Origin: Candidatus Eiseniibacteriota bacterium | GTDB lineage: Bacteria > Joyebacterota > Joyebacteria > Joyebacterales > Joyebacteraceae | Reading direction: 5' to 3' | Assembly: GCA_043819135.1 (NCBI GenBank) | Contig: JBDRFG010000013.1 | Coordinates: 1-56,957 of the forward strand | DNA length: 56,957 nucleotides | Made by a program: the position numbers and the translations under genes | Part shown: positions 1-56,957 of the stretch, piece after piece | Position numbering within the stretch: position 1 is the first letter of the stretch | How the letters are laid out: the number at the start of each line of letters is the position of its first letter | Notes under the pieces: generated by a model | Databases searched by the model: none | The model's input: only the letters and a program-made list of their open reading frames with translations | What the model was told of the DNA's origin: nothing

Positions 1-3000
1 CTCCTGTAGGCATCGACCAGCGTCCGCACCACGCGGCCGGACAGGTCGTAGACGCACAGGCTCACGCGGCTGCCAGGAGACGGAACCCGGTACTGGATCG
101 CCGTCGACGGGTTGAACGGGTTCGGGAAGTTCGGGCTCAGATACGGCCTCACCACGGCAGGACCGTCAACGCCCGTGCCGCACTCCGTGTACGTCTCCGT
201 GTGAGTCTCGTCCGTCCACGGCACGTAGTCCACAAGACCGTAGAACAGACTGTCGCCAACGCACGTCCCGCCCCAGTAGTTGTAGTCCGCATCGACCACG
301 CCCGCCGTCAGGTTGAACACCTGGAAGTACGTGTTGTCCATGATGTCGTTCGCATCGGCCAGCGTGCGACCGATCTCGGGACCTGGATCCGCCGTGTTGT
401 AGATGCCGGTGAACGTGTTCAGCTCGATCACGTTACCGGAGAAGAACGGACGCGAGCTGTCGTGCACCGCGACTCCGTTCGAGTTCGACGAGAAGACGTT
501 CGCAGTCAGCGTGGACATGTCCCCGTACCGGAAGTTCGCTCCCGAGTTGGAGTTGACGAACGAGCAGTTCTCCACACGCAGATAGGAACTCCAGCTGTTC
601 AGACCGTACTCAGCCGTGCTCTGGCCGTCGATGGTGAACCCGTCGAGCAGCGTAAGGTCGCTCATCCCGACGGACGTCACCACCGCGCCGCTCCCGGAAC
701 TAATCGTCGTCGTCGCCCGGCCGTCCGAGCTCTTCACGACCACGCCGTTCTTCAGAGTGATGTTCTCGTTGTAGACGCCGGGCGAGACCAGGACCGTGTC
801 TATCACCGACGCCGCGTCTATCGCCGCCTGGATGCTCCCGAAGGGAGAAGGCACGGCAAGCACCGCTCCCGTGCCCACAATGACCATCTCGGAGTACTCG
901 CTCTTCTGCAACTCCGCGTCGATCGCCACCAGACGGTAGAAGTAGATCAAGCTCGGGTTGAGCCCAACGTCCAGGAACGACGTCTCGGGTGTGAACTCGA
1001 CCAGCAGGGCGCCGTCGATCGGAGGCGAGATCGGGTACGTGTCCCTGTAGACCCAGTAGTTCCTGAAGTCGCTCTCGCAGTTGTCGTCCCACGTAAGCTG
1101 GATGTCGCTGCCGACCCACTCCGCCACGATGCCTGACGGCGGTGACGGAGCCGGGTCTACCGAGACATCGAAGGACGGCACCCCGCGCCACCCGGTGTCG
1201 TAGACCGGAAGAACGGAGTACGCGTAGTTGTCGCGCGGGCAATCGCCCGTGTTCATGTCAACGTAGGACGTCTCAGAGGCAGCGACCCAGTCGACAGAAT
1301 CCGGGACGGAGAGCTCGGTGCCGCGCTCGATGACGTAGTGATCGATCGGGCCCACGCCCGCGGTCCACGAGAGCTCGTTCGCGCCCTCGTTGAAGGCCAC
1401 GGCCAGCCCGCTCGGGCCGTCGTAGCACAGCTCGTCCACCACCCTGTTCGACAGCGCTCCCTCGAGCGTGTCCGAGTCGACGGCCGACACCCAGTAGTTG
1501 TGTGTCTCGCAGGGCGGTACGGTGATGTCTGTGAAGACGGTGGTCGGGGCGTCGACGGTGGCGATGGCCGTGAGCGGCACCTGAGTCGAGTCGCGGTACA
1601 CGACGTAGTAGTCGACGTCGACGCGCGCCGCCGGGGGGATGTCCCAGGAAAGCTGGAGAGACGCGCCGTTCTGAGCAACGATGAGATCCTGTGGGCCCTC
1701 GGGGCAGCCGATACCAAGCGCGCCCTGATTGACGCCGCCCTCGCCCACCCCCAGTGTCGGGGAGCTGGCGTGCACCGAAACGTTTCCGGCCCCGGCGTCG
1801 CAGAAGATGGGGTCAACGGATATGTCGTTCGCGCCCGCCGAGCAACCGCTGTAACCGCCGCTCGTGTTGTTCCACACGTCGTTGTAGTCGATCGTCGGCG
1901 TCACGCTCGCACACAAGATGCCGTAGCCACCATTGTCGGCGACGATGCAATTCTTGATTGTGCCCGCGCCGCCGTTGAGTTCGATACCGTCGCCGCTCGC
2001 GTTCGTGGCCACCGTGCAGTTGCGGATTTCGATCGTCGAGATCGTCGAGTAGATTCCATCCGCTCCGTTGTCGTGTATGGCCGTGTATCTGATCTGCACG
2101 CGCGGGTTGTCCGCATCGTTGATGAGGATGCCCGCACCGGAGTTGTCGTAGACCTCGCAGTACTCGATTACGGCGTCCTTGTCCGTGGAGGTGGTGGTCC
2201 CGTAGATGACGCCGATCCCGCGCCAGCAATCGTGAATGCGGCAGTCGCGCACTGCAACGTCACTGTTCTTGATCTGGATGCCGTAGGCAGTGGCGCCGCT
2301 ATTCCTGATCTCAAACCCGTCGATGATCGTGTGGGTGTTGTTCAGACACGTGATGCCGTCGCCCGTTCCGCCCGCGTCGATCACGGTGGGGTACGCGTCG
2401 GGATCACGCGTCGTGAAGGTGGGGTCGTACCCGCCGTAGACGGACAGATAGTCGGTCAGAGTCACCGACCCGCCGTACGTCCCACCCGCTACTTTGATGA
2501 TGTCGCCGCGCTCCGCGTTGTCGACCGCGTTCTGAATGGAGGAGTACTCGTCCGGCACGAGGCGCGTCTTCCGCACGTGAGCGTTGATCGGTCGTCTCGC
2601 GCCCAGGCCGATCCAGCAACTGTTGTATTTGATCCAGAAGAACCCGTTGTCGCCGAAGCCGTTCCCCCAGCTGTTCTTGACCAGCCACGCACCCGCGCCG
2701 TCGCACATGGTGTCGTCCCACCCACAAATGAGCACGTTGTGGTTGACGGCGTCGGTCCCGGCGTGCTCGTAACACCCGCCGGAGTACCCGTAGAAGTCGT
2801 CGTAGACGCACATCCCGACCGAGAGGGGGCCGTAGGTCTGGCAGGCATATTTCAGACTGGAGACGTTGTACGAGATGGTCGCCTGACCGTCGATGATGGC
2901 GACCCGATCGCAGGTGTACTGCCGGCAGTTGGTCCCGTTCTCGGCCCGATACGGATAACAGGATTCGAGCACGCCGCCCGGATCCCGGTGGAGCTGGAAG

Positions 3001-3518
3001 GCGTGGTACGACTGGCCGCCGTCACAATCGGACCCCTGGAAGTTGCAGTCGATGGACTGCTGTTCCGACAGATCGAACGCGACTCCCTCGTTTATGAGGA
3101 TCTGCGCCTCGGTCGACCCACCCGACCCGAACGCCCAGCACGAGCCGCAGGCGCCCTGGTTGTCGGCCGGGGTCACGCCGTTGTAGTCGCGCCAGTCGAA
3201 GGCGTCCCTGAACGTCGCGCCCAGCGCCTCGGGCTCGGGCTCGAGCGCTATGAAGTAGGCGACCTCCCGCTCGGACATGTGACCGCCCAGGCGCCGCTCT
3301 CTTGCCTCCGGAGAGAGGTGCGAGACGGACGTGGGACCGGCGGTCCAGCCGTATCCGTTCGCCTCTATCTCCGCCCGAACGTCGGCGAGCCACGCTTCCT
3401 CTTCCGGCGTGACCTCACGATCGACCGGCGCCTCCGCGGACGCGCCGAGCAGCGGCGCGACAGTCAGCGTCAGGACGAGGGCGGCGAGTGCAACTACGGA
3501 TCGAGTGTTCGAGAGCAT
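1..3518 (-). CDS. Secreted papain-like (C1A) cysteine peptidase with beta-helix regions and a C-terminal FlgD-Ig-like domain (3' end runs off the window)
   Basis: Translated by hand; absent from the ORF track because it has no stop in the window. ATG at 3518 with AGGAG upstream; signal peptide MLSNTRSVVALAALVLTLTVAPLLGASA; FDWRD, NQGACGSCWAF, NHNVLICGW and WLVKNSWG motifs; tail PNFPNPFNPSTAIQY...YDLSGRVVRTLVDAYR. Both ends and the 1136-1338 gap are in one frame. Plus-strand ORFs 201-1136 and 1338-3671 are its antisense shadows. Confidence 0.9.
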   Translation of the reverse strand, partial: MLSNTRSVVALAALVLTLTVAPLLGASAEAPVDREVTPEEEAWLADVRAEIEANGYGWTAGPTSVSHLSPEARERRLGGHMSEREVAYFIALEPEPEALGATFRDAFDWRDYNGVTPADNQGACGSCWAFGSGGSTEAQILINEGVAFDLSEQQSIDCNFQGSDCDGGQSYHAFQLHRDPGGVLESCYPYRAENGTNCRQYTCDRVAIIDGQATISYNVSSLKYACQTYGPLSVGMCVYDDFYGYSGGCYEHAGTDAVNHNVLICGWDDTMCDGAGAWLVKNSWGNGFGDNGFFWIKYNSCWIGLGARRPINAHVRKTRLVPDEYSSIQNAVDNAERGDIIKVAGGTYGGSVTLTDYLSVYGGYDPTFTTRDPDAYPTVIDAGGTGDGITCLNNTHTIIDGFEIRNSGATAYGIQIKNSDVAVRDCRIHDCWRGIGVIYGTTTSTDKDAVIEYCEVYDNSGAGILINDADNPRVQIRYTAIHDNGADGIYSTISTIEIRNCTVATNASGDGIELNGGAGTIKNCIVADNGGYGILCASVTPTIDYNDVWNNTSGGYSGCSAGANDISVDPIFCDAGAGNVSVHASSPTLGVGEGGVNQGALGIGCPEGPQDLIVAQNGASLQLSWDIPPAARVDVDYYVVYRDSTQVPLTAIATVDAPTTVFTDITVPPCETHNYWVSAVDSDTLEGALSNRVVDELCYDGPSGLAVAFNEGANELSWTAGVGPIDHYVIERGTELSVPDSVDWVAASETSYVDMNTGDCPRDNYAYSVLPVYDTGWRGVPSFDVSVDPAPSPPSGIVAEWVGSDIQLTWDDNCESDFRNYWVYRDTYPISPPIDGALLVEFTPETSFLDVGLNPSLIYFYRLVAIDAELQKSEYSEMVIVGTGAVLAVPSPFGSIQAAIDAASVIDTVLVSPGVYNENITLKNGVVVKSSDGRATTTISSGSGAVVTSVGMSDLTLLDGFTIDGQSTAEYGLNSWSSYLRVENCSFVNSNSGANFRYGDMSTLTANVFSSNSNGVAVHDSSRPFFSGNVIELNTFTGIYNTADPGPEIGRTLADANDIMDNTYFQVFNLTAGVVDADYNYWGGTCVGDSLFYGLVDYVPWTDETHTETYTECGTGVDGPAVVRPYLSPNFPNPFNPSTAIQYRVPSPGSRVSLCVYDLSGRVVRTLVDAYR

Positions 3519-3659
3519 CGGGATTCTCCTTGGGTGCCATCAGCCCGGAGCGATTCGGCCAGAGGACGGACGCACCTGTCCGCAGCCGCTCAAGGACAAG
3601 AACCCCCTCCACAGTCCGCGGGGGGGAGCGAGACCGACTCTAAGAGCCTACTATTCACT

Positions 3660-3688
3660 ATTTTAGCATGAATCGGCGCGAAATTCAA
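3660..3688 (-). promoter_or_regulatory. Sigma70-type promoter for the C1A peptidase gene
   Basis: TTGAAT-N17-TAAAAT on the minus strand, with TG upstream of the -10. Confidence 0.6.
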
Positions 3689-3793
3689 GAGGCCGCCGGG
3701 AATGGTCCCGAGCGGCCCCCTCAATGGGCGCAGAGCCTGAATCGGCCGGGCGACGACAGGCGACGTCGAACGCGTCTGCCCGGCGCGCGCGAC

Positions 3794-3950
3794 CTATTTC
3801 AGCATGACCATCTTGCGCTCGATGCTGGTCCCGTCGACCTCGAGACGGTAGAAGTAGACGCCGGAGCCTACCTCGCGCCCGCCGTCGTCAAGACCACGCC
3901 ACACGGCGAGATGCTCTCTCCCCCGCTCCTGTAGGCATCGACCAGCGTCC
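3794..3950 (-). pseudogene. Orphan, frameshifted C-terminal FlgD-Ig fragment
   Basis: Reads TLVDAYRSGGE, then a 2-nt shift in a GA run, then HLAVWRGLDDGGREVGSGVYFYRLEVDGTSIERKMVMLK*. Bases 3926-3950 are identical to bases 1-25. No credible start. Confidence 0.7.
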
Positions 3951-4132
3951 AGACGGGGCACACGCGGCAGGAGCACACACATGCGCGCCCCGGGCGGGAA
4001 AAGCCCGCGCTGCAATCCTTGACAAAAGAAAATAATCGCATTAACCGTACCCGGGTGCAACATGGGTCCCCACGAACCGGACCTCCGCGTCGCCGACGCG
4101 CACGGCCCAGCGAGCGCGCCGCTTCGGCCCGA

Positions 4133-4161
4133 TTGACCGCCGCGTGCGCCGCTGGTAGGCT
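4133..4161 (+). promoter_or_regulatory. Sigma70-type promoter
   Basis: TTGACC-N17-TAGGCT with extended TG; ATG 10 nt past the -10. Confidence 0.5.
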
Positions 4162-4170
4162 ACTGACATT

Positions 4171-5517
4171 ATGATGCGAATGTCCTCTCAGGGTGTCGAC
4201 GTTGCCATAATCGGAGCCGGGCCGGCGGGCTCCAGTGCGGCAATGCCGGTCGCGAAAACCGGACGCAGCGTGCTCATCATCGAGCGCGAGCAAGCTCAGG
4301 ACGTGGGCAGAAAGGTGTGCGGCAACGCCATCGCTGCTGACGGACTCGATCCGGTGTCGGAGCATGTACGTCCGCCGAGTGGTCCGGAGGTCGCCGCCAG
4401 GCTCCAGACCGGGACTCTCTACGTGCACGGTGAGAGCGAGGGAGTGCGCCTTCCGGCGCCCGGCGTCGTGCTCAACCGTCTCGTCTTCGGTCAGCGGCTC
4501 CTCGCGGACGCGCTCGCCGAGGGCGCTCGGCTGGCGGACTCTTGTACGTGCGTCGGCTGGTCGGACCGTGGCGACACGCGCATTCGCGTGCGAAGCGCGG
4601 CCGGCGAGGACAACGATATCCGAGCGCGCGTGGTCATCGATGCTTCCGGATACCGCTCGGTCCTGACGAGAGGCGGCGGTCCGAGCCACGCAGACAGGAC
4701 GACCCGCTCGGAGGTGGGCGTCGGCTACCGGGAGATACTCACGCTACCCGAGCCGATGGACGAGAGCGCGGACGGGTTCGTCGTCTTCTTCCCGGCTGGG
4801 GCGGAGCGCGGATACGCGTGGGTCTTCCCGATGGGTGGAAGGCTGGCCAACGTCGGCATCGGGACGACGCTTGAGAACGTCAAAGGAAACCTCCGCGACG
4901 CGTATCGGACCTTCGTGAGCGGAAGGCCAGAGCTTGCCGGGGCGCAGGTCGTGTCGAGCGGAGCCGGGATGCTCCCACTCAGGCGGCCGCTCGCGAGCGT
5001 CGTCGGCGACGGCTTCATGGCGGCCGGTGACGCGGGGTGCCAGACGAGCCCGATCCACGGCGGCGGAATCGCCCCTGCGATCGCCGCGGGCGTCATGGCG
5101 GGAGAACAGGCGGTCGAGGCGCTTTCGAACGGCGACACCTCCGCCGACTCGCTGTGGGGCTACGGTGTCCGTGTCATGGAGCGCATCGGGAAGTACTACG
5201 GCGCGCATGAGGTGCTCCGGGATCTCGTCTACTCCCTCTCGGGCGAAGAGCTGCTCTTCCTCGCCAGGCGTCTGGCCGCATCCGGACGGATCATAGAGAC
5301 CATACACGAGGGCAGCCTCCTGTCGTCGGTCGGGCAGGGGATCCGTCTCCTCGTCCCCTTCGCGGGCAGGCCGGGCCTGGCAGCGCGGGTCATCAGCGCC
5401 AGCCGCAGAATGGCCGCGGTGCGCGATCACTACGTGGACTACCCCGACTCGCCGGCGAAGCTCGGCTCGTGGCTCGGGCGGGCGGAGTTCCTGAGACGGA
5501 ATGGAGGTGCGGGATGA
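4171..5517 (+). CDS. Geranylgeranyl reductase family FAD-dependent oxidoreductase
   Basis: DVAIIGAGPAGS FAD fold, KVCGNAI, VIDASG, GYAWVFP, GDAGCQTSPIHGGGI. Confidence 0.85.
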   Translation: MMRMSSQGVDVAIIGAGPAGSSAAMPVAKTGRSVLIIEREQAQDVGRKVCGNAIAADGLDPVSEHVRPPSGPEVAARLQTGTLYVHGESEGVRLPAPGVVLNRLVFGQRLLADALAEGARLADSCTCVGWSDRGDTRIRVRSAAGEDNDIRARVVIDASGYRSVLTRGGGPSHADRTTRSEVGVGYREILTLPEPMDESADGFVVFFPAGAERGYAWVFPMGGRLANVGIGTTLENVKGNLRDAYRTFVSGRPELAGAQVVSSGAGMLPLRRPLASVVGDGFMAAGDAGCQTSPIHGGGIAPAIAAGVMAGEQAVEALSNGDTSADSLWGYGVRVMERIGKYYGAHEVLRDLVYSLSGEELLFLARRLAASGRIIETIHEGSLLSSVGQGIRLLVPFAGRPGLAARVISASRRMAAVRDHYVDYPDSPAKLGSWLGRAEFLRRNGGAG

Positions 5518-6782
5518 GCTGCCGGCTTCTTGAGAACGCGACAGGGACCGCGGCCGCGGCGGCCATGGTGGCCGCGCTTCTTATCGCCTCCCCCTCGCTG
5601 GGAGCGGTGAGTTTCGTCGAAGACCTTGGAGACGGCGCCGTTGGCGCGGGCACAATGGAGGACCCGTACCGCGACCTGCAGACGGCCATCGACCTCGCCT
5701 CGGACGGCGACGTGCTGCGCATCCTGCCAGGAACCTACCGCGCGGACGTCACGGAATTCACCGAGGAGCTCTGCGGGAACTGTGAGAACCACCGCACGAC
5801 CGTCCAGGCTACGGTGGGCTTCGTTGTGACGGGAAAGGTGCTGCACCTGGCTGGCGGCGGGCCGTCCGAGACGATCCTCAAGACGGGCTCGGGATACGGC
5901 CTCTACTTCGAGGACAGTCGGGGTTCGGTCGTGACCGGTCTGACGATCACGGGAGGAACGCGCGACCCCGACGGCATGGCCACCGACGCGGGCGTGGTGG
6001 CCAGACGGAGCACCGTCACACTGACGAACCTCGAGATAGTCGACAACACCGACCGCGCGGATGACGTGGTCGTCGGGGTAGGCGGTGTGATGGGTCGCGA
6101 GGGCGCGGAACTCTTCATCACTAACTGCGTGATCCGCAACAACGGGTGGGACGGCGTCGCGCTCTACCGCGGCGCGACCGCGTTCATCGCGGACAACGAC
6201 ATATCAGTCGGCCGTGGCGCCGGTATCGGCGTCACCTGGGACGCGACTGCCACGGTAATCAGAAACCGCGTCTCCGGCTATTGGAAGGGCATCGGCTCCT
6301 TCGGGAGTTCCCGCGTCGTCGCGAGAAACAACGCAGTGTTCGACAACCTGGGTTGGGGAATGGTCGTGACCGGAACGTCCTACATGGAAGCCGCGAACAA
6401 CGTCATCGCGCGGAACGGCAATTGCGGATTCGCGCTCTGGAGCGATGAGGCCACGGGTATCTTCACGAACAACATCGTGACGGCGAACGGATGGCGCGAG
6501 GAGTGGGTCTGCCCACAGGTCGGCGTGTGGATGAACGGCGTGCCGGAAGCGATAGAGATCAGCTACAATGACGTGTGGGGCAACACGGCGGGCGACTACG
6601 GCGACATGGACGAGCTGACAGGCTCCGGCGGCAACATCTCCCTCGACCCCGCTTTCGTCGACAGCTTCGATTTTCGCCTCTCTCCAGAATCGCCCTGCCT
6701 GGATGCAGGGAACCCGCTCTTCACAGACCCGGACGGCGGACCCGCCGACATGGGTATCTACGGGGGTCCGGCGGCGAGGTAA
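5514..6782 (+). CDS. Secreted right-handed parallel beta-helix protein
   Basis: ATGA overlap with the upstream stop; signal peptide; GTMEDPYRDLQTAID start; repeated I..N.I..N...G units; DFRLSPESPCLDAG...DMGIYGG end. Confidence 0.8.
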   Translation: MSCRLLENATGTAAAAAMVAALLIASPSLGAVSFVEDLGDGAVGAGTMEDPYRDLQTAIDLASDGDVLRILPGTYRADVTEFTEELCGNCENHRTTVQATVGFVVTGKVLHLAGGGPSETILKTGSGYGLYFEDSRGSVVTGLTITGGTRDPDGMATDAGVVARRSTVTLTNLEIVDNTDRADDVVVGVGGVMGREGAELFITNCVIRNNGWDGVALYRGATAFIADNDISVGRGAGIGVTWDATATVIRNRVSGYWKGIGSFGSSRVVARNNAVFDNLGWGMVVTGTSYMEAANNVIARNGNCGFALWSDEATGIFTNNIVTANGWREEWVCPQVGVWMNGVPEAIEISYNDVWGNTAGDYGDMDELTGSGGNISLDPAFVDSFDFRLSPESPCLDAGNPLFTDPDGGPADMGIYGGPAAR

Positions 6783-6909
6783 TGGAGGAGACGAACATGA
6801 GAGCGCTATCGGACACCCGCCTGGTCTGGTTCGTCCTCCCGGCCGCGCCGCATCCCCGGATCCCTCTGCGCGAGCACGGTATAGACACCTTCCGGCAGTC
6901 TTCTCAAGG

Positions 6910-8178
6910 CTACTCCGACGGCCGCCCGGACCCGGAGCGCTCCCCGGCCTGACGCCTCGCGTCCTCCCCTATCGTCTTCCACTTGAATCTCAGTTCGCGG
7001 AAGCGATCTCCGCGGATGACCTCGAGATCCGTGGGCTGCACGGGGAATCCGTCACGGCTCGCCAGCGACGTATAGTTGAAGGCGCAGTAGTAGTCGGGCA
7101 CGCGGTGCGGGTCCGTGTTGTCCTCGGCGAAGCCGATGGAGACCGGGCAGGTTACGCAGGCGGCGAAGAACCGGCAGTCGGCGCACGTGCGATAGGAGGA
7201 GTACTTCTTCTCCTTCTCGGCAATGATGGAAAGGCGCTCGACGTCGCCGGCGAACGCGGCCATGCGCGCCGCGAGGCCTGGATCGGCTGCGCGCCCGAGG
7301 GTCAACGCGGGGCGGCAAACGCGCAGGAGCGGCGAGCCGAACGCCTGTATCGATGGGGCGAACAGCGTGCACCCGGAGACGGTCCCGTCCACGTCGACGG
7401 CCCATGAGTTGCTATCGACGATCTCACACATGGCCCGGCTCGTCACCGGCGGGCCGGAAAGATGGCCCTTGCCCGCGTAGAGCAGCAGGGGAACATCGCC
7501 GGTCCGCTCCAAGTGCTTGAGAGAAGATTCGAGAATGCGGTCGAACTGCGACTCAAGCTCCCGGTGGCAGTCTTCGTCCCAACCCGAGCTCGGCGTCATG
7601 ACGGGCGTCAGGTCGATCTCACCCACACCCTTTCCCAACAGATAGTCGACGGAATCTCCAAGGAACGGCACGGCGCGTGGTGACACGGTAACGCTGATCT
7701 CAACGGCCCGCCTGAAGTAGTCCGGGTGTCGCGTTCTCAGTGAGTCGAGCACGCGGTCGAGCGTCCTGAATGTGTCTTCGCCACGGAAGTCCTGTGCCTC
7801 ACGCACGCCGTCGAAACTCAGGAGGATCTTGAACTCGTGAGCCGCGAGGAAGTCCGCTATGTCTTCAGTGATGAGTGTACCGTTTGTGACGATCCAGTAC
7901 TTGATGCGTTCGTCGCGCCTGCGCGCGCACTCGATGTAGTCGACCGTTCTGCGCATTAGTGCGAACTCGAGAAGTGGCTCCCCGCCGTAGAAGGTGAGTT
8001 CCGTTCCGCCTCCGTGCGCGGACAGGGCGAGGTCGGCGGCGGCCCGGGCGACGGGCCACTCCATGCTTCGCGGCTCCCGCACGCTCTGATAGCAGTAGCT
8101 GCAGTTCATGTTGCAGCGCGTGGTCAGTATGAGGGTCAGGCGCGATGACCGGCCGCGGTTCTCCATCGTGGGGTCCAT
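6910..8178 (-). CDS. Radical SAM/SPASM domain protein (peptide or protein maturase type)
   Basis: CNMNCSYC, FYGGEPLL, TNGTL, LSFDG; SPASM cysteines MC...DGTVSGC and CADCRFFAACVTC...YYC; no N-terminal RRE-sized extension. Confidence 0.9.
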   Translation of the reverse strand: MDPTMENRGRSSRLTLILTTRCNMNCSYCYQSVREPRSMEWPVARAAADLALSAHGGGTELTFYGGEPLLEFALMRRTVDYIECARRRDERIKYWIVTNGTLITEDIADFLAAHEFKILLSFDGVREAQDFRGEDTFRTLDRVLDSLRTRHPDYFRRAVEISVTVSPRAVPFLGDSVDYLLGKGVGEIDLTPVMTPSSGWDEDCHRELESQFDRILESSLKHLERTGDVPLLLYAGKGHLSGPPVTSRAMCEIVDSNSWAVDVDGTVSGCTLFAPSIQAFGSPLLRVCRPALTLGRAADPGLAARMAAFAGDVERLSIIAEKEKKYSSYRTCADCRFFAACVTCPVSIGFAEDNTDPHRVPDYYCAFNYTSLASRDGFPVQPTDLEVIRGDRFRELRFKWKTIGEDARRQAGERSGSGRPSE

Positions 8179-8195
8179 TCCGAGGCAGCGCGTTT

Positions 8196-8243
8196 CAGGT
8201 CAGGGAGTGCGGCCCCCGGTGCAGAGAGGCCGCACTCGACCTG
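8196..8243 (-). terminator. Intergenic stem-loop between the 110-aa gene and the rSAM gene
   Basis: GAGTGCGGCC (8205-8214) pairs with GGCCGCACTC (8228-8237), extended by CAGGTC/GACCTG across a 3-nt bulge; no U-tract on the minus strand. Confidence 0.55.
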
Positions 8244-8254
8244 TTTGAGAGAGG

Positions 8255-8587
8255 TCAGGCGTTCGTGCTCTCGTCCGAGGGAGGCCACGCTCCGGCATCG
8301 AGCGGAGTCGCCGGGTCGTAACCGCCGAGCTTCGACTCGACATCGCGCACCCAGTCCCTGAGACCCTCAACGGTCTCGATCAGACCCGCGACGGTGAACC
8401 TCTCCTTGATCGCAGTTGCGCACACGCTGCCCGAGACAATGGGCACCGAACAGACTGCGGTCTTGCCGGGCGTGTTGTCGATCTCGATATCCGGGTCGCA
8501 CTGATTCAGTTTCTCCGCGATGCCGTTGAGTGAGTTGACGACCCCGCTGAGATCGGTGGTAAAATCGCCGATTGTGAATGCAGACAT
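8255..8587 (-). CDS. 110-aa protein with an internal repeat; candidate rSAM substrate or precursor
   Basis: Strong AGGAGGTG RBS; lies between the kinase and the rSAM gene on the same strand; residues 4-37 and 64-97 align; two central Cys. Confidence 0.8.
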   Translation of the reverse strand: MSAFTIGDFTTDLSGVVNSLNGIAEKLNQCDPDIEIDNTPGKTAVCSVPIVSGSVCATAIKERFTVAGLIETVEGLRDWVRDVESKLGGYDPATPLDAGAWPPSDESTNA

Positions 8588-8609
8588 CGAGCACCTCCTG
8601 TCTGTGGAC

Positions 8610-11207
8610 TCAGTACGAGTCCGGTGGACCCTCCGATACCCAGACGTCGCCGGTCAGGTCTTGTCGCGAGAACACGAGCAGTCGAGCCTCCTGAGACAGA
8701 TCGAACAACCCGGAGGCTCTCTCCGTTCCGAACACGACCTCCGGTTCGAGGAGCTCGGCCTCACCGGTTTCCGGAGAGACCGTCCAGAGCGACCTGCGGT
8801 CCTCTCCACAGGTCGCCGCAGCGAGGATCGTTCCGGTGGCAGCGTCCCATCGAACTCGCGTGGCGTCCACTCCGTCGGTCAGCTGCCTGGCGGGCGCTCC
8901 TCCGTCCGACGGAACTACCCAGATCTCATCGCGGTCGTCCGTAGAACCCACGAACGCTATCTCCGAGCCGTCGGGAGACCACACGGGAGAGGCGGCTGGT
9001 ATGCGACCGTCGGTCAGCCGGCGGGGCTCGCCCGCGGGCTTGCCTTCGTGCACGGGAGCGATCCGCACGTCGCGGATCCCGGCCCTGCTTGATATGAAGG
9101 CCAGCATGCTGCCGTCGGGCGACCAGGCAGGATGGACGTCCTGTCCCGGGCCATCGGTGAATTGGACAGGCCGCCCAGCGCCCGTGGGGATGATCCAGAT
9201 GTCCCGCTTTCCCTCGTTAATGAGGTAGTACGCGATCCATCGCCCGTCGGGCGAATAGGAGGGGTGGGATGCGCTCCCTTCCTGGTCGGTCAGCCGCCTG
9301 GGAGGGCCCGACGGAACGCCGTCGTCCAGTAGCTGTTCGGCCAGCTCACCACGCCTGTCCCACCGCTCGGAAACGAACACCATCCGGCTCCCGTCAGGAG
9401 ATATCGACGCGAGCACTATTTGCCTCATCCGACCTATGGTGGTCTCCTTCCCCGTATCCAGATCGACGAGGACAGCGCCCGAGCCCGGATTGCCGGTGGA
9501 GTAGGCGAGCCTGGACCCGTCCGCGGACACGCTGGGCTCCGACTCGTAGCCGGTTCCCTGTGTCATGCGGCGGGGCTCCCCGCCCCTGCTCGACACGCGC
9601 CACAGGGCCAGGGTGCCATGGCGCCAGGAATCGAAGTAGACGTAGTCGCCATCGCTCGACCACGCACACTCTGTTCCACCGCTCCTGTTCCTCGTCAGCC
9701 GACGCGGCGCGCCCCCCTCTGCAGAGACCGTCCAGAGGTTGGCTTGCCCCGAGTAGCTGAGGATCCTGCCGTCAGGTGACCAGGCCGCTCCGACATGGTC
9801 CCACAGGCCGTGATCGCCCGTCGTGAGCATTGTCGCGTCCGAGGGGTCGTCGAGCGAGGCCACCCAAATGCGCAGTTCACAGGAGTCGCCGGGTCTCGAG
9901 AAGGCGATCCTGGCGCCATCCGGAGAGATCGCCGGATACTCCGCGTCCTCCAGCAGGAGCGTCGCGCCTCCACCGAACTGTCCCACTTCCCACACGCTTC
10001 GCAGTCCGGTGCGGTCGGACACGAAGGCGATCGCCGCTCCATTGGGAAGCCACGTCGGCGCGAAGTCCATGGCAGGATCGGTGGTCAGCTGCAGGATGCG
10101 TCCACCCAACACGTCGGTCACGTACAAGTCGGAATTCCCTGACGCCACGGAAACGTACGCTATGCGCGTTCCGTCAGGCGATATCGCCGGCTCGCCCTCC
10201 CACTCCTCTCCGCTCGTCACCTGCATGGGGATCCCTACCGCCATTGGCTTCTCGGCACTGAGCCTGCTGACCGTCCATAGCGCGGCGAGAGCCACGACGG
10301 CCGCCGCCGAGACGATCGCCGCGATGCGCAGGTTGCGCTCCTTCGCGCGCGCGAACCACCACGTCTCCGTTCTGCTCTCGTCGCTCAACTCGAGTTCACG
10401 GGCCAGCGCGTGGAGGTCCTCGACCATCTCGCTCATGCTGGCGTAGCGCTTGCCCACCCTCTTTTCGAGCGCCTTCGCAACGATCCCGGACAGCTGCGGC
10501 GGTGCGGCGGGGGCAACCTGGGACAGTTGATCGGGCCGGTCCTGCTGTATGGCTCGGATGACGGCGCGCTCTCCGTCCCCACTGAAGGGACGTCGACCAG
10601 AGACCATCTCGTAGAGGAGGACCCCGAGCGACCAGATGTCGGCCCGCTCGTCCACCTCCTCGCCGCGCGTCTGCTCCGGGGACATGTACGCGACCGTACC
10701 AACCGCGTTCCCGCTCTTCGTGAGACTGCTCTGTCCGGCGAGCTTCGCCAGGCCGAAGTCGACGAGCCTCACGTGCCCGCGCTCGGACACCATGACGTTC
10801 CCCGGCTTCACGTCGCGGTGCGTGATGCCGGCCTCGTGCGCGGCCACGAGCCCGCGCGCGATCTGGAGGCCGAATCTTATCGCCTCCCCCGGCGAGACCG
10901 GCCCCCTGCGGATGATGTCTTTGAGCGTGTCTCCCTCGTAGCAGGTCATGCAGATGAAGACCTGGCCATCGTCGGTCTCATCGATCTCGTGGATCGTGCA
11001 GATGTTCTGGTGCTCGAGGGCGGAAACGACCTGCGCCTCGCGAAGGAAGCGTTCCCTTTGGAGGTTGTCGCCGGTCAGATCCCTGGAGAGGAACTTGAGC
11101 GCGACCGTGCGGCCGAGCTTCGTGTCGGCGGCCTTGTAGACCACGCCCATACCGCCCTCGCCGATCTTCTCGAGGATCGTGTAGTGGGAGATCGTCTTGC
11201 CGACCAC
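8610..11207 (-). CDS. Membrane Hanks-type Ser/Thr kinase with extracytoplasmic TolB/PD40 beta-propeller repeats
   Basis: GTG start at 11207 after GGAGG; GEGGMG, VALK, HRDVKPGN, DFGLA, GTVAYMSPEQ; one TM helix; many P.WSPDG..IA repeats. Confidence 0.92.
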   Translation of the reverse strand: MVGKTISHYTILEKIGEGGMGVVYKAADTKLGRTVALKFLSRDLTGDNLQRERFLREAQVVSALEHQNICTIHEIDETDDGQVFICMTCYEGDTLKDIIRRGPVSPGEAIRFGLQIARGLVAAHEAGITHRDVKPGNVMVSERGHVRLVDFGLAKLAGQSSLTKSGNAVGTVAYMSPEQTRGEEVDERADIWSLGVLLYEMVSGRRPFSGDGERAVIRAIQQDRPDQLSQVAPAAPPQLSGIVAKALEKRVGKRYASMSEMVEDLHALARELELSDESRTETWWFARAKERNLRIAAIVSAAAVVALAALWTVSRLSAEKPMAVGIPMQVTSGEEWEGEPAISPDGTRIAYVSVASGNSDLYVTDVLGGRILQLTTDPAMDFAPTWLPNGAAIAFVSDRTGLRSVWEVGQFGGGATLLLEDAEYPAISPDGARIAFSRPGDSCELRIWVASLDDPSDATMLTTGDHGLWDHVGAAWSPDGRILSYSGQANLWTVSAEGGAPRRLTRNRSGGTECAWSSDGDYVYFDSWRHGTLALWRVSSRGGEPRRMTQGTGYESEPSVSADGSRLAYSTGNPGSGAVLVDLDTGKETTIGRMRQIVLASISPDGSRMVFVSERWDRRGELAEQLLDDGVPSGPPRRLTDQEGSASHPSYSPDGRWIAYYLINEGKRDIWIIPTGAGRPVQFTDGPGQDVHPAWSPDGSMLAFISSRAGIRDVRIAPVHEGKPAGEPRRLTDGRIPAASPVWSPDGSEIAFVGSTDDRDEIWVVPSDGGAPARQLTDGVDATRVRWDAATGTILAAATCGEDRRSLWTVSPETGEAELLEPEVVFGTERASGLFDLSQEARLLVFSRQDLTGDVWVSEGPPDSY

Positions 11208-11393
11208 TGCCACCTCCGCGGAGCGCTGTCTGGAGCAGGACGTCATGGTCCGTGCTAATCCAGCAGTGATTCTAACGGAGAGAGAGTCTTCTGTATAGCT
11301 GACTTGCGACTTTTTCGCGCAGGGCCGAGCGGGCAAGGTGCGGAAACCGAAGCTGGTCGCGACTCTAGGCGGGGCCACGGCGGGACCACGGCG

Positions 11394-13526
11394 CTACTGC
11401 GCGTACTGCAGCTGATAGAGGCGGTAGTAGTAGCCGCGCTTCGCCAGGAGTTCCTGGTGGCTGCCGACCTCGCGGATCTTGCCTCGATGCATGACCAGTA
11501 TCTTGTCCGCGTGTTGGATGGTCGACAGGCGGTGCGCGATGGCGATCGAGGTCCGCCCCTCCATCAGACGCACGAGAGCCTCCTGGATCAGGTGTTCGGT
11601 CTCGGTGTCTATGTTCGACGTGGCCTCGTCCAGAATGAGAATGCGCGGGTCGAACGCGAGCGCCCGGGCGAACGACAGTAGCTGCCGCTGCCCCGTCGAT
11701 AGCGTCACGCCCCGCTCACGGACCTCCTCGTCGTAGCCATCGGGGAGCTTCTCGATGAACCGGTCCGCGTTGACATGCTCCGCGACCTTCCTGATCTCCG
11801 CGTCGGAGATGGACTCGTTCCCGAGCCTGATGTTGCCCTTGATGTCGCCGGCGAACACGAAGACGTCCTGCATGACCAGACCCAGGTGCGAGCGGAGGAA
11901 CGACTTCTCCATGTCCCTGATGTCGACCCCGTCCAGCGTGATGCGCCCCTTCTGTATGTCGTAGAAGCGCTCGAGCAGGCTGATTATCGAGGTCTTGCCC
12001 GCGCCGGTCGCGCCGACTATCGCGACGGTCTCACCTGGCTCGACAGTGAACGAGACGTCCCTGAGCACCCATTCGTCCTCGACGTATCCGAACCACACGT
12101 TCTCGAACGCTATCCGGCCGCGGACCTCGTCGGGGCGACGAGGGACCGCAGGCTCCGGAACCATGTCCTCGTCATCGAGCAGCATGAATATCCGCTCGGA
12201 CGACGCCATCGCCTGCTGCATCGTCCCGTACTGCTGAGCGAGGTTCCTCAAGGGACGGAAGAACATCTGCACGTATGAGAGAAACGCGACAAGCGTCCCG
12301 AGTGACAGCGTCGCCTGGACGACCTTCCCGCCGCCGTACCAGATGACGAGCGCGATGGCCACCGAACTTGCGAGTTCCATGAGCGGCATGAACATGGCGA
12401 AGACTTTCATCTGGCGCATCGCCGCGACGAAGTTCTCGTGGTTGATGCCCGCGAATCGGCGGAAGCTCTCGGTCTCGCGCCTGAAGATCTGCGTCACGCG
12501 CATTCCACTGATGCTCTCGTTCAAGGACGCGTTTATTCGCGCCACTTTGACGCGCACCTCGCGGAACGCGTCGCGGATGCGGACGCCGAAGCTCGCGGTG
12601 ATCCACGCCGTGATGGGCAGGACAATGAAGCTGACGAGCGCCAGACGCCAGTTGAGCCTCAGGAGCACGACGACGACACCGATGAGAATGAACATGTCGT
12701 GCAGGATCGTGATCACGATGGACGTGAACATCTCGTGCAGCACGGCGATGTCGTTGGTCGCGCGCGTGACGAGCCGGCCGACCGGGTTCCTGTCGAAGAA
12801 TGAGAGCGAGAGCTTCTGGAGATGGCGAAGCACCTTCATGCGGATGTCGTACATCACGCGCTGAGACGTGACCTCCATCATGTTGATCTGGAGCAGGGTG
12901 AAGCCGAACGTCAGAGCGAGGAGCACGAGAATGGCGAGCGCGATCTTCGCGACGCCGCGGAGGTCGTCGCCCCTCAGGTCGCGAAGATCTTCCCTCGTAA
13001 GATCGCTGAGCCGCTCCACGGGGATGCCGACGCGCGAGCCGGCGTCCAGGAACCCGGTCCGGTCGAAGGTGCGCGCCTCGAAGAACGCGGCGTCCGCCAG
13101 GTAGTAGCGTCCGTCTCCGACCACGCCGAGTCCGGTCGCCCGCGCCACCTCACGGGGGTCGTAGCCTGACAGGGTCTTCGAGCTTATGAAGTAGCGCCCC
13201 TGGACGCTGCCCGGCACACCGGCAGAACCGTCCCCCGCGGGAGGCGTATCGACGGGCAGCAGATCCTCGGCGTGCCCCGCGATGAACTCGCGCGCGACCT
13301 CACCGCCGTCATCCGCGACAAGGCGCGAGGTGGCCACGATGTGATCGTCAAGCGCCATCCGTGTGAGATACGGGATCGCCAGCTCGAAACACGTCACCAC
13401 GACGAGCATCAGCACGGCCAGGATGACCAGCCTCGCGTACGGCTTGACGTACGTCATGAGCCGCCGCACCAGCCTCGCGTCGTATGGCTTGCCCAGGTTC
13501 TCTTCGTCGTGGTGGTCGTGGGACAT
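11394..13526 (-). CDS. ABC exporter half-transporter (BmrD/YheH-like), TMD plus NBD
   Basis: GATGAGKT, LSTGQRQ, ILDEAT, AHRLST; large insertion after the first TM helices. Confidence 0.92.
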   Translation of the reverse strand: MSHDHHDEENLGKPYDARLVRRLMTYVKPYARLVILAVLMLVVVTCFELAIPYLTRMALDDHIVATSRLVADDGGEVAREFIAGHAEDLLPVDTPPAGDGSAGVPGSVQGRYFISSKTLSGYDPREVARATGLGVVGDGRYYLADAAFFEARTFDRTGFLDAGSRVGIPVERLSDLTREDLRDLRGDDLRGVAKIALAILVLLALTFGFTLLQINMMEVTSQRVMYDIRMKVLRHLQKLSLSFFDRNPVGRLVTRATNDIAVLHEMFTSIVITILHDMFILIGVVVVLLRLNWRLALVSFIVLPITAWITASFGVRIRDAFREVRVKVARINASLNESISGMRVTQIFRRETESFRRFAGINHENFVAAMRQMKVFAMFMPLMELASSVAIALVIWYGGGKVVQATLSLGTLVAFLSYVQMFFRPLRNLAQQYGTMQQAMASSERIFMLLDDEDMVPEPAVPRRPDEVRGRIAFENVWFGYVEDEWVLRDVSFTVEPGETVAIVGATGAGKTSIISLLERFYDIQKGRITLDGVDIRDMEKSFLRSHLGLVMQDVFVFAGDIKGNIRLGNESISDAEIRKVAEHVNADRFIEKLPDGYDEEVRERGVTLSTGQRQLLSFARALAFDPRILILDEATSNIDTETEHLIQEALVRLMEGRTSIAIAHRLSTIQHADKILVMHRGKIREVGSHQELLAKRGYYYRLYQLQYAQ

Positions 13527-13559
13527 CGACTACTCCGTACGCTGTTGCCTGTCCGTCTG

Positions 13560-15317
13560 CTACTCGGAGCTGTCCGAGTCTTCCATCGCCGCCTCGAGGA
13601 GCTGACGTTCGTAGATGTTCGCGTAGAGCCCCGACTGCTCCGTAAGTTCCTCGTGAGTGCCCCGCTCGACGATGCGCCCTTCATCGAGGAGGATGATCTC
13701 GTTTGCGTGTTTGATGGACGAAATGCGGTGGGACACGATGATGCTCGTGCGGTTCTCGAGCGCACTACTCAGTTCCCGCTGGATCCTCTCCTCCGTCGCC
13801 GTGTCCACCGATGACAGCGCGTCGTCCAGCACCATGATGGCGGGCGCGTGCAGGAGGGCGCGCGCGATGGCGACTCGCTGCTTCTGTCCGCCGGAGAGCG
13901 TGACGCCCCTCTCTCCGACCAGCGTATCCAGCCCCGAGGGGAAACTCTCTATCTCGTCGAGTATGCCCGCGACACGCGCCGCCTCGATCACTCGCTCTTC
14001 ATCGGCGTCCGTTGCACCGAACCTGATGTTCTCCCTGATGGTGTCGGAGAAGAGGAACGTGTCCTGCGGGACGTAGCCGATCGAGCCCCGAAGCGAAGAG
14101 AGCGTCAACCCGGTGACGTCGCTGCCGTCTACGAGGACCTCGCCCTCCGTCGCCTCATGGATCCTCAGCAGCAGGTTGCACACCGTGCTCTTGCCCGAGC
14201 CCGTCCTGCCGATCACGCCCAGCGTGTGGCCCTGCGGAACGGCGAAGTTGACGTCAACCAGCGAGGGCTCGAGCCCCTCTTCGTAAGAGAAGGTGACGCC
14301 GCGAAACTCTACCTCCCCCCGCGGGTCGGCGAGCTCGACGGCGTTCTCGTGGTCGGCGATCTCAGGCACGACCTCGAGGATCCTGTTGATCCTGCCCATC
14401 GAGGCCGCACCGCGCTGGAGCACGTTGACGACCCAGCCCATCGCTATCATGGGCCAGGTGAGGATCCCCAGGTAGCTCGTGAACGCCACCAGGTCGCCGG
14501 TCGTGATGTCTCCGAGCATCACCTGCTTGCCACCGAAGTAGATGATGATCACTACGCTCATGGTGGACAGCATCATGATGAACGGGAAGAACGCGCCCCA
14601 CACCCGGACAAGCCGGATGTTGTCGCGGACGTATTCTTTCCCGATCACGGCGAGGCTCTTGAGTTCGTGCTCCTCCTGGGAATACGCCTTGACCACTCGG
14701 ATCCCGGACATGCTCTCGCGCACGCGCTCGGTCAGGGTTGAGAACGTCTCCTGTACCTTCTCGAACCTGCTGTGGAGCATCTTGCCGACGCGCAGTGTGA
14801 AGAGAGCGATTATCGGCATGGGAATGAGGGCCAGCAGAGTCAGCTTCACGTTCAACGCCAGCATGAATCCGATGGACGCTACGCCCAGGACGATGGCGTC
14901 AGTCATCGCCACGATGCCGAACCCGCACGCCATCCGCACCGCGTTCAAGTCGTTGATCGCGTGGGCCATGAGGTCGCCCGTCGTGTGGACGGCGTAGTAG
15001 CTGGCGGAGAGCCTCTGCAAGTGGCTGTAGAGGTCGTTCCTGATGTCCTCTTCGATGTGGCGGGACGTCCCGATGATGAAGAACCGCCAGAAGAACCTGA
15101 GAACCGCTATCCCTGCCGCGAACGCTACGATGCGAAGCCCGTACGAGAGCAGGTTCGCGTTTCCGGCGCCCAAATAGGTCAGATCGTCGACGGCCCGTTT
15201 GATGATCCTCGGAATGATGAGCTGCATCCCGTCTACGAAGAGCAGGCAGACGACGCCGGCCACGACGGCCCACTTGTATTTTGCGAAGTGCTTGAGCAGA
15301 TGCTTGAGGTTGCCCAT
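13560..15317 (-). CDS. ABC exporter half-transporter (BmrC/YheI-like), TMD plus NBD
   Basis: Start MGNLKHLLK after GAGG; GRTGSGKS, LSGGQKQ, degenerate Walker B VLDDAL typical of heterodimeric exporters. Confidence 0.92.
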   Translation of the reverse strand: MGNLKHLLKHFAKYKWAVVAGVVCLLFVDGMQLIIPRIIKRAVDDLTYLGAGNANLLSYGLRIVAFAAGIAVLRFFWRFFIIGTSRHIEEDIRNDLYSHLQRLSASYYAVHTTGDLMAHAINDLNAVRMACGFGIVAMTDAIVLGVASIGFMLALNVKLTLLALIPMPIIALFTLRVGKMLHSRFEKVQETFSTLTERVRESMSGIRVVKAYSQEEHELKSLAVIGKEYVRDNIRLVRVWGAFFPFIMMLSTMSVVIIIYFGGKQVMLGDITTGDLVAFTSYLGILTWPMIAMGWVVNVLQRGAASMGRINRILEVVPEIADHENAVELADPRGEVEFRGVTFSYEEGLEPSLVDVNFAVPQGHTLGVIGRTGSGKSTVCNLLLRIHEATEGEVLVDGSDVTGLTLSSLRGSIGYVPQDTFLFSDTIRENIRFGATDADEERVIEAARVAGILDEIESFPSGLDTLVGERGVTLSGGQKQRVAIARALLHAPAIMVLDDALSSVDTATEERIQRELSSALENRTSIIVSHRISSIKHANEIILLDEGRIVERGTHEELTEQSGLYANIYERQLLEAAMEDSDSSE

Positions 15318-15411
15318 CTGGTCCTCGGGCTGGGCCGGAGAATCACTCGGAGTGCGCGGGACCGGCGGTGCGCGCGAGCTCCACGTGGCGCACCGGCTCC
15401 GGAGTGCGCGC

Positions 15412-15446
15412 AAAAACGGCCCCGCACCGTTCCGGGCGTGCGAGGC
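15412..15446 (-). terminator. Terminator-like hairpin inside the ABC exporter 5' leader (possible attenuator)
   Basis: GCCUCGCAC/GUGCGGGGC 9-bp stem followed by CGUUUUU, between the promoter and the start codon. Confidence 0.5.
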
Positions 15447-15485
15447 GTCGGTCGGCTCATGTCACGCCGAGCACCGAATTGCCGC

Positions 15486-15514
15486 ATTCTATCGGCGCGC
15501 AGGCAGGGTGTCAA
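15486..15514 (-). promoter_or_regulatory. Sigma70-type promoter for the ABC exporter operon
   Basis: TTGACA-N17-TAGAAT. Confidence 0.75.
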
Positions 15515-15562
15515 GCAAGCGGCACTCGCCTCGGGAATCACGACTTTCGTTCCTTGATTCGG

Positions 15563-15573
15563 TGTGGTATAAT
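15563..15573 (+). promoter_or_regulatory. Extended -10 promoter
   Basis: TGTGGTATAAT, about 90 nt upstream of the ATG at 15666. Confidence 0.55.
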
Positions 15574-15665
15574 AGCGTCGGTTGGCGATGGTGGAGGATC
15601 GTTGCGGCCCGCTTGTATGTGCACGGTGCTGCGTGTGGAACGCGCCAGAGAGAAGGGAGGGTTGC

Positions 15666-16250
15666 ATGAGGGCAGTTGCTATGGCGTTGCTTGTGCTCCT
15701 GTTCGCAGGCGCTGGGGCGGCGTACGCCAACCCCATAGTCGGGGAATGGATGTACGTTGACTTCGATCCGCCGGACTTCGTTCACTCGGTATACCCGGAT
15801 CCTTACAGCACGGTCGACGCCTACATAATGCTCGACCTCACCATGTCGGGCGAGCCGGGCTTCACGGCGGTCTCGTTCCGGCTCTCAATTTCGCCCGACA
15901 CGGCGATCGACCCGAGCTTCACGAGCCTGCTCACCGGCGGTCCGGTCGTCGGTACGTGGGACACGGGCCTCACCCTTGGGGCGACCGAGTGCGTCACGAC
16001 GTTTCCGGCGCCCGTCGGCCGCTTCACGTTCACCTACGGTGGAATACCAGGTGATGTCGCGATCGTCGATCATCCCGACTTCCCGCGCTGGGTGGTCGAC
16101 TGCAATGTCGAGGAGGGCCAGGTATTCTACTACTGTGTCTACTCGTTCGGCGGCGTCGGCAAAGAGACCGACGTCGGACCGTCGGGGGACTGCGGTGGCA
16201 ACCCTGTCGAGAACGAGACTTGGGGCTCCATTAAGTCGATGTACAAGTAG
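15666..16250 (+). CDS. Secreted hypothetical protein ending in PVENETWGSIKSMYK
   Basis: GGGAGG RBS; signal peptide MRAVAMALLVLLFAGAGAAYA; beta-rich body; short Trp-Gly-containing tail. Confidence 0.85.
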   Translation: MRAVAMALLVLLFAGAGAAYANPIVGEWMYVDFDPPDFVHSVYPDPYSTVDAYIMLDLTMSGEPGFTAVSFRLSISPDTAIDPSFTSLLTGGPVVGTWDTGLTLGATECVTTFPAPVGRFTFTYGGIPGDVAIVDHPDFPRWVVDCNVEEGQVFYYCVYSFGGVGKETDVGPSGDCGGNPVENETWGSIKSMYK

Positions 16251-16273
16251 AACGCCATACGAGGGTAAGTAGA

Positions 16274-16311
16274 GAGCGGCCACCTGACCCCTTGGGATCG
16301 GGTGGCCGCTC
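16274..16311. terminator. Strong GC hairpin, probably a bidirectional terminator
   Basis: GAGCGGCCACC (16274-16284) pairs with GGTGGCCGCTC (16301-16311). Confidence 0.6.
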
Positions 16312-16323
16312 GAACGCGACGCA

Positions 16324-16543
16324 GGACATCACCGTTCGCCCGGCATAGCAAGGAACTGCCTCCCGCAGTCCCCAAACGCGGCGAGGGGGGAGTCCGGTCC
16401 CGGCAGCGTGCCGGTTCCCTCTTCCCCTCTCATCCTGAATGGAAGCCCTCTTCAGGGCTGCCCCCCGGCCCCTTGCGGGACCGCTCGAGGACGTCGGCCG
16501 CAGACGCCAACTCAACCCGCGACTCAGACGAATAGCGGATGCT
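16324..16543 (-). ncRNA. Candidate ~220-nt structured ncRNA with raiA-motif-like architecture
   Basis: Lies between convergent genes; upstream TTGACA and downstream hairpin; 5' and 3' ends pair (UUCGUCUG/CGGGCGAA, with G-U pairs only on the minus strand); at least five internal hairpins including GCAA and GAAG loops. Confidence 0.6.
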
Positions 16544-16547
16544 CACA

Positions 16548-16577
16548 CAACTACAGCAAGATAGCCGTACTTGTCAA
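16548..16577 (-). promoter_or_regulatory. Putative promoter for the ncRNA
   Basis: Perfect TTGACA at 16577-16572; the -10 is imperfect (TGTAGT or TAGTTG). Confidence 0.45.
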
Positions 16578-16662
16578 TGGAATTGTCCGTCATTATTGGA
16601 CTTATCCGTCGAATCTTCGTTCTTCCCCTGGTGGACCGTCGAGTGTGCCGCCGGCCGACCGA

Positions 16663-17397
16663 CTACCTGGAGGAGACGATCACGTAGTCCGTGTAGAAGA
16701 TGTGCATCACGCCGTTACGGCTGATGAGCGCCAGCTTGATGTCGACCTCCCCGGTGTGCCGGCGGAGAAGCCTGAAGCCCTCGGGTGTGGGCTCGAAGGC
16801 CTTGTCCAGCTTGATCCTCTTGACCGGGAACGGAGGGTCCGCGACCTCGCCGATGATCCGTACCAGGCCCAGGCTTCCGACCTCGACCCACACTTTGCCG
16901 TCGAAGTGCTCGGCGTCGCGCTCGGTGGCCGTGACCGCCAAAAGGTAGCACCGGCGCCCCTCCATGTCCTCGACGCCGGTGAGAAAGACATCGTACTCGC
17001 CCGAAAGGAGCTCGGGACCTACGAGACTGCTCAGCGAGTACTTCCCCACGGGGTGGCCCAGGTTCGAGTAAGACTCCTCGCGATGCATGCCTTCATCGCG
17101 GTGATAGGAGAGCACGGCCAGTGCCCCCTTCTCCCCACCGTCCTTCGTGGGCTCAACCATCTCCTGCTCCACGCGCAGCGTCTCTATCGCCGCCATCGCG
17201 CGGTTGATGTTGGCGTTGTACCCCTCGAGCACCTCCTCGAGACTCAGCATTCTCGCGGAGTCCGCATCGGCGGTCTCCGCCGATCGCGCGATGGAGGGCA
17301 ACAAGATGGCACACAGAAGAGCCACCGCCGCCCAGCGCACTACGCGGGCGGAATGAGCGGCCCGGCAGCAACCAGTTGCGTGATGAGGATCTCCCAT
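16663..17397 (-). CDS. Exported hypothetical protein, possibly LolA-like beta fold
   Basis: Hydrophobic signal-like segment; beta-rich body (GRRCYLLAV, FDGKVWVE); start uncertain. Confidence 0.7.
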   Translation of the reverse strand: MGDPHHATGCCRAAHSARVVRWAAVALLCAILLPSIARSAETADADSARMLSLEEVLEGYNANINRAMAAIETLRVEQEMVEPTKDGGEKGALAVLSYHRDEGMHREESYSNLGHPVGKYSLSSLVGPELLSGEYDVFLTGVEDMEGRRCYLLAVTATERDAEHFDGKVWVEVGSLGLVRIIGEVADPPFPVKRIKLDKAFEPTPEGFRLLRRHTGEVDIKLALISRNGVMHIFYTDYVIVSSR

Positions 17398-17403
17398 ACG
17401 CGG

Positions 17404-17478
17404 ACTCTAGCCGTGCCGGCCGCACGTGTCAACAGCGGCAGCCCGCGCTTGACGGTGCGGTTCGGGGACGTGCATACT
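17404..17478. promoter_or_regulatory. Divergent sigma70-type promoters
   Basis: Minus strand TTGACA-N17-TAGAGT (17432-17404); plus strand TTGACG-N18-CATACT (17449-17478). Confidence 0.55.
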
Positions 17479-17527
17479 CGAATTCTGGACCGGAGCGCCA
17501 CGTCAGGTTTCAACGGAGACACGTATC

Positions 17528-19084
17528 ATGACTGAGCGAAGACGTCGCCAGGCGACCATCGCGCCATGGGGGATTCTCCTGTGCGCCACCGCCCTTCACG
17601 CGAGCACGGTGGTCGACCTCGCGTCCGAGGCTGCGCCATCCATCCGCGGCACGGCCACGGAGGATCAGTTCGGTCATTGCATGGGCTCCGGCGACCTTGA
17701 CGGCGACGGCAGTGCCGAGCTCGTCGTTGGCGCGCCGGGGCTCGCGGACAGCGCGGGCGGCCCGCACGCTGGTGCGGTCTTCGTATTCCGTCTCTCCGCT
17801 CTGGACACGCTTTCGGTGAGTGCGCACGCCTCGGACCTCGCTGAACGGACGGTCTTTGGCGGCAGGGACCACGGCAGATTCGGCTCCGCGGTGGCCATCG
17901 CCGACCTGGATGCCGACGGTTTCGACGACCTCGCCGTCGGCGCGCCCGCTGCCGGCGACGAGAACAGCGTCGCACGCGGCGAAGTGTCCGTCTATTTCGG
18001 AAGCCCCTCCGGCTCCTGGAGCCTGGGGCCGAATGCGACGCCGGACGCGACCATGACGGGCGCATCGTCGGGCGCGAGACTGGGTTCCTCCATGCTCGCC
18101 CGCGACATCGACGGAGACGGGGCCGCAGAGCTTCTCATCTCGGCGCCGGCGGGCGGAGGGACGGCGGGCGCGCGGCCCGGCGCTGTCTACGTGGTCGAGG
18201 GCGAGGCGCTCCGCTCCCTGCACGAAGCCGCGACCGTAACCGATGTCGCGGTGGCCACCATCGTCGGTGAGAACGCGGGAGACGCGCTCACGGGACTGGC
18301 CGTGGCCGACACCGACGGCGACGGTGTCCTCGAACTCGTACTGGGCGCCTGTCAAGCAGACGGGCCCGGCGCGGACCTGACGGACGCCGGAAGGCTCTAC
18401 GTCGTCGGAGTGCACGAGGTTCTGGGGCAGCCGTCGTCACTTCCGTTGAAGGGAACGCACTCGCTCACCGGCGACACCGAGCGCGGATTCCTCGGCCGGT
18501 CGATATCGGTCGGCGACATCGACTACGACGGCATCGACGATCTGTTGGTCTCCGCCTACGCGTCGAAAGTGGGCGGGGACAAGCTCGAGGCGACGGGAGA
18601 GGCGTTCGTGCTGTTCGGGAACGCCCCGGACGCGAACGGTGGCGGACGGGCCGGCACGCCCGAGCTCGACGACCCCGCCGTGCCGCGATTCCGTGGCGGC
18701 TCAAGATCGGACCTGTTCGGCCTCCCGGTTCTTCTGGCCGACCTCAACGGCGATGGCGCCCACGACATCATCACCGCGTCGCAGTACGCGGACGGACCCG
18801 ACGATGAGCGGAACGCATGTGGTGAGATCTATGTCTACAGGGGAAGCCTGAGATCAGTGATGGCGGCCAAGGCTGGGAGCGCGGACCTCGCTGACATCAC
18901 GGTCGTCGGGGAGAACTCGGAAGACGCCATCGGCGGATCGCTCCTCGTCATCGAGTTTTCAGAGGGCGAGCCGCCCGTGCTTATCATCGGCGCCCCGAAC
19001 GCGCCTGGCGCCGGGGGGGACGGAGAGACCGTCCAGCGCTGCGGAAAACTGATACTGCTGTCGGCGAAGTCATTGTTGAGGTGA
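17528..19084 (+). CDS. FG-GAP / integrin-alpha-like beta-propeller protein
   Basis: Repeated FG.....gDldGDG..El.vGAP units; signal peptide. Confidence 0.88.
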   Translation: MTERRRRQATIAPWGILLCATALHASTVVDLASEAAPSIRGTATEDQFGHCMGSGDLDGDGSAELVVGAPGLADSAGGPHAGAVFVFRLSALDTLSVSAHASDLAERTVFGGRDHGRFGSAVAIADLDADGFDDLAVGAPAAGDENSVARGEVSVYFGSPSGSWSLGPNATPDATMTGASSGARLGSSMLARDIDGDGAAELLISAPAGGGTAGARPGAVYVVEGEALRSLHEAATVTDVAVATIVGENAGDALTGLAVADTDGDGVLELVLGACQADGPGADLTDAGRLYVVGVHEVLGQPSSLPLKGTHSLTGDTERGFLGRSISVGDIDYDGIDDLLVSAYASKVGGDKLEATGEAFVLFGNAPDANGGGRAGTPELDDPAVPRFRGGSRSDLFGLPVLLADLNGDGAHDIITASQYADGPDDERNACGEIYVYRGSLRSVMAAKAGSADLADITVVGENSEDAIGGSLLVIEFSEGEPPVLIIGAPNAPGAGGDGETVQRCGKLILLSAKSLLR

Positions 19085-19160
19085 GGTTTCAGTCGCTGCT
19101 GATGAGGCGCAGGAGTCGCGCGCTCACCGATACGGCGCGCCTCGGTCGCCGGCCCGGCGG

Positions 19161-20108
19161 CTACTTCGACAGGATCTCGACCGTGTCGCCCGAACTCAGA
19201 ACATGATCCAGACCAACCTCCTGCCCGTCGAAGCTCGCCGATGGTCCCCACACCCTGGCCTTTCGCGCACCGCCTGCAAGGTCCTTGTGTATCTGGCCCG
19301 CCAGATCCAGCACGTTTGCGCCCTCCGGAACGGCGTAGGCGAGAGGTTCCTCCTTCGAAACAGGATCGCGCGCGTCGACGACGATCCTGCCGATGAGGCC
19401 GCAGAACGCCTCGGCGATGGCGCGCTCCTCCCCCTCCCGTAACGGGAACCCAAACACGGGCGCCCCCGCACTGAGTGCGCGAAGAGACGCGAGTTCTTCA
19501 GGACCCGCGGCATCGGCTCGGGTTCCGATGAGCACGGCGGCCTTGTCGGCTCCCATCTCAGCGAGCTGACCGCGCAACGTGTCCATGTGGAGTCCGTGGT
19601 CCGCCGACAGGTCGACGACGATACAGAGGAACGTGGCGTTCAGACAGGCCTCCTTGAGCCCGCTCGCGTACTGCACTTCATCGAGCTGGCCCTCCGGGAA
19701 AGGAGGCAGGTCGACGATCTCGAACTCGAAACCGCCGAGGACGAACATCCCGACGTTCGGGGTCAGCGTCGTGTAGGGATAGTCGGCGACCTCCGCGTCC
19801 GCGCCGGTCAGAGCGTTCAGGACCGACGTCTTGCCCACGTTCGGAAGACCGACGAGTGCGATTTCGGCGAGCCCCCGTTTCCTGACGGAGAAAGGGTCAT
19901 CCGGGGTGGAGTGCGATGCGAGCACGCGGGTGATCTTCCTGAGTCCCGCGGCCTTTCGCTCGAGCTTTTTCCGAAGCTCCTGATACGGTCCCCTGTACTC
20001 CGGCCAGTCCGAGAGGTAGTCCTCCAGCAGACGCAACTCCTCCCTCGGCGGCCTCCCCTTGCAATCGCCCTTGATCTTGACCCAGAGATCCTTGTGAGAC
20101 ATCGGCAT
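19161..20108 (-). CDS. OBG/DRG-like GTPase with C-terminal TGS domain
   Basis: G1 GLPNVGKT, G2 DYPYTT, G3 DLPP; TGS IHKDL...ARVWG...GQEVGLDHVL..GD.VEI. Confidence 0.85.
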   Translation of the reverse strand: MPMSHKDLWVKIKGDCKGRPPREELRLLEDYLSDWPEYRGPYQELRKKLERKAAGLRKITRVLASHSTPDDPFSVRKRGLAEIALVGLPNVGKTSVLNALTGADAEVADYPYTTLTPNVGMFVLGGFEFEIVDLPPFPEGQLDEVQYASGLKEACLNATFLCIVVDLSADHGLHMDTLRGQLAEMGADKAAVLIGTRADAAGPEELASLRALSAGAPVFGFPLREGEERAIAEAFCGLIGRIVVDARDPVSKEEPLAYAVPEGANVLDLAGQIHKDLAGGARKARVWGPSASFDGQEVGLDHVLSSGDTVEILSK

Positions 20109-20148
20109 GAGCTTCTCTCCGGAAAACACGCTCCGCGGGTCCCGCCAT

Positions 20149-20637
20149 CTATCGCGCCCCGCTCTTCACCTTCTTGTCGGCGTTGAAGACGGTCCAGTAG
20201 CAGTCCTCTGCGTTCACCGCCTCTTCCTCGCTGAACCCCTCTCGCTTCATCACACGAACGACGAAGGCGTCAGCATCCCGCTCCTGGTTTCGCTTGTCCA
20301 CCTTCGCGAGGTAGTAATGCCCCCACTCGTGGGCCGCGAGGTACCACGCCGCGAGCACGCACGTCTCCGGATCTCGGTCGAGTAGGTGGTAGAGATTGTG
20401 GATGAACCCGAAATCGTAGACTGGAACAACGGCCTTGTATCCGTCGTCGGTCAGCGTGACCTGGCCGCCGGTCGTGTCCCAGTGGCGCAGCCTCAGGGAC
20501 CGCGACGAGTACCCGCTCCCTATCCGGAGCGCCTTGTAGACCAGGGAGCCTATCTGGCTGTGCACCGTGGCCATGTAGCGAAAGCCCGAGCGGACCTTCC
20601 GGGCCCACTCGACCTCGCTATTAAGCTTGATGCTCAT
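20149..20637 (-). CDS. Small hypothetical protein with an HExxH motif (possible zinc metallopeptidase)
   Basis: AGGAGG RBS before MSIKLNSE; AAHEWGH followed by ERDADAF. Confidence 0.7.
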   Translation of the reverse strand: MSIKLNSEVEWARKVRSGFRYMATVHSQIGSLVYKALRIGSGYSSRSLRLRHWDTTGGQVTLTDDGYKAVVPVYDFGFIHNLYHLLDRDPETCVLAAWYLAAHEWGHYYLAKVDKRNQERDADAFVVRVMKREGFSEEEAVNAEDCYWTVFNADKKVKSGAR

Positions 20638-20766
20638 CGAGGACCCTCCTCGCGAACATGATAGCACATCGGGAGTGCCGCCCGGGAGCCGCACCTCTTA
20701 CCGGGCGCGGCGAACGCCGGCGCCACGGGCGGCCTCGGCACGCCGCGGGCCTGCCCGGTACGGTAC

Positions 20767-20800
20767 AAAGAAGGGGGGCGGCACGTGTCTGCCGCCCCCT
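20767..20800 (-). terminator. Intrinsic terminator
   Basis: GGGGGCGGCA/UGCCGCCCCC stem plus CUUCUUU, just after the stop at 20824. Confidence 0.7.
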
Positions 20801-20823
20801 CGAAGCTCAGCACTCGGTCACAC

Positions 20824-22614
20824 CTACTTCAGCATGATCAGCTTGCCGCTTGCCGTGAGACCGTCGATGTCGAGCTTGGCGAAGTAGACGCCCGAAGCCA
20901 CGTTCTCGCCGGCGTTGTCGAACCCGTCCCACACCGCATTGCCCGCGCCCCCGTTCAGGCGCTCGTGGACGAGGGTGCGAACCTCGCGACCGTTAACGTC
21001 GTAGATGGCTATGTCAACCAGGCCGCCGCCGCTCGGGACCGAATAAGCGATCGAGGTCGTTTCGACGAACGGATTGGGACTGGCCGCCTTGAGGCCGAAC
21101 GCATAAGACTCGTCCTCGACGCCGGTGTCGACCTCTTCGGCGTCGTAGTCGTAGATCATGTTGTTCGTGGAAGCATCGGTGTTGGCTATGACAAGACCGA
21201 CAAGGGACATTCCGTCCCAGCCCTCGAACGTCAGCTCGCCGATGCCCCATGGATTGAGCGGGATCTCACCGTACTCGCCGTAGACGCCGGCCGACGTCCT
21301 GCGGTTCAGGTGGGCCGCGTTTCCGGTGGAGAGAGTCGAAGGACCCTCGTAGGAGACCAGAAGCCCGTCGTAGCCCGAGCCCGTGTAGTTGAACGTGATG
21401 TAGTTGCAGCCGTACCTGTCCGGCTCCTCTCCGGGGGTCGGACCGCCGATAGCGATCGGGTAGGTGCTGTGAGCGCGCATGACGTCGGCGGTGTACCAGA
21501 AACCGCCCTCCTCGAAGTGGTTCCCGTCATTGCGCGACCCGGTGAACCAACACCAGACCGCAAACTCTTCGTAGGCCTCTTCCATGCTGGACCCGTAGGT
21601 CCCGAGCACGACGTTCGTCATACTCAGCGTCGGGCTGGAGCCTTCCATCAGCCACCAGTTGTCGACGACGATGCCGCTGCCGAAGTTTTCGGCCAGAAAG
21701 AAATTCCAGACGCACGAGCCGTACCAGCGAAGGCTGCCGTTGTGGTAGTCGATCGACTCATAGAGCGAGCTCAGGAACTGAGAGAGGTAGCTCCTGTAGT
21801 CGTTGATGCCGTCGTAGACTATGTCCTCGATCCACGTGGACGTCGACTCTTTGTACCACGTGGACTCATTGACGTCGTGGGCGGCCTGGCAGGCGTGGCT
21901 GAATTCGTGCGCGATCGTGACCTGCGCACATTCTTCAGGTGTGTGCGGAAACCCCGCGTAGTCGTTGTCGATGACGACGTAGCTCGTGGCCGCGTTGGGA
22001 GGATAATCGCCGCCCGAGTAGTAGTACGTGGCCGCGCAGTAGCCGTAGAGGCTGGGGCCCAGGTTCTGGACGTAGACGTCGTAGAGGTCGTTGCCGCCGC
22101 CGCCGTCAGGGTCGCTGCCGTCCGGCGGGGGCGAGCGGAACCCCATGTTGGTAACCTCTTCCGCCCAGACGTACTCCACTGACGTCATTAAGGCGTCGCG
22201 GTAGGTAGTGTCCGGCCACCCGAGGATCACACCGCCGCCGGACGTGTCGTAGTGGATCCTGAAGTGCGTGGTCTCGATGTAGGTCAGGTTCGAAGGTCTG
22301 GCCCTGAGATCTCTGATCTCCTCGGCCACCGCCTCAGGGAGAGTCGGCAGCGCCAGACGGATCTCGTCATCGATCGGAGTTCCGCACTTGTCGACCTGCC
22401 CACCCGCCAGATCCTCCCGGACCTTCCACGGCGCGTAGACTGCGTACGCCTTCTGCAGGATCATCTCGTCGTGGCTGATGTCGCCCCGGTTGAACGCGCC
22501 CTCGATCACCGCGACGGTCGTCATCTCTGCGGTCTCGAGCTTGGCAACGCCCGGAACCACGAGAAGCGCGGCGGCGACCACGGACAGCAATAGAGCCACG
22601 GCCAGCTTACGCAT
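20824..22614 (-). CDS. Secreted zinc metalloprotease (MXAN_6640-like) with FlgD-Ig-like C-terminal domain
   Basis: GAGGAGG RBS; signal peptide; HFRIHY, YVVIDNDY, IAHEFSHACQ, WYKESTSTW; tail ASPNPF...YDVNGREVRTL...SGVYFAKL. Confidence 0.85.
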   Translation of the reverse strand: MRKLAVALLLSVVAAALLVVPGVAKLETAEMTTVAVIEGAFNRGDISHDEMILQKAYAVYAPWKVREDLAGGQVDKCGTPIDDEIRLALPTLPEAVAEEIRDLRARPSNLTYIETTHFRIHYDTSGGGVILGWPDTTYRDALMTSVEYVWAEEVTNMGFRSPPPDGSDPDGGGGNDLYDVYVQNLGPSLYGYCAATYYYSGGDYPPNAATSYVVIDNDYAGFPHTPEECAQVTIAHEFSHACQAAHDVNESTWYKESTSTWIEDIVYDGINDYRSYLSQFLSSLYESIDYHNGSLRWYGSCVWNFFLAENFGSGIVVDNWWLMEGSSPTLSMTNVVLGTYGSSMEEAYEEFAVWCWFTGSRNDGNHFEEGGFWYTADVMRAHSTYPIAIGGPTPGEEPDRYGCNYITFNYTGSGYDGLLVSYEGPSTLSTGNAAHLNRRTSAGVYGEYGEIPLNPWGIGELTFEGWDGMSLVGLVIANTDASTNNMIYDYDAEEVDTGVEDESYAFGLKAASPNPFVETTSIAYSVPSGGGLVDIAIYDVNGREVRTLVHERLNGGAGNAVWDGFDNAGENVASGVYFAKLDIDGLTASGKLIMLK

Positions 22615-22671
22615 GATCAAGCCTCCTCATCCAGGGTGTGCTCCCCCTTGTGAATACTCTGTCAACTATGC

Positions 22672-22790
22672 ATTGTAACACAACTTAGGGCCGAGGTCAA
22701 GTAGCGCGGCGGCGGGACGTTGCCGGGCCCGGGCCGTGGGCGCCCGCCGTGGGCGCCCGCCTTGACCCTCCCCCGAACCAAGGCTATAAT
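22672..22790. promoter_or_regulatory. Divergent sigma70-type promoters
   Basis: Minus strand TTGACC-N17-TACAAT (22700-22672); plus strand TTGACC-N17-TATAAT (22762-22790). Confidence 0.75.
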
Positions 22791-22799
22791 GTGGGTCAC

Positions 22800-23990
22800 A
22801 TGGCTCAGTTCCCAGGCAAGCGAGGCTTCCTCCCCTTCCTGCAGCACACCGGCATTCCGCTCTTCTCGATTCTCGGGATAAGAGTCGTCGCGCACTACAG
22901 CTGGTTCGCCATCGTCGCCCTTATCGTATGGGCGCTCACCGTGGGGTGGTTTCCAAGGGTCCTTCCCGGCAGGCCGCTTCTGCACTACGTCACGCTGGGC
23001 GTCATCACGGCGTTCTTCTTCTTCGCCTCAGTACTGGTTCACGAGCTCATGCACAGCATCGTCGCCGTCAGGAGCGGGATCCCCGTGCGGAGGATCACTC
23101 TTTTCCTCTTCGGGGGAGTCGCGGAGATCCTCAGCGAGCCGTCGGACCCGTCTACCGAGCTCAAGGTGGCTCTGGCCGGACCGGCGGTCAGCGCTGTTCT
23201 TGCCGCCGGGTGCTGGGCGGCAATCGCTCTGATGGGCAGCGAACCGGGGCGTCCCGGTCTGCAACTTGCGCTGGCCTACCTGGCCGTAGCCAACACCGTG
23301 CTACTCGCCTTCAACCTGCTGCCCGGCATGCCTCTGGACGGCGGAAGGGTCCTGCGCGCGATAATCTGGCGGGCGACCGGCAATCTCCGCAGGGCGACCC
23401 GCATAGCCAGCACCGCGGGACAGGCCATCGCGGGACTCATAGTGCTCGTTGGGATAGCGGTTGCGCTCTTCGGGAGCAACACATGGACGGGGCTCTGGAT
23501 AATCCTGATCGCCCTGTTCCTGCGGCAGGCCGCGGACACCAGCTATCGACAACTGCTGATGAGGGAGGCTCTACAGGGAGTCCGACTGGCGAGCGTGATG
23601 ACCCCGGACGCAGTGACCGTGCCGCCGGACATAACCCTCTCAAAACTCATCGACGGCTACCTGCTCCGGTATCACTTCACGACCTACCCGGTCGTGTCGG
23701 AAGGGCGACCGATCGGGCTCATCACCATCAGGTCCATCAAGAATATCCAGAGAGAGAAGTGGGGCACCACGCTTGTCAGCCAGGCCATGATACCCATCAC
23801 GTCCGCCACGTCTCTGTCGCCGGACAACGACATTCCGACGGCACTGTCCAGGATGGACGCGGCCGGGCAGAGCCGGTTGCCCGTGGTCGACGCGTCAGGT
23901 GAACTCATCGGTATCGTGTCGCGACGCGACATAGTGGGCTATCTGCAGATCCGGTCCGACCTCTCCTCCGACCCCCTGAAATCCCGCTAG
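22800..23990 (+). CDS. Site-2 protease (M50) with paired CBS domains
   Basis: VHELMHS, ALAGP, FNLLPGMPLDGGR; two CBS repeats. Confidence 0.92.
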   Translation: MAQFPGKRGFLPFLQHTGIPLFSILGIRVVAHYSWFAIVALIVWALTVGWFPRVLPGRPLLHYVTLGVITAFFFFASVLVHELMHSIVAVRSGIPVRRITLFLFGGVAEILSEPSDPSTELKVALAGPAVSAVLAAGCWAAIALMGSEPGRPGLQLALAYLAVANTVLLAFNLLPGMPLDGGRVLRAIIWRATGNLRRATRIASTAGQAIAGLIVLVGIAVALFGSNTWTGLWIILIALFLRQAADTSYRQLLMREALQGVRLASVMTPDAVTVPPDITLSKLIDGYLLRYHFTTYPVVSEGRPIGLITIRSIKNIQREKWGTTLVSQAMIPITSATSLSPDNDIPTALSRMDAAGQSRLPVVDASGELIGIVSRRDIVGYLQIRSDLSSDPLKSR

Positions 23991-24032
23991 CTATACGACG
24001 CGCACCCGCAACCTTGGGCCGGTCAAACAAGG

Positions 24033-24068
24033 ACGAGGGGGCGTCGCCGCTTCGGCGCGCCCCCTCGT
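24033..24068. terminator. Hairpin between the convergent M50 and TetR genes
   Basis: ACGAGGGGGCG pairs with CGCCCCCTCGT. Confidence 0.6.
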
Positions 24069-24132
24069 ATCATCCCCGCTGTCCAGTGTGTTCGGTGCTT
24101 CGGTCCGTCACACACGCGAACGACTCGCAGCG

Positions 24133-24747
24133 CTACTGCGCTGACGTTCCCTCGTCGCTCTCCTTGCAGCAAACACCGTTGACTATAAAATCGGTCAGCT
24201 CCTCCGATATGTCCGTCAGAGCGTACGAGCACTCATCCGCGACCCAGTCCAGAACGGTGCTCTGGAACGCCCCGAACAGCATGCTCGCGGTCACGGGCAC
24301 GTTGACGTCCCTGCAAAGCCCGGTCCGGACCCCTTCGCTCAACACGCTCTCGATGATGTCCTTGTAGGCACGGCTGCTGCGCTTCGCGACGGTCGTGATC
24401 ATCTTCGTGCTCTGCCTCAGCTGCGACAGGAATATCCTCGCGCTGTCAGGATTGTCCTGCATCAACTCCAGCCCGAGGGTCAGAAGACGGATCAGCTTGC
24501 CCTTCGGCGTCTTCTCCCGCTCCACTCCCTCTCGGAGTCGTTCCATGTGCGTGCCAAGGAACTCTTCGAAGACCGCGACGAGCAGCTCTTCCTTGCTCGA
24601 GAAGTAGATGTAGATCGTGCCGGCAGCAACGCCGGCGGACTCCGCGATCTCTGCCGTCGTGGTGTCGTGATAGCCCTTTTCGCCGAACAACTTCGCCGCG
24701 GCCGCGATGATCCGCTCTCTCTTGTTCCCGACCCTCTTCCTGGCCAT
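24133..24747 (-). CDS. TetR/AcrR family transcriptional regulator
   Basis: IIAAAAKLFGEKGYHDTTTAEIAESAGVAAGTIYIYFSSKEEL helix-turn-helix. Confidence 0.93.
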   Translation of the reverse strand: MARKRVGNKRERIIAAAAKLFGEKGYHDTTTAEIAESAGVAAGTIYIYFSSKEELLVAVFEEFLGTHMERLREGVEREKTPKGKLIRLLTLGLELMQDNPDSARIFLSQLRQSTKMITTVAKRSSRAYKDIIESVLSEGVRTGLCRDVNVPVTASMLFGAFQSTVLDWVADECSYALTDISEELTDFIVNGVCCKESDEGTSAQ

Positions 24748-24871
24748 GACTGAACCTCGCTTCATCTTGTTGATACCGAACGCCTGCTGTTACGTGAGCC
24801 GCCACTCAGTCAGCGACCGGCGCCTGCTTCCTCCCGCATGCCCGTGCCTCCACCGTCAATGAACAGTCACC

Positions 24872-24900
24872 ATACTAATCAACGCCCGGGAGCCATGCAA
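24872..24900 (-). promoter_or_regulatory. Sigma70-type promoter for the TetR gene
   Basis: TTGCAT-N17-TAGTAT. Confidence 0.55.
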
Positions 24901-25069
24901 GGAGTTTTGAGTGCGCTTCGCTAAAAAGAGTGCCCGGTACGGGGCAGAACGACGCGAGAGGGCAGAAGTCGCCCGGGGAGACCTTTGTTCTCTGGTGGCG
25001 CTATCGTGACAATGGGTACACTGTGTGCCGGGCGTGGGGGCCGCACTCCAAACGACGACCAGGGTGTCT

Positions 25070-25277
25070 CAGGAAGGAAAAGGAGGGCGGCCACCGATGC
25101 CGGCTGCCGCCCTCCCCTTGTAGAGGGGCGGGCCAACACGGAGGACACAACGCGGCGAGCCAAAGGAAGGAATCGCCGTCCAGGCTAGCGCGTCCGGCCG
25201 GTCAGACAACCGCCCCGTAGGTCATGTCAGATCCGCCCGCGTCCCGCGCGATCGCGCGCACCACGGCACGTACCCGC
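25070..25277 (-). ncRNA. Candidate sigma54-dependent small RNA (~205 nt)
   Basis: Sigma54 motif upstream; ~92-nt rod hairpin at 25125-25216 with a CU-rich loop; terminator stem 25082-25115 plus UUUU; no credible ORF. Confidence 0.5.
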
Positions 25278-25287
25278 TCCCACGTGA

Positions 25288-25303
25288 TGCAATCCGCGTT
25301 CCA
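25288..25303 (-). promoter_or_regulatory. Sigma54 (-24/-12) promoter motif
   Basis: TGGAACG-CGGA-TTGCA, one mismatch to TGGCACG-N4-TTGC(A/T). Confidence 0.6.
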
Positions 25304-25408
25304 GTGCTGTGTTTCGCCGGAATTACGCGTCCAGGAGCCGGCTGAGGGCCGCGGGGGCGACGCGCCGGCCCCCGTAGCGCCCCCACGAGGGCCTCCGGAG
25401 CTTCAACA

Positions 25409-25445
25409 GAGAGAGGGGGCCGGCCAGTAAGCCGCCCCCTCTCTC
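25409..25445 (-). terminator. Terminator of the M14 peptidase gene
   Basis: GAGAGAGGGGGC pairs with GCCCCCTCTCTC, about 60 nt after the stop. Confidence 0.65.
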
Positions 25446-25508
25446 GTTGCGAACTGCGCGTAAGCTGCCACCGGGTGTGCTCCCGCCGGCCGGCTCTATG
25501 TTCGTCGC

Positions 25509-28133
25509 CTATCTCAGAACGACCAGCTTGCCGCGTCGCACGTCGTCACCGGCGACCAGCTTGACGAAGTAGAGACCACTTCCCACTCTGCGACCCCGCT
25601 CGTCGGAACCGTCCCACAGAACCTCGACCGGACCGGGTCCGGCCTGACCGCTGACAAGCGTCCGAACCAGGCGCCCGTCGACGCTGTAGACCGCGAGCGT
25701 TACGTCGGCAGCGACCGGCATCTCGAACACCAGTGTCGTCGCTGCGCCGAACGGATTGGGCTGCGCCGGGCGAAGCGCGAGTCGCGGGATACCGCCAACG
25801 CTCGTGGAGTCTACGATGAAGCTCCCGGTGTCCATTAGAAGACCCCGCTCCGTCCCGTCGTCTCCGTAGGCACGCCAGTAGTAGGTGCCGTTCGCCAGCG
25901 CCAGGTCGACCGTCCAACCCGTCGTGGTCGTCCCCTCCGCGACACCGGACGCTGACGTGGCGACGGACGTGCAGAGCTGATCAGTGTAGACGACGAAACC
26001 GTATGTCAGCACGTCGCCGGGGTCCGGGTCGGAAGCGTTCGATACCGTGAGCATCGGGGTCGAGATTGAGACCGTTCCGCCCTCCGGGGGAGCCGAGAGA
26101 ACCGGAGCCGTCGGCGCGGCGTTTCCCGTGGCGGGGCCGTAGATCTCAACATCGTCAATGTACCAGCCGTCCTCTGTGACGTAGGTGTCGGAGTTGAACC
26201 TGAATCTCAGCTTGAAGTTTGCGGTGCCCACGAAGTCGTCCAGAGGAAGCACGATCTGGGCCCACGGCCAGTTGCCGTGGTACCTCTCGCCTACCTGCAG
26301 CCAGGTCGTCCCGCCGTCCGAGGAGGCCTCCACGTAGCAGTAGTCCCAATTCGCCTCGGTGTCGATCTTGTGCCAGAACTTGAGCTCCGCCGCCACTGCG
26401 CTGGAGAAGTCGATCGGGCTGGCCAGCTCGATCCACGTGTTCCTGTAGTTGGCGTAGTCCCCGCCGGGGCTGTCGGTGTACGAGTTCGCGGGTGAGTTGG
26501 AGTACGTCCCGGTGAGACCCCAGAGGCCGTCGCTCTCGACCCAGTTGCCGGTCCCGCTCTCCATGTCGTCGGAGAAAAGAAGCGCCGGAGACCCGACCAT
26601 CCAGACGATCTCCTCCTCGCCCTCGAAGTCGTCGGCCGAGATCTCCACTCTGAGCACCAGCCCGTGCCCGTCGGGCGTCGACGGGTCGAGCGTGAACGAG
26701 AACGGGTCGGAAGAGTTGTTGACGAAATTCCGCGCTCCGATGGCACCCAGCGTTGAGGAAGCATCGTTGAGCTGGACGTAGGGGTCGTCGCTCGAGAGCG
26801 TGATCGAAACGTTCGTCGCCCCGACCGCAATGCCCTGGTTGTCTATGGTGACCTCGAGATCGAGCGTCTCGCCCGGATCGGGGATCTGGTCGCCGTTACC
26901 GCCCGCGAGCGTGTACGTGTCCCTGAGCGCGAGGTACGAGCCGGAGATGCGGGTCGCGTACTGCTGCGGCCAGAGGTTCTCGGCGACGAGACCGGGGAGT
27001 TCGCTCTCCTGTGGCCAGAAGTCGCTTCCGCCCACCTCCACACACACGGATAGACAGCCCAGTGCTCCGTAGAGCCAATCACAGGTAGTGCCGGAGCACT
27101 CGTAGTTGATGACGTCCCACGCTCTGCCCACCTCATAGCCGTTGTACTTCGCCATTTCGTTGGCGATCTCCGTGAAGAGTGCCTCGTCGGGGTTGAAGGC
27201 CGCGCCGCTGTAGCCCCACGGGATTAGTACGGCGCCCACGACTGAGTGGAACGAGATGTTCACGGGGAAGTCGTGAGCCATAACGAAGTCCCTGTAGGCC
27301 TGATTCTCCAGCTCGCTGAATCCGGCCGTGCCGCAATAGAGGTCGTGGCACTTATCAGTGGAGATGCCCGTCGTCCCCCACTCCCAGTCGTAGTTTCGGT
27401 TGTTGTCGACGCCCAGGCAGGTACTCCCGGCGTTGACGCGCCTGTTCTTCCGCCACATGTTCCCCCAGGCAATCGACTCGTTGTAGACGTATCCGTCCGG
27501 ATTGACGATGGGGAAGAACCATATCTCACGATCGTCGACCAGGTAGGTGGCCTCGGAGTCGGTCCCGTAGTTCTCACAGAGCCACTTCATGTAGTGGAGG
27601 ATGGCCTCCATAGCGATGGGCTCGCGCGCGTGGTGCATGCCGTCGAAGAACACCTCGGGCTCCGTTGCGGACTCGTCCACACCGGGGTTGTCCGATATCT
27701 TCATCACCCAGAGGTCACGTCCCTCCTCGGTGGTCCCGATGGAAACCTTGTCGGTCGTGATGGCCGGGTAGGCCGCGTGAAGGGCGTCGAGTTCGGTGAC
27801 CATCTCGGAGAAGGTGTGGAAGTCCCCGAAATCTGCGCGCGACATGCGGGAGCGGTAGTAGCTCGGCAGGTCGGCCACCTCGACAACAACGTTGAAACCC
27901 GCGGCGCGGAGTTCGGTCACTTCGTCGGGATTCGTGATGATGGTCGCGCCAACGCCCCGCTTCGACTTCATGACGTCGAGCCCGGGCGTGGCGAGAAACG
28001 CGTTCCACTCATCGATCGAGGCGAACTCGATGCGGGCACGCATGGTGGCGAGATCGGGGTCGCCCGCGTGTGCCGCCGGTGTAAGGGCGACCAGCACGGC
28101 GATAAGCAGGACGGCTCTGAGGGACGTTCCCAT
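25509..28133 (-). CDS. Secreted M14 zinc carboxypeptidase with jelly-roll module and FlgD-Ig-like tail
   Basis: Signal peptide; HHAREP, VNPDG, WRKNRR, DNNRNY, SFHS, CVEVG; tail PNPF...YSVDGRLVRTL...SGLYFVKL. Confidence 0.92.
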   Translation of the reverse strand: MGTSLRAVLLIAVLVALTPAAHAGDPDLATMRARIEFASIDEWNAFLATPGLDVMKSKRGVGATIITNPDEVTELRAAGFNVVVEVADLPSYYRSRMSRADFGDFHTFSEMVTELDALHAAYPAITTDKVSIGTTEEGRDLWVMKISDNPGVDESATEPEVFFDGMHHAREPIAMEAILHYMKWLCENYGTDSEATYLVDDREIWFFPIVNPDGYVYNESIAWGNMWRKNRRVNAGSTCLGVDNNRNYDWEWGTTGISTDKCHDLYCGTAGFSELENQAYRDFVMAHDFPVNISFHSVVGAVLIPWGYSGAAFNPDEALFTEIANEMAKYNGYEVGRAWDVINYECSGTTCDWLYGALGCLSVCVEVGGSDFWPQESELPGLVAENLWPQQYATRISGSYLALRDTYTLAGGNGDQIPDPGETLDLEVTIDNQGIAVGATNVSITLSSDDPYVQLNDASSTLGAIGARNFVNNSSDPFSFTLDPSTPDGHGLVLRVEISADDFEGEEEIVWMVGSPALLFSDDMESGTGNWVESDGLWGLTGTYSNSPANSYTDSPGGDYANYRNTWIELASPIDFSSAVAAELKFWHKIDTEANWDYCYVEASSDGGTTWLQVGERYHGNWPWAQIVLPLDDFVGTANFKLRFRFNSDTYVTEDGWYIDDVEIYGPATGNAAPTAPVLSAPPEGGTVSISTPMLTVSNASDPDPGDVLTYGFVVYTDQLCTSVATSASGVAEGTTTTGWTVDLALANGTYYWRAYGDDGTERGLLMDTGSFIVDSTSVGGIPRLALRPAQPNPFGAATTLVFEMPVAADVTLAVYSVDGRLVRTLVSGQAGPGPVEVLWDGSDERGRRVGSGLYFVKLVAGDDVRRGKLVVLR

Positions 28134-28229
28134 TCGTGACTCCCCTTTCGGACCGATCACGACTTCAGGGTGCGAATAGCGGTATCGCTCCCGAAGGAGC
28201 GTCAAACGAGTCTGATGACCCAAGTGCTC

Positions 28230-28258
28230 ATAATAGCACAGATTACGCCGTAAATCAA
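28230..28258 (-). promoter_or_regulatory. Sigma70-type promoter
   Basis: TTGATT-N17-TATTAT with extended TG. Confidence 0.6.
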
Positions 28259-28282
28259 TGCCCAGGATGGGTGCGACCTGGC

Positions 28283-29002
28283 TCAGGTCCTAAGAACGAG
28301 GGCTGTCCCATCGGGGATCCTCTCCCACGTGAGGGCGACTTCCGAGACGATCTCGGACGACGCCACGGCTGTGCCGCCACGCCGGGCGACCCATGGCGTG
28401 TAGTAGAGTGGACGGGGGGTGTCCGGCGACATGCGCGCGTAGACCGCGACGCTATCGCCGGTCGCCAGAAAGCAATTGAGACAGGTGAAGTCCCGTATCC
28501 CCAGCATGATCTCGGTGAGTGATGCAGCGATGCGGTCTGTGTCGAGCAGAGTCAGCACGTGATGGAACAGAAGCTCGGAGTCGATGCCTCCGGAGGGCTC
28601 AAGCGAGGCGTCACTCTCGAACTGGGTGAGGTCGTTGACCGCCCCGTTGTGGCAGAAGGCCCACTCCTCGCCGCGCCACTCCTCCAGGAAGGGATGTGAG
28701 TTCGGCACGTCGATGGTGCCACGGTCCGGCGTCCGTCGCGCATGAAGAATGACGAGGTTGGTCCGTATGTCGGACATAGCGTCGAACTCCGCGTCGTCAA
28801 GACACGAGGCCGCGCTCCTGCGCCTGACGAGCCCGTCCCCGTCCCGGAAGGCCACGCCCCACCCACAGTCGTGAATCAGCCTTTCACCTTCCCCGCGCAG
28901 TTCGTGGTCGTACGCCGGGTTCGTGTTCGACGCCATCACCCTCAGAGCGTCCACCAGAGGTCCCATCTCGAAGCGTCCAACGGCCGCTATCATCCTGCAC
29001 AC
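28283..29002 (-). CDS. Class II glutamine amidotransferase (Ntn hydrolase, EgtC/YafJ-like)
   Basis: GTG start gives MCRM with an N-terminal Cys; DCGWG, LHAR, NSHPF, FCHNG, DSE; overlaps the upstream stop. Confidence 0.85.
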   Translation of the reverse strand: MCRMIAAVGRFEMGPLVDALRVMASNTNPAYDHELRGEGERLIHDCGWGVAFRDGDGLVRRRSAASCLDDAEFDAMSDIRTNLVILHARRTPDRGTIDVPNSHPFLEEWRGEEWAFCHNGAVNDLTQFESDASLEPSGGIDSELLFHHVLTLLDTDRIAASLTEIMLGIRDFTCLNCFLATGDSVAVYARMSPDTPRPLYYTPWVARRGGTAVASSEIVSEVALTWERIPDGTALVLRT

Positions 29003-30129
29003 TGGCGTTCCCCCTCCACGATCGTCAGTGAGAGCGCCTTGTTGTCTCGCGTCGCCGCCCTCCACGCCGGAGCTATCAGCGCCCTGAGAACGGGGGTGCG
29101 GGCCACGTGCTTCAGGAACCCCGGCCCGAGGCTGTAGACGAATTCGCCCTTCCGCCTGCTGCCATCTGTCATCGGGACGACCTCCGCCTCGACGCGACGT
29201 GCGTAGGCGGCCGACGCAGCGCCGCTCGAGTCGACGGATGCAGCGATCGTATCGGCCGCCGTTCGCCCGCTGAGGATCGCCGAGGAGATGCCCTCGCCCG
29301 TCACCGGATTGGCCAGGCCGGCAGCGTCACCGGCGAAGAGAACTCGGTCCGTCCCCAGCGCATCCGCGGGCCTGCGCACTGGGATAGGGAACGCGAACGG
29401 TCCCTCGGTCGGCCATCCCGTGAGACCTCTCGAAGCGAGAAATGCGTCGAGATCACGCCTGAAGCCGTCGCGAAGCTCATGCTGGCTGAAGAGGCCGACG
29501 TTCAGATGGTCGCTCTTCGGGAAGATCCAGCCATAGCCGTGACTCGCGGCGGTCGGGTCGAAGAGCACGCGCCCGGAGAGGCGCTCCGGCAGCTCGCCGG
29601 ACGCGGGGCGCGCGCGCACGTACATCCCGCCACCCATCCGAACGGGGGTCAGTGCCAGCATGCGGCGCCCCGTGCCGCGCGCGCCGTCGGCAACAACGAC
29701 GTGACGCGCCGTCATTGAATCGCTTCCGGACGTAACGCGGACTCCGGCGCTTTCCTCTTCCAGAGCGCTCACGGCCCTGCCGAACTCGACCGTGGCTCCG
29801 GCGGCCTCGGCGGCCCGGACCAGCAGCGCATCCAGCTCGCGGCGCGTTGTGGTCGCGACGAGAGTGTCCGGGCTATCAACAATGAGTGAATAATGACGAC
29901 CGAAGACGATCTCGGCGGTGTGGAAACGTCGCTGCTCGACGGACTCCTGTTCCCCGCCCAGAAGCCGGAGCGCCTTGTCCGTCAGATCGGCGCCGCACGG
30001 CTTCGCCCGCGGGAACGTGGACTTCTCGAGGACAACAACGGTCAGGCCCAGCTCGGCGGCCCGGCGCGCGCAGCTGCTCCCTGCCGGGCCGGCGCCCACG
30101 ACAATCAAATCGAACGTTTTGCTCAACAC
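28990..30129 (-). CDS. Geranylgeranyl reductase family FAD-dependent oxidoreductase
   Basis: VVGAGPAGS, FPRAKPCG, VADG, GYGWIFP, GDAAGLANPVTGEGI. Confidence 0.88.
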   Translation of the reverse strand: MLSKTFDLIVVGAGPAGSSCARRAAELGLTVVVLEKSTFPRAKPCGADLTDKALRLLGGEQESVEQRRFHTAEIVFGRHYSLIVDSPDTLVATTTRRELDALLVRAAEAAGATVEFGRAVSALEEESAGVRVTSGSDSMTARHVVVADGARGTGRRMLALTPVRMGGGMYVRARPASGELPERLSGRVLFDPTAASHGYGWIFPKSDHLNVGLFSQHELRDGFRRDLDAFLASRGLTGWPTEGPFAFPIPVRRPADALGTDRVLFAGDAAGLANPVTGEGISSAILSGRTAADTIAASVDSSGAASAAYARRVEAEVVPMTDGSRRKGEFVYSLGPGFLKHVARTPVLRALIAPAWRAATRDNKALSLTIVEGERQCAG

Positions 30130-30229
30130 AGGACTCCCGCAACGAGGACCGGGAAGTGGTCAGCAGGGCCGGTCAGCAGGGCCGGTCGGACGGCCAACTG
30201 GACGACCGGTTGGAGCGGCGCGGCCGACG

Positions 30230-31987
30230 CTATTCGAAAACCAACTCCCCGAACGTGCCCGGGTCGTAGTCAATTGGCACCTGCCAGTCGCCCGTGGCGC
30301 CCGTCCTGGCCTGCTTCCGCCGGAAGTTCGCTCTCCAGGCCGGGAAAGCCTCGATGTCCCCGCCTATCTGGTCGAGGGGGATCCTGACCTCCACGCTCCA
30401 CCGGTCGTCGGTCCGCTGAGTCGCAACGTCGTACGCGCCGTCCCACTCGCGGTCGGCGGTGTACCACATCGTCTCGTCGAAAGTGATCCTCTGGTCGAAG
30501 ACCGTACCCAGCGGATTGATGTATATCTGATAGACGGTCATTTCGTCGGGATCGGGCTGGAAGAAGTACCCGACGCAGTCCTCGCCGAATACGGACCCGT
30601 CCCGCTCCTCAATGCCGGCCGCGATGTTCACCATCTCAGGATCGAAGCATATCGCCGACAGATACAGGTTCTCGGTATCGCAGGCGAAGGAGAACTCAGT
30701 TCTGCCCTCGACGGGTACATCGTAGCCCGCGTGGAGCCTGCTCACTGGCGCGCAGCTGCCCCAGCACGCGTCGGAGGGATCGCCGTCTATGATCGGAGGA
30801 TCCGACGTTATCGGACCCTTTGCCGTTCGCATCACTCGCGCCGGCAGGTCGACGTCGAGGAGTTTCCCGTTCGACAGCGGATAGCGGCAGCTCATGCGCG
30901 GCGCCGGATAGAGATCCCCCTGATTGAGCATCACGAAGGTCAGTGTCTCGGTATCACCCGGGGCGACTGCAACGATCGCCTGCTCGGGCTCGACGGTCCA
31001 CCCTTCCGGAACATCCCAGACAACAACGTCCTCGATGACCCTGTCGGTCACGTTCTCGATCGTCACCTCGACGGGTGCGCGGAGCGACGCGTCGTCGAAG
31101 ACCCTCACGGCCCCCATTGTAACGAATTCACTCTCGACTCGTTCTATCTCGCGGACATCGCTCTCCGTCACCACGCTACGCGGGTAAACGCTGCCCAGAT
31201 CGACTATCGCGAGCTCGTAGCCGGGAGACGTCACCGTGACCCAGCCGAACTGGAAGAACTCCCCCCTGGTGACGGGCTGCTCGGTGCTCCGGTACAGGCC
31301 GCCTCCCGAGCTGCCGATAACGGTGTAATCGATCCCGTCGAACTCGGTCGAGAAGTAGTGGTGAAGATGTCCGTTGAACACCGCATCCACACCGTGCTCG
31401 CGGAAGATCTCATGGAGAGCGTCGGGCTCGCCCATCACGAGGGTCTGCGCCCAAAGCGGCTTATGGGCGAACACGAAGATGTTCTCGGCGTCGCTGTGCC
31501 CCGACAGATCGGCGACCAACCAGTCTTTCTGGTCATCCGGGAAGTCGGCGGCGACATCAATGCGGCTGTTGTCGAGGACGATGAAGTGGGTGTTCCCGTG
31601 GTCGAACGAATAGAATGGGTCGAAGCCCGTTCTGGCCCTGTACATGGCCTCGGCCTCGTCGTCCCAGATATCGTGATTGCCGGGGGTCATGTAGACCGGC
31701 ACTTCAAGGGCGCCAATGAGAGCCTGCACTGAATCCCATTCGGCATCAGATCGCTCGTAGTCCTCGCCATATCCCTCTATGTGGTCGCCGACGGTGACCA
31801 CGAAATCAGGATTCAGCAGGTTGATCTCCTCAATGACCTGCGGATAGATGCCGGGCGTGTGACCGCCGGTGCGGTCGCTCAAGATCGCGAATCTGAAGAG
31901 ATACTCCGAACCTGTGCCGGCGGCCGCAGAGCAGAGGCAGGCCAGCACGCAAACGGCAATCACTGACGCAACGAGCGTCCGCATCAT
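30230..31987 (-). CDS. Secreted calcineurin-like metallophosphoesterase with C-terminal CBM9-like domain
   Basis: GGAGGAGG RBS; signal peptide; GD, PGNHD, HKP, NGHLH; PIIDGDPSDACW...WSVEVRIP...WRANF. Confidence 0.85.
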   Translation of the reverse strand: MMRTLVASVIAVCVLACLCSAAAGTGSEYLFRFAILSDRTGGHTPGIYPQVIEEINLLNPDFVVTVGDHIEGYGEDYERSDAEWDSVQALIGALEVPVYMTPGNHDIWDDEAEAMYRARTGFDPFYSFDHGNTHFIVLDNSRIDVAADFPDDQKDWLVADLSGHSDAENIFVFAHKPLWAQTLVMGEPDALHEIFREHGVDAVFNGHLHHYFSTEFDGIDYTVIGSSGGGLYRSTEQPVTRGEFFQFGWVTVTSPGYELAIVDLGSVYPRSVVTESDVREIERVESEFVTMGAVRVFDDASLRAPVEVTIENVTDRVIEDVVVWDVPEGWTVEPEQAIVAVAPGDTETLTFVMLNQGDLYPAPRMSCRYPLSNGKLLDVDLPARVMRTAKGPITSDPPIIDGDPSDACWGSCAPVSRLHAGYDVPVEGRTEFSFACDTENLYLSAICFDPEMVNIAAGIEERDGSVFGEDCVGYFFQPDPDEMTVYQIYINPLGTVFDQRITFDETMWYTADREWDGAYDVATQRTDDRWSVEVRIPLDQIGGDIEAFPAWRANFRRKQARTGATGDWQVPIDYDPGTFGELVFE

Positions 31988-32362
31988 GTCGACAACCTCC
32001 TCCTCCGACGGAGATTCCCCGTCGGGGCGCAAGATGCTTCTGGTGATGGAAGATGCTTGATGCTAACTCCCACTCCCCTGCGGTGTCAACCGCGCGAAAG
32101 CATCCTGAAAACATCTCGGCTACTATGCCTCCAGCAGAGTAAGCGGATGGCTGACGCACCGGCGCCGCGTCGACGGGCAACGCCCGCCGCCCTCACACCT
32201 CCGGGCCGAGTATACGTATCGACTTCGTCGCCGTCCGTTGGAAGAGGTCTCTCGTCGGACGAGCGAGCGACGCATTATTTTCTTTGACTCCTGGAGACGC
32301 ATTGATAGTATTCCACTCGTTCAGACGCAACCCCTCGCGGCACACCTTGGAGGAGCTACGAC

Positions 32363-32701
32363 GTGGGCACCTGTCCTGAATGCGAGTGTGAGTTCGAGGA
32401 TCCCATCGAGGTCTGCCCGCACTGCAACGTACCTCTGGTCACGAGAGAAGAGCAGGTCGGCCAGAGCGAAGAGGAAGACGTCGATGGAGACCTTCCCGCT
32501 GAAGGTCTTGTTGTCATAGAGGCCACGGACGACGACGACCGCGTAGGCGAGCTGAGGGAGTTGCTCGAGGAGAGTGGCATACCATGCTTCCTCAGCAACG
32601 AGCTCTCCCCGACCGAGCCACCTCCGGATGAGACGAAGGTGCTCATCCCAAAAGAGATGGCCGGGGACGCGCGGAAGCTGATACGCGATTTCTCCTGCTG
32701 A
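32363..32701 (+). CDS. Small zinc-ribbon / DUF2007-like protein
   Basis: GGAGGAG RBS; CPEC...CPHC; LLEESGIP...VLIP. Confidence 0.75.
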   Translation: MGTCPECECEFEDPIEVCPHCNVPLVTREEQVGQSEEEDVDGDLPAEGLVVIEATDDDDRVGELRELLEESGIPCFLSNELSPTEPPPDETKVLIPKEMAGDARKLIRDFSC

Positions 32702-32744
32702 CTGGTACGCCGCGACCGGGTTCGCCTCTGTCACACGGTCGCGT

Positions 32745-33227
32745 CTACCTCTTGTATCCGATGGTCCGCAGAAAATCCCTGCGCGCCCTGACGTCGTCCT
32801 GTCCCTCGACGCCCTTCGGACTCTCGCCATCTACAACGCCCAGGATGCCTCTCCCCTGTTCCGTCTCGACGACGATCGCCTGGACCTGGTTGGCCGTTGC
32901 GCAGTAGATGCCGCACACCTCGGGGCATGCCTTGACCGCGTTGAGCACGTTGATGGGGAAACCCTCCGTCATTACGACGACGAAGCTGTGCCCGGCGCCC
33001 ACGTCGCCGGCGATCTTCACCGCGGCCACCTTAAGGTCCTCGTCGTTCCCGTCGAAGCGGATCAGGCACGGGCCGGACGCCTCACAGAACGCGACGCCGA
33101 ACTTCATGCCCGGCGCCGAACTCACCAGAACCTCGTAGAGATCGTCCACCGTCTTGATGAAGTGACTCTGCCCGAGGATGATGTTCGCGCCCTCGGGGAA
33201 CGCGATGGGGACGCACTTCGTTTCCAT
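32745..33227 (-). CDS. Adenosine-specific kinase family protein (DUF355)
   Basis: NIILGQSHFIKTV, FGVAFCEASG, IYCATAN, GRGILGVVDG, IGYKR. Confidence 0.9.
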   Translation of the reverse strand: METKCVPIAFPEGANIILGQSHFIKTVDDLYEVLVSSAPGMKFGVAFCEASGPCLIRFDGNDEDLKVAAVKIAGDVGAGHSFVVVMTEGFPINVLNAVKACPEVCGIYCATANQVQAIVVETEQGRGILGVVDGESPKGVEGQDDVRARRDFLRTIGYKR

Positions 33228-33372
33228 CGTCGCACCTCCTCTCCGATTCAACGCGCCGATTGTACACGCCCGCCGGTACCGTGTCACGTGCACGCGAGTC
33301 TTTGGTTGCCAGCGCGTGTCACAGGGGCTAGACTGTGGTGCGCGTTTCGAACCCAAGCGGATGGAGAACGAC

Positions 33373-34527
33373 ATGCGCGTCCTGTACATATCGGAAGTGC
33401 AGTGGCTGTCTCAGGTCTCACGGAAGCACCAGTTTATCAGCCGGTTCCCCGACAACTGGGACGTTCTGTTTCTCTCCCCGATCAATGCCAGCGCGGATGA
33501 GAACAGCTTCCGGGAGAGAACCGACGCGCGCCGCCCGAGCGTCCGGTACGCCTCGATACCTCTGCCGAAACCCGACTCGAATCTCGCGCCCGTGCGGGCG
33601 GTCACGAACATCCTCTCTTACACGGGAACGCGCGCGCTTCTGTCGAGGGTGCGAACCTTCAAACCCGATGTGGTGGTCTGTTCGTACATCTGGGCCGCCC
33701 CGATCGTCCCCCGCATCAGGGCACTCGGGATTCCCGTCGTTTACGACTGCAACGACCTTCACCCGCAGTTCTACCCCGCTTGTCCGGACGCGGCGGAAAG
33801 CGCGTTCCGAAGCCTGATCGCCGGTGCCACCGAGGTCGTATCGTCGTCCGGCCGTCTGCTCGAGGTGTGTGGTCGCGGAATGGTTGTTGGGAACGGAGTC
33901 GACCTCACGACCTTCGCGGGGCGACGCGACGGCCCCCTCCCGGCATTGATTGCGCAGAGCCCCCTGGGCGACTGCGAGGGGCTGGTCACGTACGCGGGAT
34001 CGGTGGACGACCGTGTGGACTTCGGGATACTCGAGGCTCTGACGGACGCGCTGTCAGCCCTCGAGGCCAGAACGGGTCTCGTCTGTATAGGAAGGGTGTT
34101 CACTGGAGCCCGCGACAGGACCGAGGCTCTCGCCGGGAGATACGGCGACCACATCCTCTTCACGGGTCGCGTCCCCTACGACGAGCTGCCCGCCTATCTC
34201 TCTTGCTCTTCGGTCGGCATAGCGCCGTTTGTGCTGAACGAGAGGACGCGGGCCATCAACCCCAACAAACTCTACATGTACGCGGCGATGGAACAGAACA
34301 TCGTGTCGACCCCTTTTTCCGCGGACATAGCGGAACACGAGGATCTCATCTTCACCGCGAAAGGTGCGGACGCGTTCGCGCGGTCCGTAATAGAAGCGCT
34401 CGGCGACGAAGAGCGCCGCCGAGCTGTGCGAGATCGCATCGCCGTCCCCAACAGCTGGGACGAGCGGGCCCGAGCGTTTCTGAAGATCCTCGCCCAGATA
34501 GCAAGCGAGGGACGCGGGGAGGCCTGA
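33373..34527 (+). CDS. GT-B glycosyltransferase (GT4 / TuaH-like)
   Basis: VVYDCND, VGNGVD, YAGSVDDRVD, GRVPYDELPAY, NPNKLYMY, NSW. Confidence 0.85.
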   Translation: MRVLYISEVQWLSQVSRKHQFISRFPDNWDVLFLSPINASADENSFRERTDARRPSVRYASIPLPKPDSNLAPVRAVTNILSYTGTRALLSRVRTFKPDVVVCSYIWAAPIVPRIRALGIPVVYDCNDLHPQFYPACPDAAESAFRSLIAGATEVVSSSGRLLEVCGRGMVVGNGVDLTTFAGRRDGPLPALIAQSPLGDCEGLVTYAGSVDDRVDFGILEALTDALSALEARTGLVCIGRVFTGARDRTEALAGRYGDHILFTGRVPYDELPAYLSCSSVGIAPFVLNERTRAINPNKLYMYAAMEQNIVSTPFSADIAEHEDLIFTAKGADAFARSVIEALGDEERRRAVRDRIAVPNSWDERARAFLKILAQIASEGRGEA

Positions 34528-34609
34528 ATCTCCCCGCGTCCCCGCGCGTCGCGGGAACCCCACGTCACCACCCCTCTCATGCCCCAGGTTCCCTGCCGAT
34601 CGGATGCGT

Positions 34610-35158
34610 CTACTCGTCCTCCGTCGTCCCGGACTCGCCGACCACGACCCGACCCCTTGACTGTGCCGCGTCCGCGCCCTTGAGGCCGGCGCCGTCGATC
34701 TCCACACCGGACCCGGCATCCTCCGCCTCGCGCCCCATGTAGGGCATGAGGTAGAAGGTCAGCATCTCCGACGGGTAGTAGTAGGAGAGCTCTATGTCGT
34801 AGCGCTCGGGCGAGTACCCCGGGGCGTAGACGATGACTCTGAAGTCCTCTTCCTCGGGGCCGCCGCTTCCGTCGTAGTACAAGTAGCCGCAGCGGACGTC
34901 CACGTAGCCCGCCTGGTTCATGGGCCAGGTCCCCTGATAGTCCCAGCTCCACCAGTCGCTCTCGTAGAGCTCCACCTGCGCCCAGGGGATCGGCGTCCCG
35001 GTGAAGTAATCGCGCGCGTAGACGTTCAGCATCGCCATTCGGGGCGGCCGGCTGTCGTTGAACATGTCGTCAATGCAAACGATGCATCCGGATAGCATCA
35101 CGGGCACGATCAGGAGCAGTACACCCGCTGTCAGAGATTTTCTCGCAATCGGTCTCAT
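34610..35158 (-). CDS. Hypothetical lipoprotein
   Basis: GGAGGTG RBS; lipobox LSGC; Tyr-rich beta body. Confidence 0.75.
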   Translation of the reverse strand: MRPIARKSLTAGVLLLIVPVMLSGCIVCIDDMFNDSRPPRMAMLNVYARDYFTGTPIPWAQVELYESDWWSWDYQGTWPMNQAGYVDVRCGYLYYDGSGGPEEEDFRVIVYAPGYSPERYDIELSYYYPSEMLTFYLMPYMGREAEDAGSGVEIDGAGLKGADAAQSRGRVVVGESGTTEDE

Positions 35159-35253
35159 GGTCACCTCCTCTCCCGTTCCTCCAGACTCTGTGCATCCCGA
35201 GCCTCCCGCGCGATGGCCTCAGGACGAACGGTCGGGAACCACGCTTGTGTCCG

Positions 35254-36483
35254 TTACGAGCCGAACACCCTCACGTCGAACTCGATCCAGTTGATCCTGG
35301 GCACCTGCCAGTTCTTGATCGCGACCGTTCTGTAGCCCGTCACCTCGACCTCGACCCTGGTGTCGCCCCATTGTCTGGCGAAGACCCTGCCCTGCTCCGG
35401 CCTCTCGCCGTGATCTCCCTCGACGTCCAGGCGGAAGAGCACGTCGTCTCCCCAGTGGTCCTTCATCGAGAAGCGTCCGACTATCTCGGTCGGGTCACCC
35501 TTCGAACTCTCCACGCAGTCGATTCTGATCACGGCGTCGGTGGGCCCGATATCGAATCCCACGGAGTAGCCGTCGGAGCAGTCGCTCATCCTGAACCGGT
35601 CCTGAAGGACGGTGCGGCGATCGTCGTCGTCCCATCGCCGCCCGTTGTCCTCACTGCCGCGGTAGCCGTTCCAGTCGTTCCAGCCGCCGTCGTACCGGCG
35701 GCCGTCGTCACGCCGGTCCCCGTCGTCGTACCAGCCGTCGTTTCGTCCGTCCCCGGCGACGCGGAACGAGACCGAGTCGCACGACCAGAGTTCGGGACGG
35801 TCGTGCCACTGCGGAGGCACGGGCCAGTTACGTGGCCCGACGACCACGCGGCCGCGCCATCCCGGCGGGGGGGATCCACCGGGACGGCCGACCACTACTC
35901 TCCCTCCGTTCGGATGGTGCCGGGGGATCCAGGCGCCGCCCGGGCCGCCGGGCCAGGGGGATTCGTGAGCGCATGCAACCAGCGTCTCAACGCCCCCCGT
36001 CCCAGCGATTCTGAGGGAGTATCTCCGGCTCTCCGGGACCCTGTACGTGCGTCCCGGACTTACGAAAGTAGAGCCGGACCACCTGCTCGGATATATGGTG
36101 CTCACCCGCCCGTCGGGCGAGTAGTCGAGGATCGTGACGTAGCAGGGCCGGTCGACGCGGAAGTAGACCCAGAGGCGGTCGCCCGGGTAGTAGGTTGACC
36201 ACTCTCCCCGGTCGACCCACACTTGAATCCTCGGGGCGGAACGATGCTGCCCGGGATACCACTCACCCCAACCGCTCCAATGCGGCGGCTCGGGTGCGAC
36301 GACCACTCTGTCCTGTCTTGCGCCTTCGTCGACGGGCCTGGCCTCTTCGCCCATCGCGTCGTCCTCCTCCATCACGCTCGCCGCAGGCGCCGGCTGTGTC
36401 GCTGCAGCGAGCACGAGTGCGACGGTCAGAACAAAGAGCGCGAGAAGGGCTGGCTGGCGGCCAATCGATATCGCTCGGGTCAT
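35254..36483 (-). CDS. Exported DUF4384-like domain protein
   Basis: Signal peptide; VWVDRG...YYPGDRL.VYFRVDRPCYV.ILD...DGRV..IYP; D/G/R/W-rich linker. Confidence 0.78.
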   Translation of the reverse strand: MTRAISIGRQPALLALFVLTVALVLAAATQPAPAASVMEEDDAMGEEARPVDEGARQDRVVVAPEPPHWSGWGEWYPGQHRSAPRIQVWVDRGEWSTYYPGDRLWVYFRVDRPCYVTILDYSPDGRVSTIYPSRWSGSTFVSPGRTYRVPESRRYSLRIAGTGGVETLVACAHESPWPGGPGGAWIPRHHPNGGRVVVGRPGGSPPPGWRGRVVVGPRNWPVPPQWHDRPELWSCDSVSFRVAGDGRNDGWYDDGDRRDDGRRYDGGWNDWNGYRGSEDNGRRWDDDDRRTVLQDRFRMSDCSDGYSVGFDIGPTDAVIRIDCVESSKGDPTEIVGRFSMKDHWGDDVLFRLDVEGDHGERPEQGRVFARQWGDTRVEVEVTGYRTVAIKNWQVPRINWIEFDVRVFGS

Positions 36484-36572
36484 GACTGCACCTCCTGTCA
36501 TCGGCCGGAGTGGCCCCGCATTGGAAGCTGGTCTCTCAGATGTTCTCCGGCGCCATCCATGCGGTGAACTTA

Positions 36573-36597
36573 GACGCCCGACCCCACACCCTATTCA
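36573..36597 (-). promoter_or_regulatory. Putative ECF promoter TGAATA-N15-CGTC (copy 1)
   Basis: Same boxes and spacing as the motif upstream of the ECF sigma gene. Confidence 0.55.
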
Positions 36598-36704
36598 ACA
36601 TACAGAACGGCCGGGCGCGTGGGCCCGACCGTACTACTTCAGCGTGTATTCGGCCTGCTTCTTGCCATTCTCGCCACTCGGAAGGAGTGGCGAAGGCGCG
36701 TCTA

Positions 36705-37226
36705 CTACCCGCGCGCAGAGAGCGCGAGTACGAGCACGCCCGAGCGGATCGGAGGGCCGCCAAGGAGAACCGTCCCGCCGTTCTTCAGGCGGATCTTCGT
36801 CCGAAGGACCACCTCGCGCTCGTCGGCCCGCCCTCCACGTCCGCCCTCTCTCTTCGGCTTCTCGCGGAAGAGGGTCACGACCATTTCTATCATGTCGGCG
36901 CCACCAGGCTCGATCTGCTCAGGAGCTACATCAATCGAGAAATGCTCCGGCAGCTTGAACACCTTGGTCTTGCCGAACTCGACGGTGGACCGGTCCTTAC
37001 TGAGGAACGTGTAGCTGTTGTATGCGAAGAGAGACTTGAGGTTCTTGGAGAAAGGTTCGAGACGTGGGTCAAGCTCGACGGCCGCGTCACGACGTTCTTC
37101 GGCGGGGCGCGTGGCGGCGGCGATGGAGGTCACCTCTACCAGTATATCGCGAGGTGATGCGGCCGACGCCGACACTGTGAACATCACAAGCAGCGCTATG
37201 GAACAGCCGATGGCAGTCGTCCTCAT
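36705..37226 (-). CDS. Exported hypothetical protein in the ECF operon
   Basis: GGGAGG RBS; signal peptide MRTTAIGCSIALLVMFTVSASAA. Confidence 0.75.
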   Translation of the reverse strand: MRTTAIGCSIALLVMFTVSASAASPRDILVEVTSIAAATRPAEERRDAAVELDPRLEPFSKNLKSLFAYNSYTFLSKDRSTVEFGKTKVFKLPEHFSIDVAPEQIEPGGADMIEMVVTLFREKPKREGGRGGRADEREVVLRTKIRLKNGGTVLLGGPPIRSGVLVLALSARG

Positions 37227-37308
37227 GTGCCTCCCTGGAACCCGTTCCGGCGCGGTGCGCCGCGGAGCGTGCTCACCGCCAATCCCTAGACAGCGCGAAA
37301 GGGCGGAG

Positions 37309-37863
37309 CTACTTCGCGCCCGGGCCCTCACCGCGGATCCCGCCCTCTACTTCTTCCGAGAAGACCCAGATGACCGTCATCTCGGGATCCTCGGAGGAAA
37401 AGAACATCGGGGTATAGCCGGCGGCGAGGCTCTCTATGCTGTCAACGATGCACTCGTTGCCGGCGGCGGCAGTCCCTCCGCGCCATGGCGCGATACTGAG
37501 CGGGCCGACGGTCAGGATGACGAAGAGAACCACGACGCACGCGGCAGTGAGAGCATACGCGCTCTTCCACGCCGGCGCGTGGACAGGTCTGGCCTCCCGG
37601 ACCTTCGCCGTACGCCGCGACTCACGGTCGACTTGATCCAGCTCGAGTTTGAGCTCGTGCCGGAATCGCACCCACCTGTCGTCCGACACGGCGGGCGCTC
37701 CGTGGCTCCTGAGGATTCTATCAGACGTGCGAATCGAGTCAAGCTCGCTCGCGCAGTTCCCACAGCTCGCGAGGTGGGCTTGAACCCTGCGCGTCAGTCT
37801 CTCGGGCAGTTCCCCGTCGGCGAACGCCGTCAGGTATCGTTCGTATCTGCATGACCCTATCAT
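37309..37863 (-). CDS. Membrane-anchored zf-HC2 anti-sigma factor
   Basis: LTAFADGEL...HLASCGNC; one TM helix; directly after the sigma gene. Confidence 0.88.
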   Translation of the reverse strand: MIGSCRYERYLTAFADGELPERLTRRVQAHLASCGNCASELDSIRTSDRILRSHGAPAVSDDRWVRFRHELKLELDQVDRESRRTAKVREARPVHAPAWKSAYALTAACVVVLFVILTVGPLSIAPWRGGTAAAGNECIVDSIESLAAGYTPMFFSSEDPEMTVIWVFSEEVEGGIRGEGPGAK

Positions 37864-37866
37864 TAA

Positions 37867-38511
37867 CTAGGCGTCCTCCGCCCCTCCTTCCGATACTGAC
37901 CGACCGCCCTCAACGTAGGGCGCAAGCATCACTCGCAGCTTCTTCCGTGCGTAGTGAAGACGCGACATCACCGTTCCGATGGAACAACCGACAACGTCTG
38001 CTATCTCTTTGTACGAGAGCCCTTCCACCTCGTACAGGACGAACACGGATTTGTGGTAATCGGGCAGGAGGTCGACGGCCTTCTGAATCTGCTCCCCGAG
38101 CTCCGACGACAGGGCATTGTCCCCGGGCTCCCGCGGCAGACTGGCGATGATCGGCTCGCTGCCCGCATACTCCGCCACTTCTTCGGGAACCGCGAGTGAA
38201 TCGACCGAACGAGCTTTCTTCCTCGTCCAGTCTATGCACGTGTTCATCGCGATCCGATAGAGCCAAGTCGAGAAGCTCGACTTCCCCTTGAAGGTCTTGA
38301 TCCCGCGATAGGCCCTTATGAAGACGTTCTGTGAGAGGTCCAGTGCAAGATCCGGATCCCTGGCGAATCTATAGGCAACCGCGTAGACGATGTCCTTGTG
38401 GCGCTCGACCAGATAGCCGAAGGCCTCACGATCGCCTGCCTGGGCGGCCCGCACCTTCTCGAGATCGACCTCCTTGGGGTCTCGCTGCTCGTTGGGGTCT
38501 TGCTCAGGCAT
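37867..38511 (-). CDS. ECF sigma-70 family sigma factor
   Basis: Region 2 DLSQNVFIRAY...FSTWLYRIAMN; region 4 GLSYKEIA...GTVMSRLHYAR. Confidence 0.95.
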   Translation of the reverse strand: MPEQDPNEQRDPKEVDLEKVRAAQAGDREAFGYLVERHKDIVYAVAYRFARDPDLALDLSQNVFIRAYRGIKTFKGKSSFSTWLYRIAMNTCIDWTRKKARSVDSLAVPEEVAEYAGSEPIIASLPREPGDNALSSELGEQIQKAVDLLPDYHKSVFVLYEVEGLSYKEIADVVGCSIGTVMSRLHYARKKLRVMLAPYVEGGRSVSEGGAEDA

Positions 38512-38531
38512 CTCACCTCGCCGGGTGGTCT

Positions 38532-38556
38532 GACGGACAGGGTCGGATCGTATTCA
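38532..38556 (-). promoter_or_regulatory. Putative autoregulatory ECF promoter TGAATA-N15-CGTC (copy 2)
   Basis: Ends about 20 nt upstream of the sigma start codon. Confidence 0.55.
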
Positions 38557-38558
38557 CT

Positions 38559-39914
38559 CTAGACGCTGATGTCACCGAATTCGCGCAGCTTCGAGGTCAC
38601 CGTTTCCTGAATTTCCGCCAGACGGGCTTCCGTCCGGGCCTCGAAGCGCATCACGATGACGGGTTGCGTATTGGACGCTCTCACAAGGCCCCAGCCGTCG
38701 CCGAAGAGGATCCTGACGCCGTCCACATCGATGACGTCGTAGTTGGCCGTGAAATACTCCACGGCCTTGGCGACGATCTCGAATTTGGTCGCGTCGTCCC
38801 TGGTCTCGCCGCGGATCTCGGGCGTGGAGTAGTACTTCGGGATGGTGGCGACCATTTCAGAGAGCGGCCTGTCGCTCCGGGAGAGCATCTGCAGGATGCG
38901 GCAGGATGCGTATATGGCGTCGTCTATGTTGTAGTAGCCTTCGGCGAGAACCATGTGACCGCTCATCTCCCCACCCATGGGCGCGCCTCTCTCGCTCATC
39001 TTCTTCTTAAGAAGCGAGTGCCCGGTCTTCCACATGACGGGCGTGCCGCCGTGCGCCTCGATGTCCTCCACGAGCGCCTGCGAGCACTTGACGTCGAAGA
39101 TGATCTCGGCGGGGCCACCAGCCAGAACCTCGCGCGCCAGGAGCGCGAGCATTATGTCTGCGAAGACCACGTCGCCGTTCTCGTCCACCACGCCGACCCT
39201 GTCCGCGTCGCCGTCGTAGCCGATGCCCACGTCCGCTCCGTGCTCCTTGACCGCGGCGATGAGGTCCGTGATGTACTCCATGACCGTGGGGTCCGGGTGG
39301 TGGTTCGGGAAGTTCCCGTCGGGCTCGCAGAACAGGGGGATGACCTCGCACCCCAGGCTGGTCAAGAGGTCGACCGCCACCAGGCTCCCGCACCCGTTCC
39401 CGCAGTCGGCGACGACCTTGAGCGGGCGCTCGAGCTTGATGCGCTCGCGCACAGCGTTCGTGTACTGCTCGAGGATGTCCGCAGAGCTGACCGAGCCGGA
39501 GCCTTCCGCGAAGTCACCCGCCTCGATGATCTCGCGGATCTTCTGGATCTCTTCCCCGTAGACGGAGTCCTCACCCAGGTTGAGCTTGAAGCCGTTCATG
39601 TCCGGCGGATTGTGGCTGCCGGTTATCATAATGGAGCCATCCACCGGGAGGACGTAGAGGCTGTAGTAGAGCGCGGGCGTGGGCACCGTTCCGATGTCGA
39701 CGACATCGAGGCCGGTCGAGAGCGCTCCCTCCGTGATGAGGGTGCGGAACCTCTCGGTGGAATGGCGTACGTCCCCGCCGAGCGAGATGCTCTTGCCGCC
39801 GTGGCGCAGAACGTAGGTCCCGAACCCCCTGCCTATGTCCCTAACGACGTCATCCGTGAGATCCCTGTCCACAACGCCTCTGATGTCGTACTCCCGGAAG
39901 ATGTAGCTATGCAT
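38559..39914 (-). CDS. Phosphomannomutase/phosphoglucomutase (AlgC-like)
   Basis: IFREYDIRG, ITGSHNP, DGDADR, GEMSGH, VRASNT. Confidence 0.93.
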   Translation of the reverse strand: MHSYIFREYDIRGVVDRDLTDDVVRDIGRGFGTYVLRHGGKSISLGGDVRHSTERFRTLITEGALSTGLDVVDIGTVPTPALYYSLYVLPVDGSIMITGSHNPPDMNGFKLNLGEDSVYGEEIQKIREIIEAGDFAEGSGSVSSADILEQYTNAVRERIKLERPLKVVADCGNGCGSLVAVDLLTSLGCEVIPLFCEPDGNFPNHHPDPTVMEYITDLIAAVKEHGADVGIGYDGDADRVGVVDENGDVVFADIMLALLAREVLAGGPAEIIFDVKCSQALVEDIEAHGGTPVMWKTGHSLLKKKMSERGAPMGGEMSGHMVLAEGYYNIDDAIYASCRILQMLSRSDRPLSEMVATIPKYYSTPEIRGETRDDATKFEIVAKAVEYFTANYDVIDVDGVRILFGDGWGLVRASNTQPVIVMRFEARTEARLAEIQETVTSKLREFGDISV

Positions 39915-39978
39915 CGACTCCCCCTTCGGATCGCTGATGTCGCTATGGACCGGCCGCCTGAGTCAGCGCCGGGTCGTG

Positions 39979-40626
39979 CTAGGTTGGCTCAGCCTCGGGA
40001 GACGGCTCCGGGCCAGGTTCTTTCTCCGCAGACTTGCCCAACACCCGCCGCAGGCTCGACCGCCACGCTTCGCCCTCGCGACTCTCGAACTCGAACGCTA
40101 ACCGGTTCCCACCATCCGCGGCGCCGACGATCACGCGTACCTGCCTGAGCTCCGGCGAACTCCCCTCTCGAAGAGACACGTCGAGTACGGCGGCGTCCGA
40201 TCCGGCCGAGAGAGAGAGAGGGAATCTCATTGGTTCGCGGCGACCGCTCTTGTCGAGCAGGTAGAGAGCGGCATGCGTCAGCCGAACGTCGCCCTGGACC
40301 GATCCTCGCCCCCCTTCAACAAATTTGATCTTGAGGTTCTCCTCGCCTCGGAGGAACCCCTCGGTCCGCACGCGGCGCTCCCAGTCCTCGCGGACGGCCC
40401 TGGCCTTCCTTCTCCGCATCACCTCCGAAAACACCGCGAACAACGGAGCGAAGAGATATGGCAGGTTCTTGCCGAGCTTGCCGAGATCCAGGTCGGGCAA
40501 CCGGACGGACAGGCCGGACAGACCGAAGGTGAGGTCCTCCGGGATGCCGAACCTGTACACAACGTAGGCGACGGCCAGCACGGCCAGCGCCACGTAGGCC
40601 CATCGCTCGTCCCGTTCGTGATCCAA
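39979..40626 (-). CDS. Hypothetical membrane protein
   Basis: Two N-terminal hydrophobic segments; fills the gap between trpS and the PMM gene. Confidence 0.7.
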   Translation of the reverse strand: MDHERDERWAYVALAVLAVAYVVYRFGIPEDLTFGLSGLSVRLPDLDLGKLGKNLPYLFAPLFAVFSEVMRRRKARAVREDWERRVRTEGFLRGEENLKIKFVEGGRGSVQGDVRLTHAALYLLDKSGRREPMRFPLSLSAGSDAAVLDVSLREGSSPELRQVRVIVGAADGGNRLAFEFESREGEAWRSSLRRVLGKSAEKEPGPEPSPEAEPT

Positions 40627-40637
40627 GGCACCGCTCC

Positions 40638-41621
40638 TCAGTCCAGCGTCGTCCCGATCTTGTCTCTGACCTCTCGCATGGTCTCCTGCGCGATCGGCCT
40701 GGCCCGGTCGGCTCCGGCCCTCAGTATGTCGCGAACGTCAGCGGGCTTTGCCAGAAGCTCGTGCCGCCGCTCGCGGATGGGAGCGACGGTCTCCTGGATG
40801 TGGGCAGCGACGATCTTCTTGCAGTCGACGCAGCCGATGCCTGCGGTGCGACAGCCCTCGGCGCAGTGCGCCATTTCCTCTGGTGTCGAGAAGACACGGT
40901 GATAATCGTAGATGTTGCAGACCGCGGGATCACCGGGGTCGTTTCTGCGCTTCCTCGCCGGATCGGTCATGGCGGTGGCGAGCTTCTTCGATATCTCCTC
41001 GTCCGTGTCGTCGAGGTAGACGCAGTTATCCAGGCTCTTGCTCATCTTGTTGACGCCGTCGGTGCCCACGATCTTGGCGCCCCTCGACAGAACCTCGGCG
41101 GGCTCCTTGAACGTCTCGCCGAAGATCGAATTGAAGCGCCTCGCCATCTCGCGAGTGAACTCGAGGTGCGGGACCTGGTCCTCGCCGACTGGCACAATCT
41201 CGGACTTGTACAATAGTATATCCGCGGCCATGAGAACCGGGTAGCCGAACAGCCCCATGTTGACGTTGTCCGGGTTCTGTCGGACCTTCTCCTTGAACGT
41301 CGGGATCCGGGAGAGCCGCCCCATGGGCGTGATGCAATTCAGGATCCACGCGAGCTCGACGTGTTCGAGGACCAGCGACTGCAGCATGATGATCGACTTC
41401 GCAGGATCAAGCCCGGCTGCCAGGTAGCTCGCGGCCGCGTCGAGGACGCGCACCGGCATGTCCGCGGGGTCGTATCTAACGGTCATCCCGTGGAAGTCAA
41501 CGATCCCGAAGACCGGCTCGTAGGAATCCTGCAGCGAGATCCACTGGCGGATGGCTCCGAAGTAGTTACCGATGTGGAGCCTGCCGCTCGGCTGTATCCC
41601 GCTGAAGAAGTGCTTTCTCAT
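40638..41621 (-). CDS. trpS: Tryptophan--tRNA ligase
   Basis: SGIQPSG.LHIGNY, YPVLMAADIL, VPVGEDQ, KMSKS. Confidence 0.97.
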   Translation of the reverse strand: MRKHFFSGIQPSGRLHIGNYFGAIRQWISLQDSYEPVFGIVDFHGMTVRYDPADMPVRVLDAAASYLAAGLDPAKSIIMLQSLVLEHVELAWILNCITPMGRLSRIPTFKEKVRQNPDNVNMGLFGYPVLMAADILLYKSEIVPVGEDQVPHLEFTREMARRFNSIFGETFKEPAEVLSRGAKIVGTDGVNKMSKSLDNCVYLDDTDEEISKKLATAMTDPARKRRNDPGDPAVCNIYDYHRVFSTPEEMAHCAEGCRTAGIGCVDCKKIVAAHIQETVAPIRERRHELLAKPADVRDILRAGADRARPIAQETMREVRDKIGTTLD

Positions 41622-41784
41622 GGTCGCTCCCGCCCTCGTGAGGCTGATGTGTCACACGCGTCGCCGCGTCCACCGCGCGGGATCCGTGCTCTCTGGCGCA
41701 TATGCTAGCACGCGCGTCCCCGCCCGTTCAACCTGACGGACGCCGGGCCGCCCTCTCAGCGATCGCTCCATCTCCGGGATGCGG

Positions 41785-44076
41785 TCACTCGACCTCCGGG
41801 AGACTGAGCGCGCGGATCCGCCTGCGTGCCTCGTCCGACACGGGATTCGCGGCGAGCGCGGCTTCGTAGGCCCGGATGGCGGCGGCCGTGTCCCCTCTCA
41901 GCTCGTAGATGCGGCCGGTCACCAGCAGTATCTCCTCGTCGAGGTCGCCATCCGCCAGCTCGCTCGAAAATGACTGTCGAACCTGCTCGATGCCACGCTC
42001 GGCCTCGTCAATCCTCCCCAGTTCCACCAGAGCGCGCGCCCGTGCGACGCGCCCAGCCGGGTCGTCGGGCGCGGCGACGACGTAGACGTCGAGGTGCTCG
42101 AGCGCGGCTGCTGGGTCTCCGGAACGCAGATGCAGTCCGGCGACCTCGAATCGTACGTCGATGTTGGCGGGGTCGAGCTTTATTGCCCTGTCAATGGCTG
42201 CAAGTCCGTCCGCCAGACGTCCGTGCCCAACGAGCGCTCCGGCGTAGGCGTGAACGTAGGACGCGTTCTCGGGCTCGAGACCGGCTGCCGCGCCGAACTC
42301 GTCTACCGCGGCGCCCCAGTCACCCGAGTCGGCCGCCGCGGCTCCCAGCTCGAGGTGCATCGCCGCCAGCTCTTCTCTGTTCATCTTGGGTATCAGGTGG
42401 CGCCCGTCTATCGTCACCTCGATCGGCTTCGCGTCGGTCCGGATCTCGAAGAGCTGATGCGACGACTCGATGGCCACCGACTCGTCGTAGGCCCAGCCTC
42501 CGAGGTCTATGGTCAATGGAAGCGGAGTGTGAAACGGTTCGCCCTCCTGCCGGATGAGCCCGCGGACCACGTAGCTGCCGTCGCTGACGGGACTTGCCTC
42601 ATACTCGATCGCGTACGAGGGCAGGTCGCCTCTGGACATCCACTCGTAGAAGAACCAGTCCAGATCCTGTCCGTGCTCTCCCTCGAACGCCTCGACGAAC
42701 TCGCGTATTCCGACCGGCTCGCCGCCGTGCTCGGAAGCGATCGTCCGCAGCGCCGCGCAGTAGGCTCTCTGGCCGACCACCGACTTCAGTATCTCGAAGA
42801 CCGCCGATCCCTTGCCTCCACAGACCCGCTGGTCGGTCGTCCCGTCGGGTCCGAGGCACTCGAGCAGAGAGATCCCTCGGCCGGAATCGCGCACTGCCCC
42901 CATGTACCGCGCCCGGTGGCGCCCTCTCAATCTAGCGGCGCCATCCTCGTCGCCCGTCGCGTCGAGCCATTCCGTCTCGGCCTGGATCGCCAGACTGGCC
43001 GACACGACGCTGCCGGGGTCGATCCAGAATGTCCACCAGCTGTGCGACAGGCCGGACACCACATGCCCGAGCGGCATGTCCGCCGGAGGACCGGGCCGCC
43101 CGCCTTCCCTGACGACCACGAGGCCCGGGCCCGCCACGACCACCGTTGGGCGCCCCAGACCGGCCGGGAGACGGACGACGTTGAGCCACTCGTACGGATA
43201 CGGGCCGAAGCACGTCTCCACGAAGCGAAGGAGCTCGATGAACTCCTGAGGCACCGAAGACGGAGAGCCCCCCCAGCCCGCGCCGCTCGATTCACCCGCG
43301 CCATCTGTAGACAACGCGTGGTATCCAAAGAACACGTCTCCGACGATAGTCAGCGAGCTCTCCAGCCGTCCCACGACAATCCCGGCGCCCGTGACCTGCG
43401 TCGGAACCTCCCACACATCTCCCTCGGAACATCCTCTCTGTCCCGTCAGCGACGGCGCCATGCCCGCCAGGGTGCCGCTGACCACACTGGAGTAGCCAGC
43501 CGGATATCGTGCCTCGACGCGAAGCCTGGCGGGGTCTCGTGCATCGGATACCGGGTACCAATGGAAATCCGGGGCCAGCACAACGACGTCGTCGTCCACC
43601 CACGCGCCGGCGGCAGGAGACAGCGGCCCCTCATAGCTTAGTTCCAGTTCGAGCGGGAACCTCGCGGCACCGGCGGCGGCCCGTACTTCGAGGGCGTCCC
43701 CGGTCCGCGTGTGGGGCAGCGTGTCGCCGCGGCTGTCGCGGACAGTGAGCACTTGCAGGCTCTCGTCGAGAAGCAGCCGGACACGGTCGAGGGGCGATTC
43801 GACCCAGAGTCGAACTTGGCCGGAGAGCCACCTGGCAGACGGGTCGATGCAGACGGATATCTCCTGTCTGATGACGTCCTGCCCATCCAGGGCCTGCCGG
43901 GCGGCGTCGACGCGCTCCTGATCGACGTCGATCAGCTTCTGGACAGCCGTAGATACATGCGAGGAAGAGACGTCGTCCTCCCCCAGGGCTGAGCCGGAGG
44001 GCAGGAAGGGACCGCAGGCGGCCACGACGGCTGCTGCGACCGAGATGCTGAGAGAGCGCTGGAGTCCCCTGTTCAC
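41785..44076 (-). CDS. M1 aminopeptidase-like protein lacking HExxH, with C-terminal TPRs
   Basis: GTG start after GGAGGT; WYP, FGPYPY, KGSAVF..L, DLDWFF..W hallmarks; the zinc motif position reads VVSGLSHSWW. Confidence 0.78.
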   Translation of the reverse strand: MNRGLQRSLSISVAAAVVAACGPFLPSGSALGEDDVSSSHVSTAVQKLIDVDQERVDAARQALDGQDVIRQEISVCIDPSARWLSGQVRLWVESPLDRVRLLLDESLQVLTVRDSRGDTLPHTRTGDALEVRAAAGAARFPLELELSYEGPLSPAAGAWVDDDVVVLAPDFHWYPVSDARDPARLRVEARYPAGYSSVVSGTLAGMAPSLTGQRGCSEGDVWEVPTQVTGAGIVVGRLESSLTIVGDVFFGYHALSTDGAGESSGAGWGGSPSSVPQEFIELLRFVETCFGPYPYEWLNVVRLPAGLGRPTVVVAGPGLVVVREGGRPGPPADMPLGHVVSGLSHSWWTFWIDPGSVVSASLAIQAETEWLDATGDEDGAARLRGRHRARYMGAVRDSGRGISLLECLGPDGTTDQRVCGGKGSAVFEILKSVVGQRAYCAALRTIASEHGGEPVGIREFVEAFEGEHGQDLDWFFYEWMSRGDLPSYAIEYEASPVSDGSYVVRGLIRQEGEPFHTPLPLTIDLGGWAYDESVAIESSHQLFEIRTDAKPIEVTIDGRHLIPKMNREELAAMHLELGAAAADSGDWGAAVDEFGAAAGLEPENASYVHAYAGALVGHGRLADGLAAIDRAIKLDPANIDVRFEVAGLHLRSGDPAAALEHLDVYVVAAPDDPAGRVARARALVELGRIDEAERGIEQVRQSFSSELADGDLDEEILLVTGRIYELRGDTAAAIRAYEAALAANPVSDEARRRIRALSLPEVE

Positions 44077-44119
44077 GGATACCTCCATGGGTGAGCGAAG
44101 GAGCGAGAACCGCCTTTTC

Positions 44120-44148
44120 TTGACCCGAAGTGTCCAGAATACTATCAT
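44120..44148 (+). promoter_or_regulatory. Sigma70-type promoter for iscU
   Basis: TTGACC-N17-TATCAT. Confidence 0.6.
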
Positions 44149-44183
44149 ATTCGAACAGGCGAACGGAAAGGGAGTACTCAGAG

Positions 44184-44567
44184 ATGGCACCAGCATACAG
44201 CGATAAGGTCCTGGAGCACTTCAAGAACCCGCGGAACGTCGGCGAACTCGAGAACCCGGACGGCGTGGGAGTCGAAGGCAATCCTATTTGCGGCGACCTC
44301 ATGGAGATTCACATCCGGGTTGAGGACGACCGCATCGTCGACATCAAGTTCAAGACGTTCGGGTGCGGCTCAGCCATTGCCACGAGCAGCATGGTCACGG
44401 AACTCGCCAAGGGCAAGACGCTCGACGAGGCCATGACGATCACGCGTCAGGACGTCGCGAATGAGTTGGACGGCCTTCCGAAGCAGAAGATGCACTGCTC
44501 AAACCTGGCGGCCGACGCGCTTCACAAGGCGATCGAGGACTACAGGAAGAAGCAGGCCAAGGGCTAG
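44184..44567 (+). CDS. iscU: Fe-S cluster assembly scaffold IscU/NifU
   Basis: YSDKVLEHFKNPRNVG, GNPICGD, FKTFGCGSAIA, KMHCSNLA. Confidence 0.93.
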   Translation: MAPAYSDKVLEHFKNPRNVGELENPDGVGVEGNPICGDLMEIHIRVEDDRIVDIKFKTFGCGSAIATSSMVTELAKGKTLDEAMTITRQDVANELDGLPKQKMHCSNLAADALHKAIEDYRKKQAKG

Positions 44568-44590
44568 TCCTGGAGCCCGGCGACGATCCG

Positions 44591-44727
44591 TAATAGAACA
44601 AGGCCCCGTCGTCTGCCCGTTCAGGGCGGTGACGAGGCTTCCTTGTCCCACGTGTGGCCTCACGGGAGTCACTCACCGGCTCATCCGCGGCGATCACGAT
44701 GGCCAACCGGGTCTACGTCCTCGTGAC
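44591..44727 (+). pseudogene. DUF2752-like gene remnant
   Basis: CPFRAVTRLPCPTCGLT motif with no start codon and no TM body. Confidence 0.45.
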
Positions 44728-47067
44728 TCAAGGCCAGGACGCGCCGCCCGCGTAGAGCTCGCGGTAGACCTCGGAGTAGCGGAACACGCGGCGGACGTAG
44801 TCGATGGTCTGCGAGTACCCGATGTCCTCGACGAAAACGTCGCTGTCGCGCTTTCCCCCGTACCCCCACCACCTCTCGGACGCCTCCGGGCCGCCGTTGT
44901 AGGCCGCGAGCGCCCTCAGGACGTCACCATCGAATTCCTCGAGCTGCACGGAGAGATACTCGGTCCCGAAACGAACGTTGGTTTCAGGATCGAACAGGTG
45001 CGAGTTCCGGAACCCGCGGTGTCCGAGTCTCCTGGCGACCCAGCTGCCGGTCGCCGGCATGATCTGCGAGAGCCCGCGGGCTCCGACCCACGAAACGGCG
45101 TCGGGTTCGAAGAGGCTCTCCTGCCGGATCAGCGAGTACTCGACGTAGGGGTCGATGGACCTGGCCGCGCACTCTCGTTCGACAATATCGCGAAAATGCG
45201 TCGGGCAGATGCGTTTCTGCAGGTAGATCGGCGCGTCACTCAGGTCCTCGGCCGGGGAGATGGCCAGGATCCTCTCCGCGAGAAGGATGGCCCGCTTGTG
45301 TAGACCCACTCGTTCGCAGTATTCTACGAGGATGTCGAGCGAGCGCGGATCCCTTCCGACCACGTCCTCGAGAACCGACAACTCAGTCAGGGCGGCGGTG
45401 CGCATGTGAAGCGCGAGCATCGTGTCGGCGCGCCTGAACGCCGGCTCCGAGTGGATGCTCTGGCTGAGCGCCACTCGTTTCGTCGGAAAGTAGACCTCGT
45501 CGTACCACTCCGCGAGCCACGCCGCGAAATCCAGCGCCTCGCCTCCCCACATCGCCGTGCGAGCGAATCGCGATGTCCCGCCGGAAGGCGCGGTCTTCCC
45601 CTCCGGTAGAGCCGGGACGTGTCCCAGCTCCCGAAGGCGAGCCCGGGCGCGCGCCCCGTAGTAGGAGTCCCTGGCGACTTCCACCGCCTCGACGTAGGTC
45701 GCAACCGCGTCCTCGGGACCCGAGAGCTTCTCCAGGCACTTGCCCGACCAGAACAGAGCGCGAGCCGCGGGTTCGCCCGATGCGTGGACGAAGATGTCCG
45801 CGAACACCGCGGCGGCGCCGGGGTAGTCATCGAGCTTGTAGAGGCACAGCCCCGCCCGAAAGAGCGCGTCATCGGCCCACGGCGAGACGGAGTACGCACC
45901 CACGATGCGGCGGAACTCGGCGCCCGCCTCGTCCCACCTCCCCTTCTCCTCCAGGAGCCTGGCCTTCTCCCACAGCAGTTCGGGAGCGGCATCTCTCTCC
46001 GGGTGCTTGACGGCGAAACGCTCGTAAGTCGCCAGGCTCTCTTCAAGACTGCCGCTTGCGCGGCGGCAGTAGGCGAACCTCGACCACGCCAGGTCGTAGT
46101 ACTCGGCGTCCGGTCCGAATTGCGTCGCGTCTTCATACTTCTTCGCGGCCGTGCGAAACTCCCCCATACGCTGGTGGCTTCGTCCGAGGAAGTAGGTTGC
46201 CTCGTGCTCGAACTCCTTCTGCCTGTCGTGGCGTATGTAGTACTCCAGAAACTCGGCGGAGTCCCTGTAGAGCTTGCGATTGTAGAGAACCAGCCCCTGG
46301 TGGTACCTGTCGGTGAACGCCCGCGAGATCTTGCGCGCCCGCGTGAGCGCATCGTGCGAATGACGCGATCTCGGGAAGTCGTCGACGGCGACAGCGTAGC
46401 TTCGTTTGGCCGCCTCGTCGTCCCCTCTCCTCTCGTAGGTGCGCCCCATCCTGTAGTGCGCCAGCGCGCGCTCGTCGTAGCTCTCGGCCTCGACCAGGCA
46501 AAGCCTGTACCACTGGAGAGCCATGTCGTAGTCACCCGCCTCCTCGTAACGCCACGCCAGTTCCAGCATGGCGGGCGAATCGAAGGCGGTGTCATCTCCG
46601 TCGTCGATGATGATGCGGAGCTCCGACATGGCAAGGTCGAAGTCGCCCATTCCCGCGTGGCACGCTGCCAGACGAAATCGAACGAGATCTTCGATCTCGC
46701 TCAACTCGTCGAGGCAAACGGTGTAGTCGGCCAGAGCCACCTTCCACTCTTCGAGGTGCTCGTGAGAGCGCGCCTTCAGAAAACGCGCCCTGGCGGCAAG
46801 GTCGACAAAGTACGTTGCGGGCGAGGCGCCGCCGTTCGACTCGATGATCCTCAGCGTTCTGGCATAGAGCTCGGCGGCGGCGGCGTAGGCACCACGCTCG
46901 AAGCGCAGGTCCCCCTCGCTGAACAGTGAGTCTGCAGCGGCGCGCCATGACGCGTGCGCCGGGGCCGCCGGCAGCATGGCCGCGAGCGCAACGACGGCGA
47001 GAACGCGAACGACGAACGTCGTGTAGCCGACCGTCGCCGTCGCGTGAAGTCGAGTGTTGCCTCTCAT
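44728..47067 (-). CDS. Soluble lytic transglycosylase with TPR scaffold
   Basis: IRQESLF, GARGLSQIMP, ALAAYNGG; long TPR region; signal peptide. Confidence 0.9.
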   Translation of the reverse strand: MRGNTRLHATATVGYTTFVVRVLAVVALAAMLPAAPAHASWRAAADSLFSEGDLRFERGAYAAAAELYARTLRIIESNGGASPATYFVDLAARARFLKARSHEHLEEWKVALADYTVCLDELSEIEDLVRFRLAACHAGMGDFDLAMSELRIIIDDGDDTAFDSPAMLELAWRYEEAGDYDMALQWYRLCLVEAESYDERALAHYRMGRTYERRGDDEAAKRSYAVAVDDFPRSRHSHDALTRARKISRAFTDRYHQGLVLYNRKLYRDSAEFLEYYIRHDRQKEFEHEATYFLGRSHQRMGEFRTAAKKYEDATQFGPDAEYYDLAWSRFAYCRRASGSLEESLATYERFAVKHPERDAAPELLWEKARLLEEKGRWDEAGAEFRRIVGAYSVSPWADDALFRAGLCLYKLDDYPGAAAVFADIFVHASGEPAARALFWSGKCLEKLSGPEDAVATYVEAVEVARDSYYGARARARLRELGHVPALPEGKTAPSGGTSRFARTAMWGGEALDFAAWLAEWYDEVYFPTKRVALSQSIHSEPAFRRADTMLALHMRTAALTELSVLEDVVGRDPRSLDILVEYCERVGLHKRAILLAERILAISPAEDLSDAPIYLQKRICPTHFRDIVERECAARSIDPYVEYSLIRQESLFEPDAVSWVGARGLSQIMPATGSWVARRLGHRGFRNSHLFDPETNVRFGTEYLSVQLEEFDGDVLRALAAYNGGPEASERWWGYGGKRDSDVFVEDIGYSQTIDYVRRVFRYSEVYRELYAGGASWP

Positions 47068-47091
47068 AAGGTTCCAGGACTCCTTGCTGCG

Positions 47092-48879
47092 CTAGCTCTG
47101 GGCAAGACCCAGGAGTCTCCCGACATCGCTCGCCGTTCTGGCTGCGACGGCCTCGCTCGCCAGCGAGACGGCGGCGTCCAGTTCGACGTCCCTGATGGCC
47201 CGCTTGGTCAGCAGCAGGCGGCTGTTGGAAACACTGAACTCGCGCAGTCCGAGACCGATCAGGAGGGGAACATACGCGGGCGTGCCTGCCATCTCCCCGC
47301 AGAGGGAGATGGGCTTGCCGGCCGAGGCCGCTCCTTCAACGGAGAGCGCGATGAGCGCGAGGACCGCCGGATCGTGCGGCCTGTAGAGGCGGTTGACGTA
47401 GGAACTCCCGCGGTCGACTGCAAGCGCGTACTGTACGAGGTCGTTCGTCCCGATACTCAGGAAATCGCACTCCTCGGCCAGCCGGTCCGCCACCATCGCC
47501 GCCGACGGTACCTCGACCATCACGCCGACCATAATGCTCTCGTCGAAGGAGACTCCCTCGCTCGCGAGTTGATCCTTCGCTTCGCTCAGCCTGCCGAGCG
47601 CCTCGCGCAGCTCCTCCACCGACGAGATCATCGGGAGCAGAACGCGCACGCTCCCGAGCGCGCTCGCCCGGAGTATCGCCCTGAACTGAGTGCGCAGGAT
47701 GTCGGGGCGATCGAGAAGCACGCGGGTCGAGCGATAGCCCAGGTTGGGATTGTGTTCGTGCAGCGGATTCTGAGGACCGACGAACTTGTCGCCTCCGACA
47801 TCCAGTGTCCTTATGGTGACGGGACTCTTGCCCATCGCCCGGACCGCTCCTTGATAGGCCTCGAACTGAGCATCCTCATCGAGGAACAGATTGGCCGCCA
47901 TGAAGATGAGTTCGCTGCGCAGGAGGCCTATTCCGTCGGCGCGCAGCTCGGCGGCCTCGCTGGCCTCCTCGATCGAGCCGACGTTGCTCATGAGAGTTAT
48001 CTCGGTCCCGTCCCGCGTGACGGACGGAAGGTCCAGGACCACCTCCAGCCCATGGCGCTCTTCCGCCTCCTCCTCGCGCCTTCGTTGGTAGCGCTCTTGA
48101 GTGTCGGCGGACGGGTCGACGATGGCCACGCCCTGCGCGCCGTCCAGCGCGATCAGCTCTCCGGTACGAACCTTGTCGAGAATACCCTCGACGCCGGACA
48201 TCGCCGGGACTCCGAGTGAGCGCGCCAGGATGGCGGCATGCGATTCCGTGCCCCCAAGTTCCGTGACAAACCCCAGTATCCGACCGCGCTCCATCGAGGC
48301 GGTATCGCTGGCCCTGAGCTCTCGCGAAACCAGGATCATGGGTTGCGACAGGGGACAGTGGGCCCACACCCCGAGCATTCGCTCGATGACGCGCTTGCCT
48401 ATGTCGCTGACGTCGAAGGAGCGATCTCGCAGATAGCGGTCTTCCGAGGCGGCGAGCACACCCGACACTCGCTTCATCTCCTCGGCGACCGCTGCCTCCG
48501 CGTTGATGAGATCCTCCCGAATGGACTTGAGGATGACCTCGAGCACGGACTTGTCCTCGAGGATCATCGAGTGCACGAGGAAGACGTCGGCCTTGTCCTG
48601 GCCGAGCTCTCTGGACACATGCTCGGCGTCGCGAAGGAGTTCCTTCTTGACGAGGGCGATGGCCTCTTGTAGACGCGCTATCTCCCCTTCCACTTCGGAA
48701 GGATCGATGCTGCGCACCTCGATCTCGTCGAGAATGTCGCCGTATACGAACGCGGGCGCGACCACGACGCCGGGTGAGACGGGCGTTCCTCGCAGGACGG
48801 CACGCCCCTCGGCGGTGACGGGACCGTCGAGTCGGTCGCCGCCCGAGATCGCTCCTCTGTCGTGTGAGTTCACAGACAT
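47092..48879 (-). CDS. ptsI: PEP-protein phosphotransferase (PTS enzyme I)
   Basis: GGTESHAAILARS, GIGLLRSE, IRTLDVGGDK, SIGTNDL.QY, LCGEMAG; start reassigned to MSVNSHD. Confidence 0.9.
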   Translation of the reverse strand: MSVNSHDRGAISGGDRLDGPVTAEGRAVLRGTPVSPGVVVAPAFVYGDILDEIEVRSIDPSEVEGEIARLQEAIALVKKELLRDAEHVSRELGQDKADVFLVHSMILEDKSVLEVILKSIREDLINAEAAVAEEMKRVSGVLAASEDRYLRDRSFDVSDIGKRVIERMLGVWAHCPLSQPMILVSRELRASDTASMERGRILGFVTELGGTESHAAILARSLGVPAMSGVEGILDKVRTGELIALDGAQGVAIVDPSADTQERYQRRREEEAEERHGLEVVLDLPSVTRDGTEITLMSNVGSIEEASEAAELRADGIGLLRSELIFMAANLFLDEDAQFEAYQGAVRAMGKSPVTIRTLDVGGDKFVGPQNPLHEHNPNLGYRSTRVLLDRPDILRTQFRAILRASALGSVRVLLPMISSVEELREALGRLSEAKDQLASEGVSFDESIMVGVMVEVPSAAMVADRLAEECDFLSIGTNDLVQYALAVDRGSSYVNRLYRPHDPAVLALIALSVEGAASAGKPISLCGEMAGTPAYVPLLIGLGLREFSVSNSRLLLTKRAIRDVELDAAVSLASEAVAARTASDVGRLLGLAQS

Positions 48880-48950
48880 CGCAGCTTCCTCAGAACGTGT
48901 GGAAAGGGCCGAGTCGTGGACGCCCCCGGAGGGAAAAGCCTGTGGACGCC

Positions 48951-50330
48951 CTAGGTCCGCACCTTCTTCACTGCCTGTAGTGCGGCCATGGCCACCGGGT
49001 CCCAGACCGGTGAGAAGGGCGGAGCGTAACTCATGTCGATGTCGGCAAGGTCCGCGACGGTCATCCGCGCGTGGAGCGCGGTGGCGATCGTGTCGATGCG
49101 CTTCCCCGCTCCTTCCCGTCCGATTATCTGACCGCCGAGCAGTCGCCCGCCTTCGGGCTCGAAGACCAGCTTGACGTGTATCTCGCCGCCGCCCGGATAG
49201 CCGTGCGCCTTTGTGAGGGACTTTATTCTGACCGATGCGGCGGTCAGTCCCTCTTCCGCGGCGGCACGCTCCGTCAGCCCCGTCTGCGCGACCTCGAGGC
49301 CGAACACCTTCGCGATGTTCGTCCCGGCCACGCCTCCGAACTGGGCGCTGCCCCCCACGGCATTCTCCCCCGCCAGCTTGCCCTGCTTGTTCGCGGTCGT
49401 CCCGAGCGGGATCCACACCGGGCGACGCGTCACCACGTGCATCGCCTCGGCGCAGTCCCCGGCCGCGAGGACCGAGGGCACGCTCGTTACCTGGCGGGCG
49501 TCCACCTTGATGGCGCCGGTTCTGCCCAGCTCCAGACCGGCGGCGGACGCAAGCCCCACCGAGGGACGGACACCGACGGAGACAAGCGCGAGATCCGCCT
49601 CCAGCCTCTGTCCGCCTGCAACTACGTAGCCAAGATCATGGGCGCCGTCTTGCGGCTCGAAGCCCTTGACGCCCGTCTCCTTCCGGACCATCACACCCAT
49701 GGCGCGGAGCTCTCCCTCGACCAGCTCGCTCATGTCGGGATCGAACGTCGATAGAACAGTAGGAAGGAGCTCGATGACAGTCACCGTGATGCCGCGCGAC
49801 GCCAGCGCCTCCGCCATCTCGAGGCCGATGTAGCCCGCGCCGACGACCGTTGCCTTCCTGACGCCGCCCGACTCCAACCGCTTGCGCAGATTCTCGCCGT
49901 CCGCCAGCGTGCGAAGCGTCGTCACGCCGGGTATATCGATACCCGGAAGATGCGGCTTCACGGCCGCCGCGCCGGTGGCGAGCACCAGGGCGTCGAAAGA
50001 AAGACTCCCATTGCTGCCGTCGGGTCCGCGGAAGGCCACCGTCCTCTTCACGGGATCCAGCGCCGTTACCTCGGTGTTGAGCCTGACGTCTATGCGACGT
50101 TCCTTCCGGAAGGAGTCCGCCTCGACGCGAACCAGACTGTCTCTGCTTGCGATGACACCCGACACGAAGTACGGAAGGAGACACGCGCCGTAGGACACGT
50201 CGCCCCCAGCCTCGAACGCGACGATCTCGACGTCGGGGCGGAGGCGTCTCGCGCGGCTCGCGGCGCTCATCCCGGCCGCGACACCTCCGACCACCACCAG
50301 ACGTCCACCCTCTCGCATTGCGGGTGGCAT
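48951..50330 (-). CDS. CoA-disulfide reductase / NADH oxidase family flavoprotein
   Basis: GGVAAGMSAA, SYGACLLPY, GAGYIGLE, AAGDC, YAPPFSP. Confidence 0.88.
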   Translation of the reverse strand: MPPAMREGGRLVVVGGVAAGMSAASRARRLRPDVEIVAFEAGGDVSYGACLLPYFVSGVIASRDSLVRVEADSFRKERRIDVRLNTEVTALDPVKRTVAFRGPDGSNGSLSFDALVLATGAAAVKPHLPGIDIPGVTTLRTLADGENLRKRLESGGVRKATVVGAGYIGLEMAEALASRGITVTVIELLPTVLSTFDPDMSELVEGELRAMGVMVRKETGVKGFEPQDGAHDLGYVVAGGQRLEADLALVSVGVRPSVGLASAAGLELGRTGAIKVDARQVTSVPSVLAAGDCAEAMHVVTRRPVWIPLGTTANKQGKLAGENAVGGSAQFGGVAGTNIAKVFGLEVAQTGLTERAAAEEGLTAASVRIKSLTKAHGYPGGGEIHVKLVFEPEGGRLLGGQIIGREGAGKRIDTIATALHARMTVADLADIDMSYAPPFSPVWDPVAMAALQAVKKVRT

Positions 50331-50379
50331 GCGGTGCCCGCCTTTCTGTGTTCTTTCTCGGTTCGATGCCGGCTGCGCG

Positions 50380-50487
50380 ACCGTCGCCACCCTCACACGA
50401 CTAACACATCGAGCGTCCATCCGCAAGACCGGCGACCCCGTGGATCTCGGCCTTCACGACGATCTCATCGTCCGCGTCGGTCACCAA
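50380..50487 (-). pseudogene. Possible Hsp20 remnant
   Basis: VTDADDEIVVKAEIHGV, then LDVLVV*G in a shifted frame. Confidence 0.3.
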
Positions 50488-50517
50488 GGTAGTGCGTAGT
50501 AGTTTCACAAGATGGAG

Positions 50518-50766
50518 TTATTCGTCGGAGCTCTCACACTCCCTGATCGCGGCGATCAGGCGTTCATGCATGTCGCTGGGCAGGGTCTTTCGGCGGGTCT
50601 GTCTGTGCAGAATGATCGTGCGCTCGAACGTGTGGACGAGAGCCCGGGCCCTCTCGCAGTACTCAAGGTGCAGCATGAATTCCACCTCGAGCTCTTCGTC
50701 GAGCTCGCCGTCGAAGTGTTCCGACAGGCACTGAACGAATCTCTTGCAGTCGTCTACGTGTGACAC
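50518..50766 (-). CDS. Small soluble zf-HC2-like anti-sigma factor
   Basis: C......LSEHFDGEL...HLEYCERA, with Ala at the second Cys position. Confidence 0.75.
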   Translation of the reverse strand: MSHVDDCKRFVQCLSEHFDGELDEELEVEFMLHLEYCERARALVHTFERTIILHRQTRRKTLPSDMHERLIAAIRECESSDE

Positions 50767-50883
50767 CGTCCCTGGGTCCCTTCTATCGACTGCCCGTCGC
50801 CGCCGCGGCCGGCCGACCGTTGTGACCGGCCGGCTGCGGCGCGAATCCTTGCGCGAATCTCTATTGTGAGAGGACCGGGCCTA

Positions 50884-52821
50884 CTAAGCGGGCTCTTCCT
50901 CCGAACGTCCGCCCATGTGCCTGGCCAGGAACCTCTCCGCGTCACCATAAAACCTAAGCCTGTTCTCCGGCTTCGCAAACCCGTGCCCTTCATCCTCGAA
51001 GACGATGTACTCGACCTCGAGACCGTTGGCCCTCATGGCCTCGACGAACTGGTCCGACTCCGCCTGCACGACGCGCACGTCATTGGCGCCCTGCGCGACG
51101 AGCATGGGAATCTTGACCTGGTCAACACTGAACAGCGGTGAGCGCGATCTCAGGAATTCCTCTTCCGTCCTCGGGTCGCCCACGCGATTGTACATCATCT
51201 CGATCATCGTGCTCCAGTAGGGCGGAATCGTGCTGAGGAAGCTGATGAGGTTGCTCGGCCCCATCATCGGAACGGCGCAGCAGAAGAGGTCGGGCGTGAA
51301 GGTCGCTCCGGCGAGCGCCGCGTAGCCTCCGTACGACGCGCCGTAGATGGCGACTAGATCGGGATCGGCGACGCCCTGGTCGATAGCCCAGTTGACGGCG
51401 TCGACCAGATCGTCCTGCATCTTCCCGCCCCACTCCTTGTCACCGGCGTTCAGGAACTCCTTGCCGTAACCGGTCGAGGCGCGGAAGTTCACCTGAAGGC
51501 AGACGTAGCCGCGGTTCGCCAGCCACTGTGCCTCGGGGTTATAGCCCCACGTGTCGCGGGCCCACGGACCGCCGTGGACGTTGAGGACCATCGGCAGGTT
51601 CCTGCGCTCCACGTCCGGCGGGTACGTGATGTAGCCGTGGATGGTCAGCCCGTCACGAGACTCGAATGAGATGGGCTCGACCGGCACCAGGTCGTAGTCC
51701 TCGAGGTCGGGCTTGTGCACGAACAGGAATTCTCCCTGCTTCGTGCCCCTGTCGTAGCTGTAGTACGACACCGGACCGTCGTCCTTCATGAAGGCCACGA
51801 TCCACGTGTCGTAGTCGTTGTCGTAGCTCGTGATGCTGAAGTCGCCGTTGTCCAGCCTCGATATGGCCTCGAAATCCTGACCGACCCCGTCGTCGAGGAT
51901 CATCCACTCGTTGCGAGCCTTCGTGAACGCCACGGCCTCGATCTCGTAGGTGTCGGGGTTGATGACGACGTCGCTGACATCGTAGGTCGGATCCTCGGCA
52001 ATAATCTCGAGTTCGCGCGTCTCGAGGTCCAGCCGAACTAGACGGCCCGCATTCGCGTTCCGGGAGTCGATCATGTATATGGACCCGCCGTCCTTGGTGA
52101 ATCCGAGCGGGCTGCTGACCATGTTGTCCTCGTCACCCCACGTGACGAGCGTCTCCCACGTGGCGGCGTCAGCGCTCTCGCGGTACAGGAGCTCGGTGTC
52201 GCCGGTCGGACCCATCGCGAGCGCTGCCCGCACTTCGAGGTTGAAGTCCGTGAGGTAACCGACGATGTTCCCAGGGTTCCTGGCCACGAGCGTCAGCTCG
52301 CCCGTGTCGAGTTCGAGTCGGTAGACGTCGTGAAGGCGGGGGTCCTGCTGGTTCATCGAGATGAGCATCGTGTTCGGATGATGCTTGCCGTAGTCGAGGA
52401 TGCGAACCTGAACGCCTTCATAGGGCGTCAGTTCGCGGGTCTCCCCGCTCTCGATGTTGACGGAATAGAGAAGCCAGTTCTCGTCTCCGCCGGCATCCTG
52501 TAGATAAAGGATGTTCTCGCTGTCCTGAGCCCAGAGATAGCGGAACACGCCACGGTTGTCATCGTGCGTGACCGCGCGGTCGTCGTCCTCCCCTATCGTC
52601 TTGACCCAGACATTGAGGACGTCATTGTCCGGAGCGATGTAAGCCATGCGCTCGCCGCTCGGAGAGATCTTCGCCCGCGCCTTCTCGGGATTTCCGAAGA
52701 GGACGGTCCGGGGGATGATCCTGGTTTCGCTGCCGCCGCACGACGTCAGGGCCAGCGTGATCCCTGCTAGAAGCACCGCGGCCAGCACCAAAGCGATCGG
52801 TCCTGCGTATCTTCTGCTCAT
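50884..52821 (-). CDS. S9 family peptidase lipoprotein
   Basis: Lipobox LTSC; VHGGP, GASYGG, GANDVRV, DEGHG. Confidence 0.93.
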   Translation of the reverse strand: MSRRYAGPIALVLAAVLLAGITLALTSCGGSETRIIPRTVLFGNPEKARAKISPSGERMAYIAPDNDVLNVWVKTIGEDDDRAVTHDDNRGVFRYLWAQDSENILYLQDAGGDENWLLYSVNIESGETRELTPYEGVQVRILDYGKHHPNTMLISMNQQDPRLHDVYRLELDTGELTLVARNPGNIVGYLTDFNLEVRAALAMGPTGDTELLYRESADAATWETLVTWGDEDNMVSSPLGFTKDGGSIYMIDSRNANAGRLVRLDLETRELEIIAEDPTYDVSDVVINPDTYEIEAVAFTKARNEWMILDDGVGQDFEAISRLDNGDFSITSYDNDYDTWIVAFMKDDGPVSYYSYDRGTKQGEFLFVHKPDLEDYDLVPVEPISFESRDGLTIHGYITYPPDVERRNLPMVLNVHGGPWARDTWGYNPEAQWLANRGYVCLQVNFRASTGYGKEFLNAGDKEWGGKMQDDLVDAVNWAIDQGVADPDLVAIYGASYGGYAALAGATFTPDLFCCAVPMMGPSNLISFLSTIPPYWSTMIEMMYNRVGDPRTEEEFLRSRSPLFSVDQVKIPMLVAQGANDVRVVQAESDQFVEAMRANGLEVEYIVFEDEGHGFAKPENRLRFYGDAERFLARHMGGRSEEEPA

Positions 52822-52865
52822 CTGTCCTCTCCTCGTCAGCGTGGGTCGTCAGGACCACTCGTTCA

Positions 52866-53492
52866 CTACCGGCCGTCGGTGCCCGTCGTGGTCCCGTGCG
52901 CCTCAGTTCCGCGATCGAAATAGTCCGACAGCTTTCCTCTCAGAAACAGGCGCGCGCGGTGAAGCCTGGACTTCACGGCGGGAACGGAGAGTCCCAGCGC
53001 GTCCGCGGTGTCGGTGGTCGAAAGACCGTGCACGTCTCGCATGAGAAAAACGATACGGTTGTCCGGGTCGAGTTCGTTGACGTGCCGCACCAGCACGTCC
53101 GACAGCTCGTTGTTCATCACATCGGCGCGCGGGTCGGTCGTCCAGTCCGTGAGGTCTCTCGTGACGTCCCCCTCGTCGAGCTCGACCGGCCGGTCCAGTG
53201 AAACCGTGTCCAGCTTCTTCTTGCGGATTCTCATCAGGCTTTCGTTGTAGGCGATCCGGTACAGCCACGTCGAGAAGCGCGCCTCCTCGCGGAATCCGGG
53301 CAGCGCCTTGAAGGCCTTGATGAACACCTCCTGAAGACAATCCTCGGCGTCCTCCTGATTGCCTAGCATCTTGAGGCACAGCCCGTAGACTTTCGCCTCG
53401 TTCCGCTCCACGAGTTCCCCGAACGCCTCGGAGTCTCCCGCTTTGGCGCTCTTGACGAGTTCGGTATCGGAGGGAAGTTGTTGTGCCGTCAT
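52866..53492 (-). CDS. ECF sigma-70 family sigma factor
   Basis: DAEDCLQEVF...FSTWLYRIA; AVKSRLHRAR. Confidence 0.95.
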   Translation of the reverse strand: MTAQQLPSDTELVKSAKAGDSEAFGELVERNEAKVYGLCLKMLGNQEDAEDCLQEVFIKAFKALPGFREEARFSTWLYRIAYNESLMRIRKKKLDTVSLDRPVELDEGDVTRDLTDWTTDPRADVMNNELSDVLVRHVNELDPDNRIVFLMRDVHGLSTTDTADALGLSVPAVKSRLHRARLFLRGKLSDYFDRGTEAHGTTTGTDGR

Positions 53493-53557
53493 GGCTGCTC
53501 CAAAGACAAGAGCGAGTCAGGGTAGGTCTGGTCACCGCCGGAGGTCACGTCCATCGG

Positions 53558-54040
53558 TCAGTACCAGTCACCCCCGAGCGAGCGAGTTCCGAATTCCTCG
53601 CGCGCGATCTGGGCGACGAGCCGGGGTACCGCCCTGGCCGCGGTCATGTCCGACTCAGCAGTGGTTCTCAGGCTCTCACCGAGCTCTATCGCGTAGATGG
53701 ATATCTCCATAGGGATACCGATGCTCTTCGGACCCTCGAGGCGGACGGTCGCCCGGTATTCCATGTCGCTCGGACCGTCGGTTCGGGGAACAAGGTCCAG
53801 GTCGGACAGCCCCAATCTTCGGAGTTCCCCGACGTCGCCTTGACCTGTCCTGATACAGTCGACAACCACGACCTTATCGTAACCGGCCGCAATGTCGAAG
53901 AGGTTCATCGATGTCTCGTACGCCTCAATGATGTCGACGTCGGGGTCCGCCAGCATGGCGTACAGGCCGCGCGCCACGTCCAGACCGACGCGCTCGCCCT
54001 CGAAACCCCTGCTGCCGAGCCCCAGGATGAGAGTCCTCAT
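53558..54040 (-). CDS. Hydrogenase maturation protease homologue with degenerate motifs
   Basis: MRTLILGLG...VGL, YDKVVVVDCI..G, ISIYAIE. Confidence 0.72.
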   Translation of the reverse strand: MRTLILGLGSRGFEGERVGLDVARGLYAMLADPDVDIIEAYETSMNLFDIAAGYDKVVVVDCIRTGQGDVGELRRLGLSDLDLVPRTDGPSDMEYRATVRLEGPKSIGIPMEISIYAIELGESLRTTAESDMTAARAVPRLVAQIAREEFGTRSLGGDWY

Positions 54041-54087
54041 CGTCCACCGCCCCTCCCTTGTGACACGCCGGCTGGTGCGCCGGTTGG

Positions 54088-55722
54088 CTATGCCAGAAGC
54101 TCTATCTTCTTCTCGACCGTCGAGGCCCGCCTGTACTCCGGCAGTAGCATCGGTGAGACCTTGGTCGGCTCGATGCCCGCCGACTGCAGGGCCACGTGAT
54201 ATTCCTTCAGGTGAGCGAGACCGAGGGCGCCCGCGGTCTTGATGCCGGCCGCCCGTGCGGCGGCGGCCACGCCGGCCCTCCGTCCGAAAACAACCACGTC
54301 CAGAAGCGAGTTGCCCATCAGCCGGTTGGTGCCGTGTACGCCGCCCGCAACCTCTCCGGCCGCGTAGAGACCCTTGACGGGTGTCGCGCACTGGTCGTCT
54401 ATTTCGAGTCCGCCGTTCTGGTAGTGCTGCGTCGGGTAGATGAGGATCGGGTGCTTGGCCATGTCGATGCCGAACCGCTCGTACTGGCGGTACATCGCGG
54501 GCACACGCGCTTTGACCGAGCCCTCGCCCAGCTTCGTCTCGATGACGACCGTGTCCAGCCAAACCGCCGGCTGCCCGGATGGCGTGACCACTCCCTTGCT
54601 CCGCCCCGCGCACTCGCGGATAACGGCGGCCGCCTCGACGTCCCTTGTCTCGAGCTCGTAGACGAAGCGATCGCCATCGATGTTGGTGATCTGTCCGCCG
54701 ATGCTCCTCACCTTCTCCGTTACCAGGAGACCGAGGATCTGCTCCGGGTAGGCTGCTCCCGTCGGGTGGTACTGTATCGTGTTCATGTACCGGAGCGGTG
54801 CGCCGACGCGATATCCGAGCACGAGACCGTCGCCGGTGGCTCCGTAGTGATTCGAGGTCGGGAAGCCCATCACGTGGAGACGCCCGCCGCCGCCGGTGGC
54901 GAGGATGGTGGTCTTCGCCCTGACGATGAGGTACTCCTGCGTTTCCATGTTGTAGAGCACGGCGCCCGTGACCCTGCCGCCGTCGGTCAGAAGCTCGTAG
55001 ACCGAAGCGAACTCGACGATCGGGATGTCGCGGTTGATCAGCTCGTCCTTCAGGGTCTTCATGATCTCACCACCCGTGAAGTCGCGCGCGGCGTGCATAC
55101 GCTTGCGCGAGGTGCCGCCGCCGTGGATGGTAATCATCGTGCCGTCGCTATCCTTGTCGAACATCACGCCGAGCTTCTCGAGCCACGAGATGACCTCCGG
55201 CGCGTCCATCACGAGCGCCCGGGCCAGCTTCGGGTCGTTCTTGTAGTGGCCGCCACCCAGCACGTCAAGGTAGTGGATCGCCGGCGAGTCGTTGGGCTTG
55301 TCGGCGCCTTGGATCCCGCCCTGCGCCATCACTGTGTTGGAGTCACCCACGCGCAGCTTCGTGACCAGAAGCACGTCGGCGCCCTGCTCGGCCGCCACGA
55401 GCGCGGCGGACGCCCCCGCACCACCACCGCCCACCACCAGAACGTCCACATCGAAGTCGACTTGTGAGAGGTCGAACTTGTCCGGGTCCAGAGCGCTGTA
55501 TGCCTCCAGGACGTCGGCGTACTCGACGGGCGTGCGATCGCCCCTAGACGGTCCGACCTTGAGCTCACGGAAGACCTCATCCTTGTAGTCCGGATGGAAG
55601 CCCTCGAGCAGCTCCTGTTTGGCGTCCGGGGAGAGAAGCGGGAACTTCTCGTCCAATCGCTTCCCGCGGGTCGCCTCCACACGCTTTATCAGTTCCAGCA
55701 GTTCAGGTGTGTACAAACCCAC
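54088..55722 (-). CDS. Fumarate reductase / succinate dehydrogenase flavoprotein (TfrA-like)
   Basis: GGGGAG, SNTVMAQGG, QYHPTG, ETRD, HYQNGG, HGTNRLMGNSL. Confidence 0.9.
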   Translation of the reverse strand: MGLYTPELLELIKRVEATRGKRLDEKFPLLSPDAKQELLEGFHPDYKDEVFRELKVGPSRGDRTPVEYADVLEAYSALDPDKFDLSQVDFDVDVLVVGGGGAGASAALVAAEQGADVLLVTKLRVGDSNTVMAQGGIQGADKPNDSPAIHYLDVLGGGHYKNDPKLARALVMDAPEVISWLEKLGVMFDKDSDGTMITIHGGGTSRKRMHAARDFTGGEIMKTLKDELINRDIPIVEFASVYELLTDGGRVTGAVLYNMETQEYLIVRAKTTILATGGGGRLHVMGFPTSNHYGATGDGLVLGYRVGAPLRYMNTIQYHPTGAAYPEQILGLLVTEKVRSIGGQITNIDGDRFVYELETRDVEAAAVIRECAGRSKGVVTPSGQPAVWLDTVVIETKLGEGSVKARVPAMYRQYERFGIDMAKHPILIYPTQHYQNGGLEIDDQCATPVKGLYAAGEVAGGVHGTNRLMGNSLLDVVVFGRRAGVAAAARAAGIKTAGALGLAHLKEYHVALQSAGIEPTKVSPMLLPEYRRASTVEKKIELLA

Positions 55723-55728
55723 GTCCTC

Positions 55729-56412
55729 CTAGTCTCGCGGCTCCATGTCCCGATTATTGTAGAGCTCGGCCAGCTCGGCCTGCTTCATCTTGGCAAGTTT
55801 GTCCATCTCGGCGTTGAACGCTCCGTCCGCGACCTCCTGCAGCCGGTCCTCGAGGTGCTGCGCGGGGGGCGCGATGTGGCGCGAGTAGAGCCTGCGGCAC
55901 AAGAGCGCGACCTGATACTGCACTATCTCGGCCGGGCACCTCGACGCGCAGAGTCCACAGAGGAGACAGTCGAACGACAGGTCGGCCGCCTTGGCGATGT
56001 CACCCCTGAGCGCGGCCTGGATGTACTCCATAACCTCGATGTCCTGAGGACAGGCCTTGGTGCAGGTGTTGCACGCGAGGCAACGGAAGACCTCCGGGTA
56101 GAGCGAGAGTATCGCGGCGGAGGTCGCTTTGAGGTCCTCGATGTCGTAGATCGCTTTGTTGCCCGGGAAGAACGGCATCTCCGCCAGGTACATCTGGTCC
56201 TGCACCAGTTCCTGGCAGGCGAGACCGACCTTGAGGCGGTAGTCGTCCTTCGTCCGGTAGACGGTTCCACAGGCGCCGCAGAACGCTCCCCTGCACCCAC
56301 AACCCCTCACGAACCGGTAGCCCGCGTACTCCATTGCCTTCATGATGGTGAGGTCTCCGGGGACCTCGTAGGGCTTCCCCATCACGTAGATGGTGACCAT
56401 CTTCTCTGCCAT
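55729..56412 (-). CDS. Iron-sulfur subunit with 2Fe-2S and two 4Fe-4S motifs
   Basis: GCRGAFCGAC...LACQ; CLACNTCTKACP; CLLCGLCASRCP. Confidence 0.88.
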   Translation of the reverse strand: MAEKMVTIYVMGKPYEVPGDLTIMKAMEYAGYRFVRGCGCRGAFCGACGTVYRTKDDYRLKVGLACQELVQDQMYLAEMPFFPGNKAIYDIEDLKATSAAILSLYPEVFRCLACNTCTKACPQDIEVMEYIQAALRGDIAKAADLSFDCLLCGLCASRCPAEIVQYQVALLCRRLYSRHIAPPAQHLEDRLQEVADGAFNAEMDKLAKMKQAELAELYNNRDMEPRD

Positions 56413-56482
56413 CGCGTCACATCCCCCTTGTGTCGTACGTCTGATGTCAGTCCGGTGTTGCCGGCCGCGCGGTTTCCCGCCC

Positions 56483-56920
56483 CTACTTCGCGGGCTCGGC
56501 CACCTTCGCCTTGTCGGTTAGCCCCAGCTCCAGAGGCCCCAGCCCCTTGACCTCGTCGACGAAATCGGACATCACGTGAACCAGCTTCTCGCCCTCGGCG
56601 GCGGAGATCCACTCGAGGTGCAGACGCTCGGGCTCGATGCCCATGTCCTCGAGCATGCGCTTCAGGAACTGAACGCGCCGCATGGTCTTGTGGTTCCCCT
56701 CTTCGTAGTGACAGTCGCCGGGATGACATCCACCGACCAGCACGCCGTCGGCGCCTTCGCGGAACGCCCAGAGGACGTGCTGCGGATCGATGCGGCCCGT
56801 GCAGTTCACGCGCACGACCACACCGTTCGGCGGGTACTGCTTCCTTGAGGTGCCGGCGAGGTCCGCGCCGGCGTACGTGCACCACTTGCAGAAGAAACAG
56901 ACGATCCTCGGTTCGAACAT
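56483..56920 (-). CDS. mvhD: MvhD/FlpD family 2Fe-2S protein
   Basis: FCKWCTYAGADLAG, RVNCTGRID, GADGV...GCHPGDCHY..GN, WISAAEG. Confidence 0.93.
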   Translation of the reverse strand: MFEPRIVCFFCKWCTYAGADLAGTSRKQYPPNGVVVRVNCTGRIDPQHVLWAFREGADGVLVGGCHPGDCHYEEGNHKTMRRVQFLKRMLEDMGIEPERLHLEWISAAEGEKLVHVMSDFVDEVKGLGPLELGLTDKAKVAEPAK

Positions 56921-56921
56921 G

Positions 56922-56957
56922 TCAGACCTCCAGGGCGGCCGAGACCATTTTGTAGAG
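56922..56957 (-). CDS. C-terminal end of an upstream gene (HdrA-like by context only)
   Basis: LYKMVSAALEV* ends 1 nt before the mvhD start; only 11 codons visible. Confidence 0.4.
   Translation of the reverse strand, partial: LYKMVSAALEV

Follow-up and report, generated by a model that had tools for sequence, protein, structure and literature searches.

Two described pairs come closest to the locus reported here, which lies in a 56,957-nt stretch of DNA from a Candidatus Eiseniibacteriota bacterium (hereafter, the window): CteA/CteB (SCIFF, PDB 5WGG) and PapA/PapB (freyrasin, NF047865), in which, as in our unit, the enzyme has a small Cys-bearing neighbour. CteB also shares with the window's enzyme a seven-Cys SPASM region and a single Cys at the first auxiliary-cluster position, where anSME has two; the site is predicted to be open here, and the open first auxiliary site of CteB is described as placed for substrate binding (PMC8326336). 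Ranthipeptide maturases differ from the window's enzyme, which has no RRE, scores far under the PapB and SCIFF cut-offs and carries T271-L272 where they have His-Gln behind the auxiliary Cys, at positions 5 and 6 of six active-site-proximal residues. The unit itself departs from ranthipeptide systems in its obligate receptor kinase gene and in precursors without a shared acceptor.

The six residues are Y, Y, V, S, T and L in the window's enzyme and Y, T, I, S, K and L in the hairpin sactisynthase StsB (PMC10288494): three are identical (Y, S, L), against one in CteB, and V/I is a similar pair, whereas positions 2 and 5 differ, including an essential Lys of StsB that is missing here. Unlike the enzyme of our unit, StsB works with a separate RRE protein, and its core is a hairpin with several Cys (PMC10288494). 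The RRE-less cyclophane (triceptide) maturases (ChlB, 9GM3; models of AmcB, DynA and YhhB) are similar in length and likewise have no RRE, but positions 2 and 3 are His and Gln in ChlB and mostly hydrophobic or small in the window's clade, the cores of our unit contain no aromatic three-residue motif, and the family scores are far below cut-offs. In CrpA/CrpC of Methanococcus voltae a SPASM enzyme puts thioethers on a protein-sized neighbour, as we propose here; that system is archaeal, CrpC is predicted to contain an RRE, the substrate is rich in Cys, and the abstract describing it mentions no kinase (PMC13692751). Finally, anSME (4K37; TIGR03942) has no RRE and acts on a protein Cys, and the automatic "AslB" label of the window's enzyme stems from this family. 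However, anSME has the extra auxiliary Cys and the residues F, Q, Q, S, D and F at the six positions, whereas the window's enzyme reaches 55 bits on the anSME model against a cut-off of 349, lacks the catalytic Asp after the auxiliary Cys and has no sulfatase nearby.

In agr and ComQXPA, a maturase, a helix-plus-core precursor and a membrane receptor kinase stand in one block and the peptide is variable; these systems employ histidine kinases, response regulators and non-radical chemistry. Our unit would work similarly to such pheromone signalling, from unrelated parts: no component is homologous, export is not encoded, the kinase is of the Hanks type and no regulator is conserved.

Organization and Distribution of the Three-Gene Unit

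The unit comprises three closely spaced minus-strand genes: a receptor kinase gene (8610..11207; 865 aa) with a GTG start at 11207 after GGAGG, a small gene (8255..8587; 110 aa) that likely encodes a radical SAM precursor, and a radical SAM gene (6910..8178; 422 aa), for which the ATG at 8166 is a likelier start than 8178 because the database form has 418 aa. The open reading frames lie where an earlier note on this DNA had placed them, and the gaps of 22 nt (kinase to small gene) and 76 nt (small to radical SAM gene) agree with it exactly. Its strong ribosome-binding site was also found, as AGGAGGT (8593..8599, minus strand, read from the sequence) 5 nt ahead of the ATG of the small gene. Upstream of the kinase start lies a weak promoter-like site (11269..11297, minus strand) whose position fits that start, although its count is not significant (1 found, 0.5 expected by chance). 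The second gap holds a stem-loop (8194..8243, minus strand) with a folding energy of −34.4 kcal/mol (z −3.56; 0 of 200 shuffles equally stable) and a counterpart in loci L002 and L008 with the same stem and different loops. No U-tail terminator is present between the small and radical SAM genes, and we infer that the stem-loop would favour precursor in excess of enzyme.

We surveyed 52 loci of the window's radical SAM clade from 46 genomes in two phyla of uncultured bacteria, with readable upstream DNA in 48. The order TolB-type propeller receptor gene, small gene, enzyme gene is found in 46 of these 48, and in 47 the gene immediately upstream encodes a kinase-type receptor or the propeller of one, a count that does not represent independent draws, the loci being related by descent. 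With between 3 and 59 kinases in each of five sampled genomes, linkage at this level lies far beyond chance. The abundance of kinase-propeller genes in some genomes (59 kinases in G823) is what a reading of the genes as chance neighbours, or of the small ORF as spurious, could draw on; the common order of the 46 loci and the purifying selection on the small gene described below speak against it, and the neighbourhood survey refutes it, leaving it practically no probability. The three genes are a tightly conserved unit.

No fourth gene recurs across 44 loci, whose flanks are unrelated, and the same neighbourhoods hold no conserved exporter, protease or response regulator and no sulfatase. An upstream ABC pair was rejected as a dedicated exporter: it is generic (MsbA/SmdAB-like, scores below cut-offs), is still present in the cassette-less genomes G007 and G010, and does not occupy this place in the second phylum. 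A winged-helix gene recurring near five loci is a doubtful candidate for an additional member: at four of them the closest ORFs scanned in the flanks were other things.

Presence is patchy (5 of 31, 13 of 301 and 23 of 251 genomes). In the window's phylum the enzyme occurs in 5 of 31 genomes and the small gene in exactly those five, so the lack of co-occurrence that the earlier note had named as fatal to its proposal was not observed. Two of the five small proteins had been in the search profile; a leave-out profile still gives these two 29.7 and 18.2 bits, where shuffled sequences reach maxima of only 4 to 6. G269 shows a clean loss through a 3.2-kb deletion, and G434 has another receptor type (kinase-nSTAND1-membrane helix-WD40). 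In the two-enzyme genomes (G564, G539, G702, G919, G945), two receptors are kept where both loci are readable; loci L108 and L115 are truncated by contig ends. Viral contigs yielded distant radical SAM genes only (best-segment identity 22–43%), and plasmids no match to the radical SAM gene at 1e-30. A literature search, with subscription papers and bioRxiv supplements outside its coverage, found no published description of the unit; its architecture fits no family model, and it is apparently undescribed so far.

The Radical SAM/SPASM Enzyme

The enzyme carries a CxxxCxxC motif from residue 22 (C22, C26, C29), followed by C251 and C270 and by C332, C335, C341, C344 and C365, with a SPASM spacing of Cx2Cx5Cx2C. 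All 41 locus copies retain every one of these ten Cys, among them the seven of SPASM. PF04055 matches, and PF13186 gives no match at E 0.1. The CxxxCxxC motif and two auxiliary-cluster Cys sets place the protein among radical SAM/SPASM enzymes. The 21 residues ahead of the first Cys leave no room for an N-terminal RRE, as the earlier note had observed along with the SPASM Cys; among 105 relatives this stretch never exceeds 47 residues, and the predicted model (pLDDT 90) contains no RRE. A separate RRE (PF05402) has no match in G000 (92% complete) or G023 (100%), and the matches in G692, G823 and G776 are located away from the cassette.

PapB is the best NCBIfam model, at 124.9 bits where the cut-off is 340 (SCIFF, 62.9 against 425), and the best solved relative is CteB 5WGG (E 2.8e-32), to which C251 and C270 align. 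The residues following the auxiliary Cys, T271-L272 in the window's enzyme, are mostly V, T, L, P or A and then M or L in the clade. S276 and S327 are conserved at 95–97%. The enzyme probably performs chemistry of a known type.

The Small Protein as a Putative Precursor

The 110-aa protein has no Pfam or NCBIfam family, consistent with the earlier note's failure to recognise it as a known precursor, and seven further small proteins have no NCBIfam family either. In its centre, three Cys, T39, P40, G41 and P49 are invariant among 11 close homologues and the loop serines vary; across 24 sequences C56 is invariant and C46 and P49 are at least 90% conserved. The Cys/Ser/Thr-rich centre described earlier proved to be a modest enrichment (9 of 32 residues versus 13 of 78 elsewhere). 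Structure prediction gave helices at 6–28 and 66–87 (pLDDT about 90 or more) and a loop at 40–55 (below 50), a predicted helical hairpin in which two amphipathic helices present a disordered Cys loop. The flanking helices are homologous, forming an internal repeat at an hhalign probability of 80% (E 1.4e-5), and the central loop with C30, C46, P49 and C56 (8393..8503, minus strand) is, from conservation and dN/dS, the putative core. The small gene as a whole is under purifying selection (dN/dS 0.30–0.38). Against G006 the loop has the highest dN/dS (0.63–0.71; helices 0.18–0.30); against L002 it does not (0.36; helices 0.05 and 0.34). Searching PDB sequences with a profile of the small protein returned coiled-coil matches only, and ESM Atlas gave no feature match and structure matches only to helical bundles below the naming bar. 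A WXG100-like identity was discarded, as there is no WxG turn in the sequence.

Across loci the small proteins are fast-changing and extremely divergent. A Cys is nevertheless present in 52 of 52 small ORFs examined (50 of 74 controls), and it is terminal in 16 (15 without the frameshifted half in L079; controls 2 of 74); the Cys count left out an overlapping second ORF in L139, and L145 has no clean small ORF, the propeller end and small gene there being apparently fused by deletion. Pro is enriched 3.7-fold at the position six residues ahead of Cys, and Cys-x-Pro and Cys-x-x-Pro occur at about twice the expected frequency. Each precursor has one to five Cys and no common acceptor, and many members have one Cys and a very short core; no shared aromatic surrounds the Cys in the small ORFs, and no Ser/Thr phosphoacceptor is conserved in the cores across the family. 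L003 and L080 have two small genes in tandem, and in G663 a helix followed by Cys-Pro motifs is repeated twice, in two frames flanking a C run. As in RiPP precursors, a conserved recognition part and a variable Cys core adjoin the enzyme; sequence homology of the recognition helix extends beyond the window's clade to 8 of 47 distant small ORFs, and the remaining ones are equivalent by position only.

This anatomy supports well the earlier proposal that the small protein is the substrate of the radical SAM enzyme, which we consider likely. The enzyme would likely bind it through the helices and join a loop cysteine as a thioether. If the protein is the substrate, a Cys-to-carbon thioether is the probable product, with the alpha carbon as the likelier partner since the precursors have no acceptor side chain in common. 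Alternatively, the small protein could act whole inside the cell, as a Cys regulator docking on the open auxiliary iron site of the enzyme or on the kinase, or undergo a non-thioether change such as formylglycine formation. A unit without protease or exporter agrees with this, as do the two predicted stable helices enclosing the core in the window's clade and the Cys-Pro motifs, which loosely resemble the sulfatase motif. We regard it as unlikely, because a precursor accounts for the repeated cores, the tandem copies and the extreme divergence better than a regulator does, and because neither the second upstream Cys of anSME nor its Q, Q and D active-site residues are present in the enzyme, whose unit contains no sulfatase.

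The Receptor Kinase and Its Propeller

The 865-aa receptor matches Pfam Pkinase (PF00069; E 8e-54, residues 9–256; 10440..11183, minus strand) and PD40 (E 3e-60, eight stretches), with the catalytic motifs GEGGMG, VALK, HRDVKPGN, DFG and SPE intact. One hydrophobic helix (residues 295–313; 10269..10325, minus strand; hydropathy averaging 2.39 across its 19 residues, with basic residues flanking it towards the kinase) is predicted to cross the membrane, and hydropathy places such a helix in 33 of 33 full-length receptor orthologues. The TolB-like propeller region of about 545 aa (8613..10250, minus strand) would then be a periplasmic sensor. The protein is thus predicted to be a receptor-type Hanks Ser/Thr kinase with a cytoplasmic kinase domain, one membrane helix and an external propeller, as the earlier note had read it. 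The first propeller half holds a conserved G-x-W-x-H-x-x-P-x-W-S-P-D-G loop. Overall conservation is 42% for the propeller and 45% for the kinase, so the propeller is not obviously hypervariable. Two genomes with 22 and 59 kinases (G692 and G823, the latter with 59) each have one copy of its cassette-specific orthologue, bound to the cassette, whereas G269, G503 and G494 have none. In 3 of 4 pairs dS for the propeller is roughly double the value for the ABC gene upstream, but downstream genes are likewise high.

Co-divergence was assessed on the 33 full-length of 39 kinase rows, with a quick tree and FastTree. Correlation with the enzyme was 0.54 for the distal propeller half, close to the split-half ceiling, and 0.30 for the kinase domain, which co-diverges least although its own internal signal is strong (split-half 0.79). 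The distal half beat the kinase domain in 97 of 100 bootstraps (87 of 100 after thinning close kin), and the first half did no better than it (57 of 100). Within one ORF, kinase and propeller correlate at only 0.17–0.27. Among supported splits, 9 of 14 from the propeller and 6 of 18 from the kinase recur in the enzyme tree. That the distal propeller tracks the history of the enzyme better than the kinase favours sensing of the peptide. The distal-half signal is limited to the half nearest the small gene and could be plain linkage distance.

In G007 and G010 the kinase domain is deleted in frame and the peptide and enzyme are gone, through two separate deletions on either side of the propeller sequence, which is kept as a membrane-anchored protein under purifying selection (dN/dS 0.27 over dS 0.53). 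The loss is one ancestral event. Retention without the peptide indicates that the propeller has a value apart from its own peptide, and loss of the kinase domain together with peptide and enzyme favours cytoplasmic coupling.

Such coupling is the essence of a wiring with the kinase upstream of the peptide: the propeller would sense an outside cue, the kinase would phosphorylate the precursor or enzyme and gate the thioether, and the modified peptide would be the output. The unit stands by itself and includes no further gene for an output; the lineage of G007 and G010 lost the kinase domain along with the peptide-enzyme pair while the propeller stayed; G434 exchanges the sensor yet retains a kinase; and both a Thr-led helix-start motif (25 of 52 small ORFs) and the conserved S276 and S327 offer potential targets. 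We judge this wiring rather unlikely, given the poor co-divergence of the kinase domain, cores without conserved Ser or Thr, a helix-start Thr that is presumably an N-cap, and a co-loss that amounts to a single event. For the same reasons, namely no conserved core phosphoacceptor and weak kinase–enzyme co-divergence, phosphorylation of the small protein, suggested in the earlier note, was not borne out. The co-loss in G007 and G010 keeps that idea alive. A receptor for the product, absent from that note, fits at least as well.

The product could instead be an antibacterial peptide that the propeller protein detects or neutralises, with kinase-less propellers as immunity-only remnants. Patchy presence, the clean deletion in G269 and the retained kinase-less propellers are in keeping with this, but the single Cys and very short cores of many members, the absence of a dedicated exporter, and PADLOC matches only to a generic kinase and viperin make it very doubtful. 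Identity as a defence system was set aside on these generic PADLOC matches.

Proposed Mechanism

In our best explanation the enzyme likely cross-links a loop Cys as a thioether and the receptor possibly senses the released peptide through its propeller; we hold this as a whole at somewhat under an even chance. As candidate steps, the core would be excised and then exported by general machinery, invoked since the unit holds no protease or exporter. Whether the product is the ligand of the propeller, with the kinase then phosphorylating host proteins, we consider evenly balanced. The explanation is supported by the gene linkage, the universal Cys, the Pro enrichment, the repeated cores and the hairpin model, and further by the CteB-like single Cys and StsB-like residues of the enzyme, the cassette-bound propeller, the paired receptors and the propeller–enzyme tracking. 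Against it stand the kinase-less propellers kept in G007 and G010, the different receptor in G434, the possible effect of linkage distance on the tracking, a propeller conserved like the kinase, the helix matches in only 8 of 47 and the absent StsB Lys. Without a conserved exporter, protease or response regulator, it leaves release and output unexplained.

Implications

Very few Hanks kinases of bacteria have a known extracellular ligand. In these lineages kinase-propeller receptors abound, with up to 59 kinases per genome, and the unit names a candidate ligand beside its receptor. Tentatively, a radical-SAM-cyclised, lineage-specific peptide and a dedicated eukaryote-type receptor kinase, reading it through a beta-propeller, may form a ligand–receptor pair for kin recognition in two phyla. 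The logic of that reading is comparable to plant peptide–receptor kinase pairs. The RRE-independent SPASM clade seems to accept diverse single-Cys cores behind a helical handle, including a C-terminal Cys, a tolerance that would serve peptide macrocyclisation. If true, peptide signalling via a receptor Ser/Thr kinase would be a new kind of signalling in bacteria.

Organization of the Three-Gene Unit

The unit lies on the minus strand of the window and comprises a kinase–propeller gene (8610..11207), a small gene (8255..8587, 110 aa) and a radical SAM (rSAM) gene (6910..8178). The sequence bore out the three ORFs, their intergenic gaps of 22 and 76 nt and the strong ribosome-binding site of the small gene, as the earlier note had described them. 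The membrane kinase proposed there comprises an intact Hanks kinase domain, one membrane helix and ~545 residues of PD40 propeller, and the small protein, which had not been recognized as a known family, matched neither Pfam nor NCBIfam. No family model was passed by the unit's proteins; the top NCBIfam model for the enzyme, PapB, scored 124.9 bits (cut-off 340). The small gene is separated from that of the enzyme by an interval that holds a stable stem-loop (z −3.56), also present in two relatives with differing loops.

Upstream of the unit and co-directional with it, an MsbA/SmdAB-like ABC transporter pair (11394-15413, minus strand) was rejected as a unit member, being a neighbor restricted to the lineage. 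Genes for a geranylgeranyl-reductase-like flavoprotein and a beta-helix (NosD-like) protein (4171-6782, plus strand) are convergent with the rSAM gene; the order is identical in the related genome G006.

Distribution and Conserved Linkage

The enzyme was found in 5 of 31 genomes of the window's phylum (40–100% identity), and the same five carry the small gene, in agreement with the expected co-occurrence of the small gene and this rSAM clade. Outside the phylum, 1 of 370 sampled genomes carried the enzyme, and searches around that match recovered it in 13/301, 9/25, 7/119, 23/251 and 1/10 genomes (overlapping sets). Organism labels of the homologues, where given, were Candidatus Eisenbacteria and Vicinamibacteria, and the Atlas cluster closest to the enzyme is in majority Acidobacteriota (13 labeled members). 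In total, the survey covered 52 loci in 46 genomes, of which 48 loci were readable and four lay too near a contig edge.

A TolB-type propeller gene stands immediately upstream of the small gene in 46 of the 48 readable loci. Among these 46, the kinase domain is fused in 39, frameshifted in one, on an adjoining contig in one and lost to contig ends in five. The first exception is genome G269, in which a clean deletion of 3.2 kb, as judged against G692, clipped the enzyme's first Cys as well; in the second, G434, the same position is occupied by a kinase–nSTAND1–membrane helix–WD40 gene. This replacement of the TolB-type receptor (L078:2295-6776) adjoins a small protein that, by eye, looks like the window's.

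Two genomes that encode 22 and 59 kinases each have a single copy of the propeller orthologue, located in the cassette; three cassette-less relatives have none. When 973 ORFs taken from 44 loci were all compared with one another, no fourth gene proved to be shared outside close kin, except those for generic ABC ATPases and, near five loci, for a winged-helix family. These results establish the three-gene system as real and conserved. Full-text searches covering mainly open-access literature found no description of it, and the system is apparently undescribed so far.

Several local variants were also recorded. The winged-helix (Trans_reg_C) family comprises L154:2076-3575, divergent from the kinase, and relatives in L143, L144, L147 and L161. 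G692 carries tandem Ser/Thr kinase gene arrays (C8:6457-15563 and C3:70636-105259) without the cassette's propeller. An ATP-grasp gene (PF14397; L013:2631-3722), possibly encoding a local tailoring enzyme, lies directly after the rSAM gene in a single genome, G025. At locus L079 of G663, a gene with an M64 peptidase domain (8137-9984) overlaps the rSAM end, and two kinase–propeller genes lie in tandem upstream (773-6236).

The Small Protein as a Predicted Substrate

In the window's clade, the small protein contains an internal duplication, its helical repeat occurring twice at a spacing of 60 residues (hhalign 80%), and is modeled as a high-confidence hairpin around a disordered loop in which C46, P49 and C56 sit. 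The small gene is under purifying selection, yet it is the fastest-changing of the three: between the window and G006, identity is 47–49% for the small protein, 88% for the kinase domain and 78% for the enzyme.

Across the loci, small ORFs (52–142 aa) were chosen for having the best ribosome-binding site in the propeller–enzyme interval; by eye, most combine an amphipathic helix with a Pro-rich linker and an end that bears Cys. Cys is present in 52/52 of them versus 50/74 small ORFs of the window's own genome used as controls, and at the C-terminal end in 16 of 52 versus 2/74 controls, the 16 not being independent, as several are close kin. Since overall Cys frequency is equal (2.1% and 2.0%), the signal is the presence and position of Cys rather than richness. 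Of the 47 ORFs outside the clade, only eight matched the window's helix profile with scores exceeding both 8 bits and those of all 100 shuffles; six of the eight are in the other phylum. In G663, helix and Cys-Pro motifs occur twice over, a frameshift in a C run splitting the copies; such repeats of helix and core are shown by multi-core precursors. Overall, the small protein is likely the substrate of the rSAM enzyme. A decaying cassette copy (L145:2560-2960, G945:C309) has the propeller end and small gene apparently fused by deletion.

Architecture and Predicted Chemistry of the Enzyme

All 41 locus copies of the enzyme share ten invariant Cys, all other columns holding <50% Cys. At the first auxiliary position the enzyme has one Cys, as does CteB, whereas anSME has two; in CteB, according to PMC8326336, this cluster leaves a site open towards the substrate. 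The absence of an RRE noted earlier held for both the sequence and the structural model, and searches of G000 and G023 recovered no PqqD gene. At six active-site-proximal positions taken from PMC10288494, the enzyme has Y, Y, V, S, T, L, compared with Y, T, I, S, K, L in StsB, F, F, T, S, H, Q in CteB, F, Q, Q, S, D, F in anSME and, at the first four, Y, H, Q, S in ChlB. These residues argue against both anSME and cyclophane chemistry and lean tentatively towards a sactionine, but the enzyme lacks the Lys that is essential in StsB. No acceptor residue near Cys was common to the 52 small ORFs, which would fit alpha-carbon attack too. If the small protein is the substrate, thioether chemistry is predicted as probable. 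The chemistry, though not the three-gene architecture, has a precedent in an RRE-bearing archaeal enzyme reported to install thioethers on a protein-sized substrate (PMC13692751).

A second, unrelated rSAM/SPASM gene (~870 aa; L028:898-3501, G000:C62, minus strand) was observed, and long ORFs resembling it were found in a further 14 genomes of the phylum. Its product has a long N-terminal region with a DDIED motif, which we take to resemble the isoprenoid-synthase DDxxD motif.

Role of the Kinase and Propeller

Co-divergence was assessed over 33 full-length loci as correlations between domains, together with split-half reliabilities. Between the second half of the propeller and the enzyme the correlation was 0.54, roughly equal to the split-half reliability of each. 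The kinase domain correlated with the enzyme at 0.30 and with its own propeller at 0.17–0.27; as its reliability is 0.79, it appears to have a history of its own. Such a history sits poorly with the idea of a kinase dedicated to one substrate, and fits a sensor–peptide–maturase block. The first half of the propeller correlated with the enzyme no better than the kinase domain, support for the second half over the kinase fell to 87/100 once close kin were thinned, and the same gradient is also predicted by distance along the DNA.

Kinase-less relatives provide evidence in the opposite direction. In G007 and G010 (96% and 95% complete), the first dozen kinase codons persist and run in frame into the membrane helix and propeller, whereas neither genome has the small gene or the enzyme; on the adjacent ABC gene the two genomes are sisters, so the loss was counted as one event. 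The orphan propeller is still under purifying selection, suggesting a binding partner that is of use even when the cell makes no peptide of its own, perhaps an unrelated cue or the peptide of a neighbor. Kinase-less, membrane-anchored propeller genes under purifying selection lie at L049:1210-3138 (G007), L051:1075-3009 (G010) and L050:1-1620 (G006). G006 has a full cassette besides this 5'-cut copy, which is 96% identical to that of G007 and may reflect either paralogy or faulty binning. All five two-cassette genomes with both cassettes readable retain two receptors, pointing to one-to-one pairing, whichever the wiring. That the propeller senses the product peptide is a reading to which we give nearly an even chance; that the kinase acts on the precursor or enzyme and thereby controls modification we consider unlikely.

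The unit can be likened to the peptide signaling systems agr and ComQXPA. A title on SCIFF ranthipeptides in signaling appears among the references of PMC8326336. The unit may constitute a new class of peptide-receptor signaling, a proposal that we make tentatively and with rather more doubt than conviction.

Follow-up and report, generated by a model that had tools for sequence, protein, structure and literature searches.

On the minus strand of the window, that is, the whole stretch of 56,957 nt that was analysed, we identified what comparison of sequences indicates to be a real RNA gene, representing an apparently undescribed family of stand-alone structured RNAs that is so far confined to one deep uncultured lineage and is distinct from the raiA motif. 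Our tentative reading, to which we give a probability of about 0.4, is that this is a stand-alone trans-acting RNA, in which an invariant nine-base element would be the pairing seed for a putative partner in trans. Neither Rfam 15 nor the literature searched contained a description of this RNA; the motif supplements of large ncRNA screens lay outside that search and could hold it. The gene and its parts are located as follows.

16371-16545, minus strand: conserved part of the ncRNA gene (117 bits with covariance model R1, as a training-set sequence); the 3' end in this genome is uncertain
16572-16577, minus strand: -35 hexamer TTGACA
16547-16555, minus strand: -10-like element TG-TAnnn(G)T, with a spacer of 18 nt to the TA; the consensus -7 T is replaced by G, and a T follows one base on
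16517-16538, minus strand: P1, an optional 5' hairpin
16490-16511, minus strand: P2, a weak hairpin with the invariant element, in two registers
16493-16501, minus strand: invariant element GCGGCUGRC, preceded by YY (GCGGCCGAC in this genome)
16467-16482, minus strand: P3, a hairpin often with a GNRA loop
16441-16465, minus strand: P4, a hairpin of the GGRGYYGY / RCGGCUCC type
16383-16431, minus strand: P5, a purine-rich/pyrimidine-rich stem with a variable apical domain, terminator-like in some genera
16327-16376, minus strand: 3' extension (UGGGG, a hairpin at 16372-16352 and a proposed closing strand), particular to this genome or genus; relatives do not align past UGGG
16274-16311, no strand: 18-bp inverted repeat (38 nt), a likely terminator common to the RNA and the convergent gene

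An initial annotation of this DNA had proposed a free-standing structured RNA of about 220 nt at this position, perhaps of a new class and resembling the raiA motif. The sequence words that it listed are present on the minus strand, the flanking genes converge, and a TTGACA is located at 16577-16572. That the element is structured was also borne out: region 16270-16545 folds at -155.3 kcal/mol, better than 200 out of 200 shuffled sequences, and is conserved beyond chance. The corresponding z-score of -4.14 owes part of its size to the strong terminator-like hairpin formed by the 18-bp inverted repeat; the conserved 174 nt alone gave z = -1.72, and the values of 27 homologues span -1.39 to -7.3. 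The size had been overestimated, as the conserved gene measures about 175 nt.

Comparison of genomes demonstrates the gene. By blastn, the element was detected at 79-85% identity in six of the seven other genomes of the genus. We then built covariance model R1 from 27 homologues and screened the sampled phylum, which consists of 31 genomes, all of one family. Exactly one strong copy (65-138 bits, for sequences used in training) was present in 27 of the 31 genomes, and the remaining matches scored below 30 bits. The genomes without a full copy are G020 and G030, in which it is truncated to about 80 nt, G013, in which a contig breaks, and the 67% complete G003, which also lacks the upstream gene. 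Downstream of the upstream gene, the promoter-like element and GCGGCUGRC were found together in 29 of 30 loci, and the remaining locus is cut off at the gene by the end of its contig. Scanning metagenomes for the pattern yielded at least 115 loci; among the matches listed, 11 score 67-109 bits and 104 are chance matches. All 11 true matches among those listed have the promoter and the same upstream gene; four of them repeat training sequences and seven are new (67-104 bits). The 34 distinct copies, full or cut by a contig edge, share 39-97% pairwise identity, with a median of 51%. The proposal that the RNA is free-standing and perhaps of a new class therefore held up, given one copy in 27 of 31 genomes, a conserved promoter-like element and a variable downstream gene.

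Searches of 130 genomes from other phyla (120, plus 10 of one small phylum), a sample in which the true sister phyla may be missing, did not turn up the RNA. Two weak R1 matches among the 120 genomes (24-29 bits) were at the level of reverse-strand noise and without a promoter, and two weak matches in the 10 genomes of the small phylum, which were picked by an FG-GAP homologue, were without core or promoter; we rejected all of these. In a viral collection, 16 matches to the promoter plus core pattern and three to the core plus helix pattern were detected, none of which scores as the RNA, and blastn against phages and plasmids gave nothing useful. A weak blastn match in genome G016 (locus L009) was discarded, as it resembles in part the RNA's 3' end and is no orthologue. 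This stretch (L009:1500-1600; G016:C100) resembles the 3' end of the RNA of the window's genus (g1) together with the promoter and subtilase gene that follow, lies off G016's own RNA locus, and is perhaps the relic of a moved or transferred block.

The promoter-like element is likewise evident from comparison. The -35 hexamer reads TTGACA in 34 of 36 loci, TTGACG in one and CAGACA in one. In the -10-like element G, T and A are invariant (36/36), with G in 30/36 and the last T in 35/36, and the spacer is 18 nt long in 35 of the 36 loci. The usual promoter form in the window's genome is TTGACA-N17-TAnnnT, which is found at 79 of 557 TTGACA sites; the full TTGACA-N18-TAnnnGT variant is present at the RNA locus and at one other site. 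Judged from the aligned loci, absence of the consensus -7 T is a conserved trait of the RNA's sigma70-like promoter element, and a simple promoter scan fails to pick up this non-consensus form. We infer that TTGACA-N18-TAnnnGT would function as a promoter; judged from it, the RNA would start at about 16543-16540.

The genes around the RNA are the following.

16663-17397, minus strand: upstream gene, 244 aa, predicted to be exported (signal peptide seen by eye)
15582-16250, plus strand: convergent gene, 222 aa, exported protein with a 'WGxIKxxY' tail at the C-terminus and no Pfam match
17528-19084, plus strand: FG-GAP repeat protein gene, divergent from the 244-aa gene and within the conserved block
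19161-20129, minus strand: GTPase gene (MMR_HSR1 and TGS domains), two genes away from the RNA; presumably DRG-like

The 244-aa upstream protein had zero Pfam matches; language-model features suggest that it may be LolA-like/TP_0789/MucB-like (atlas score 0.95, with these families on 11-15% of members). It is present in 30 of the 31 genomes, and the RNA lies immediately 3' of its gene in all 29 genomic and all 11 metagenomic loci. Because the protein is predicted to be exported, it is an unlikely partner of the RNA. The other side of the RNA varies: among 29 genomes, the downstream gene has the orientation of the RNA and a consensus promoter of its own in 14, is convergent, of the 15582-16250 type, in 11, and has the orientation of the RNA with no promoter detected in 4. 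This variation shows that the RNA is independent of the downstream gene and follows a stand-alone pattern rather than being a leader. The convergent genes in L029, L035-L040, L044, L046 and L048 encode exported proteins with a conserved 'S/TWGxIKxLY' tail, which we take to be probably a C-terminal sorting signal. Look-alikes of the 38-nt inverted repeat occur elsewhere in six g1 genomes (see also L010-L016), and the repeat may be a terminator or belong to a small repeat family. The window's genome is 92% complete with 64% G+C, and microcompartment genes were seen in it by eye. Together with a phylum made up of one family and about 30 genomes, these traits would fit Ca. Effluviviacota (VGIX01) in the account of PMC11323493.

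We then analyzed the fold across the family. In an alignment made on sequence only, 82.5% of the cells pair, against 44-61% in slid controls, and two-sided changes affect 18 of 29 pairs; in the model-fitted alignment of 34 copies, 85.5% of the cells pair and two-sided changes are found in 19 of 29 pairs. These controls ignore kinship, and the helix pairs were chosen on the same (first) alignment. P3 is missing in one of the 34 copies, is paired in 98% of cells and has two-sided changes in four of six pairs, including G-C to C-G; P4 is 83% paired with two-sided changes in six of nine pairs, and P5 is 79-83% paired with two-sided changes in 6-8 of 10 pairs. In these alignments, P3, P4 and P5 thus show compensatory changes. 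P1 folds in 7/7 sequences of g1 and 5/5 of g8, with differing stems, and is absent in g3 and g5. The eight bases past P5 include 5-7 U in 10 of 32 sequences and 1-3 U in g1. Distances between conserved blocks are spread over all three frames (13/10/11 of 34); hence the RNA is non-coding, and the candidate small peptide was ruled out.

Several finer points of the originally proposed fold were not sustained. The closing helix with CGGGCGAACGGUGAUG lies 6.8 kcal/mol above the minimum free energy and its 3' strand is absent in all six aligned relatives of the genus; instead, the 5' end folds as a hairpin of its own in all seven (the window's genome and its genus relatives). A closing helix between the 5' end and the P4-P5 linker of the same RNA does better than controls with linkers of other genera in only 24 of 34 copies, and it mostly fails in the window's genus. 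The GAAG-loop stem occurs in 1 of 34 homologues, and the GCAG partner of the proposed CUGC/GCAG pseudoknot reads GCCG in six relatives. The stem GUUGGC/GCCGAC fared partly better, being one of two registers of P2, neither of which is universal: the register GUYGGC/GCYGRC, with at least five pairs, is possible in 18 of 34, the register with loop (Y)GCGGCU and at least four pairs in 25 of 34, and neither in three.

The strongest conservation is found within P2, in an element that the initial annotation had overlooked. Six of the nine columns of GCGGCUGRC are identical in 34 of 34 copies and two more in 33, and the pattern of YY plus core is present in 33 of 34. Beyond the element, only about ten other columns are conserved in at least 32 of 34 copies, giving a total of about 18. 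GCGGCUGRC stays fixed even though its pairing strands vary in sequence and in register, and a GCGGCU-like copy is also present in the 3' strand of P4. The truncated copies in two g3 genomes, which may be decaying, keep the promoter, an intact P2 and a terminator-like hairpin and have lost P3-P5. From this pattern we read GCGGCUGRC as a putative recognition site for a partner in trans. All substitutions within the element but one are C/U or A/G, which a single unchanging partner could accommodate by G-U wobble; this is weak evidence, because mutations are most often transitions and because R and YY also take part in pairs within P2.

The raiA motif RNA (RF03072), to which the locus had been likened, resembles the RNA studied here in being single-copy, free-standing and about 200 nt long, with variable peripheral stems and minimal subtypes (PMC10861870, PMC12968392). 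In these reports, raiA RNAs have 51 highly conserved positions, two pseudoknots (PK1 and PK2) supported by covariation and a P1 that joins the two ends of the RNA and has conserved GU and GGU bulges; they are abundant independent transcripts that act in trans and are usually located between comFC and raiA (74% / 66%) (PMC10861870, PMC12968392). The RNA described here differs in its 9-nt invariant element, its separate 3' hairpin, its other neighbours and the lack of a supported pseudoknot. The Rfam scan that the initial annotation had called for, sub-threshold matches included, did not detect raiA in the region at E<=10; the only match was mir-937 (E 8.1). RF03072 had no match at E<=10 in the genome either. 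Among the 31 genomes of the phylum, none scored over its cut-off of 101 bits, two 14-15-bit matches were on other contigs, and 14 control genomes were without a true raiA, which left this search with no positive control. The 35 homologue loci, compared with all Rfam models, gave chance-level matches only at E<=10, with raiA absent. The raiA core words AGUC[G/C]A[U/A], GAUCCAC/CACGUAAG, GAGCAYGG and GUAAG, drawn from alignment rows in the supplement of PMC10861870 that lack the 3' half, were each found in 0 of 34 copies, and those same rows show no counterpart of GCGGCUGRC. A raiA-type P1 with GU and GGU bulges is not formed, since the proposed closing strand is confined to this genome and the 5' end folds back on itself or onto the internal linker; no pseudoknot of the PK1/PK2 type is supported, the sole candidate long-range pairing being without two-sided change; and raiA/comFC neighbours are absent, the neighbours being LolA-like, FG-GAP, GTPase and ABC transporter genes. 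GGUUG(A/C) in 16 of 34 copies, GAGAG in 25 of 34, the similar size, the free-standing state and a KhpB gene in the genome would fit a divergent raiA motif RNA; set against the absent core words, model match, closing P1 and raiA/comFC neighbours, they leave that reading a probability close to nil. At the level of sequence, membership of the raiA family is already refuted, and nothing shows that the RNA works like raiA RNA.

No other known family accounts for the locus. In the whole window, no Rfam family reached gathering level. The 6S model (RF00013) had no match at the locus and none over its cut-off in the 31 genomes, and the locus is not beside zapA; a 6S candidate after zapA (L050:1776-1945; L262-L287) was rejected, as it is not conserved among the 19 genomes aligned. 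The SRP RNA (C106, 73.7 bits), an RNase P motif (C129) and two tmRNAs are located elsewhere in the genome. CsrB/RsmZ decoys and 6S RNA, the latter binding the sigma70 holoenzyme and templating pRNA, are likewise stand-alone, lineage-wide, single-copy regulatory RNAs; the RNA here lacks both repeated GGA loops and a long rod with a central bubble, its fold being multi-branched, and matches no Rfam family. CsrA is encoded in the genome, but GGA is absent from the invariant loop, and a CAGGA word was seen by eye once, in genus g1 only. The ZMP/ZTP riboswitch model (RF01750) had no match at the locus, which is not in a 5' leader. The likeness to the ZMP/ZTP consensus is superficial and consists of words near CUGRC, upstream of a hairpin and GGGAG, whereas our RNA is not located before purine/folate genes, and except in two genera it lacks a conserved 3' pseudoknot loop.

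By sequence comparison, the RNA has features of a base-pairing trans sRNA, namely a promoter-like element and a 3' end, lack of coding capacity and a conserved, putatively exposed element. In the mechanism that we propose, a non-coding RNA of about 135-200 nt, encoded by one gene copy and transcribed independently, would act in trans. A sigma70-type polymerase would start it at about 16543; P2, P3, P4 and, where present, P1 would meet in a multi-way junction, which pairing of the 5' end with the P4-P5 linker would close in most genera, and P5 would terminate and protect the RNA. The working part would be the 9-11-nt YYGCGGCUGRC in its weak, slippery hairpin, whose G-rich loop would make the first base pairs with a single, constant partner RNA before the hairpin opens up into a duplex of 9-11 bp, the mode being that of an Hfq-independent antisense seed. 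The sole invariant stretch has the length of a seed and is fixed though its pairing strands drift, which is most likely explained in this way. In addition, Hfq was not found in the 92%-complete genome, in which CsrA and KhpB were, and two g3 genomes keep little besides the P2 element. Against a seed, the three conserved helices exceed the scaffold that most pairing sRNAs need. Hfq-independent loop-seed sRNAs, such as the staphylococcal ones with a C-rich loop, share the promoter-like element, a short conserved, exposed element and a 3' terminator-like hairpin, but here the scaffold is more conserved and the seed is G-rich; it therefore cannot pair with a Shine-Dalgarno sequence.

Searches for a partner RNA gave no convincing target. 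Among the 8 of 29 loci listed, no site complementary to the element recurred at a constant position around the neighbouring genes, and start-region complementarity in the window's genome gave 41 candidates not told from chance. A pairing of 12 contiguous pairs with 16S helix 21 was rejected because it was no better than shuffles in two of three cases (0.12, 0.12, 0.02) and is broken in 4 of 12 16S genes though the element is fixed; pairing with a 105-nt sigma54-type RNA was rejected as the site varies (by eye). YYGCGGCUG and CAGCCGCGG, a stretch of the 530 loop of 16S rRNA, are exactly complementary; the latter is present in the three full-length 16S genes listed and served as anchor in 12. 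The RNA could in that case be a new housekeeping-type class whose element pairs with a universal RNA, a candidate trans-acting guide or chaperone in the assembly or silencing of the small subunit. We consider this highly improbable: the complement was noticed post hoc, 2.6% of shuffled 7-mers match as well, and the U-to-C change of this genome would mismatch the site. As the 530-loop site is invariant, covariation cannot test the pairing.

Alternatively, the element could be the binding site of an RNA-binding protein or of RNA polymerase, presented on a hairpin and titrated as by CsrB/RsmZ or 6S, the RNA being a decoy or scaffold. A short hairpin-borne element that is invariant amid free peripheral helices, the second GCGGCU-like copy in the 3' strand of P4, an unrelated conserved RNA in the phylum with a similar word (GGGCUGAUC), and the lack of both a target RNA and an RNA over the 6S cut-off in the 31 genomes are in line with this. 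We regard it as the close rival of the seed and as nearly as likely. Against it, known decoys have many copies of the site, here there is one exposed copy; CsrA is present, yet the invariant loop is without GGA, and a TROVE/Ro protein was not found in the 92%-complete genome; the fold is a multi-way junction rather than a 6S-like rod; and the register of the stem is unfixed, while hairpin-reading proteins usually require a fixed loop.

Quite unlikely, in our view, is a compact tertiary RNA (a switch, aptamer or ribozyme-like RNA), whose GCGGCU loop would dock on the 5' strand of P4 (RGYYGY) or on an unseen core. RNAalifold does choose a 6-bp pairing of the loop with P4, with 94% of cells paired. 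A switch is made less likely by the lack of any two-sided change in this pairing, which moreover excludes P4 with its compensatory changes, and by its cost, when forced, of 1.7-17.5 kcal/mol in 34 of 34 copies, as computed by a program that cannot score pseudoknots. The approximately 18 columns conserved in at least 32 of 34 copies are few for a catalytic or ligand-binding core, and the ZMP/ZTP model is without a match at the locus. The RNA could also act in cis, as leader of the downstream gene or as a 3' UTR element of the upstream mRNA: it invariably lies right after the same gene on the same strand, and a simple scan saw no terminator in between. This we consider very unlikely, given downstream genes that are convergent in 11 of 29 genomes or have their own promoter in 14, and a dedicated promoter-like element in 36 of 36 loci, 16-200 nt past the stop codon of the upstream gene.

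The locus adds a near-universal RNA gene for one uncultured, family-level phylum, and on present evidence this lineage lies outside the range of the raiA family. The anatomy of the RNA gene is unusually clean: a single site of nine bases is invariant, the optional arms are modular, minimal versions of about 80 nt occur naturally, and the promoter is odd and conserved. It therefore lends itself directly to probing, pull-down experiments and searches for a target.

Other RNA genes were encountered during these analyses. The window's genome contains a tRNA-Sec gene (G000:C25 55309-55406) and two tmRNA genes (C26 256-627 and C109 11547-11918), which encode an identical tag peptide and have differing upstream sequences. 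A second conserved and apparently undescribed RNA is a rod of 100-106 nt with a near-invariant centre (L017:1501-1606, corresponding to G000:C106:73423-73528, plus strand; L245-L261). It has a weak match to the 6S model (16-33 bits, with about 88 model positions missing) in 18 of the 31 genomes. A TGGCAC-N5-(T/C)TGC element, which we take to resemble a sigma54 promoter, is located upstream of it, and a hairpin is present downstream in several genomes. The sequence at its centre, GGUCGUGGGCUGAUCC, is similar to the form GGUYGCGGCUGACC of the RNA at 16371-16545.
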